64,000 bases of DNA from the human T2T-CHM13v2.0 reference genome, Homo sapiens. The stretch lies in NCBI RefSeq assembly GCF_009914755.1, contig NC_060935.1. One strand, 5' to 3'. The position numbers and the translations under genes were made by a program. This document shows, in pieces, positions 1-64,000 of the stretch; the stretch's first letter is position 1, and each line of letters begins with the position of its first letter. The notes under the pieces are model-generated. The model was not told the origin of the DNA. It did no database searches and saw only the letters and a list, made by a program, of their open reading frames with translations.

Positions 1-241
1 GGGAAGTATGGCAATTTTCACAGTATTGATTCTTTTTATCCATGAGCATGGAATGTTTTTCCATTTGTTGGTGTCCTCCCATTTCTTTGAGCAGTGGTTT
101 TCCTTGAAGAGGTCCATCAGATCCCTTGTAAGTTGTATTCCTAGGTATTTTATTCTCTTAGTAGCAATTGTGAATGGGAGTTCACTCAGGATTTGGCTCT
201 CAGTTTGTCTGTTATTGGTGTATAGGAATACTTGTGATTTT
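1..241 (-). mobile_element. 5'-truncated L1 (ORF2 segment), continuing left of the window; abuts the A-tail of the next L1
   Basis: Sequence parallels the L1 ORF2 region at 2810-3066 and 60325-60575; it ends at ~241, where the 3' end of another L1 begins. Confidence 0.85.
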
Positions 242-3200
242 TAAAAATTATACTTTAAGTTCTAGGGTACATGTGCACAATGTGCAGGTTTGTTACATAT
301 GTATACACGTGCCATATTGGTTTGCTGCACCCATCAAGTCGTCATTTACATTAGGTATTTCTCCTAATGCTATCACTGCCCCAGCCCCCCACTCCCTGAC
401 AGGCCCTGGTATGTGATGTTCCCCACCCTGTTTCCATGTGTTCTCATTGTTCAACTCCCACCTATAAGTGAGAACATGTGGTGTTTGGCTTTCGGTCCTT
501 GTGATAGTTTGTTTAGAATGATGGTTTCCAGCTGCATTCAAGTCCCTGCAAAGGACATGAACTCATCCTTTTTTATGGCTGCATAGTATTCCATGGTGTA
601 TATGTGCCACATTTTCTTAATCCAATCTGTCATTGGTGGACATTTGGGTTGGTTCCAAGTCTTTGCTATTGTGAATAGTGCCACAATAAACATACGTCTG
701 CATGTGTCTTTAGAGTAGCATGATTTATAATCCTTTGGGTATATACCCAGGAATGTGATTGCTGGGTCAAATGGTACTTCTAGTTCTAGAACCTTGAGGA
801 ATCGCCACACTATCTTCCACAATGGTTGAATTAACTTACACTCCCACCAACAGTGTAAAAGTGTTCCTATTTCTCCACATCCTCTCCAGCACCTGTTGTT
901 TCCTGACTTTTTAATCACTGCCATTCTAACTGGTGTGAGATGATATCTCATTGTGGTTTTGATTTGCATTTCTCTGATGACTAGTGATGATGAACATTTT
1001 TTCATATGTCTGTTTTCTGCATAAATGTCTTCTTTTGAGAAATGTTGTTCATATCCTTTGCCCACTTTTTGATTTTTTTTTGTAAATTTGTTTAAGTTCT
1101 TTTTAGATTCTGGATATTAGCTGTTTGTCAGATGGATAGACTACAAAAATTTTCTCCCATTCTGTAGGTTGCCTGTTCACTCTGATGATAGTTACTTTTG
1201 CTGTGCAGAAGCTCTTTAGTTTAATTAGTGTGGGCGGCAATCCACCCAGGCACCGACGCAAGAGACTGAGAGCAGGAGCTGTTCAGTATAATAAAGAAAA
1301 TATATAAAATAAGAAGAGTTATACTAGATATAGATGATAGATATGATTATATATGAATATTATTAATCATTAGTTTGTAGCAATTACTCTTTATTCCAAT
1401 ATTATAATAATCATCACTCTACAATTATAACTTAGGAGAAACCAGGCCATAGAGAGATAGGAGCTGAAGGGTCACGGTGAGAAGTGACCAGAAGACAAGA
1501 GTGTGAGCCTTCTGTCATGCCTGGACAGGGCCACCAGAGGGCTCCTTGGTCTAGCAGTAACACCAGCGCCTGGGAAGACACCTGTTACCTAGCGGACCTT
1601 GGTCTAGTCGTAGCGTCAGTGCCTAGGAAAAGCACCCGCTACTTAGCAGACTGGGAAAGGGATTCTCCCTTTCCCTGGGGGAGTTAGAGAAGACTCTGCT
1701 CCACCACCTCTTGTGGAGGGCCTGACATCAGTCAGGCCCACCTGCAGTTATCCGGAGGCCTAACCATCTCCCTGTGATGCTGTGTTTCAGCGGTCATGCT
1801 CCTGGTCCGCTTTCATGTTCCATCCTGTACACCTGGCTCTGCCTTCTAGATAGCAGTAGCAGAATTAGTGAAAGTACTAAAAGTCTCTGAAATGCAGAAA
1901 TAATGGCGTAAACTGTCTCCTCTCTCTCTCTCTGTCTGCCTCAGCTGCCAAATTGGGAAGGGCCCCCGTCCAGTGGACACATGACCCATGTGACCTTACC
2001 TATCATTGGAGATGGCTCACATTCCTTACCCTGCCCCCTTGTCTTGTATCTAATAAATAACAGCGCAGCCTGGCATTCAGGGCCACTACCAGTCTCTGCA
2101 TCTTGGTGGTAGTGGTCCCCCAGGCACAGCTGTCTTTTCTTTTACCTCTTTGTCTTGTGTCTTTATATCTACAATCTCTCATCTCTGTACATGGGGAGAA
2201 AAACCCATAGACCCTGTAGGGCTGGTCCCTACAAATTAGATCCCATTTGTCTATTTTGGCTTTTGTTGCCATTGTTTTGGTGTTTTAGTCATGAAGTCTT
2301 TGCTCATGCCTAAGTCCTGAATGGTACTGCCTAGGTTTTCTCTAGGGCTTTTATGGTGTTAGGTCTTACATTTAAGTCTTTAATCCATCTTGAGTTAATT
2401 TTTGTATAAGGTGTAAGGAAGGGATCCAGTTTTAGCTTTCTACGTATGGCTAGCCAGTTTTCCCAGCACCACTTATTAAAAAGGAAATCCTTTCCCCATT
2501 GCTTGTTTTTGTCAGATTTGTCAAAGATCAGATGGTCATAGACGTGTGGTGTTATTTCTGAAGCTTCTATTCTGTTCCATCGGTCTATTTATCTGTTTTG
2601 GTACCTGTACCATGCTGTTTTGATTATTGTAGCCTTGTAGTATAGTTTGAAGTCAGGTAGCGTGTTGCCTCCAGCTTTGATCTTTTTGCTTAGGGTTGTC
2701 TTGGCTATGCGGTCTCTTTTTGGTTCCATGTGAAGTTTAAAGTAGTTTTTTTTCCAATTCTGTGAAGAAAGACATTGGTAGCTAGATGGGGATGGCATTG
2801 AATCTATAAATTACCTTGGACAGTAGGACCATTTTCATGATATTGATTCTTCCTATCCATGACCATGGAATGTTCTTCCACTTGCTTGTGTCCTCTTTTA
2901 TTTTGTTGAGCAGTGGTTTGTAGTTTTCCTTGAGGAGGTTCTTCACATCCCTTGTAAGTTGGATTCCTAGGTATTTTATTCTCTTTGTAGTAACTGTGGA
3001 TGGGAGTTCACTCATGATTTGGCTCTCTGTTTGTCTGTTATTGGTGTGTAGGAATGCTTGTGATTTTTCCACATTAATTTTTTATCCTGAGACTTTGCTA
3101 AAGTTGCTTATCAGCTTAAGGAGATTTTGGCTGAGATGATGGGTTTTCTAAGTATACAATAATTTCATCTGCAAACAGAGACAATTTGATTTCCCCTTTT

Positions 3201-6200
3201 TCTAACTGAACACCCTTTATTTCTTTCTCTTGCCTGATTGCCGTGGCCAGAACTTCCAACACTATGTTGAATAGGAGTGGTGAGAGAGGGCATCCTTGTC
3301 TTGTGCTGGTTTTCAAAGAGAATGCTTCCAGTTTTTGCCCATTCAGTATGATATTGGCTTTGGGTTTGTCATAACTAACTCTTATTATTTTGAGATACGT
3401 TCCATCTATACCTAGTTTATTGAGAGTTTTTAGCATGAAGTGCTGTTGAATTTTGTTGAAGGTCTTTTCTGCATCTATTGAGATAATCATGTGGTTTTTG
3501 TCATTGGTTCTGTTTATGTGATGGATTACGTTTATTGATTTGCATATGTTGAACCAGCCTTGCATCCCAGGGATGAAGCCCACTTGATTATGGTGGATAA
3601 GCTTTTTGATGTGCTGCTGGATTCGGTTTGCTAATATTTTATTGAGGATTTTCACATCAATGTTCATCAGGGATGTTGGTCAAAAATTCTCTTTTTCTTG
3701 TGTCTCTGTCAGGCTTTGCTATCATGATGATGCTGGTCTCATAAAATGAATTAGGGAGGATTCTCTCTTTTTCTATTAATTGGAATAGTTTCAGAAGGAA
3801 TGGTACCTACTCCTGTTTGTACCTATGGCAGAATTCGGCTGTGAATCTGTCTGGTCCTGGACTTTTTTTGATTGGTGGGCTATTAATTATTGCCTCAATT
3901 TCAGAGCCCATTATTGTTCTATTCAGAGATTCAACTTCTTCCTGGTTTAGTCTTGGGAGGGTGTATTTGTCCAGGAATTTATCAATTTCTTCTAGATTTT
4001 CTAGTTTATTTGTATAGAGGTGTTTATAGTGTTCTCTGATGGTAGTTTGTATTTCTGTGGGATCAGTGGTGCTGGATATCCTTGTTAACCTTCTGTCTCA
4101 TTGATCTGTCTAATATTGACAGTGGGGTGTTAAAGTCTCTCATTATTATTGTGTGGTAGTCTAAGTCTTTTTGTAGGTCTTTAAGAACTTGCTTTATGAA
4201 TCTGGGTGGTCCTGTATTGGGTGTATATATATTTAGGATAGTTAGCTTTTCTTGTTGAATTGATCCCTTTACCATTATATAGTGGCCTTCTTTGTCTCTT
4301 TTGATCTTTGTTGGTTTAAAGTCTGTTTTATCAGATACTAGGATTGCAACCCCTGCTTTTTTTTGCTTTCCATTTGCTTGGTAGATCTTCCTCCCTCCCT
4401 GTATTTTGAGCCTATACACGTCTTTGTATGTGAGCTGGGTTTCCTGAGTATAGCACACCGATAAAGAGTCTTGACTCTTTATCCAATTTGCCAGTCTGTG
4501 TCTTTTAATTGGGGCATTTAGCCCAGTTACATTTAAGGTTAATATTATTATGTTTGAATTCGAGCCTGTCATTATGATGTTAGCTGGTTATTTTGCCTGT
4601 TAATTGAGGCAGTGTCTTCATAGTGTCAATGGTCTTTACAATTTGGTATGTTTTTGCAGTGGCTGGTACTGGTTGTTCCTTTCCATGTTTAGTGCTTCCT
4701 TCAGGAACTCTTGTAAGGCAGGCCTGGTGGTGACAAAATCTCTCAGCATTTGCTTGTCTTTAAAGGATTTTTATTTCTCCTTCACTTATGAAGCTTAGTT
4801 TGGCGGGACGTGAAATTCTGGGTTGAAAATTCTTTTTTTAAGAATGTTGAATATTGGCCCCCAATCTGTTCTGGCTTGTAGGGTTTCTGCTGAGAGAAGT
4901 GCTATTAGTCTGATGGGCTTCCCTTAGTGGGTAACCCCACCTTCATCTCTGGCTGCCCTTAATATTTTTTGTCTTCGTTTCTACCTTGGTGAATCTGACA
5001 ATTATGTGTCTTGGAGTTACTCTTCTTGAGGAGTATCTTTGTGGCGTTCTCTGTATTTCCTGGATTTGAATGTTGGCCTGCCTATCTAGGTTAGGGAAGC
5101 TCTCCTGGATAACATCCTGAAGAGTATCTTCTAACTTGGTTCCATTTTCCCTGTCACTTTCAGGTACACCAATCAATCATATATTTGGTCTTTTCACTTA
5201 GTCCCATATTTCTTGACAGCTTTGTTCATTTCTTTTCACTCTTTTTTCTCTTATCTTGTCTTCTCACTTTATTTCATTCATTTCATCTTCAATCATTGAT
5301 ATCCATTCTTCCACTTGATCCAATAGGCTATTTTAGCTTGTGCATGCATCACAAAGTTCTCATGCTGTGGTTTTCAGCTCCATCCAGTCCTTTAAGGTCT
5401 TTTCTACACTGTTTATTTTATTTAGCCATTCGTCTAACCTTTTTTCAAGGTTTTTAGCTTCCTTGAAATGGGTTAGAACATGCTTCTTTAGCTTGGAGAA
5501 GTTTGTTATTACCAACCTTCTGAAGCCTACTTCTGTCAACTTGTCAAACTCATTCTTCATCCAGTTTTTTTCCCTTGCTGGCAAGCAGCTGTGAACCTTT
5601 GGAGGAGAAGAGGCACTCTGGTTTTTAGAATTTTCCACTTTTCTGCTCTGGTTTCTCCTCATCTTTGTGGTTTTATCTACCTTTGGTCTTTGATGTTGGT
5701 GACCTACAGATGGGGTTTTGGTGTAGATGTCCTTTTTGTTGATGGTGATGCTATTCCTTTCTGTTTGTTAGTTTTCATTCTAACAGTCAGGTCCCTCAGC
5801 TGCAGGTCAGTTGGAGTTTGCTGGAGGTCCACTCCCGACACTCTTTGCTTGGGTATCACTAGCAGAAGCTGCAGAACAGCAAATATTGCAGAACAGCAAA
5901 TATTGCTGCCTGATCCCTCCTCTGGAAGCTTCTTCCCAGAGGAGCACCCACCTGTATGAGGTGTCTGTCGGCCCCTACTGGGAAGTGTCTTCCAGTCAGG
6001 CTACATGGGGGCCAGGGACCCACTTGAGGAGGCAGCCTGTCTTTTCTCAGAGCTCGAATGCCATGCTGAGAGAACCACTGGTCTCTTCAGAGCTGTCAGA
6101 CAGGGATGTTTAAGTCTGCAGAAGCTGTCTGCTGCCTTTTGTTCAGCTATCCCCTGCCCCCAGAGGTGGAATCTAGAGAGGCAGTAGTCCTTACGGAGCT

Positions 6201-6709
6201 ACGGTGGGCTCTGCCCAGTTCGAACTTCCCAGCCACTTTGTTTACACTGTGAGCTACTCAAGCCTCAGCAATGGTGGATGCCCCTCCCCCTGTCAAGCTG
6301 CAGTATCGCAGGTCGATCTCAGACTGGTGCACTAGCAGTGAGCAAGGCTCAGTGGGCATGGGACCCACCGAGCCAGGCATGCGAGGGAATCTCCTGATCT
6401 GCAGGTTGCCAAGACTGTGGGAAAAGTGCAGTATTTGGTCAGGAGTGTACTGTTTCTCCAGGTGCAGTCTGTCACACCTTCCCTTGGCTAGGAAAGGGAA
6501 ATCCCCAATCCCTTGCACTTCCTGGGTGAGGCGGCACCCCACCCTGCTTCAGCTTACCCTCAATGGGTTGCACCCACTGTCCAACCAGTCCCAATGAGAT
6601 GAACCAGGTACCTCAGTTGGAAATGTAGAAATCACCCATCTTCTGTGTTGATCTCACTGGGAGCTGCAGACCGGAGCTATTCCTATTCAGCCATCTTGGA
6701 AGTGATCCC
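242..6709 (-). mobile_element. Near full-length L1PA (5'UTR, ORF1, degraded ORF2, 3'UTR) with a ~700-bp internal deletion and an LTR13 insertion; in SLC22A24 intron 2
   Basis: ORF fragments MTGSNSNIIILTLNVTGLNAPIKRHR (EN), RT '[14 protein letters not shown]', ORF1 'QEIQRTPQRYSSRR'; L1 5' end 'cagccatcttggaag' at ~6688-6702. Confidence 0.95.
1229..2233 (+). mobile_element. Solo LTR13 (HERV-K13/HML-4 type LTR)
   Basis: Starts TGTGGGCGGCAA..CACCCAGG, ends GGCTGGTCCCTACA, internal AATAAA at ~2052; 6-bp TSD aattag at 1223-1228 and 2234-2239; L1 resumes seamlessly. Confidence 0.9.
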
Positions 6710-6888
6710 AGGTCACAATTTTTAAATAAAGACTGTCAGATGACATTGAGCATCTAAACTCTCCTCAGTGTCCTTGTGGGTGACATGCTTCAGTGACAGC
6801 CATGGTTGAGTGCCTCCTTCAGAAGGAGCTCTGCCAGGACAAAGGAATCCCCAAACATCTCATCCTCAAGCAAAGTCATCCTAGGTTC

Positions 6889-7195
6889 TTTTTTTTTCTT
6901 TTTTCTTTTTTTTCAGACAGTGTCTCGCTTTGTTGCCCAGGCCAGAGTACAGTGGCATGATCTCAGCTCACTGCAACCTCTGCCTTCTGGGTTCAGGTGA
7001 TTCTCACACCTCAGCCTCCTGAATAGCTGGGAGCTATATAGGTGCCAGCCACCATGCCAGGCTAATTTTTGTATTTTTAGTAGAGATGGGGTTTCACAGT
7101 ATTGGCCAGGCTGGTCTCAAACTCCTTACCCCAAGTGATTCACCCACCTTGGCCTCCCAAAGTGTTGGTATTATGGGCGTGAGCCACCGTGCCCA
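6889..7195 (-). mobile_element. Alu (AluS-type)
   Basis: Poly-T followed by reverse Alu dimer; TSD-like ca(t/c)ctaggttctt on both sides. Confidence 0.95.
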
Positions 7196-7918
7196 CTCCA
7201 TTCTAGGTTCTTAATTTATTTATATGAATATACCACAATCTATTAGAGTAGATTAGTAGATAAATACAATCTATTTTGTATAACCCTTATGTGGTTATAC
7301 AAATGACATTTTAAAATTATTTCACAAGGATCAGCATCCAGGTTAGAGGTGCAATGTCTTCCTATCCTGTGAGTGCCACAGTGCTGCACAACCATCAGAT
7401 TTTATAATGATGACTACCCACTGCACATGAGCACTTATGCTGCAGGTATGAAATGATGGCCAGTCTAAAAGTGCCTCAATAATTTCTCTCACAGGGTCTA
7501 GGTGGTTTAGAACATTGTCAAGGCCAATAACGCTGTTTCACAAATTTGCACTTTCAGACCCGAAGCACCTCCTGCCTCAAACACCCTTCCTCTCCCTGTA
7601 TTGAACTAACTCCTACAAGTAAACCTCAAATCCTGTAATCTACTCTAAAAATCCCTTCCTGAAACTTCTTTGAATCTGATTTGGATGTCTTTTTCTGTCC
7701 TCTTTTATTCAGTACAATGAACAGACTTTTAATACCCAACTATCATTTCTAATTCAAATAAGCATTCTTAATCAGCTGTAGCTTCCTGGAGTCAGAAAGA
7801 GAGATCAGCACATAGCACAATGCAAAGTATACAGTAAGAGCTCAGTAAATATTTCTAAAATAAAGGAATGAATATATCATCTGATAAACAGCCCCAAAGA
7901 AAGTGAGATGACACTCAC

Positions 7919-8022
7919 CTGTCTGAAAGATGGCCATATATTAGACCTCCCAGCAGTGACCCAGCCATAAATAGGGATTGAACCATTGATTTTAGTGACT
8001 GAGATTCACATACCAGGTCCCA
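7919..8022 (-). CDS. SLC22A24: SLC22A24 coding exon 2 ([35 protein letters not shown])
   Basis: 104-bp exon, acceptor ..TCTCTTCCAG, donor GTGAGT; SLC22 signature WDLVC..GHLSDR; in phase with exon 1. Not in the ORF track; read manually. Confidence 0.95.
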
Positions 8023-8774
8023 CTGGAAGAGAAAGAAAGCAGTACAGCAGAGCTTGAGAAGAGTTTCAACTCTTTAGTAGAAACTGACTCCAAACTCCTA
8101 CATATGGTGTACACAATCCTCTGCTAGGCAGGTCCTGCCTCCCTCTCCAGCTTCATCTGCAGGTACTCTTTTCTGGTAGCTCATATTCTAAAAATACTAA
8201 ACTTATTTCAACTTTTCAAATGCATCTGTCTCTCTCTCACCTCCTAACCTTCCAAAATATATATCCACATGTCTACAAGTCTTTATTCCTTTTCCTCTCG
8301 GACCACTAAGTTCCTTTAATGCATTACCTTATACACATTTTTTGGGTATTATAATTAAAAGCACATAAAAACAATTAAAGACTTCAGGTACAAAAATTTT
8401 AAAAATATATAAAACCCCCACAATCTTTCTAAGAAGGCTTCCCTCATCATGTAGGTAACATATGAGCTCTACCTTTGACTTCACTTAGCAGTCTATAATT
8501 CAACTACTACAGTAAGTCTCATCTTTGTCCACAGATTGAATCACCTGAACAGCTTTAAAAATACCGATGCCTAGATCCTGTGCCCAGAGGTTCTGATTTA
8601 CTTACTCTGGGTATCAGTTTTTTAAGTATTGAGAATCACTCAAAACTGGGGCGACCTAGCATAACATTTGCCTAACAGCATTCCAAATACTTTACAAATT
8701 ATAGGTCTTTCTCCCTAGATTAAATGACATAGTAACAGGTTTATGTTTAGTTTGTTTAATTAATTTGCTTAATA

Positions 8775-9814
8775 TTAGGTTGGTGCAAATGTAATTGTGG
8801 TTTTTGCATTGTTGGAATTTGCCATTTGATATTGGAATACATTCTTAAATAATGTGGTTATGTTATCAGTCATTGCAATGGACATTTCTCGCTTTATTTT
8901 TTTGCTAATGACTTATTACTTGCTGTTTATTTTATGTTTATTTTTGACTATGGAAATGATGTTAGACAAAAAGCAAATCCGAGTGATTTTCTTATTTGAG
9001 TTCAAAATGGGCTGTAAAGCAGTGGAGACAACTTGCAACATCAACAACGCATTTGACCCAGAAACTGCTAATGAACATACAGTGCAGTGGTGGTTCAAGA
9101 AGTTTTGCAAAGGAGACGAGAGCCTTGAAGATGAGGAGTGTAGTGGCTGGCCATCGGAAGTCAACAATGACCAGTTGAGAGCAATCATCGAAGCTGATCC
9201 TCTTACAACTACGCAAGAAGTTGCCAAAGAACTCAGCGTTGACCATTCTACAGTCATTTGGCATTTGGGACAAATTGGAAAGGTGAAAAAGCTCGATAAG
9301 TGGGTGCCTCATGAGCTGACTGCAAATAGAAAACATCATTGTTTTGAAGTGTCATCTTATTCTACACAACAACAAACCATTCCTCAATCAGATCGTAATG
9401 TGTGATGAAAAGTAGATTTTATATGACAACTGGCAATGAACAGCTCAGTGACTGGATTGAGAAGCAGCTCCAAAGCACTTTCCAAGGTGAAACTTGCACG
9501 AAAAAAAGGTCATGGTCACTGTTTGGTTGTCTGTCGCTGGTCTGATCCACTACAGCTTTCTGAATCCCAGTGAAACCATTACATCTGAGAAGTATGCTCA
9601 GCACATCGATGAGATGCACTGAAAACTGCAACACCTGCAACTGGCACTGGTCAATAAAAAGGGCCCAATTCTTCTCCATGACAACATCCAACAGCACATC
9701 ATACAACCAATGCTTCAAAAGTTGAACAAATTCGGCTACGAAGTTGTGCCTTATCCACCATATTCACCTGACCTCTTGCCAACTGACTCCCACTTCTTCA
9801 AACATCTCAACAAC
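8775..9814 (+). mobile_element. Hsmar1 mariner transposon, 5' part (left TIR plus degenerate transposase)
   Basis: TA + TIR ttaggttggtgcaaatgtaattgtggttttt; from 8950 encodes MEMMLDKKQIRVIFLFEFKMG..WVPHEL; later YSPDL-coding region (tattcacctgacctc) with stops and frameshifts. Confidence 0.95.
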
Positions 9815-9970
9815 TGTTTTGAGGCTGATTTGAGTAATAATAAAACTCCGGTCTCCTGCACAGCTGGCTCTGCATGAATTATTCTTTCTTGATTGCAATT
9901 CCCCTGTCTTGATGAATAGGCTCTGTCTAGGCAGTGGACAAGGTGTCTCCCCCTTGGGTGGTTGCAAATT

Positions 9971-9988
9971 TGGGAGCTCATCTGGGAT
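9971..9988 (+). other. Retroviral primer-binding site, tRNA-Pro type
   Basis: tgggagctcatctgggat vs canonical PBS-Pro TGGGGGCTCGTCCGGGAT (3 mismatches), 4 nt after the LTR end ..ggttgca. Confidence 0.8.
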
Positions 9989-10184
9989 TGCCCTTGTGGC
10001 TACCTGCCCATGGTTCAGTGGCCCCCTCTTCAGCAATGGATCCAGAAGCCAGCCCAAGTGGTCGCCTAGTTCTCTTGGACTGGTGGCTGACTCTGGTACT
10101 CTCTCTACTGGTGGGGAGCTGCCAATCCAATGTACATGGGTTTAATTGCAATGGAGACATAGTCATGGGGAGATGTCCCTTAAC

Positions 10185-10395
10185 TGTAGCTCTATCAGAG
10201 GGTGTCTGTCTGTAGCCTCAATGTGGTGTGTCTGCATTGGTGAGTATCCTAGACACTGCCAACACCTCCTTCCTTCTCTCGATGGATTCTGTAGCCCTGT
10301 GGTGGGGTGTCTGTAGCCCCATTGCAGGGTGTCTGTTTGTAGCTCCACCACAGGGTGTCTGTGTCTGTAGCTCCATTGCAGGGTGTCTGTTTGGC
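10185..10395 (+). repeat. Degenerate ~25-30-bp tandem repeat in ERV leader (ggtgtctgt..tgtagctcca)
   Basis: Repeated 'gggtgtctg(t)..tgtagc(t/c)cca' units at ~10200, ~10305, ~10328, ~10353, ~10381. Confidence 0.7.
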
Positions 10396-11612
10396 TCCTG
10401 AGGAGGTCTCGGTTGGTTCTTTCTAACTAGTAGGAAGAGTCCTGGTTTGGGAGGCTTCTCCTCAATCAGGAAGATTTCAAGGAGGTTTCTCAGATGGAGA
10501 ATAGAAGGATAGTTTGGAAGGGATAATCTTGAAGTTCTTGGCTAGGGATCTGATTTGGAAGGCCTGCTGTCCATCTCATCTTTGTGTGTGTTTGTATATG
10601 TGAAAGGGATCTCACAAGGGGTTGTTGGTGGAAGTCCAGTAGCCCTACCTCAGAGAACCTTCCTTATTTGTCTGGTTATATTTGATGACCCTAAAAAAGG
10701 CTCAACAGGCCTGTCTCTCATGGTAACTATCTGCTCTTTGCCTTGCCCAGAGATCCCATTGTGAATTACATTTGCAGGTTATCTCTCCCCACCTGGAGTG
10801 GATCAAAGGCAACAGGGACCAACAGGAAAAATGTTTGAGCTTTGCCAGGCTGATATTGGGTACTGAATGAGGTGACTAATGTCTGTTTTGTATGTGTATT
10901 TTGCTGGAATGGAAAATGTTAATTCAGTTACCCATGCAGCGCATTGGGCAGCATCTTGCAAATTAAGAATCTTGTCTATGTTTCCATAAAACAGGAAAGG
11001 GTGATTTCCTCTTTTAAAGTGGCATGAACCCCACAGCTATAGCACAAGTGAGCAGGATCATCAGAAGCCACTCCATTCTTCTGGAAGCTGCAGAGAAAGG
11101 GAAACTGGAAACCTGATATACCAGCAAAAAGGGTAAGAAATTCTTACTGGCCAAGTTTCTGGTCTCTCTCTGTCTTTCTCTGTCTTGGTAAATAGTAAAC
11201 TATCTGTCTCATCTGCAAGGGTTTGATTAATAAAAAAAGGATTTATGAGACTAATCTTAGGCTGTAGCATATCTGGTATAGTTTGTGCTAAGAATTTGTC
11301 TTTCTGTGTTCTGTAATGGAGAGAGGGGTATCAACAGGATAGAACGTGGGTTTAGGACCTCTATAAGCCTGCCTTTCAAGCCAGCTCAGCAGGCTGGTCA
11401 GTTACAAACTTTGCTATGGATCCCTGAAGCCAATACTGTATGAGATTTCTATGTCTTGTTTTGTGTCCTTAAGAGCTCAACCTTGTGACCATGCAGGGAT
11501 TCTTTCTTTTTGTTTCCACCATCCAGAGGACAGAAATTTTGGGGTTCATGTCATAGTCCTACAATTTTTTCCTGACCAGTTAAAGCTTCGCAAGCTTGAA
11601 ATTGGCTTCTGA

Positions 11613-12057
<445 letters not shown>

Positions 12058-13301
12058 TTATTTGTGTAACTTTGCCATTTAATAAGGTTTTCCCCCCCCA
12101 TGGATAGCTTTTGATTTCCTCTGTTGAATTTTCCTTTCTCTGAACTACCTTGTAGAGATTCTAAATCTTGTAAAAACAAACTGCCTACCATGTCTTTAAA
12201 GCACCTAGGAGGTTACCTTTGGTAAAGTTTAGAAATATTGGCTGCTTGGGTAATAAGAGATCTGAAAGGATTTTTTAAAAGAGCACTGTGGTTAAAAGTC
12301 AGCTTAATTAAAAGTGGATAAGCAAGTTATAGGCATATTTAAAAGGCCTTTATGTTTTTCTCTTCTTGGAACTTGTTTTTCTGGAAAAAGCTTTTTTCTT
12401 CTCAGTCAACTGAAATATTTTTCTCCATTTTTTTTTGTCTTGCCACTCTTAATGCACACACGAGGGGCCCTAAGATAATTTCTGGTAGCCTGGAACTCCT
12501 TGGGAAAAACAGAAGGTGCCACAGACACCGTTTCGGAAGAAAGCTCTGTTTTCCTCATGAAACCCCAGGAATTAAAAGCGGATAGATCCCTCTCAAAATG
12601 CTGTGTTCTGTTTCGCATTGTGTCATCTGACAGTTTTGAGTTTTAGGGGTATCAGAAATTACTTTTCATTATGAAAGAGCTTGGTGTGTAATAACTAGGT
12701 AGGAAATATACCTTAGGGGATGGCTAATAGTAGTTATGGAGGAACACTTGACTCTTTGCACACCTGGATCAGAAAAGCATGCTCTTGGCTACCTGGAAGA
12801 TATGGAAACATCCCCAACCCCCACTGAGAAATGAGACTCTCATGGGGGATGGTCTAATTATAAGATGGGCTGATTGGCTGGGTTGCCTTGCAAGGAAATG
12901 CACAGTTGGTAAAAGCACCACACTGACTTCTCCCAAAGTATTTCCCTCCTTTTAGGGATCCGATCCAGGATCCAGTATAAAATGGCACCCCTAATTTTGG
13001 GGATCTGTCTTTGCCTTCAGCTTTGATTAGGCCCTAGAAATGCATGCTCTCCTGGCCCTTTTCCTCCAAGGGCTCTACCTGGAAGCCAGTAATCCAATTA
13101 AGAAACTGGCAAATGAAAAATCTTACAAGTACTGAATATTCTCTTTATCTGTATTTATATGTTTTTTTTTGTGTGTGATATTTATATGTAAAAGAGCTCT
13201 GATTAATTAGCTTAGAAAAATAAGAGCTTAATATTTTGTCAGAAAAATAGAAACTTTAATGACTTTTTGTTCACATGTCTTTAGTAATCTTTTGGAAATA
13301 G

Positions 13302-13628
<327 letters not shown>

Positions 13629-16199
13629 ATAAAGACAGTTTTAAAGATTATCGGTAAAACAAAGTGTCTTGAAAATATAGACATTTGGTCTAAATTAAGG
13701 CCAGATATCAGATCTGCTAAATGCCTTAAGGTCAAACTGTTTCCTTGACCTTTGAAAATCATTCAGTTTACCTACTTTGGAGCATTAGATTATAGATGAG
13801 GCTTGGGGACACATGAAGAGCCTTGCCCTTAGCTATGCTGAAAAGAATTAGATCTTATCTTCACTTCTATCTGATGTCCTAGGCTTCACCCCAGTACATA
13901 ATTAAAATTGCTTACTTATCAGGTTTTTCACTAAAAAACAAAAGTAGCAAAGAGTTAACATTGGAATATGAAATTGAGATTACTGGAGAAACAGTTTGAC
14001 ATACAAGGTGCGTAGGGAATGTGTTTTTGGTAAAAGTTTATAAGAAGGCATAAGAATATGGCTTTTGTTAAAGGGAATGTAATTTTTTCTGGTTTAGAGG
14101 GGGTTTTAAAGACTGTCTTAAACTAAGAGAGAATAAGACAAAACTGAAAGTTTAAGCAAAGTGAAAAGGTTTTGTAAAGCGTTAATCTTATAAAAAATTC
14201 TGTGGGTATACACAAGTTGGCTAAGATGTAAAAGAAATTATTTAGCTTTTTACAATAGGTTAGAACACTAATCATACTGATGTGGGGCCAGAATCTGGGC
14301 CCATGTGTCCAAATAACAGGGTTTTCTTAGAAAATTGATGTGCTGTTTGATTGAAAATTGTAAAGCGTTCTAAAAAGTTTATAAAAATCTTATCTTATGG
14401 TCAAACTAATTAAAACTGGATAGAGATATAAAATTTTATTTTAAAAAACAAACTTTAACATTAAAGATGCACTAATGCAAACATGAAATTTGGTTTTCTC
14501 TTTTGAAGACAATTTTTATGTAATGTTAAAAGATAATGAAAGGGTTTTGTTTTCTCCTTTGGGTAAACGGCAGGAAATAAAAGGAGGAGAGGGAGGAGAC
14601 AGATTTAGTTGGCCTCATGCTATCTTCGTTGGGTTTTGTTTGGAAAGCTAACCCCCCTCCATCGGAGTAAAGGATACAATTGGAGAAACTGGTCATTTTT
14701 CCAAGGCTTTGACTGGAATGGCATGCTTCTTGTAAAGAATCAAAGTTGACTTATGGAACCAATTAAAACCCACTGGGGAATCTGGCCTCATACCTTGTCC
14801 AGACAGAGTCCCTGTACAAGGTTCCTGACCTGTGTTAAGTAAAGAATGTCACTTTCTAACAGGCCCAGGAACCCCAAGTTATCTTGAGGAGAGGACTTTG
14901 TTCAACTCATAGGTATCTGAGGGTTCAAACCCATGGCTGGGCTCGGCTTTTAAAAAGCCTTATCTGAGATTCTTCATGGAACAGAGTTTCATCAAAGCCA
15001 ATTAAAAAAGCCTAAGTGAAAAATAATTATTCTTGCTGCACTTTATGCAAATAATCAGGCCAAGTACAGTGAAACTAAAGTTTGTTTTGTAAACTGTAAG
15101 TCAGTTCTATCATAATTTGTTTTTAATAAAAATAGGGACTGGAGAGAGAAAAATTATGCTTCAAAAGAAAAACTATATTACACTTTTGTTAGCTGTTCTT
15201 GATGTTTTTTTTTCTGCAGGTTAGACTAAATTCTAAATTATTTGTGAGTTAGAAGGCCCCAGACAAATGCTTTCCAATCTTTGCTTTTAAAATTGGGAAT
15301 TGTACTCCTCATCCTAGGACTCATTATTTACCTTATAGCATGCTCTTCATTTAAATACTGTACTAAAACTATAGATGAGAGTACTAATATTTTTGCCACA
15401 CAAGCCTTGGAAGCCCATCCAGGCCTGCATGAATACACTCAGTAGCAAAGCAGTTCCACTCTTCTCACCTTGGGGTTCACTCCCATTCCCATTATGTCCC
15501 CTGTCAGCAGGAAGAAGCTGGAGTGATAGATGGCCTTTTCCCGTCTTCATAGCCTACATCTTAAGATTAAGGTGTTATAAAACCCAAAGGGAGGGATTGA
15601 AACTGCCTTTGCAAAATTATGACTGAGACCGTGAAAGAGATCTAACTTAACCGACTCCATCTTGCTTCTGACCTCCAAGCTGTCCTTGTGCATTCCTGGG
15701 CATAGGCTGAACTAACTTTGGGAGAAACTTAGTTTGTAGTTTATAGTTTGAACAAAGACAGCCTTTCCCAAAGCAGACCTCCTTCTTGCCTGGGGACTAG
15801 ATTAACGTTAGCCACAGGATTAGAAATTATCATTTAGTAGTCACACAGCTGGAGGCTACAAGATTCTGACCCTCCCTAAACTGCTCCTAAGATTAGTGCT
15901 TGAGATATTTTGCAGATCCCGCACTTGATGGATCAGCTGTCACCACCCAGATCGATAAACTGGCTCATCTGATCTTGTGACCCCCACTTAAGAAGTGACT
16001 CAGCACAAGAAGGCAGCTTTGACTCCCTATGATTTCAGCCCTGATTATTCAGCACTCTTGGCTCACTGGCTGCCCCCCAACCACCAAGTTATCCTTAAAA
16101 ACTCTGCTCCCCGAATGCTCAGGGAGACTAATTTGAGTAGTAATAAAACTCTGGCCTCCCTCAAAAAACAAAAAGCAAAAAACAAAAACAACCAAAACT

Positions 16200-16438
16200 A
16201 AGTATCTCAACAACATTTTGTAGGAGAAACACTTTCACAACCAGCAGAATGCAGAAAAATTTGTCAAATCCCAAAGCGTGGATATTTATGTTACAGAATT
16301 AACAAACTTATTTCTCATTGCCAAAAATGTGTTGATTGTAATGGTTCCTATTTTGATTAATAAAGATGTGTTTGAGCCTAGTTATAATGATTTAAAATTC
16401 ATGGTCTAATACCACAATTTACTTTTACACCAATATAA
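16200..16438 (+). mobile_element. Hsmar1 3' part (transposase C-terminus and right TIR)
   Basis: Continues the transposase to ..tgtgttgattgtaatggttcctattttgattaa; right TIR accacaatttacttttacaccaatataa followed by TA. Confidence 0.93.
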
Positions 16439-16626
16439 TACTAATACACTTGGCTGTATCGTAGAGTATTAATAGATAATCAGGTGCTGCCACCTGCTAA
16501 AGGAATGAAGAATGAGCTGACTGCAGGTCCCATCTAAGGACTAAAGGTATAAAGCAAGTCAATTTTTTTGTGTTAACTCCAAACACTTTAATCATATAAA
16601 CAGAAGATTTACATGGGGCCTCTTAC

Positions 16627-17028
16627 CTCAGTCACGATGGTGGAGAGGAAAGAGCTTCTGTCGTACACCCAGCCATCCACACAGGGCTCCGTGTCTGGCT
16701 CATTTGTGTTGGGGAAGGTCCCGTTCAGGTGAAGGAGCTGCCACTGGGGATGGATAAAGCGCTGACACTTCTGTGGCCTCAGGTTTGAGTCCAGTGGGAT
16801 GGAGATTCTCAGGAGGTCATCCTTGCTGAGGGTCCCGGTATCATTGTCAGACACACTGTCATTGTCCAGGAGGGGGACCCAGCAGCGATGACTAGGGGTG
16901 AATGCAGTGAAGTTCTCCAACACAATATTAGGGAACAGTAGGATGTTGGTGATGCAAAAGAAAGCTATCAGACAAATCTGGAATCTCCCCATGCCACCCA
17001 CTTGATCCAGGAGCACATCAAAGCCCAT
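16627..17028 (-). CDS. SLC22A24: SLC22A24 coding exon 1 ([23 protein letters not shown]), organic anion/steroid-conjugate transporter
   Basis: 402 bp from ATG at 17028 to donor GTAAGA; SLC22 TM1 and large extracellular loop ([21 protein letters not shown]); N-terminus recognised as SLC22A24. Confidence 0.95.
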
Positions 17029-17620
17029 TGAGACTGAACAGGTGATCCCCAAGAGGAAGCACAATGACTTTATGAAGAGAAGTTCAGAGGGAGAAAATGT
17101 CCCCTTTCACAAAGTTACCATAGTGCCATGTGGATCCTGACACTGCTTTCTTCTTGGTGGGCCCTGCACTGAGTGGTGTGACACTACTGCAGAAGAGCAG
17201 TGGAAGGACTTTCCCCAAGTCCTTTAACTTTAGGCAGCCAAATAGTTTCAGAAGTCACAGATATAATTATTTGGCAAAGAGACTGCTAGCTGTTGACAAC
17301 TGAATCTTCTTAAAAGACTACTCTGTGAAAGATCCTGATCTCTGAGTTTCCTGATAAGTCAACGGTGGATTTTCAGGTGGATGCAGTCCCCACGTGACCT
17401 AAAATACACCTGTTCAATAGTCTGCCATTCTTCTCAGAAATGGGATATTAGAAAATCCAAAGTGAATTGCTTTATGATGTTCTTGTACAAAGATCAGAGA
17501 GCAGGGCTTTTTTTGGACTAGGACTGAGTTTTACTAAAAGTTAATAAAAACTATTCTTAGTTAAAGGAAAGTGGAATGTTGAGTTTAAACATTGACTTTT
17601 GCTAAGTGTAGTTCTGCTTC
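17029..17620 (-). promoter_or_regulatory. SLC22A24 5'UTR and proximal promoter region
   Basis: Unique non-repeat DNA upstream of the ATG; HNF1-like GTTAATAAAAAC (~17540) and nuclear-receptor/HNF4-like TGACTTTTG (~17593). TSS cannot be fixed from sequence alone. Confidence 0.4.
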
Positions 17621-17971
17621 AGTTCAAGTCATACCAATGACAGGGCTTTAAAGATTTTTTAAAATAGGGAAATTAGGATAAGAAACAAAGAGAAAGGAAA
17701 TAGTGCTTTTATGTATTATAGTAGTATATTTCACCAGATTTATTGATTCATTCAAATATCATTTTGGGCTTTCTGGTGCTATTGCTGTAAATAAAGCAAT
17801 GTTAACTTACATATATTTATTTATAAGTTTAAAATAAAATTTGAGCTCAATGTCTCATATAAATGATAGGTTTGTAAATAATTGTACTGTAATGTCATCA
17901 TATAACTATAAGGAAGATACACAGTGTGCTATGGAAGATTAAGGAGAAACTGTTTAATGATACCTGGATAG

Positions 17972-18316
<345 letters not shown>

Positions 18317-18627
18317 TGACCTACTCTTGTGGGAAGATTCTTGAGATAATGAAGCAGTGGATGAGGGACTGCAAGAGTCAATTTTTAAATGAGGGAATAA
18401 TAAGTACACAATTACAGTTAAAGGTGTGGCATAATTGTGTACCTACAAGGATATTCAAAAGCTAGCAGCTAAATAGCATGCACGGATATAATGGGAAAAG
18501 ACAGGTTGATTAAAAAGAAACCCAAAGAAACAAACAGAATCTCCAGAATTTATTCTGCCTCCAAGAAGTTCTTATTTTTGAATTTCAAACTGGTCACCCG
18601 TGAAACATCTTAAGATGCAGATTCCTG

Positions 18628-18798
18628 GACGGGTGCAGTGGCTCACACCCATAATCCCAGCTACTCAGGAGGCTGAGGCAGGAGAGCCACTTGAACCTGG
18701 GAGTGAAGGTTGCAGTGAGCTGAGATTGTGCCACTGCACTCCAGCCTGGGTGACACAGCAAGACTCTGTCTCAAAAAAAAAAAAAAAAAAAAAAAAAA
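18628..18798 (+). mobile_element. Monomeric Alu (left-arm start fused to right arm, or FRAM-like)
   Basis: ggacgggtgcagtggctcacacccataatcccagctactc..A24; TSD gcagattcctg. Confidence 0.88.
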
Positions 18799-18910
18799 GC
18801 AGATTCCTGTCCAGCCTGCAGAGATTCTCTGTTCAGGAAATGACTTTCATGGATCTATTCCAAACAGGAAATCTAATACATCACAGGGTTTTGTTGTAAA
18901 TTGTTAGAAA

Positions 18911-19289
18911 TGTTTTAGTTCACTAGGGCTGCATAACAAAATACCACAGACTTAACAGAAGGTGACTTTACAGAAGTTTATTTTCTCACAGTTCTGAAGG
19001 CTGAAAGTCTAAGATCAAGGTATCAACAGATTTGATTTCCTCTGAGCCTCTCTCTTTGGTTTGTCAATAGCTGCCTTCTCGTCATGTCCTCACATATTCT
19101 TTCATTTATGCATGTGCACACCTGGTGTTCCTTCCTCTTCTTATAAGGACACTAGTCATATTGGATCAGGGCCCCACCCTATGGGTCTCATTTTAACCTA
19201 TCCCCAAATATGGTTGTATTTTGAGGTATTAGGGGTTGGGACTTTGACATAGGAATTTTGGGAGTGGGAGACACAATTCACCCCATAAT
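18911..19289. mobile_element. MLT1-type MaLR LTR
   Basis: 'agggctgc.ataacaaaataccacagact..ttctcacagttctg.aggctg.aagtc.aagatcaagg..gacacaattca.cccata' motifs. Confidence 0.8.
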
Positions 19290-19419
19290 GGGGTTAGACA
19301 ATCACAATTATATTTTACTAAAGTTACTGACACAGTGTAAAAATAGTAAGAAGTGAACGTTCCAGCAAGGCAAACCATTCAGAACCACAAGAATAAAATG
19401 ATGTAAAGAATGATTACAG

Positions 19420-19630
19420 CTGTGAATTCACTGAGTATTCGCTATAAGTCGATTCTGTTGTAAGCACTTTTAATGTTTTCCTTATTTTAGTTCTCACCCT
19501 TGTTATCTACATTTTACCCCTGAGAAAACAAAGGACTAGACACATTAAATAACTTGCCAAAGGATATACAGAGTGTAAGTGGTAGAGCCAAAATATGGAC
19601 CATGGTAGTCTAAAGAAAAATCTCTTACTC
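19420..19630. mobile_element. MIR fragment
   Basis: 'cattttac...tgagaaaac...ttaaataacttgcc.aag....acagagtgtaagtggtagagcc' MIR core. Confidence 0.65.
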
Positions 19631-19653
19631 ACTTTAATAAATGACTTATTTTC

Positions 19654-19777
19654 TTTTTCTTTTCTTTTATTTTATTATTATTATACTTTAAGTTTTAGGG
19701 TACATGTGCACAACGTGCAGGTTAGTTACATATGTATACATGTGCCATGCTGGTGCGCTGCACCCATTAACTCATCA
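19654..19777 (-). mobile_element. Very short 5'-truncated L1PA 3' end
   Basis: tattatactttaagttttagggtacatgtgcacaacg..; TSD taaatgacttattttc on both sides. Confidence 0.9.
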
Positions 19778-20074
19778 GTAAATGACTTATTTTCATCTCA
19801 TAAATTAAATGATTGTTTTTATGCTCAGAAACAACGATGGCCTATCTAGAGTCAAGATGGCTGGAAGAGGAGAGGCTGAAACCATTGTACCCCATCCCCC
19901 AAATCTCCCATGAAACACAGAAAATTTAAAGGAGAGGAAATTAGTAAGTACCATGATGACCAAGTGTAGACACAAAAAGGAATAAGAAGGAATGTTCCAT
20001 AGGTCAAAATAGTGATGTATCTCTAGAGTAATGAGTAAGTAAAGAAGCATGCAGAGAAAAAAGCATTAGTAAGG

Positions 20075-20260
20075 ACAATAATGATCACTAGCAATATATT
20101 GTCATTTCCTATGTGCCAGACACTGGGCTGGGTGATTTCTGTGCATGTTATTTATTCCTCACAACAACCCCGTGAGATGGGTATTACCCTCCTTGGTTTA
20201 CAGGGAAAATGTAACATGGACAAGTGTTGTAATATGCCCTATTAAGTTGACTGGGATAGT
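20075..20260. mobile_element. MIR fragment
   Basis: 'cctatgtgccagacactgggct..tcctcacaacaaccccgtgagatgggtatta' MIR motif. Confidence 0.65.
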
Positions 20261-21129
20261 AAGATGTGAACACTGTATAAAGCTTAAAAAGTCTGGCAGG
20301 GAGTCCAGTGTTGGGTACACAGTGGAAGATTAGACTGGTGGCAATTAGGAAACTATGGGTGATGATACAAACACCCACCTGTAAAATTCTCATTCCACCC
20401 TCATGGCACCCAGGCTTCTTCTGTTTCACAGATTCTACAATCATTTGGACAAAAGAAGCCCAGGTACTGTAAGGTCAGCATGAGAAGTTTATGTCTTATT
20501 CAAATGGAAGAGAGGTGAAGTCTACTCACTCTTGCTGAGGTTGAATTCCTATTGTGCACCACCACAGCTATCTCTCTGTTTTATGTGCCTATAGGCTGTT
20601 ATGTTCATCTATTTATCTCTCATTTCCTTCCAGCATTATTGATTGTTTTGCTGGCTTTATATAGTTTCTTTAGGACACTTACATTGACTTGCTACTGTGC
20701 TCAGTTCTTTCCTTTGATCTCACTGACACCTTTCAGTATTACATGGCAGCAAGACTAGTTTTAACATCCATGTTTTCTTAGTGGAAACAAACTGTATACT
20801 GAAGGACATGGGAAGCTTTGGTAAGGCAATACTACTGTAAAAACTGAGGCCTCCCCTATAAGCCTGCATAGGAAGATGCACCAGGAAGGGCTGCCCTCAT
20901 CTCTGAATACACCTGCCAGTGAATCAATGGAATCAGAACCTTACCTATCTTTTGGGGAAGCAAGGAAAGCCAGGACACAGACAAAATAATTCTGTAGTGT
21001 AAGATAAGCTCCATTAAGAAATCACCAACCTCCTGACATACAAACGGACAGTGATGTCTCTCAATTTGAAAAGCAGAAACCAAAATAAACTTTGATGAAC
21101 CCATTTTCTCCTTAAGCTACTGCCCTATT

Positions 21130-22660
21130 ACCTGATATTATTGACAGCAAATCTTTTCTCACTTTCTTCCCTTCCATTTACAGTTTAACTCAATCCTATC
21201 AGGCGTTTATCACCAAATTTCTTCTTAGTAAGGAAGGTCTTAATGTTTTCCATATTATTAGATCCAAATGTTTATGTGTTGCAGTTGATAAATTCTTCTT
21301 CCTGGAAACATTTTTCTCATTTGGCCTCCCAGATTTCTACTCTGTTTTTATTTTACTAATTCATTCCAGGCTCTAGTTTCTCAGTCTTCTGTGCTGAGTC
21401 TTCAAACATTGGAGTTTTGGAGGGCTAAGTTCTTTAACAATTTCTCTTGTTTACATGTACTCACTTCCTTAATTTATTTTCTAATGCTTCTATCTTAGTC
21501 AGTTGCATGTTGCTATAAAGGAATACCTGATGCTATGTAATTTGTAAAGAAAAGAGGCTTATTTGGCTCATGGTTCTGCAGACGGTATAAGGATTGTGGC
21601 ATCAGCATCTACATCAACTGTGGGCTTCAGGCTGTTTCCACTGCAGAAGGTGGAGGGAAGCCAGGGTATTGTGGAGGTCACATGGCAAGAGAGGTAGCAA
21701 GAGGGCAGTTGGGGAGATGCCAGACATTTTTTAATAGCCAGTTCTTAAGGGAACTAATAGATTGATAACTCACCCACCTTCAAGAGAGAGCATTAATCTA
21801 TTCATGAGAGATCTGCCTCCATTACCCAAATACCTCCCAGTGGGCTCACCTCCGATAATTGGGGTCAAATTTCAACATGAGATCTGGAGGGACAAACATC
21901 CAAACTATAACAAACTCTTAGATTTTTATCTGCAGCAAACTACTCCCCTAAACTCCAAGTTTTAAAAATTGCTTTACCTTCAAATGACGCCCAGAATCTG
22001 ACTTCTCCTAACTACCAGCCTACTACCTCCCAAGTCTAAGTCCCTCTCATTTCTCACCTGGACTATTCCCCTGCCCCGCTACCTTTCTTCCACACAAATT
22101 GCAGAGTATACCGTTTCCAACTTGTCATGTCATGTCAAATCTCAAATACCTCCTGTGGTTTCCATGTCCTGCAGAATAATGTCAACCACCCTACTACCTT
22201 CAAGGTCTTATTAGATTTAGTCCCTTCTGTCCCTTTACCCATATGACTTTACCTTATTTTTCTCTACCCATACTGGCCTTCTTTGTGTTTCAAATGATGC
22301 TAGGCAATTTCCACTCCAGGATTTCTGCATTGACTTTTCCGCAAAATGCCTCAAAAATTCCATCAGTTCTTTCAGTTCTCCAGTCAAATGTTACCACATT
22401 TGAGAGGCCTTCCCTATGTTGTCTCCTTACATATTGATCTAGATGCCATCTCTCTCTCTACGCATATCCTTATTCTGTTTCATTTTCTTCATGCCATTGA
22501 GCACTACCAGCCATATATTTGCTTATTACCTATTTCCCCACTACTTGAATGTACTTCCAGTGAAATAAAACAGTCTGCTTTGATCTTTCTTGTATCCTCA
22601 TCATCGTGAAGAGTTTTTGGAACATGTTAAGTGCCAAATAAATAATTGTGGAACACTGAA
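21130..22660. mobile_element. L2 fragments interrupted by an MST LTR
   Basis: L2-like 'ctcatttctcacctggactatt', 'aaatgttacc...tgagaggccttccct', 'gtgccaaataaata' 3' end. Confidence 0.6.
21491..21912. mobile_element. MST-type MaLR LTR
   Basis: 'tgttgctataaaggaatacctga..atttggctcatggttctgcag..aaatttcaacatgagat.tggagggacaaacatccaaactata'. Confidence 0.85.
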
Positions 22661-23064
22661 CAAAGAAACATGAGACATTCCAAGATATTGGCAACCCATC
22701 GTAAAAACCACATAATATCATTTATTCAATAGAATTTGATATGGGGAACTAACATGCAAAGTTCAGACAAGGAATGGTAAAACAACTCAGACATCAGCAA
22801 TGGAGGAAGGTGCTACTACACGAACTGGAGAACAAGTAGAAGAGTTAATGCCACCTGTATTCAGGTGCTAGGATCACCCAGAGGAACCTAGAGGAAATGC
22901 GCTAGATGGGTGGGAGCTGGAACAACAGAGGAGATATTGTCACTGATGTAGGTCCTGCCTAAATCAAGGCGGCTTCTGCCTTCCTTTTGCTCTCCAATAT
23001 TCCACCGTCTTTTATTGCCTGGCCCTAACCACAATCAAATTGCCAACAGAATCTGGAAATGTAG

Positions 23065-23650
23065 TGTGATGGTTAATTTTAGGTGTCCACTTGACTCGAT
23101 TAAAGAGTACCTAGAGTGAGGTTTTCCAGAAGAAATTAGCATGTGCGTCTGAGTGGACTAGGTGAGAAAGATTCTCCCTCAATGTGGGTGGGCACCGTCT
23201 AATCTGCTGGGGGCCCAAACAGAACAAAAACAGAGAAAAGGTAAATTATTCTCTCTCTCCAGAGCTGGGATACACTTTTCTTATCTTGCTTTGGATATCA
23301 GAACTCCAGCCTATCTGGCCTTTGAACCCGAAAACTTATACCAGCAGCTTCCCAGGTTCTCAGGCTTTTGGTGTTGGAAGGAGAGTTACACCATTGGCTT
23401 CCCTGGTTCTGAAGTCTTCAGACTTGGACTGAGCCACATTACCAGCATACCAGGGTCTTCAGCTTGCAGACAACTTGTCACAGGATTTTTCAGCCTCCAT
23501 AATCACATGTGCCAATTATCCTAAGAAACCCCTATCATTCATATATATATATAATATATGTCATATATGTAGGAATGTCATATATGTATGAATACATATA
23601 TCATATATATATTCTACTGGTCTGCCTCTGTAGAACCCTGATTCATACAT
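23065..23650 (+). mobile_element. MLT2-type (ERVL) LTR
   Basis: tgtgatggttaattttaggtgtc.acttgact.gattaa start; ends 'tctg.ctctgtagaaccctgat...taca' after a (TA)n tract. Confidence 0.85.
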
Positions 23651-24066
23651 GCAGTTTGCAAGGACATCTCCCTGGTTATTACCTTTACTTATATTGGGAT
23701 TCCACTTTAACAAATGCTGTGGTATTCACCTATATTTGTTTTCAGAGTGTGCTATATTTCCATTATGATTTCCTAAAAATGCCTTTCTGCCTCCTCTATA
23801 TGTTCTGCTTCCTGAATCATTTAACAGGTATTATACTTTGTGCACAGACACACCTATTTTGTTTATTGATCAGTCTGTTTGCTCCTGTTCTCATACCTCA
23901 TTGTTTTTATACACTTGTTTTGTATATGCTTAAAATCTGGCAGGGAAAGTCATTTAGCTTTGTTCTTCTTTTCAAAATTAGAATAGTTACCAGCAAATCT
24001 ACACTAGTCTATATAAATTTTTAACCTTGTATGAGTATTGAAATTTACATATAGAAGTGTACCTAA

Positions 24067-24402
<336 letters not shown>

Positions 24403-24728
24403 TAAAAGAATTATTATAAACAGAACATGTATTTAACCACCATTCAAATGACAAAATCTAACTTAAGCGTAATTAAGAAAACACCTGTGTGCAACTTCAG
24501 AATAAATGTCTTCCTGCTTTTCTGTGAGTAACCACTTTTTAGATAATTGTAAAAATAATTTACAGGCATATCATTTTTTGTTTATGGCTCCTTTATCTTA
24601 GGTAAAATTTACACATTATGAAATATACAAATCTTAAGTGCAATTTCAAGGTATTTAAATAACTTCACTTAGCAGTGTAAACTGCAATCCTCTCAACATG
24701 CAGAACAATTTCCTACTCCCAGAAAATT

Positions 24729-26276
24729 CTTTTTTTTTATTATTATACTTTAAGTTCTGGGGTACATGTGTAGAACGTGCAGGTTTGTTACATAGGTATA
24801 CATGTGCCATGGTGGTTTGCTGCACCCATCAACCCATCACCTACATTAGGTATTTCTCCTAATGCTATCCCTCCCCTAGCCCACCACCCACCAACAGGCC
24901 CCAGTGTGTGATGTTCCCCTCCCTGTGTCCATGTGTTCTCATTGTTCCACTCCCACTTATGAGTGAGAACATGTGGTGTTTGGTTTTCTGTTCTTGTGTT
25001 AGTTTGCTGAGAATGATGGTTTCCAGCTTAATCCATGTCCCTGCAAAGGACATGAACTCATCCTTTTTTATTGCTGCATATTATTCCACGGTGTATATGT
25101 GCCACATTTTCGTTATCCAGTTTATCATTGATGGACAGTTGGGTTGGTTCCAAGTCTTTGCTATTGTGAACAGTGCTGCAATAAACATATGTGTACGTGT
25201 GCCTTTATAGTAGAATGGTTCGTAAACCTTTGGGTATATACCCAGAAATGGGATTGCTGGGTCAGATGGTGTTTTTAGTTTTAGATCCTTGAGGAATTGC
25301 CACACTGACTTCCACAATGGTTGAACTAATTACACTCCCACCAACAGTGTAAAAATGTTCCTATTTGTCCACATCCTCTCCAGCATCTGTTGTGTCCTGA
25401 CTTTCTAATGATTGCCATTCTAACTGGCATGAGATGGTATCTCATTGTAGTTTTGATTTGGATTTCTCTAATGACCAATGATAATGAGCTTTTTTTCATA
25501 TGTTTGTTGGCTACATAAATGTCTTCTTTTGAGAGGTGTCTGTTCATATCCTTTGCCCACTTTTTGATGGGGTTGTTTGTTTTTTTTCTTGTAAATTTGT
25601 TTAAGTTACTTGTAGATTAGCCCTTTGTCAGATGGATAGATTGCAAAAATTTTCTCCCATTCTGTAGGTTGCCTGTTCATTCTGGTGATAGTTTCTTTTG
25701 CTGTGCAGAAACTTTTTAGTTTAATTAGATCCCTTTTGTCAATTGTGGCTTTTGTTGCCATTGCTTTTGGTGTTTTAGTCATGAAGTCTTTGCCCATGCC
25801 TATGTTGCCTATGTTCTGAATGGTATTGCCTAGGTTTTCTTCTAGCGTTTTTATGGTTTTATGTCTTATGTTTAAGTCTTTAATCCCTCTTGAGTTAAGT
25901 TTTGTATAAGGTGTAAAGAAGGGGTCCATTTTCAGTTTTCTGCACATGGCTAGCCTGTTTTCCCAATACCATTTATTAAACAGGGAATCCTTTCCCCATT
26001 GCTTGTTTTTGTCAGGTTTGTCAAAGATCAGATGGTTGTAGATGTGTAGTGTTATTTCTGAGGCTTCTGTTTTGTTTCATGGGTCTACATATCTGTTTTG
26101 GTACCAGTACCATGCTGTTTTGATTACTGTAGCCTTGTAGTATAGTTTGAAGTTAGGTAGCTTTGTTCTTTTTGCTTAGAATTGTCTTGGGTATATGGGC
26201 TCTTTTTTGGTTCTACTTGAAATTTAAAGTAGTTTTTTCTATTTCTGTGAAGAAAGTGAATGGTAGGTTGATGGGT
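24729..26276 (-). mobile_element. 5'-truncated L1PA (3'UTR and ORF2 C-terminus)
   Basis: ORF fragments [11 protein letters not shown]-like, [21 protein letters not shown]. Confidence 0.92.
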
Positions 26277-26344
26277 GGGCTTCTTCCTAGATCAGTTTTG
26301 GCTGCTAGCCCTTATCTCTTGACTACAGATTTTTTCATTTTCCT

Positions 26345-28175
<1,831 letters not shown>

Positions 28176-28189
28176 TTTATTCATTATTT

Positions 28190-31100
28190 TAAAAAATTTT
28201 TGTAGGTACATTTTAGGTGTATATATTTATGGGGTACATGGATGTTTTGATACAGGCATGCAATGTGAAATAAACACATCATGGAGAATGGGGTATCCAT
28301 GCCCTCAAGCATTTATCCTTTGAGTTATAAATAATCCAACTACATTCTTTAAGTTACTTTAAAATATACAATTATTATTGACCGCAGTCACCCTACTGTG
28401 CTATCAAATAGTAGGTCTTATTTATTCTTTCTATTATTTTTGTACCCATTAACCATCCCCACCTCCACTACAATGCACCACTACCCTTCCTAGCCTATGG
28501 TAACTATTCTTCTACTCTCTATCTCCATGAGTTCAATTTATTTGATTTTTAGATCCCACAAATAAGTTAGAACAGGCAATGCTTGTCTTTCTGTGCCTGG
28601 CTTATTTCATTTAGCACAATTATCTCCAGTTCTATCCATCCTGTTGCAAATGACTTATAGAATTCTGAATTCCTTCTCTGTGTCATCTTGAATTTCTTTG
28701 AGTTTCCCCAACACAGCTATTTTGAATTCTCTGGCTGAAAGGTCACATATCTCTGTTTCTCCAGTACTGGTCCCTGGTACCTTATTTAGTTCATTTGGTA
28801 AGGTCATGTTTTCCTGGATGGCGTTGATGGTAGTACATGTTCTTGGGTTTCTGGGCATTGAAGAGTTAGGTATATATTATAGTCTTCACAGGCTGGGTTA
28901 TTTGTAGCTGTCCTTCTTGGGAAGGCTTTTCATATATTTGAAAGGGCTTGGGTGTTGTGACTTAAGCTGTATCTGCTTTAGAGGGTACCCCAAGCCTTGT
29001 AACACTGTGTTTCTTTCAGTGTCATAGAGGTACTGCCTTGATGGTCCTGGACAAGATCTGAAAAAATTCTCTAGATTTTAAGGCAGAGACTCTTGTTCCC
29101 TTTTCTTACTTTGTGCAAATTATACAGTCTCTCTCTCTGTTCTCAGCCACCTAAATCTTGAGGTAGAGTAACACAAGCACCCCTGTGGCCACTGCCAGTA
29201 GGACTGCACTAGATCAGACCCGAAGCCAGCATAGCACTGGCTGTCATGCAGGGCCTGCTGTAACCACTCCCTGACTACTACCTATGTTCATTTAAGGCCC
29301 TGGGGCTGTATAATCAGCAAGTGGCAAAGCCAACTAGTCCTGTATCCTTCTCCTGAGGGTGGTGAAGTCCCCCAGGCTGTGAGTGGGTCCAGAAGTGCTC
29401 TCCAGGAATCAGGCTGCAATCAAATAACTTAAAAGTCTACTTGGTATTCTATTGTATTGTGGCTGATCTGGCACTCAAACCAAAGGATGCAATTCTTCCT
29501 GTTCTGTCCTCCCCTTTTCAAAGGCAGAGAAGCCTAGCCTTGTAGCCACTGCCACCCCTGACTATGAGGCCAGCCTACTGCCAGTGTTCCCTTAAGGCCC
29601 AAGATCTCTTAAGTCAGCTTGTCATGAATGCTGCCTGGCCTGCAACTCCCCCACTGGGGCAGTGGGCTCCTCTCTGGCCCAGGACAGGTCGAGAAATAAC
29701 ATTTAAGAATCTAGTCCTAGAATTGGGGACCCCAAGAGCTGGCTTAGTGCTCTGCCAACCTGTGGTGGTGCCAGTACCAAAGGTGCAAGACAAAGTTCCT
29801 TTACTTTTCCCTCTGCTTTTCTCAAATAAAAGGAATTTTCCCCCATAGCCATCACAGTTGGTAATGTGCTGGGTCTCACCAGAAGCCAGCAAGTCCCAGA
29901 GGCTCATCAAAGCCCTTGATGTAGTACCTGGGTATCACTGCTAGTTATTCAGGGCCCAAGGGCTCTTCATTTAGCAGGTGATAAATGCTGGTGGGACTGG
30001 GTCCTATCTTTCAAGGCAGTGGGTTCCCTTCTGGCCCACGGTGTATCTAGAAATGTCATCTGGGATCTAGGGCCTGGTCAGGGGCCTCTTGACTCTGACT
30101 GGTGCCCTATCCTGTTGTAGCTGAGCTGGTATCCAAGATGCAGGACAAAGTCCTCCTGCTTCTTCCTTCTCCTCAAGCAGAAGGAAGGGACCTTTTTTGA
30201 AATGGTGAGCTGTGCAGCCTTGGGTTAGGGAAGGTTGATGCCAGCATTCCCTTGGCTGCCCCAGGTCGTGCCTCAGTATGTCACCTGTCCCTCCAGTCCA
30301 CTGTCTCCAGGCCTAGTTCAGCTCTGGGACCCACCTATGAGTTGCATTCCTTATGGTCTAGACTGCCTTTCAAGTTTACTTAGAGATCAAAAGCACTCTG
30401 GCCCTGGGTGGCAAGGTTTTTGGGCACCCAATTTTGGACTGCTGGTATAGGAGATTCCCCTTTAGCTAAGGCTGGTTCAAATGCTTCCTCTGTGGGCAGG
30501 CCTCAGCTGAGTTTGGTTCAATTTTTCTTTCTGCTCTAACAGGACAGCATTGAGTTCAATTCCTCACAATTACAGTGTTCTCCCTCCCCAGTGCCCAGAG
30601 ATGCTCCCTGCACAAGGCTGGCATTGCCTGGGGTGGAGGATGGGTGGCATCCCTCTCTTTTATCTTTCTTCAGTGCGTCTTTCAGCTATGTAAAGTTAAA
30701 ATCTGGTACTGTGAATGCTTGAAACCGCCATTACAAAATTGTAACAGACAGTGAAAGAGATTTGATCTAACCAACTCCACGTTGCTTCTAGTCTCCAAAT
30801 TGTCCTTGTTAATTTCTGGATGTAGGCTGAACTAACTTTGGGAGGAACGTAATTTATAGTTTACAGTTTAAAACAAAGATGATAACAACCATTTACAGAA
30901 ACAAACCTACTTCTTGCCTGGGAACTAGAAGGACTAAGAAATAAGTCCTTTGTAGGACTAAGAAATTGGCCACAAGATTAGAAATTATTGTTTAGGAGTC
31001 ATGCAGCTGGAGGCTACAAGATTCTGACCCTCCCTAAACTGCTCCTAAGAACAGTGCTTGAGATATTTTGCAGACCCTGCACTTGATGGATCAGCTGTCA

Positions 31101-31555
31101 CCACCCTGATTAATAAACTGGCTCATCTGGTCTTGTGGCCCCCATTCAGGGAACTGATTCAGCAAAAGAAGATAGCCTTGATGCCCTATGATTTCATCTC
31201 CGACCCGACCCATCAGCACTCCTGGCTCACTGGCTTCTTCCCACCCACTAAGTTGTCCTTAAAAACTGTGCTCCCAGAATGCTCAGAGGGACTGATTTGA
31301 GTAATAATAAAACTCTAGTCTCCCACATAGCTGGCTGTGTATGAGTTACTCTCTCTATTTCAATTCCCCTGTCTTGATAAATTGGCTCTGTCTAGGCAAC
31401 ATGCAAGGTGATCCCATTGGGCGGTTACATGCTGTCCTGATTTTTGGTCTTATGAAAGTTTTTTTTTCTATGTAGATAGCTTTTCACTTGGTGTCCCTGC
31501 AGGAGGGATAACGGGTGGAACTTTCTATGCTGCATCTTGATCTACCTCTCCCCTA
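28190..31555 (-). mobile_element. L1MA-type element: 3' end joined directly to ORF1 start and long 5'UTR (large internal deletion); carries a solo LTR8
   Basis: 28190-28654 L1MA 3'UTR; 28655-28858 ORF1 N-terminal 'EICDLSAREFKIAVLGKLKEIQ'; GC-richer 5'UTR beyond. Confidence 0.7.
30720..31429 (+). mobile_element. Solo LTR8 (ERV1)
   Basis: TGAAACCGCC..GGGCGGTTACA, 710 bp; 4-bp TSD tgct (30716-30719, 31430-31433). Confidence 0.92.
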
Positions 31556-31669
31556 GAATACTTATTTTGACATATGGAGAATATATATCTTTTAAAGCAT
31601 ATATGGTGCAGTTTCCTAAAGTGAACCACATTACATCAAATAGAAATTTTTAAACAAATATATATTTTA

Positions 31670-34600
31670 AAATGTTTTATTTTTAATTTTTGTGGCTACA
31701 TAGTAGATGGATATATTTATGGGGTGTATGAGATGTTCTGATATAGGTATGCAATGTGTAATTATCTTGTCATGGAGAATGGGGTATCCATCTTCTCAGT
31801 CATTTATCCTTTGTGTTACAAACAATCCAGTTATACTCCTTTAGTTATTTTAAAATGTACAATTAAATTATTTTGACTACAGCACCCTGTTGTGTTATCA
31901 AATACTGGATATTAATAATCACATTATGCAGCATGGGGTATCTGTCCCTCAAGCATTTATTCTTTGTGATTACAAACAATCCAATTATACTTTTTTAGTT
32001 ATTTAAAAATGAATTAAGTTATTATTGACTATAGTCATCCTGTTGTGCTATCAAATAGTAGATCTTATTCATTCTTTCCAACTTCCTTTTTTCCCCCCAT
32101 TAACTATTCCCACTTCCCCTGAAGCACCCAATACCCTTCTCAGCCTCTGGTAATCATCCTTCTCTCTCTATGTCTGTGAGTTCAATTGTTTTTATTTTTA
32201 TCTCACACAAATAAGCAAGAACATGTGATGTTTGTCTTTCTGTGCCTGGCTTATTTCACTTAACATAATGATCTCCAGTTCCATCCATGTTGCTGCAAAT
32301 GACAGGATCTCATTCTTTATTTTATGGCTGAATAGTACTTCATTGTGTATATGTACCACATTTTCTTTATCAATTCATCTGCTGATGGACACTTAGGTTG
32401 CTTCCAAACCTTGGCCATTGTGAACAGTTCTGCAACAAATGTGGGAGTGCAGATACGTCTTTGATATACTTATTTCCTTTCTTTTGGGTATATGCCTTTG
32501 ATATGATTTGGCTGCACCCCCACCCAAATCTCATCTTGAATTATAGCTCCCATAGTTCCCACCTGTCATGGGAGGGAGCCTGTGGGAGGTAATTGAATCA
32601 TGGGGCCAGGTCTTTCCCGTGCTATTCTTGTGATACTGAATAAGTTTCATGAGATCTGAGGGTTTTATAAGGGGGAGTTTCCCTGCAGAAATTCTCTTTT
32701 CCCTGCTGCCATGTAAGTTGTGCCTTTCACCTTCTGCCGTGATTGTGAGGCTTCCCCAGCCAGGTGGAACTGTGAGTACATTAAACCTCTTTTCTTTATA
32801 ACTTACCCAGTCTCAGGTATGTCTTTATCAGCAGCATGAGAAATGGACTAATATAGTAAATTGGTACTGATAGAGTGAAGTGCTTCTGTAAAGATACCCA
32901 CAAATGTGGAAGCAACTTTGGAACTGGGCAATATTTGGAGGGCTCAGAAGAAGACAGGAAAATGTTGGAAAGTTTGGAACTTCCTAGAGACTTGTTGAAT
33001 GGCTTTGACTGAAATGCTGATAATGATATGGAAAATGAAATCCAGGCTGAGGTGGTCTCAGATGAAGATGAAGAACTTGTTGGTAACTGGAGTAAAGGTG
33101 ACTCTTGCTATATTTTAGTAAAGAGACTGGCAGCGTTTACTCCTGTCCTAGAGATTTGTGGAACTTTGAACTTGAGTAAGATGATTTAGGGTATCTGTCA
33201 GAAGAAATTTTTAAGCAGCAAAGCATTCAAGATGTGACGGGTGCTGTTAAAAGCAGTCAGTTTTAAAAGGGAAACACAGCAAAAAAGTTTGAAAAATTTG
33301 CAGCCTGGTGATGTGATAGAAAATAAAAACCCATTTTCTGAGGAGAAATTCAAGCCTGCTGCAGAAATTTGCATAAGTAATGAGGAACCAAAGGTTAATC
33401 CCTAAGACAATGGGGAAAATGTCTCCAGGGCATGTCAGAGACCTTTGTGACAGCCCTTCCTATCACGGGCCTGGAGGCCTAGGAGGTCCAGGTGCCCCTG
33501 CTGTGTGCAGCCTTAGTGACTTGGTGCCCTGTGTCTCAGCCACTCTAGCCATGGCTAAAAGGGGCCAAGGTACAGATCAGGCTGTGGCTTCAGAGGGTGC
33601 AAGCCCCAAGCCTTGACAGCTTCCATGTGGTGTTGAGCCTACAGGTGCAAAGAAGTCAAGAATTGAGGTTTGGGAACCTCCACCTAGATTTCAGAGGATG
33701 TATGGAAATGCCTGGATGCCCAGGTAGAAGTTTGCTGCAGGGGTGGGGTCCTCATGGAGAACCTCTGCTTGGGCGGTGTGAAAGGAAGATGTGGGGTTGA
33801 AGTCCATACACAGAGTCTCCATCGGAGACTGCTTAGTGGAGCTGTGAGAAGAGGGTCTTCGACCTCCAGACCCCAGAATTGTAAAGGCATTGACAGCTTG
33901 CACTGCACACCTGGAAAAGCTGCAGACACTCAATGCCAGGTCACAAAAGCAGCCAGGAGGGAGGCTGTACCCTGCAAAGCCACAGAAGCAGAGCTGCCCA
34001 AGAGCATGGAAACCCACCTTTTGCATCATTGTGACCCAAATGTGAGACATGCAGTCAAAGGAGATAACTTTGGAGCTTTAAGATTGGACTTCCCTGCTGG
34101 ATTTTGGAATTGTATGGGGCCTTTAGTAAAACTGCTATGGAGAACAGTTTGGAGGTTCCTCAAAAAAATTAAAAGTAAAGCTAACATTTGACCCAACAGT
34201 TCCACTGCACCATTGTATTAGTCCATTTTCAAGCTGCTGATAAAGACATACCTGAGACTGGATAATTTATAAAGAAAAAAGGTTTAATGGACTCACAGCT
34301 CCATGTGGCTGGTGAGGCCTCACAATCATGGTGGAAGGCGATTCCCATGTAGTCAGTGCCTTTTATCTAGGTACAGCCTCATCCTTTTGTTTTGGTCAAT
34401 TTCTCCCATTTGGAATGGATGTATTTATCCAATGCCTGTACCCCCATTGTATCTAGGAAGTAACCAATTTCTTTTGATTTTGCAAGGTCATAGGTGGAAA
34501 GGACTTGCCTTGTCTCAGATGAGACTTTGGACTGTAGACTTTTGAGTTAATGCTGAAATGAGTTAAAACTTTGGGGGACTGTTGGGAAGGCATGATTAGT

Positions 34601-35720
34601 TTTGAAATGTGAGGACATGAGATTTGGGAGGGGCCAGGGGCAGAATGATATGGTTTGACTGTGTCCGCCTACCCAATCTCATCTTGAATTGTAGCTCCCA
34701 CAATTCCCACACATCATGGGAGGGATCCAGTGGGAGGTAACTGAATCATGGGGGTGAGTGTTTCCCATGCTCTTCCTATGATAGTGAATAAATCTCACAT
34801 GATCTGATGGTTTTATAAAAGGGAGTTTCCCTGCAAAAATTATCTTTTTGCCTGCTGCTATGTAAGACGTGCCTTTCGCCCTCCACCAGGATTGTGAGGC
34901 TTCACCAGCTATGTGGAACTGTGAGTCCATTAAACCTCTTTCCTTTGTAAATTATCCAGTCTCAGGTATGTTTTTAACAGCAGCTTGAAAATGGACTAAT
35001 ACAATGATGCAGTGGAATTGCTGGGTCAAATGTTAGCTCTATTTTTAATTTTTTTGAGGAATCTCCAAACTCTTCTCCATAGTGATTGTACTAATTTACA
35101 TTCCCACCAACAGTGTATGAGGGTTCCCTTTTCTCCACATTCTCACCAGCATTTGTTCTTGCCTGTCTTTTGGATATCAGCCATTTTAACTGAGGTAAGA
35201 TGAGATCTCATTGTAGTTTTGATTTGCATTTCTCTGAGGATCAATGATGTTCAGCACTTTTTCCTATGACTGTTTGACATCTGTATGTCTTCTTTTGAGA
35301 AATACCTATTCACGTTGCCCATTGTTTGATGAGATTATTTGATTTTTCCTATAGAGTTGTTTGAGCTCCTTATATATTCTGGTGATTAGTCCTTTGTCAG
35401 AGGGGTAGTTTGCAAGTATTTTCTCCCATTCTGTGGGTTGCCTCTTTACTTTGTTGAATGTATCCTTTGCTGTGCAGAAGTTTTTTAACTTGCTGTGATC
35501 CCATTTGTCCACATTTGCTTTGTTTTCCTGTACTTGTGGGGTATTACTCAAGAAATCTTTGGCCAGTCTAATGTACTGGAAAATTTCTCCAATGTTTTCT
35601 TGTAGCAGTTTCATAGTTTGAGGTCTTAGATTCAAGTTTTTAATGCATTTTGATTTGATTTTTGTATATGGTGAGAGAGTTCTAGTTTTATTCTTCTGCA
35701 TATGGATATCCAGTTTTGGA
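31670..35720 (-). mobile_element. L1MA-type 3' fragment, interrupted by THE1
   Basis: L1MA 3'UTR 31670-32495; resumes at 35004 with ORF2 C-terminal '[21 protein letters not shown]'. Confidence 0.85.
32499..35003 (+). mobile_element. Full-length THE1 MaLR element (5' LTR 32499-32855, internal, 3' LTR 34646-35003)
   Basis: Two LTRs tgatatg.ttt...cccaaatctcatcttgaattg..ggactaata(c/t)a; THE1-int motifs; PPT gggaggggccaggggcagaa. Confidence 0.92.
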
Positions 35721-36127
35721 ACTATTTTTTATGTTCTTATAAAAGTATGCAGCTTGAAAATGAGGTTTTTCCACTTTTTTCATTTTTTACATTGTAATTA
35801 TTTAAGCAATTACTCTATTAAATAATTAAGGAAGAATCATTGTTTTAAATATTATTCCATCTTCATATCCAGAAACATGTGAGATGTATATAATTATACA
35901 AATGTTCTATTATGATTCCTTTTAAAGTGTTATGATTTTCTTCAAACTTCTTATGATTATTTGTAGATATTTTATATTTAACCATTTAGAATCACAGTTG
36001 TAAATGGAATGTATTTATCCATTATATCTTGTTATTTATTTATTTTCTAAATTTTAGTAGTATCTAGAAATGGTCTCGATTTTTCCTTTATCTTGCTGTT
36101 TAATCAGCAATCAGCACCTGGAATTCC

Positions 36128-36188
36128 TTAAAATTGTGTCACTTTGCTGCAGGTATCTTCCTGCCCTGCTTTTCTGGAGCATCTTCTC
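36128..36188 (-). pseudogene. SLC22A25: Orphaned ancestral terminal coding exon (exon 10) of SLC22A25: (E)RRCSRKAGQEDTCSKVTQF*
   Basis: Acceptor ..TATTTGCACCAG, 61 bp = 1 nt + 19 codons + TAA, matching the phase-2 end of exon 9; C-terminus resembles the ..QED..VTQF ends of SLC22A9/A24; ATTAAA/AATAAA at ~36099 and ~36035-36044. Confidence 0.8.
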
Positions 36189-37046
36189 CTGGTGCAAATA
36201 TAATGAAACCAACAAACAAAAAAGCTCAAAAATGAAAGACATGGACTAAACATATAAGTCCTGCATTCTTTAGGACATACTGATTCTTTGCCCACTAGCT
36301 TTAATAAAAAACATGCCTCTGCCCGCAAGTGTTTGTGTAAACCTTGTGAAGTAAAAAACCAAGCTCCCAGCCTAGGATCTGGGAAGGCAGCTTGAATAGC
36401 TTCAACTCTCACACTTGGACACCATGGCATTGACCAAAGGGATTTTGGAAAAGGCAAGAGAAGCACAGAAAAGTTTTAGAACCTTTTCTCATTCTTCATT
36501 ACTTAAAAAATTCCTTTACTTATCACTTCTTTTCCCCTTTTCCAACGCTTTTTTTCCCCCGTGAAAATTAGATAGACTGAATCTCACATGTGATACAAAA
36601 GGACTTCTCATCTGTGGGAGGGGCTCTTATTTTCTATACAGTCTCTCACAAATTCTTCAGTGTCCTGGGAGTCAGGCCTGTAAGCACTGGCAATCCCAGA
36701 CAGCTAACAGGTACACTCACTGGGCTGAGGGCTCCCCAGGGATGAGAAGATGGTGTTTGGATCCCTGCATGTTTGTAGAATACCTTCAAGAGTATGCATG
36801 TCATACCAGGGCAGGAAGGGCAGAGGTCACCTAATTTTGGTCTTTTCACCACAAATTAACCTCCTGGACAGGCTGGGCAGAGATGGTCTGTGTGATCTAG
36901 TGAGGCTCAGGGGATGTATGAGGTCACTGTGGAAGGGATGAGGATACACCAAAGGCAAAGGCACTGACTACATGGGAATAGCCCAGATCTAAGCCTTTTT
37001 GGGGGATGGTAGCCCTAAATGGTGTTTTGCTTTCCTCAGCACAGAC

Positions 37047-37296
37047 CTATAGCACAGAGCTCCTCTGAGGGGCAGCTAGGCTATTTACTCCCTCATTTTC
37101 CACATCCTGGATGCTGTCAAGAAGAGGCTGGTTCCTGGTTTCAGGAAGGAGGAGGACAACAAGGCCAGAGAGGATGGCAAAGACTCCATAGATGATCCAG
37201 GGCAGGGGTCGAGAATATATGCTTAGGATCATCATGAGGGAAGCCAGGGCTCCCCCAATATTAGCAAAGTTTCCAGTGATTCCAGTAGCTCTTCCC
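37047..37296 (-). CDS. SLC22A25: SLC22A25 last coding exon (exon 9 plus intron read-through): GRATGITGNFANIGG..LPETRNQPLLDSIQDVENEGVNSLAAPQRSSVL*
   Basis: Acceptor ..TTTTACTCCAAG, TM11-12 and LPET motif, TAG at 37049-37047; C-terminus recognised as SLC22A25/UST6. Confidence 0.92.
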
Positions 37297-37748
37297 CTTG
37301 GAGTAAAAACAGCAACAGAGGAAAAGTTGTTAAAAATCATACATATAATTTGTGATTTATCATTTTGCTGTGATTATGGATGAGCACTTAAACACATGGA
37401 GGTGATAACATACTCTTGCTTTTGAAATTTTCTCTTATTTGCTAGCAATTTATTTTAGATTCACAAGTGAATTAGACACATTTTTATCATTTACAAAATG
37501 CTATTTTCCTTAACATCAACCTTTCAGGTGGTTCAGAAGGTACATGGGATACTGCATTAAAAGACTTAATGCAGCGTCTGGAACAAAGTCAGCTTGATAT
37601 AAACTTGGGCTGTAATTTGTTGTTTTTATGACTATTACATTTGATTGTTTTTTAACTAACTTGTCTTGGATTTTTTTCCCTTGTTAAGTGTCAATTGGTT
37701 GAGACAGGTCCATTTTGAGAATGACAGAGCACACATAAACTTTTGTAC

Positions 37749-37857
37749 CTGATTATGGAAGGAATTAGTTCATTTTCTTGGGCAGTAGAACAGGTAATGC
37801 CAAGAGAAGCAGCTCCCACACCCAGGGTTGCCAAAACCACACGCAGGGTCTGCATTT
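37749..37857 (-). CDS. SLC22A25: SLC22A25 coding exon 8 (EMQTLRVVLATLGVGAASLGITCSTAQENELIPSIIR)
   Basis: 109 bp, acceptor ..TTCTCCAG, donor GTACAA; ELxPTxxR-like motif. Confidence 0.93.
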
Positions 37858-39266
37858 CTGGAGAAAGGAAGACCACAGGGCCTCAGGAAATCTGAGCTGA
37901 AGGAATCAGCATCTCCCAAGGTAGAAGTGAAAAGGACTGCTTTGGAGGTGTTTCCAGGGGTAAAATGTACTGTAGGAAAACTGCATAGAGGCAAAGAATG
38001 TGCAGTGGCTAATAGCTGAGAAATGTGATTGGCCTACATATTGTGACTTAAATAGTGAATAAAAGGATCTGAGTTGATGCTTCAATTCTCACTATATATC
38101 AGGGGTATGCCATAGCAGAAAAGGGAACATTAGAGCTAAAGAGTTTTTTTTTTGTCTCACTTATTCTATCTGGGAACACCTCTGCCCTCCTTGCAGAAAA
38201 CAGGAGTGTCATGTGGGCAATACTAGGGAGTGTAAGACTCATCCATGTCCTCATAGATTTTAAAACCCAGATATATACACAATATTGACATGGGGCTATG
38301 TTTGCAAAAGGCAGTCATAAAAGGACAGGGTTCCTATGTTAAAGGACAGATTGGACAGTATTAATGTTTCAAGGATGAAGAATAAGGACATTTATTGGAG
38401 AAAAATATCAGACTTTGGAAACAAATGAAGTGAAGTTTCAGAGGCAGGATTCTATCCAATTAAAACAAAAAGATCATAATTGCCTCATGTCATTGGAGTG
38501 GGTTCTGTTGCATTGCACCAGACTGGTATCACTGCTGACATTCAAGAGGAGAACTGGAGCACACCAACCTGGTATTCTCTTAAGTACATTACTAGACCGG
38601 GAGTGAGGTGAAGCCTGATGACAACTTGGGTTCCCTTATTTATTGCTTGTGATCATTTAATTTATGAATTCTAAGATTCTAAGAGAAGGTCTTAATTGAC
38701 AATTGTCTCCTTCCTACTGGACATTTCTGTACATAAAGATACGGGACTTTTGTTTCTTTGAAGTCAAGATGACTCCCCTAAACCAGGATTGCAGTTATGG
38801 TGACCTAATACAAGGCACACAGTGGATATGTAGTGATTAGGGAGTACTTTGTCACAGAAGCTGTAGTGGTAAGAAAGAGCCCAGACAGAGGAAATAGCAG
38901 TATTGTGTTCTCATATTGGGATACAAAGGCCCAGCACCTCAATACTTACTAAGAGTTTGATTGGCCAAAGGGCAAGTGATCAATTGCTGTCCTAGAGAAA
39001 CTATCAGGAATAAATGGCACCAACTTCTTACTACTTCTCAAATGTGCTGAAGACAACCATATATCCGAGCCAATCTTACTCATCTTTGACTCATTTCCCA
39101 GCAACTTCCGTGTGGCAAAATCTGTCCTAAAGCCCCAGATTTCTATCAGGGAATCCTGAGAACTCAATTCTCCCTTTCCTTCTGGCTTCAGATAGGTGTG
39201 ACCAGGGCAATCCCTGAGAAAAGAGGGAAAGACATTTTCTTTCTTCCACCTGTGAACTTTTCTCAC

Positions 39267-39481
39267 CTTGAGGCACAAATATGATGGCCAGAAGGCAGGT
39301 TGCCAGTAGGAACATGAGAAGCATCTGGCTTAGTCGACGGCTCATGTGATTCAGTGCCCAAGGTGCAACACAATTGGCCAGGAGGGTGACTGCACCAAAG
39401 AGAGTCTGCAACAGGAAAACATTGTTTCCCAGATGCTGGAGGTGCAAAGTAAGGCCCCAAAAAGGGATGGTACTTGCAAAT
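39267..39481 (-). CDS. SLC22A25: SLC22A25 coding exon 7 (FASTIPFWGLTLHLQHLGNNVFLLQ..AIIFVPQ)
   Basis: 215 bp, acceptor ..TTCCCTGCAG, donor GTGAGA; TM7-9. Confidence 0.93.
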
Positions 39482-40097
39482 CTGCAGGGAACACAGAAAA
39501 AGGCACATATTATAATCTGTGGAAGCTAAATCCTACAAATGAGAATAATATTGGCCCAGGTAGCCAAGGACTCTTTAAAGTAAAAAGGCAGAGTGTGTTT
39601 TGTGGAATATTTTCTTGCAAGTTGATATTTTAAAGTTATCATAAAATAATGGTTAGATGATAGTGGTAACAATTGTATCTTGAGGGACAACAGATGTTGT
39701 ATGGAGGATGTGCTATGGGGTTTATTTATTTATTTTAAAAGCAATGGATTTTATTAGTATTCTAAAACCAATGTAGCCACATGGCATCAAAAATCACTGC
39801 AAAAAAATTCACAGTAATGAAAATATACAATTAAAAATAAAAATGTACTGATATCAGTCAAACTCACAGTAAAGATCTAAGAAGCCAAAATTTCCATTTG
39901 CCACCCTTACAATCAGGAATGTTTACTAAAATGTACAACTTATTGGGTACAGATTGTATATTCATGGCATTCATTCTGTAGATGGTCTTGTGTAGCAAAT
40001 CTAGATTAGAATAAGAAAACCTATTTTTATATTATGTATATTTAATGGTGTCTAACTTCATTATGGTTTTATTTTTTGGAATAAGAGGTAGTCGATA

Positions 40098-43000
40098 GAG
40101 ACAGCTGGCAAGATGGCCGAATAGGAAGAGCTCTGGTCTGCAGCTCCCAGCGAGAGCAATGCGGAAGGTGAGTGATTTCTGCATTTCCAACTGAGGTACC
40201 CGGTTCATCTCACTGGGACTGGTTAGACAGTGGGTGGGTGCAGCCCACGGAGGGTAAGCTGAAGCAGGGTGGGGCATCACCTCACCCAGGAAGTCCAAAG
40301 GGCCAGGGAACTTCCTCACCTACCCAAGGAAGCCATAGGGACTGTGCTATCCAGCCCAGAAATTATGCTTTTCCCATAGTTTTTGCAACACGCAGACCAG
40401 GAGATTCCCTTGTGTGCCAATGCTACCAGGGCCCTGGGTTTCAAGTGCAAAACTAGGTGGCTGTTTGGGGAGACACTGAGCTAGCTGCAGGAGTTTTTTT
40501 TTTTTTCCCCCAGTGGGACCTGGAACCTCAGTGAGACAGAACCATTCACTCTCCTGGAGAAGGGGCTGATGCCAGAAAGCCAAGTGGTCTCGCTCAGCAG
40601 GTCCCACTCCCATGGAGCCCAGCAAGCTAAGAACCACTGGCTTGAAATTCTCACTGCCAGCACATCAGTCTGAGGTCGAACTGGGATGATCAACCTTGGT
40701 GGGAGAGGAATGTCCACCATTACTGAGGCTTGTGTAGGCAGTTTTCCCCTCACAGTGTTAAGGAAGCCATTGGGAAGTTCAAACTGTGTGGAACTTACTG
40801 CAGTGCTGCAAAGCAACTGTGGCCAGACTGCCTCTCTAGATTCCTCCTCACTGGGCAGGGCATCTCTGAGAGAAAGGCAGCAGCCCCAGTCAAGGGCTTA
40901 TAGATAAAACTCCCATCACCTGGGACAGAGCACTTTGGGGAAGGGGTGGCTGTGGGTGCAGCTTCAGTGGACTTAAACATTCTTGCTTGCCAGCTCTGAA
41001 GAGAGCAGTGGATCTCTCAGCACAGTGCTTGAGCTCTGCTAAGGGATAGACTGCCTCCTTAAGTGGGTCACTAACACCTGTGCCTCCTGACTGGGAGACA
41101 CTTCCCAGCAGGGGTCAACAGACACTTCATACAGGAGAGCTCTGGCTGGCATCAGGCAGGTGCTCCTCTAAAATGAAGCTTCCAGAGGAAGGAGCAGGCA
41201 GGAATCTTTGCTGTTCTGCAACCTCCGCTGGTGATACCCAAGCAAACAGGATCTGGAGTGGACCTCCAGCAAACTCCAGCAGACCTGCAGAAGAGGGACC
41301 TGACTGTTAGAAAGAAAACTTACAAACAGAGAGAAGTAACATCAACATCAACAAAAAGGATGCCCCCACAAAAACCCCATCCAAAGGCCATCAGCATCAA
41401 AGATCAAAGGTAGATAAATCCATAAAGATGAGGAAAAACCAGTGCAAAAATGCTGAAAATTCCAAAAAACCGAATGCGTCTTCTCCTCCAAATGATGACA
41501 TTTCTCTCCAGGGAGGGCATTAAACTGGATGGAGAATGAGTTTGACAAATTGACAGAAGTAGGCTTTAGAAGGTGGGTAATAACAAACTCCCCTGAGCTA
41601 AAGAAGCATGTTCTAACCCAATGCAAGGAAGTTAAGAACCTTAATAGAAGGTTGCAGGAACTGCTAACTAGTTAACCAGTTTAGAGAAGAACATAAATGA
41701 CCTGATGGAGCTGAAAAACACAGCACGAGAACTTTGTGAAGCATACACAAGTATCAATAGCTGAATCAATCAAGTGGAAAAAAGGATATGAGAGATTGAA
41801 GGTCAATTAAATGAAATAAAGTGTGAAGGAAAGACTAGAGAAAAAAGAATAAAAGGAACAAACCAAGCCTCCAAGAAATATGGGACTCTGTGAAAAGACC
41901 AAATCTATGATGGATTGGTGTACCTGAAAGTGACAGGGAGAATAAAAGCAAGTTGGAAATCACATGTCAGGACATTATACAGGAGAACTTCCCCAACCTA
42001 GCAAGACAGGCCAACATACAATTTCAGGATATACAGAGAACACCACTTAGATACTCCTTGAGAAGAGCAACACCAAGACACATGATTGTCAGAGTCTTCA
42101 AGATTGAAATGAAGGAAAAAAATGTTAAGGGCAGCCACAGAGGAAGGTCAGGTTACCTACAAAGGAAAGTCCATCAGACTAACAGTGGATCTCTCTGCAA
42201 AAACCCTACAATCCAGAAGAGAGTGAATGCCAATATTCAACATTCTTAAAATAAAAGAATTTTCAACCCAGAATTTCATATACAGCCAAACTAAGCTTCA
42301 TAAGCAAAGGAGAAATAAAATTCTTTCCAGACAAGTAAATGCTGAGGGATTTTGTCACCAGCAGGCCTGCCTTACAAGAGCTCCTGAAGGAAGCACTAAA
42401 TATGGGAAGGAAATACTGGTACCAACCACTGCAAAAACATACCAAAATATAAAGACCAATGATGCTATGTAGAAACTGCATCAACTAATGTGCAAACTAA
42501 GCAGCTAACATCATGATGACAGGATCAAATTAAACATAACAATGTTAACCTTAAATGTAAATGGGCTAAATGCCCCAATTAAAAGACACAGACTGGCAAA
42601 TTGCATAGAGTCAAGACCCACTGGTGTGCTGTATTCAGGAGACCTATCTCATGTGCAAAGACACACATAGGTTCAAAATAAAGGGATAAAGAAATATTTA
42701 CCAAGCAAAGAGAAAGAAAAAAAAGCAGGGATTGCAATCCTATTCTCTGATAAAACAGAGTTTAAGCCAACAGAAATCAAAGAAGACAAAGAAGGGCATT
42801 ACATAATGATAAAGGAATCAATGCAACAAGAAGAGCTAACTATCCTAAATATATACACACACAACACAGGAGCACCCAGATTCATAAAGCAAGTTATTAG
42901 AGACCTACAAAGAGGCTTAGATTCCTACGCAATAATAGTAGGAGACTTTAACATCCCACTGTCAATATTAGATCAACTAGACAGAAAATCAACAAGGATA

Positions 43001-46000
43001 TTCAGGACTTGAACTCAACTCTGGACCAAGTGGATCTCTAATAGACATCTACAGAACTCTCTACCCCAAATCAACAGAATATACATTCTTCTCAGCACCA
43101 CATCGCACTTATTCTAAAATTGATCACATAATTGGAAGTAAAACACTCCTCAGCAAGTGCAAAAGAACAGAAATCATAACAAACAAGTCTCTCAGACCAC
43201 AGTGCAATCAAATTAGAACTCAGGATTAAGAAACTCATTCAAAACCACTCAACTACGTGGAAACTGAACAACCTGCTCCTGAATGACTACTGGGTAAATA
43301 ATGAAGTAAAGACAGAAATAAAGAAGTTATTTGAAACGAATGAGAACAAAGACAAAATGTATGAGAATCTCTGGGACACAGCAAAAGCAGTATTAAGAGG
43401 GATTTTACAGCACTAAGTGCCCACATCAGAAAGCGAGAAAGATCTAAAATCGATACCCTAACATCACAATTAAAATAACTAGAGAAGTAAGAGTGAACAA
43501 ATTGAAGAAAAGCTAGGCAAAGACAAGAAATAACTAAGATGAGAGCAGAACAGAAGGAGACAGAGACACAAAAACCACTCATAAAAATCAATGAATCCAG
43601 GAACCAGTTTACTGAAAAGATCAACAAAATAAATAGACTGCTAGCAAGACTAATAAAGAAGAAAAGAGAGAAGAATAAAATAGACACAATAAAAAATGAT
43701 ATAGGGGATATCACCGCTAACCCCACAGAAATACAAACTACCGTCAGAGAATACTATAAACACCTCACACAAATAAACTAAAAATCCAGAAGAAATGGAT
43801 AAATTCCTGGACATATACACCCTCCCAAGACTAAACCAGGAAGAAGTTGAATCCCTGAATAGACCAATAACAAGTTCTGAAATTGAGGCAGTAAATAATA
43901 GCCTACCAACTCAAAAAGCCCAGGACCAGATGGATTCACACCTGAATTCTCCCAGAGGTGCAAAGAGGAGTTGGAACAATTCCTTCTGAAAATTCTTCAA
44001 ATAATAGAAAAAGAGGGACTCCTCCCTAACATATTTTATGAGGCCAGCATTATCCTGATACCAAAACCTGGCAGAGACACAACCAGAAAAGAAAATTTCA
44101 GGCCAATATCCCTGATGAACATCAATGCAAAAATCCTCAGCACAATACTGGCAAACTGAATCCAGCAGCACATCAAAAGCTTATCCACCACGATTAAGTA
44201 GGCTTTATCCCTGGGATGCAAGGCTGGTCCAACATAGAAAAATCAATAAATATAATCCATCACGTAAACAGAATCAATGACAATAGCCACACGATTATCT
44301 CAATAGATGCAGAAAAGACCTTCAATCAAATTCAACACCCTTCATGGTAAACTACTCAATAAACTAGGTATAGATGGAACATATCTCAAAATAATAAGAG
44401 CTATTTATGACAAACCCATAGCCAATATCATACAGAATGGGCAAAAGCTGGAAGCGTTCCCTTTGAAAACTGGCACAAGACAAGAATGCCCTCTCTCACC
44501 ACTCCTATTCAACATAGTATTGGAAGTTCTGGCCACGGTAACCAGGCAAGAGAAGGAAATGAAGGGTATTCAAATAGGAAGAGAAGAAGTCAAATTGTCT
44601 CTGCAGATGACATGATTGTATATTTAGAAAACCCCATCATCTCAGCCCCAAAACTCCTTAAGCTGATAAGCAACTTCAGCAAAGTCTCAGAATACAAAAT
44701 CAATGTGCAAAAATCACAAGCATTCCTATTCATCAACAATAGACAAACAGAGAGCCAAATCATGAATGAACTCCCATTCACAATTGCTACAAAGAAAATA
44801 AAATACCTAAGAATACAACTTACAAGGGACGTGAAGGAGCTCTTCAAGGAGAACTACAAACCACTGCACAAGGAAATAAGAGAGGACACAAACAAATGGA
44901 AAAACATTCCATGCTCATGGATAGAAAGAATCAATATCATGAAAATGGCCATATTGCCCAAAGCAATTTATAGATTCAATGCTATTCCTCAAGCTAACAT
45001 TGACTTTTTTCGCAGAACTAGAAAAAACTACTTTAAATTTCACATGGATTTTAAAAAAGCTTGTATAGCCAAGACAATGCTAAGCAAAAAGAACAAAGCT
45101 GGAGGCATCATACTGCCTGACTTCAAATATACTACAAGGCTAAAGTAATCAAAACTGCATGGTACTGGCACCAAATCAGATACATAGACCAATGGAGCGA
45201 ACAGAAATAACACCACACATCTACTACCATCTCGTCTTTGACAAACCTGACACAAATGAGCAATGGGGAAAGGATATCCTATTTAATAAATGGTGCTGGG
45301 AAAACTGGCTAGCCATATGCAGAAAACTGAAACTGGACCCCTTCCTTACACCTTATACAAAAATTAACTCAAGATGGATAAAAGACTTAAATATAATACC
45401 TAAAACCATAAAACCCCTAGAAGACAACTTAGGCAATACCATTTGGGACATAGGCACAGGCAAAGACTTCAGGACTAAAACACCGAAAGCAATTGCAACA
45501 AAAGCCAAAATTGACAACTGGGATCTAATTAAACTAAAGAGCTTCTGCACAGCAAAAGAAACTATCATCAGAGTGAACAGGCAACCTACAGAATGGGATA
45601 AATTTTTGCCATCTATACATCTGACAAAGTTCTAATATCTGGAATCTACAAGGAACTAATCAAATTTACAAGAAAAAAATCCCATCAAAAAGTGGGCAAA
45701 TGATGTGAACAGACACTTCTCAAAATAAGACATTTATGTGGCCAACAAACATATGAAAAAAAGCTCATCATCACTGGTCATCAGACAAATGCAAATCGAA
45801 ACCACATCGAGATACCATCTCATGCCAGTTTGAAGAGGAGCTAGGTGTGGGTGTTTTCAGTGCCTTTCACAGGATACCTTTTTTTTTTTTTTTTTTAACC
45901 TGGTGGATAGCCTAATGTGATCCTTAAAAAGTTAGGAAACAACAGATGCTGAAGAGGATGTGGAGAAATAGAAACAATTTTACACTGTTGGTGGGAGTGT

Positions 46001-46615
46001 AAATTAGTTCAACCATGTGGAAGACAGTGTGTTGATTCATCATGGATTTAGAAAAAGAAATACCATTGGACCCAGCAATCCAATTACTGGGTATATTATT
46101 CAAAGGATTAGAAATCATTCTACTATAAGGACACATGCACATGTATGTTTACTGCAGCACTATTCACAATAGCATAGACTTGGAACCAACCCAAATGCCC
46201 ATCAATGATAGACTGGATAAAGAAAATGTGGCACATATACAGCATGGAATACTATGCAGCCATAAAAAAAGATGAGTTCCTGTCCCTAACAGGGACATGG
46301 ATGAAGCTGGAAACCATCATTCTCAGCAAACTAACACAGGATCAGTAAAGCAAACAACACAGGTTTTCACTCATAAGTGGGAACTGAACAATGGGAACAC
46401 ATGGACACAGGGAGGGAGACATCACACACTGGGGCCTGTTGGGGGTGGGGGGCAAGGGGTGGGAGAGCATTGGGACAAATACCTAATGCATACATGGTTT
46501 AAAACCTAGATAATGGGTTGATGGGTGCAGAAAACCACCATGGCACATGTATACCAATGTAACAAACCTGTATGTTCTGCACATGTATCCCAGAACTTAA
46601 AGTATAATTTTAAAA
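40098..46615 (+). mobile_element. Full-length L1PA (about L1PA7/8 age), degraded ORFs, antisense in SLC22A25 intron 6
   Basis: 5' 'caagatggccgaatagg', ORF1/ORF2 fragments, 3'UTR; 15-bp TSD aagagg(t/c)agtc(g/a)ata at 40083-40097 and 46616-46630. Confidence 0.95.
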
Positions 46616-46689
46616 AAGAGGCAGTCAATAAACTTTAATTATATATTCAACATACATTTGTATCTCATTGTAGTGAATACTTATAATTT

Positions 46690-47857
46690 TATGTTATGTC
46701 AGCATCCATTTTGAATTCAAGTTTAACTTTCTTATACCAGAGGCAGGGCTCAGTCACCCTTGACACAGTTTCCATTTCTATGCCACTCCCAAATGGCCAG
46801 AGAGAAAAACTTGGAGCCATCTCTCCTGCCTAGCAGATTGGGTTTGTGACTTCCCCAGTGCTTCTTGTAAGTGTACAATTCAGGCATTTGCCTGGAAGCT
46901 CTAAGTGACCCACAACCTACTTCCTTATGTATACTGCTCACTGCCATGTACATTTCTCTCTCTGTGCATGATTCTTTATTTCTGCATCATGTGATCTGGT
47001 GATCCTTACCCAGGATCTGTAAGTAGACATCCTTGAACTTGTTTCCTTTTGTTCAGTGCATTGAATTTATGCTTTCCATTGGAAGAACTAGGGGCTAGCT
47101 ATTCAAGGTTGGATTTTCTTTTCTTTTTTTTTTTTTTTATTACATTTTAAGTTCTGGGATACATGTGCAGAACGTGCCTTTTTGTTACATAGGTATACAA
47201 GTGCCATGGTGGTTTGCTGCACCCATCAACTCATCACCTACATTAGGTATTTCTCCTAATGTTATCCCTCCCCTAACCCACCACCCCCTGACAGGCCCTG
47301 GTGTGTGATGTTCGCCTCCCTGTGTCCATGTGTTCTCATTGTTCAACTCCCACTTATCAGTGAGAACACACGGTGTTTGGTTTTCTGATCTTGTGAGTTT
47401 GCTGAGAATGAGATGGTTTCCAGCTTCATCCATGTCCCTGCAAAGGACATGAACTCATCCTTTTTTATGGCTGCATAGTATTCCATGGTGTATATGTGCC
47501 ACATTTTCTTAATCTAGTCTATCAAGGTTGGATTTTCTCTAGGATAGCAATGAGAACACAAGATTGGGCTCCCAGTGGCAGAGCAATGGTCAGGCAGGCA
47601 TAAATTGCACATAGATCAGATAAGAACCACAATGGCATATGCCAGTCTAAGCTATTTTCCTGTGTGACTACCTAGTTGTCCAAACCTTCCTAGTTATGGT
47701 TTGGACAACTAGGCACTAGCTGTCCACCAGGTAAAACACGTATCCTGTGAAAGGCACTGAAATCACCCACGTCTAGTTCCTCTTCTTTTTCCCTTAGGGC
47801 AGGCTTGCCAGTCACTCAGATACTGAAATCCCAGTTTAGCTGGGAACTCTCAAAACA
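46690..47857. mobile_element. LTR-like (ERV) element, family not identified, interrupted by an L1 fragment
   Basis: LTR-like composition ending ..gctgggaactctcaaaaca; boundaries approximate. Confidence 0.5.
47120..47521 (-). mobile_element. 5'-truncated L1PA 3' end
   Basis: Poly-T plus L1 3'UTR; 17-bp TSD tcaaggttggattttct (47103-47119, 47522-47538). Confidence 0.92.
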
Positions 47858-50800
47858 CCTATTTACTTTTTAAAACTGTGGTAAAAATGCATAACACGAG
47901 TTCTGCCCTGTTAACAAATTTTTAAGTGTACAGTAAAATATTCTTAACTGTATGCATAATGTTGCACAGCATCTTGTGTAACTGACACTTTATGCCCATT
48001 AAATGGGAACTTCCTATTTCCCTCTGCCCTCTGCCCCAGGAAACTATGATTCTACTTTCTGCTTCTATAAATTTGATTATTTTAGATATCTCATATAAGG
48101 GGAATTGGCGGTGTTTGTCCTTCTGTCCTGGCATATTTAACTTAGCATAATGTCCTCAAGTTTCAAACATGTTGGATATGACATTTTTCTTTCCATGGCT
48201 GACTAATATTCCATCATGAGTACGTACCACATTTTACTTATCCATATGTCAATGGACATTTAAGTTGCTTCTACATCTTGGCAATTATGAATAATGTTGC
48301 AATGAACATGGGAGTGCAAATATCTCTTCCCAATCCTGATTTCAATTGTTTCTTTGAAAAACTGAGATCCTAGAAGTAGGATTGGTGAATCATATGGTAG
48401 TCCTACTGCTTTCCATAGGGGCTATACTATTTACATTTTCACTAACAGTGTACAATAGTTCCAATTTTTCCACATTCTTGCCAACAGTTATTATCTCTTA
48501 TTTATTTATTCAATTTATTTATGATAATGTCCTAACAGATTTGAAGTAATATCTGATTGTAGTTTTGACTTGCATGTTCCTGACTAGTGATTTTGAGCAC
48601 ATTTTCCATTGGCCATTTGTATGGCTTCTTTGGAAAAATGTCTAGTCAAGTCCTTTGCTTATTTTGTGATTGGACTACTTGCATTCATGGTAGTGAGTTG
48701 TAGGTTTTCCTAATATATTTTGGATATTAACTCATATCAGATATGTGGTTGGCAAATATTTTCCCTCATTCTGAAGGCTGCCTTTTCATTCTATTATTTC
48801 CTTTGCTGTGCAGAAGCTTTCTAGTTTGATGTCCTATTTGTATATTTTTCCTTTCATCGTTTGTGCTTTTGGCATCATATCCATGAAATAATTGCCAAAA
48901 CTAATGTCATGAAGCTTTTCACCTATGTTTTCTTCTAGGATTTTGATAGTTTCAGGTCTCATGTTAAGTCTTGAATCCATTTTCAGTTGATTTTTGTGTG
49001 TGCTATAAGGAAAGGGTTCAATTTCATTTAATAAAGAAAATTGGGTGTGTATATATATATATACACATTTTAATAAAGTGAAACCCTTTCCTTATAGCAC
49101 ATAACCCTTTCCTGATAGCACAGTAAAATGAAATTGAATCCTTTCCTTATGGCACATATATGTGGATATGTAGTTGCTTAGCACCATTTGCTGAAGAAAC
49201 TATCTTTTTCTATTGTGTATCTTTGTCACCCCCACAAAGATCAGTTGACTGTATATGCATGGATTGATTTCTGCATTCTCCATTCTGTTGCATTGGTCTA
49301 AATGTCCATCTTTATGCAAGTACCATAGTGTTTTAAACTACTGTTGCTTTGCAATATGTTTTGAAATCAGGTGGTTGTGGCCTTTAGCATTGTTCTTCTT
49401 TCTCAAGGTAGTTTTATCTATTCTAAAATTTGTATGGTTCCCATAGGATTTTAGGATTTTTTTCTATTTCTGTAAAATAATGCCGCTGAGATTTTGATAG
49501 GGATTGCACTGAATCTTCAGATTACTTTGAGTAGCATGAACATTTAATAATATAAAGCTTTGCCATTCATGCATATATCTTTTCATTCATCTTTGTTTTG
49601 TTTATTTCATCAATGTTTTGTAGTTTTCAGTGTACAAGTCTTTTGCCTCCTTGGTTAAGTTTATTCCTAAGTATTTTCTTCCTTTTTATGGTATTATAAA
49701 TGAGATCGCTTCTTAATCTCATTTTTGGATAGTTTGTTGTTAGTGTATAAAAACACAACTGATTTTTATGTGCATTTTGTATCCTTCAACTAGATTGCAT
49801 TTGTTTATTAGCTCTAAAATTTTTGTGTGTGTAATCTTTAGGATTTTTACCTCTAAGATCATATAACCAGTGAGTAGAGCTTAGTTTACTTCTACCTTTC
49901 CTATTTAGATGCTTTTAATCTGTTTTTCTTCCCTAACTGCTCTGGTTAGCACTTTAAGTACTATATTAAATAGAAGTGGTGACTCATTCTTGATGTTAAA
50001 GGAAGAGCTTTCAGTTTTTCATCGAGTATGATGTTAGCTCTGGACTTCTCATAGTTTCCTTTACCAGTAAGCCTTATACTTTAATATGCTCTCGTGTTGC
50101 TCATTAGGGTTCTTTGTTTAAACATGAAGGGTTCCCTTTAACATTTCTTATAATGCAGATCTAGTGTTGACAGATTCACTCAGTTTTTGTTTGTCTGGGA
50201 AACTCTTTATTTCTCTTCATTTTTGAAGGCCAGTTTGCTGGATATAATACTTTTTGTTGGCAGTTTTCATCTCTAAATATATCATCATACTTTCTGTTGG
50301 CCTGTAAACTTTCTGTGGGAAAACAAACCAAAGTCTTATGGAGGTTCTCTTAGTACAAGACAAGTCACTTCTCTTGCTGCTTTCAAAATTCTTTTCTTTT
50401 GATAATTTTATTATAAAATGTCTAGATGTGAATTTTTTAAATTTTTAATGTTTATGGATACATGATAATTATACATATTTATGAGGCACTGTGATATTTT
50501 GATATATTCATACAGTATATAATGATAAAACCTGGGTAATTGGGATATCCATTATCTCACACATTCATCATTTGAGTGTGTGTGTGTGTGTGTGTGTGTC
50601 GAGAACATTTTAAATATACTCTTCTGGCTATTTTGAAATATACAATAACTTTATTGTTAACTAAAGTCACCTATAGTCAACTATAACTATTGTTTTACTG
50701 AAAACTAGATCTTATTTTTTCTATATAACTGTATTTTTGTACCCATTAGCTCATCCTTCTTAATACCCTTTCCCCAGTACCCTTCCCAGCTTCTGGTAGC

Positions 50801-51103
50801 CACCATTTCACTTATTACCACCAGGAGATACATTTTTTAGCTCTCACATATGAGTGAGAACATGCAATATTTGTCTTTTGGTGCCTGGATAGTTTAACTT
50901 AAAATAATGTCCTCCAATTCCATCCATGTTGTTGTAAATGACAGGAATGTATTATTTTTATGGCTGAATAATATTCCATTATATCTATTTCTCTCTACAT
51001 ATCCGATTATATATATATCCAAATACATATATATAATGTATATATATAATGTGTATATATATATAATGTATATATATAATATATATATATAATGTATATC
51101 CCA

Positions 51104-51382
51104 TTTTCTTTTTTTTTGACAGGGTCTCACTCTGTCTTAAAAGTGACACTCCACCTCCTTGGGCTCAAGCTATCCTCCCATCTCAGCCTCCAGAGTAACT
51201 GGGACTACACATATGTGCCACCATGCCTGGCTAATTTTTTGTATTTTTATTTATTTATTTTTTTTGCAGAGTCAGGGTTTTGCCATGTTACTCAGGCTGA
51301 TCTGAACTTCTGGACTCAAGCAATCCATCCACCTTGGCCTCCCAAAATTCTGGGATTACAGGTGTGGGCCACCACGCCCTGC
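51104..51382 (-). mobile_element. Alu (AluJ-like)
   Basis: 'gacagggtctcactctgt..gggctcaagc.atcc' AluJ features. Confidence 0.85.
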
Positions 51383-52152
51383 CAATATACCCCATTTTCT
51401 TTATACAGCCATTGATAAACATTTAGGTTGATACCATATCTTGGCTTTTGGGAATACTGCTGCAAAAAACATAGAAGTGCAGATATCTCTTCAATATGCT
51501 GATTTTCTACCTTTGCATATATATCCAAAAGTGAGACTGCTGGATAATATGGTATTTCCATTTTTAATCTTTTCACAAAATTTTATATTGTTTTGCATAG
51601 TGGCTGTACTGATTTATATTCCCACCAACAGTGTGCAAACATCCCCCTCTATATGCATCTTCCCCAGCATTTTTTTTTTTTGTCTTTTTGATAATATTTT
51701 AACTGGGGTGAAATAATATCTTATTGTGGTTTTAATTTACATTTTTTCTGGTGATTAACTGTATTGAGCATTTTTTATACTTGTTGGTCATTTGTATATC
51801 TTATTTTAAGAAATGTCTATTCAGGTATCTTGCCCATTTAAAAATAAGCTTATTTGTTTTTTTGCTACTGAGTTGTTTATGTTCCTTATAGGTTTGATTT
51901 ATTAATCCCTTGTCGGTTGAGTAGTTTGCAATTTTTTTTCTATTCTGTAGGTTGTTTCTCCACTTTGTTGATTGTTTTCCTTTGTTGTGCAGAAGATTTT
52001 TAGCTTGATGTAATTCCATTTGTCATTTTTTTTGCTTTGTTTGCCTGTGCTTTTGACTTTTTACTCAAGAAAACTTTGCTAATAGCAATGTCCTAAAGGA
52101 TTTCCTCAATGCTTTCTTCTAGTATTATCATAGTTTTAGGTCTTACATTTAA

Positions 52153-52450
<298 letters not shown>

Positions 52451-53853
52451 TATATCTCTCCATTTCTTTATGATCAGTTTCTTAAGATTTATTTTGTTCC
52501 CTTTTGTGTCATATTTCTCTGTTTCTTCGTGTTCTTTGTGGCTTTGCATTGGTATCTATACATTTGAAGAAATAGCCACCTCTTCCTGTCTTCCCAGACT
52601 GGCTTTTACAATCAGCCCAGATAGAGATTCTGGGGACCTTCAATTCTACTCTGTGAAAGTATCTTCTCTGTATTTGTGCATGTAGATTCCTAATTAGAGG
52701 GATTTCCTGGTTTCTGTTTTTCAGGAACTGGCAATCTCTTGCTTTCTGTGGTATCTGTCTGCCATACCATGAGTCCTCTGATGCAGCAGCTTAACACCCA
52801 GCTGTCTTTGTTCTCAGTAGTTCTGAGGCATCTAGAGTGCGTGTGGGGTCCTACTGGCATAATGGTTGGGCTAGAAAAAAACTAATTTCTTGGGCAGCTC
52901 CCTGGAAAATCAGTATATCAGACACATACTGAGCTCCTTTCCCTCCTGAGGGAGAAATCTCAAGTTGTGCATATTCTTTTCATTGCACTGAGCTGTGTGA
53001 GTCACAGCTTTCTTTTGTACTCACTTTGTCCTCAGTGACCTTAGGCATCCAAATATGCCAGTTCCATCAGTGCTCTGAGTGAGGGGAGACAGAGACCAGT
53101 TCCTCACACAGTGTGTCCAAAGGCCAAGGTGTGGCTGAATGCTCTACTCTTTCCTTCCCTGTGAGGGAAAAGTCATAGGCCAGGGTGTCCTCTCTTGGCA
53201 TGAGCTGTAACAACTTTGGGAAGGGGTTGTCATGTATAAACTGACATTACTCTTCTTGCCCATTTCAGTGCAACTGTTTTTGGTTTCGTGCTCATCTGGG
53301 GCATTACAATGTCTTGTCTCAGTTTTGAAATTCTCATAGAAGTATTTTTGTCCAGTCATTATTTAATCAGTGTTTCTGTGTGCGGTTGAGGGGTAGGATT
53401 TTCTGTTACGTCATCTTGCTGAACTTGTGATCATTTCCCAGTGTTTTAGAATTTTTTCTATACCTTGATCTGAGTGGTAGCTAGATATTAATAACTGGTA
53501 ATATTCATTGATCTGTGTACATTCATATGATTTGCTGTTTATAAATTAGCTCAATTAAAATGGAAACAAATGAAGAAACTTTGAGTCTAAACCTATACTA
53601 TAATTGAAGTTCTCAGCATAAGTCTCCACTGATGAGCCTGGTAGAATGATGTTATAAACAGAAATTGTGTAATTAATTCTGTGTCAGCCTTTTCATAACC
53701 CTTTTACCACTTTTAAAAATAGCAATTCTCTTTATGGATTTATCATCTTTTATCCCCCAAATATTTTCCTTCAACATGTTGTATCATTTGAAATAAGAAA
53801 TGGATTTATGTCTCCTCTATTTTAACATTCCTCACACACTGCATGAAACTTAC

Positions 53854-53969
53854 CTCACAAAGGACAGGAAACAGATTCTTTTACATATGTTGGGTATGCG
53901 GAGCAATTCACAAAGAGAATGCTTTTTCTGTGCTGCCTCCAGTTCTTGCTTCATGGTGGATTTCAAAAC
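53854..53969 (-). CDS. SLC22A25: SLC22A25 coding exon 6 ([39 protein letters not shown])
   Basis: 116 bp, acceptor ..GTTGTTGAAG, donor GTAAGT; phase 0 in, phase 2 out, joins exons 5 and 7 in frame; read manually. Confidence 0.92.
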
Positions 53970-54471
53970 CTTCAACAACAACAGAAGCAATAAACTGTTC
54001 AGTTGTCACAAAATGGTAGGCATTGTAAGAGGACTTGTCAACCAACAGATGACAAGATAGATGACATCCCTTTCTGTCTAGCAGAAAATACATGGCTTAA
54101 AAATGCAATGGCAAATATAAAAGTGGTATGGAAGTTAGAATAGAGAGTTAAAGAAGCCTCAGAGAAATTATTTATCAAGGCTATTTTAGACAAGAGATTT
54201 AATTGGCTGCAGAGCATTGAAAAGAATATGTAGGTTAGAGATTCAGATCAGGATGGGGAAAAAAATGAAGAGTTACTTGGATTAAACTCCAAAGCTCCAT
54301 TTATACCAGATGGGCCCCAAAGACCTGGTTCTCAGCTGAACTGCCTTTGGTGAAAAACAGTTTGCCTGCCTCAGGAAAGAGATAAATTTCCTGAGAGAGT
54401 TTATTTTGGTTCTTGTTTCAGAAATGCTGGAGGTTTGGGAGTGGGGTACTTTCTTCCTAACCCTTATGTTT

Positions 54472-54739
54472 TATTATTATACTTTAAGTTTTAGGGTACA
54501 TGATATACATGTGCCATGTTGGTGTGCTGCACCCATTAACTCGTCATTTAGCATTAGGTATATCTCCTAATGCTATCCTTCCCCCCTCCCCCCACCCCAC
54601 AACAGTCCTGGTGAGTGATGTTCCCCTTCCTGTGTCCATGTGTTCTCATTGTTCAATTCCCACCTATGAGTGAGAACATGCGGTGTTAGTTTTTTTGTCC
54701 TTGCGAGAGTTTGATGAGAATGATGGATGAAGCTGAAAA
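54472..54739 (-). mobile_element. Short L1PA 3' insertion with a 5' micro-inversion
   Basis: L1 3'UTR; 15-bp TSD ctaacccttatgttt (54457-54471, 54740-54754). Confidence 0.9.
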
Positions 54740-56887
54740 CTAACCCTTATGTTTCTGTGAGGAACAAGTTTCAACAGGGATAATCTTGGTCCCTCTCCAC
54801 ATACCCTAAGTTGTCTGTGGAGGACTATGGTATTGTTGGTGAGTGTGGGAGAATGAGACAGGCATGCTGTAGTGCCCAGAACACGTTTAGAAAGAGATTG
54901 CATTCAAGTCTGCTTTCTGGGCCACATCCTATATTTATCAGGTTAGGCTCTGCACCTCTGGGAAAACCTGTGACTGGTGAGTAAGCTTAATTCTGGGATG
55001 AAGTGTTAGAAATCCTGTTGAGGCAAGGTACGTGAAGTCATGTCTTCTATTCCAGTTTTCTCAGTAGTACAAATGCTAAAAATTTTGATCTCCATGTTTC
55101 TGAACCCTTTAACTATCTCTCAGTTATGTGTGGTTTGGGCATAGGAGATGAATGTTACGTACTGAACTCGCTGACCACTAAAATTAGACTGATCAACGGA
55201 TTGCTATTGACATAAAGTGGATTTGCTTTAGGCTAGAAGGGCTTCCTAGAGTAGGTGTGTTAAGCAGTCTGTCAGATGGAGGTTGAAACAGGAATAAGAC
55301 CACACACATATGGATAATATTTACAAAATAAAAAAATCAAGTTAACACAATATTAGGTACCCATTCATGCATAGAATCCACATCCTAAACCAATTGCTCT
55401 TTTTGAGCAACACTGGCCTTCCTCTGGGTGCTGAGGGGACAGTCAGTTGCCATTCACTTTGAGATAATGCATTGCTATTTTTTGGATTCTACTGTTTTTT
55501 GTAACACTTAATTGTTGTTGTTGTTGTCGTTGTTTTGAATCTCCCTGAACTTCTGTAAGAGTAGCTTTTATTTTCTTATTGGGCCAACCTTGTAGGTCAC
55601 ATGCTAGGTGTGTGTGTATGAAACCACAGATAGCATCTGAGAATTCAGTTGACCCAAAAGAATTACACTATATATATATATATATTCTCTCTATATATTC
55701 TTTATATATATTTAGATACAGTCTAGAAATGACATTCAGTTCCATCTGAATTTCAACATTTCCTTTTTAAAAAAAATGCTATGCCAATATTTTCACTATT
55801 CTATTGGGATGCCTGTGCTATTGTCTCTGCAATGGGTTCATCTCTGTGGGAAATATTTATTTCTTCCTGCCACCTTCTGTTGAACGTTAACTCACAGGAA
55901 GATTTTCAGGCTTCTTATTTCAAATCTCCTTTTGAAGGAGCTGTGCTTCCTTCTGGGACTAAGTTCCATCAGATATGTCATTGACCATGTCTTAAGAGAT
56001 GTTTTATTCATTCTCTCTGATTAACTAGCTCCTAGTCCTCTCCTGTTTCAGTAAAATAAGGTAAAATGTATTTTTCTTGTCTTCATTAACATTCTTTCTA
56101 TACTTTTATAATTTCCAACACTTAGATTTAAACATGTCCATTAGTTCTCCTCTCTCATATTAAAGTAAAAGCTCCATTCAGGCTGTGACCCTGACTTCCT
56201 CTGTCATTCATGACCTAGTACCATTTGCGGCATACTATAATTTTTTGATAAATACTTTACATTTACTTAATAATCCATGGGGTGGAAAAAAAGATAAAGA
56301 CTTCCCCCAGGCATTTCCACTCAGCCATGCTTTAAAGCTTATAGTAAGTAGAAGAAACTCCATACAAATATAGATTTGGACTGGTGTTGGTACTGTCATA
56401 TTTCCAAGAAAGAATGAAATCTTGAACAGGTAGGCACTCACTAAATATATCTTGAATGAAAGAATATATGACAGAGTGAACAAATAAGTGAACCTCCTTA
56501 TGTTCTATTCTGTTTGCTCCCTAATCCTTCCTTCCTCTGTCCTTATTACCCTGAAAGAAGGCCACAGAATAATAACTGGGAAGTAATGAACTAATTTAGG
56601 TTACTTTCTATTATGGAGTTAGAGTGAGTCCAGTGCAAAATTTGCATTGTTAACACTCTGTGCCTCTGCCTCTGTTGAGTAAAATATCTGTGTCCCATCC
56701 TTTCAGCAACAGGATATTCTCTTTCAATGTTAATCCAATGTTGACACCCATTGAGAATGATCGTGAGGTGAGATGACCCATAACTATACCTGTGTTTCTC
56801 TCCTTTATTCACCTTATGAACACCAACAAGTATAGATGACAATTTATGTCTTCCCAGCATCCCATATCCAGCTCCCGTCTTGCTTAC

Positions 56888-57011
56888 CTCCATGGTTAGG
56901 ATGTCTTCAGCATTCTTCATTCCATTCCTGTGTGCAGCTTTTCTAAGTTCCTTTAAGCCCTCTTCTGGTTTGTTGTTGATAATGAGCCACCGAGCAGACT
57001 CTGCCAGCCAC
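56888..57011 (-). CDS. SLC22A25: SLC22A25 coding exon 5 ([41 protein letters not shown])
   Basis: 124 bp, acceptor ..TTTGCTCAG, donor GTAAGC; ESARWL motif after TM6. Confidence 0.93.
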
Positions 57012-57399
57012 CTGAGCAAAGAAGAGGACAGAGGTGCAGCCAACCACTACTTACTCATTTTTTCACATAACATTTATCCTGAGATGCCTTTCCCCTCTAA
57101 GCTAATACCCACCTCTTGTTTGGTTATACCAGGAAATAAAAGCCTACATTCTCTTGTGCCATCACCAGGAAAATGTAAGGGTGACTCTCTGTGCAGTACA
57201 CATTCACTGTTGGGATAAACACTTGAGTCATATTGGCATCCCTCTTATTCAGCAAATTTGTCATGGAGCTCCTGATGCTGAAGCATGAGGAATCATCACT
57301 TGTACAGATGCCTGCCAAGGTCCTAGTAAGGGCATAACAAATGTCTATTCATAATGTGTTCTTTTTCCTAAAGTAAAGACCCTGAAATAATTGATGTAT

Positions 57400-57565
57400 G
57401 CTTGAGGCCTCATAGAGACTAGATTCATTTCTGGCCATACCATCTATGACCAAAACTGGATATATTAGCAAGTCATTTACCTAAATCTTCCTCAGTTTGC
57501 TCATCTATGTAAATGGGACAATGTTATCATGTATGATTGTTACAGAGATAAGAGGAACTAATGGA
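57400..57565. mobile_element. MIR fragment
   Basis: 'gcaagtcattta.cct....cctcagttt.ctcatct.tgtaaatggg'. Confidence 0.6.
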
Positions 57566-58099
57566 TGAGCCTGACAAGGAGTACACTTTCTCTCTATCTG
57601 AACTTTCTCTCTGTATTAAATCTGTAATTATCTCTCTGAGGTAAAGACCAAATAGGCTTCCTCCACTGAACTGATTTTGTTAAGGGAAGGGGTATAGTTA
57701 ATCATACATTAGGGTTTGTAAAGTAAATAGAAGGAAGAGAGAGCACAGGACAAGATGTAAATTGTTCGTTTTGCCTTTATGTTTTTAACTGGAGCAACTA
57801 TGCAGTTCTTAGAAATGTATACAGGTAAATTGATGTCCCTTCCTATCATCCAATATCACCTACGACAATTAAAAGCATCTCAAACTTTATCACAAATTTC
57901 TTTATAGGGATGTACATATAAACATAGATCACAATTAAGGATATCTACTCAAATATTTTCCTCTATTGGAGAAAACATTTTTGTAATAATTCTGTTTCTA
58001 CAATACTTGTTAAGGAAAGGATGGTCAGGAACATGAATAACTCCCAGGCAATGATTTATTGCTATGTCCTGTCTTATGGGTTATTGGTTTAGCAAATGA

Positions 58100-58320
58100 A
58101 AACGCAGTAGTGATGGCTGACATGACAGAAGCAGAATTCAGAATATGGATAGGAATGAAGTTCACTGAGCTACAGGAGTACATTGTAACCCAATGCAAGG
58201 AAGCTAAAAATCATGTAACACATTGCAGGACCTGACAGACAAAATATCATAGAGTAGAACGTAACTGACCTGATAAAGCTGAAAAACACGCTACAAGAAT
58301 TTCATAATGCAATCACAAGT
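58100..58320 (+). mobile_element. L1 ORF1 fragment (L1PB-like)
   Basis: 'atgacagaagcagaattcagaatatggata..aacccaatgcaaggaagctaa..ctgaaaaacacgctacaagaatttcataatgc'. Confidence 0.7.

Positions 58321-64000
<5,680 letters not shown>

What the first reader, a model, noticed from the sequence alone, without database searches (positions are those of the whole stretch)
36128..37100. SLC22A25 lost its last splice donor (GT->GG): intron read-through and an orphaned, still-intact terminal exon
Seen: 204 nt into exon 9 the sequence is GAA AAT GA|GGGAGT, one base (37091) away from the consensus donor GTGAGT. About 0.9 kb downstream is a pyrimidine-rich region and CAG acceptor, then a phase-compatible exon (36188-36128) encoding RRCSRKAGQEDTCSKVTQF-stop, followed by polyA signals. 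Known: related OAT/URAT transporters have a short tenth exon ending in a class I PDZ ligand (URAT1 STQF binds PDZK1). Inference: a recent lineage-specific splice mutation replaced the C-tail, which may bear on trafficking and on why this transporter remains an orphan.
Basis: partly seen in the sequence, partly recalled or inferred. Interest (0 to 1): 0.8.

Follow-up and report, generated by a model that had tools for sequence, protein, structure and literature searches.

The report
SLC22A25 lost its last splice donor
One base change in the human liver transporter gene SLC22A25 destroyed its last splice site and the stop codon inside it, so the protein ends in 14 residues read from the old intron instead of the tail its relatives carry, whose coding exon now sits unused 0.9 kb downstream.

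Summary
On the minus strand, SLC22A25 exon 9 (37296-37093, 204 nt) is followed by GGGAGT (37092-37087). At exactly this codon the five nearest paralogues in the same genome (SLC22A9, A10, A24, A11, A12) all have GTGAGT.

The T>G at 37091 does two things. It removes the GT donor, and it turns the in-frame TGA inside the donor into GGA. Translation then runs 14 more codons to a TAG at 37049-37047, which is also present in the SLC22A9 intron.

The 61-nt segment 36188-36128 is homologous to the last exon of SLC22A9 and A24. It matches 15 of 19 residues of the tail used by squirrel-monkey SLC22A25.

Gene models suggest the change is recent. The gibbon model stops at the donor codon, and the bonobo model skips exactly 12 nt that fit a GT..AG interval. 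No primate DNA or RNA-seq could be read here.

The functional claim is untested. The new end, SSVL, also fits the S/T-x-hydrophobic PDZ consensus.

I found no paper describing this. It parallels the published C-terminal lesions of human SLC22A10 and SLC22A24.

The parts
37093..37296 (-). SLC22A25 exon 9 in paralogue numbering. It is 204 nt with phase 2 at both ends and encodes the last two transmembrane helices plus the juxtamembrane stretch ending ENE.
   Evidence: It aligns to URAT1 residues about 472-537 in solved structures. It is 86.3% identical to SLC22A9 exon 9 (176 of 204).
37087..37092 (-). Former splice donor, now GGGAGT. The changed base is 37091 (G here). It is T in 5 of 5 nearest paralogues.
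37047..37092 (-). Read-through coding extension. It holds the third base of the split Glu codon, 14 new codons ending SSVL, and the TAG stop at 37049-37047.
   Evidence: The hub annotation gives the CDS end at 37047. The human protein P0003 has the same tail. SLC22A9 has the same TAG in its intron.
36189..37092 (-). Former intron 9 (904 nt), now part of the terminal exon and 3' UTR.
   Evidence: One search gives the intron length (922 nt in SLC22A9; 919 or 922 nt in SLC22A24). One search gives the alignment. The part from 37046 to 36189 is 72.4% identical to SLC22A9.
36189..36235 (-). Pyrimidine-rich tract and CAG acceptor (36191-36189) of the orphaned exon.
36128..36188 (-). Orphaned exon 10 coding part. 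It has 19 codons ending VTQF, plus TAA at 36130-36128. It has no stop or frameshift.
   Evidence: It is homologous to the SLC22A9 last exon (41 of 61 nt identical). It matches 15 of 19 residues of the squirrel-monkey SLC22A25 tail.
36039..36104 (-). Poly(A) hexamers just after the orphaned exon: ATTAAA at 36104-36099 and AATAAA at 36044-36039.
31676..31687 (-). ATTAAA and AATAAA hexamers 15-26 nt before the annotated transcript end at 31661.
   Evidence: and the hub annotation.
37083..37088 (-). Nearest remaining GT (GGA|GTAAAT), 4 nt downstream of the lost donor. It is phase 0, so splicing to 36188 would shift the frame.
   Evidence: 5 of 9 consensus matches. One search gives the shifted reading.

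Best explanation
A single T>G change at intron position +2 of the last donor of SLC22A25 (window 37091, minus strand) abolished removal of intron 9.

In this gene family the donor GTGAGT sits after the second base of a codon. Read in frame, it contains TGA. The same change therefore turned that stop into GGA (Gly).

The terminal exon now runs from 37296 through the former intron and the former exon 10 to the poly(A) site near 31661. Translation continues 14 codons to a pre-existing TAG. This gives a 547-aa protein ending SSVL, in place of a 552-aa protein ending VTQF.

The former exon 10 is now silent 3'-UTR sequence. The stop lies in the last exon, so nonsense-mediated decay is not expected.

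Shown: the sequence state, the homology, the paralogue donors and the annotated CDS.
Inferred: that GG is not spliced (general knowledge of donor classes), and the branch on which the change arose. That branch is after the gibbon split and probably after the Pan split.
For: - Sequence and frame.
- SLC22A9 alignment with GTGAGT opposite GGGAGT.
- Paralogue donors: 5 of 5 nearest paralogues (SLC22A9, A10, A24, A12, A11) have xA|GTGAGT at the same codon and phase, each reading G-TGA in frame.
- Paralogue last exons: found at comparable distances, with tails ending VTQF (A9, A24), STQF (URAT1) and STSL (OAT4).
- Database models: of 120 hits, 96 carry an exon-10-type tail and 61 of those 96 end VTQF. 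Another 15 end at the split codon. Only 2 (human, bonobo) carry the intron-derived tail.
- Primate models: the squirrel-monkey SLC22A25 model (552 aa) uses a tail identical at 15 of 19 residues to the orphaned exon. The gibbon model (533 aa) stops at the donor codon.
- Annotation: the hub table puts the CDS end at 37047 and lists no exon at 36128-36188 in any of 5 transcripts.
- Cryptic donors: none is in frame. All 6 of 6 GT dinucleotides in exon 9 plus the extension are phase 0.
Against: - I saw no RNA-seq or cDNA. Read-through rests on the RefSeq model and a human protein record.
- No primate genomic DNA could be read. The ancestral T in orthologues is inferred from where the gene models stop or skip.
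- The gibbon model ends at exon 9 rather than using exon 10. Exon 10 may therefore have been little used before the change (see rival 1).
- The bonobo model would look the same if bonobo had a true 12-bp deletion.
- Intactness of a 61-nt exon says little. Few disabling changes are expected in so short a stretch over a few million years.
Confidence: 0.85

Rival explanations
1. Exon 10 had already fallen out of use in catarrhine SLC22A25, and the intron-9-retaining 533-aa form ending at the donor's TGA was the main form. On this view the T>G was in effect a stop-loss that added 14 residues. It did not cause the orphaning.
For: - The only gibbon model found is 533 aa and ends at the split codon.
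- 15 of 120 database models across mammals end there.
- PMC11116522 (passages) reports NCBI chimpanzee SLC22A10 isoforms of 533 and 552 aa, consistent with the authors' liver RNA-seq.
Against: - Such models may be prediction artefacts.
- The squirrel-monkey SLC22A25 model uses exon 10.
- The human acceptor and pyrimidine tract look intact.
- The paralogues use exon 10.
Confidence: 0.2
2. The orphaned exon is still used in a minor human isoform. This could happen by skipping exon 9, joining exon 8 to exon 10. That join is in frame because both donors are phase 2 and exon 9 is 204 nt. It could also happen by rare use of the GG donor.
For: Exon 8 ends AG|GT at 37749 and exon 9 is 68 codons, so the join at 36188 keeps the frame. 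From general knowledge, exon skipping is a common outcome of donor loss.
Against: - None of the 5 annotated transcripts has an exon at 36128-36188 (hub table).
- The product would lack the last two transmembrane helices (alignment), so it is unlikely to transport.
Confidence: 0.1
3. The GG is a private variant or an error of this assembly, not the usual human state.
For: None found. Population frequency could not be checked.
Against: The RefSeq CDS (hub table) ends at 37047, which requires read-through. An independent human protein record (P0003) has the same tail.
Confidence: 0.02

Closest known systems
Human SLC22A10 (OAT5): C-terminal frameshift from a one-base insertion at the first base of exon 10 (PMC11116522; passages read)
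   Same: Same gene cluster and the same exon 9/exon 10 junction. A near-fixed human-lineage change replaces the ancestral 552-aa end with a shorter unrelated tail (541 aa). I saw the inserted A run and both reading frames in this genome.
   Different: There the splice sites are intact and the frame shifts inside exon 10. Here the donor itself is lost, the intron is read, and exon 10 is never reached. That paper does not mention SLC22A25 (0 occurrences).
Human SLC22A24 p.Tyr501Ter, the major allele (PMC6760779; passages and supplementary tables)
   Same: It is the neighbouring paralogue and also loses the VTQF tail in most human chromosomes. This genome carries the TAG in exon 9.
   Different: It is a nonsense change that also removes the last transmembrane helix. 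It is polymorphic and has shown effects on steroid glucuronide levels. SLC22A25 keeps all helices.
SLC22A9 (OAT7), the closest paralogue
   Same: 86% mean column identity over the aligned exon 9, intron 9 and exon 10 stretch. Intron length is similar (922 vs 904 nt), the TAG in the intron is the same, and the terminal VTQF plus TAA is the same.
   Different: It keeps GTGAGT and so uses exon 10. The gorilla SLC22A9 protein ends with the exon-10 tail.
URAT1 (SLC22A12) and OAT4 (SLC22A11) C-terminal PDZ ligands that bind PDZK1 (review PMC8317579; passages)
   Same: Same exon architecture: a phase-2 GTGAGT donor followed by a short last exon ending S/T-x-hydrophobic (STQF, STSL).
   Different: Binding is documented for those two transporters only. 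No PDZ partner is documented for any SLC22A25 tail, and I tested nothing of the kind.

Membership tests
SLC22 organic anion transporter subgroup OATS4 (SLC22A9/A10/A24/A25) | Sequence membership in SLC22/MFS, with nearest similarity to SLC22A9 | tested here: met
   Hits carry PF00083 and PF07690. Exon 9 is 72% identical in protein to the SLC22A9 locus, the best paralogue. Solved URAT1, OAT4 and OAT1 chains match at E 2e-13 to 1e-6.
SLC22 organic anion transporter subgroup OATS4 (SLC22A9/A10/A24/A25) | Phase-2 GT donor at the end of exon 9, followed by a short exon 10 | tested here: not met
   SLC22A25 has GG. 5 of 5 nearest paralogues have GT. The exon-10 homologue is present but no annotated transcript uses it (hub table). 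This is a derived loss and does not argue against gene-family membership.
Class I PDZ ligand (C-terminal S/T-x-hydrophobic) | Ser or Thr at position -2 and a hydrophobic residue at the C-terminus | tested here: met
   Both the orphaned tail (VTQF) and the new tail (SSVL) fit the consensus as written in Table S11 of PMC6760779.
Class I PDZ ligand (C-terminal S/T-x-hydrophobic) | Physical binding to a PDZ protein such as PDZK1 or NHERF1 | not testable with these tools
   No binding data exist for SLC22A25 in the papers I searched. The complex tool needs chains of 30 residues or more and offers no human reference proteins, so I sent no job.
Lineage-specific splice-donor loss with intron read-through | Ancestral GT in paralogues and orthologues, with a non-GT/GC dinucleotide in the focal lineage | tested here: met
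   Paralogues: 5 of 5 have GT. Orthologues are known only through protein models: the gibbon model stops at the donor codon and the squirrel-monkey model uses exon 10.
Lineage-specific splice-donor loss with intron read-through | Transcripts that retain the intron and do not join exon 9 to exon 10 | not testable with these tools
   Only the RefSeq table supplied by the hub was available. I had no RNA-seq.
Unitary pseudogene | Disrupted reading frame or loss of essential parts | tested here: not met
   The exon 9 frame is open to the new TAG, and the human model aligns end to end with primate orthologues apart from the tail. Only the exons inside the window were read from DNA.

The most novel reading that the evidence does not exclude
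The donor loss is specific to the human lineage, arising after the split from Pan. It would then be the third independent hit on the same short C-terminal tail in the human SLC22A9/A10/A24/A25 cluster. SLC22A10 is frameshifted at the first base of exon 10. SLC22A24 has Tyr501Ter as its major allele. SLC22A25 has lost its donor. Only SLC22A9 (OAT7) keeps the ancestral VTQF end. This pattern would point to relaxed or redirected selection on the sorting or scaffolding of steroid-conjugate transporters in hominins. It would also suggest that human SLC22A25, as usually expressed, is not the form on which its ancestral function evolved. That is a practical reason to de-orphan it using the 552-aa ancestral form or an ape or monkey orthologue.
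Probability: 0.35. Interest if true: 0.65.

Novelty: new member of a known kind. Interest (0 to 1): 0.5.

Why it matters
SLC22A25 is a liver-restricted orphan transporter (PMC6906560, passages). It is linked to conjugated sex steroids only through GWAS (PMC7084758, passages).

If the human protein carries a tail born from an intron, in place of the conserved end that serves as a scaffold-binding site in URAT1 and OAT4, then experiments with the human cDNA may be testing a derived form. Work on SLC22A10 showed that great-ape orthologues transport a substrate and reach the membrane when the human protein does not (PMC11116522, abstract). The same strategy is now directly applicable to SLC22A25.

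The case is also a clean example of one base change that removes a splice donor and the stop codon built into it.

Tried and rejected
- DNA similarity searches in the same genome found the exon-10 homologue only in SLC22A9. For SLC22A24, URAT1 and OAT4 I found it by translating candidate exons after every AG downstream of the donor. For SLC22A10 it lay beyond the first locus. I found it after fetching 7 kb more.
- An in-frame cryptic donor that could rescue exon 10 is rejected. All 6 of 6 GT dinucleotides in exon 9 plus the extension are phase 0. The nearest one gives a shifted reading.
- Asymmetric protein evolution after the change was tested weakly, with gibbon as outgroup. There are 9 human-specific and 6 bonobo-specific residue changes in 512 compared columns. 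That is no clear excess, and the models may contain errors or polymorphisms.
- No paper describing the donor loss turned up in seven searches. The terms were 'SLC22A25' (69 papers, 30 listed), 'SLC22A10' with 'great apes', 'SLC22A25' with 'human-specific', 'UST6' with 'SLC22', 'SLC22A25' with 'chimpanzee', a URAT1/PDZK1/OAT4/PDZ-motif search, and 'SLC22A25' with 'stop gained' (0 papers). The original cloning papers are not in the searchable library.
- Four of the 16 supplementary files of PMC6760779 were not searched.
- I sent no complex prediction of a tail with a PDZ domain. The tails are under 30 residues and no human reference protein is offered.

Full report
**What is in the sequence**

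All coordinates are on the minus strand. The last annotated exon of SLC22A25 starts at 37296, after an AG at 37298-37297, and reads in frame from 37295. After 204 nt the text is GAA AAT GA followed by GGGAGT (37092-37087). The frame runs on for 14 codons ending SSVL, to a TAG at 37049-37047. That is the CDS end in the hub's RefSeq table.

A further 904 nt past the former donor there is a T-rich tract and a CAG (36191-36189). A 61-nt segment follows (36188-36128). ATTAAA (36104) and AATAAA (36044) come next. A further AATAAA lies 15-20 nt before the annotated transcript end at 31661.

'Exon 9' and 'exon 10' are paralogue numbering. In NM_199352.6 the read-through exon is exon 12 of 12.

**Paralogues in the same genome**

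The window's own assembly could be searched. A 161-nt query around the orphaned exon hit one other place, at the 3' end of the SLC22A9 locus (77% identity). A 1201-nt query aligned with that locus across nearly its whole length (84% and 79% in two pieces).

The pairwise alignment has 86% mean column identity over 1279 columns. It places SLC22A9 GTGAGT opposite SLC22A25 GGGAGT. It also shows the same TAG in the SLC22A9 intron and the same final VTQF-TAA.

The exon 9 translation found 20 places in the genome at E <= 10. I examined the 12 that correspond to SLC22 anion-transporter paralogues.
- The five nearest (by position SLC22A9, A10, A24, A12/URAT1 and A11/OAT4) all have xA|GTGAGT at exactly the homologous codon, in phase 2.
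- In six more distant paralogues (by position A6, A7, A8, A13, A14, A20) I see, by eye, a phase-2 GT within 0-6 codons of that point. I did not check these against annotation.

Gene names for these loci are assigned from chromosomal position relative to the hub table and from recall of the cluster order. No annotation call supplied them.

Last exons were recovered for four paralogues:
- SLC22A9: intron 922 nt, tail ending VTQF.
- SLC22A24: intron 919 or 922 nt, with two adjacent AGs as described in PMC6760779, tail ending VTQF.
- URAT1: tail ending STQF.
- OAT4: tail ending STSL.

**One base, two effects**

The donor follows the second base of a codon, so GTGAGT is read in frame as G-TGA-GT. 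Any transcript that keeps the intron therefore stops at once. Database gene models show this (my own translation P0001 was dropped before the count). Of the 120 proteins returned for the exon 9 plus extension query:
- 96 have an exon-10-type tail ending S/T-x-F/L/V/C, and 61 of those 96 end VTQF.
- 15 end exactly at the split codon.
- 9 are otherwise. Two of these, human and bonobo, carry the intron-derived tail.

In SLC22A25 the T>G at 37091 removes the GT and also turns TGA into GGA. This is why the human protein gains 14 residues rather than ending at residue 533.

The lengths fit. The gibbon model is 533 aa, and 533 + 14 = 547 for human (the 547 figure is inferred from these lengths and recalled for the RefSeq protein). 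The squirrel-monkey model is 533 + 19 = 552 aa.

That a GG dinucleotide is not used as a donor is general knowledge of donor classes. I did not test it here.

**When it happened**

No primate DNA is available to these tools, so the evidence comes from protein models.
- Squirrel-monkey SLC22A25 (552 aa) ends with a tail identical at 15 of 19 residues to the orphaned human exon. The exon is therefore orthologous to a terminal exon modelled as used in a New World monkey.
- The gibbon model (NCBI, 533 aa) stops at the donor codon. That requires a stop where human has GGA. TGA, as in all the paralogues, is the one-step explanation.
- The bonobo model (UniProt-derived, 543 aa) reads ...END and then resumes with the last 10 residues of the human extension. 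On the human DNA this corresponds to omitting exactly 12 nt, from the donor G to an AG.

The bonobo pattern is what a model projected from human would do to step over a stop using a GT..AG mini-intron. PMC11116522 notes that Ensembl ape models of SLC22A10 are bent to fit the human annotation. It could equally be a true 12-bp deletion.

I put about 0.55-0.6 on the change having arisen after the Pan split. I am fairly confident it arose after the gibbon split.

With gibbon as outgroup, human has 9 lineage-specific residue changes and bonobo 6, in 512 compared columns. Both figures look high to me for a human-bonobo comparison (my recollection of typical divergence; no call tested this), and they are not clearly different from each other.

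**Can exon 10 still be reached?**

All 6 of 6 remaining GT dinucleotides in exon 9 and the extension are phase 0, so none can join exon 10 in frame. The nearest is GGA|GTAAAT at 37088, and it gives a shifted reading.

Exon 9 is symmetric: phase 2 at both ends and 204 nt long. Skipping it would join exon 8 to exon 10 in frame, but the product would lack the last two helices. None of the five annotated transcripts contains an exon at 36128-36188 (hub table).

The intactness of the 61-nt exon is not evidence of use, because so short a stretch is expected to stay open for millions of years. Its coding part is in fact the least conserved segment between SLC22A25 and SLC22A9. It is 67% identical, against 72-87% for the other five segments compared, and only the last codons are the same.

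**Function**

The exon-10 tail ends in the S/T-x-hydrophobic consensus. PMC6760779 lists this consensus for SLC22A24 and apical renal carriers (Table S11). URAT1 and OAT4 use it to bind PDZK1 (review PMC8317579, passages).

The new human end, SSVL, also satisfies that consensus. It is therefore open whether scaffold binding is lost, changed or kept. No binding, localisation or transport test was possible here.

**Comparison with what is known**

I found no description of this event in 7 literature searches. I also read passages of PMC6760779, PMC11116522, PMC7084758, PMC4633038, PMC6906560 and PMC5865780. The original cloning papers are not in the library.

The closest precedents are in the same cluster:
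- Human SLC22A10 carries a near-fixed one-base insertion at the first base of exon 10 (PMC11116522). I saw the insertion in this genome.
- SLC22A24 carries Tyr501Ter as its major allele (PMC6760779). This genome carries it too.

Three of the four human genes of this subgroup thus fail to make the ancestral tail, each for a different reason. Only SLC22A9 keeps it.

**Verdict**

The feature is real and cleanly explained, and apparently undescribed. It is a new member of a known kind of event: lineage-specific splice-site loss with replacement of the C-terminus. Its interest is moderate. It gives a concrete reason to study the 552-aa ancestral form or primate orthologues when de-orphaning SLC22A25, and it adds a third case to a pattern of tail loss in this human cluster.

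Noticed in passing
L006 (G000:C11:63070220-63070414, minus strand; about window -45780, outside the window): SLC22A24 exon 9 in this assembly has an in-frame TAG where the paralogues have Tyr. This matches p.Tyr501Ter, which PMC6760779 describes as the major human allele.
   Followed up: partly
L028 (G000:C11, about 63300270-63300335; outside the window): SLC22A10 exon 10 begins with a run of A. The spliced frame stops after 9 codons, and the frame one base off reads through to a tail ending VTKF. This matches the one-base insertion reported in PMC11116522.
   Followed up: partly
window 16625-16626 (minus strand): The SLC22A24 exon 1 donor reads GAG|GTAAGA here, so this assembly carries a canonical GT at the junction where PMC6760779 describes the common splice-donor variant rs1939749.
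   Followed up: partly
SLC22 paralogue loci L004, L005, L006, L008, L012: The exon 9 donor GTGAGT contains an in-frame TGA in all five loci, so intron retention ends the protein at once. 15 of 120 database gene models across mammals end exactly there. The donor seems to double as a built-in stop.
   Followed up: partly
window 36128-36188 compared with L024: Between SLC22A25 and SLC22A9, the exon 10 coding part is less conserved (41 of 61 nt, 67%) than the adjoining intron (72-73%) and the sequence after the stop (79%). Only the final VTQF-stop is shared.
   Followed up: no
alignment A2, columns 449-495 (exons at window 37749-37857 and 37093-37296): Five of the 9 human-specific residue changes (gibbon as outgroup) fall in the last two coding exons, close to the changed tail. 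I did not check them against human polymorphism.
   Followed up: no
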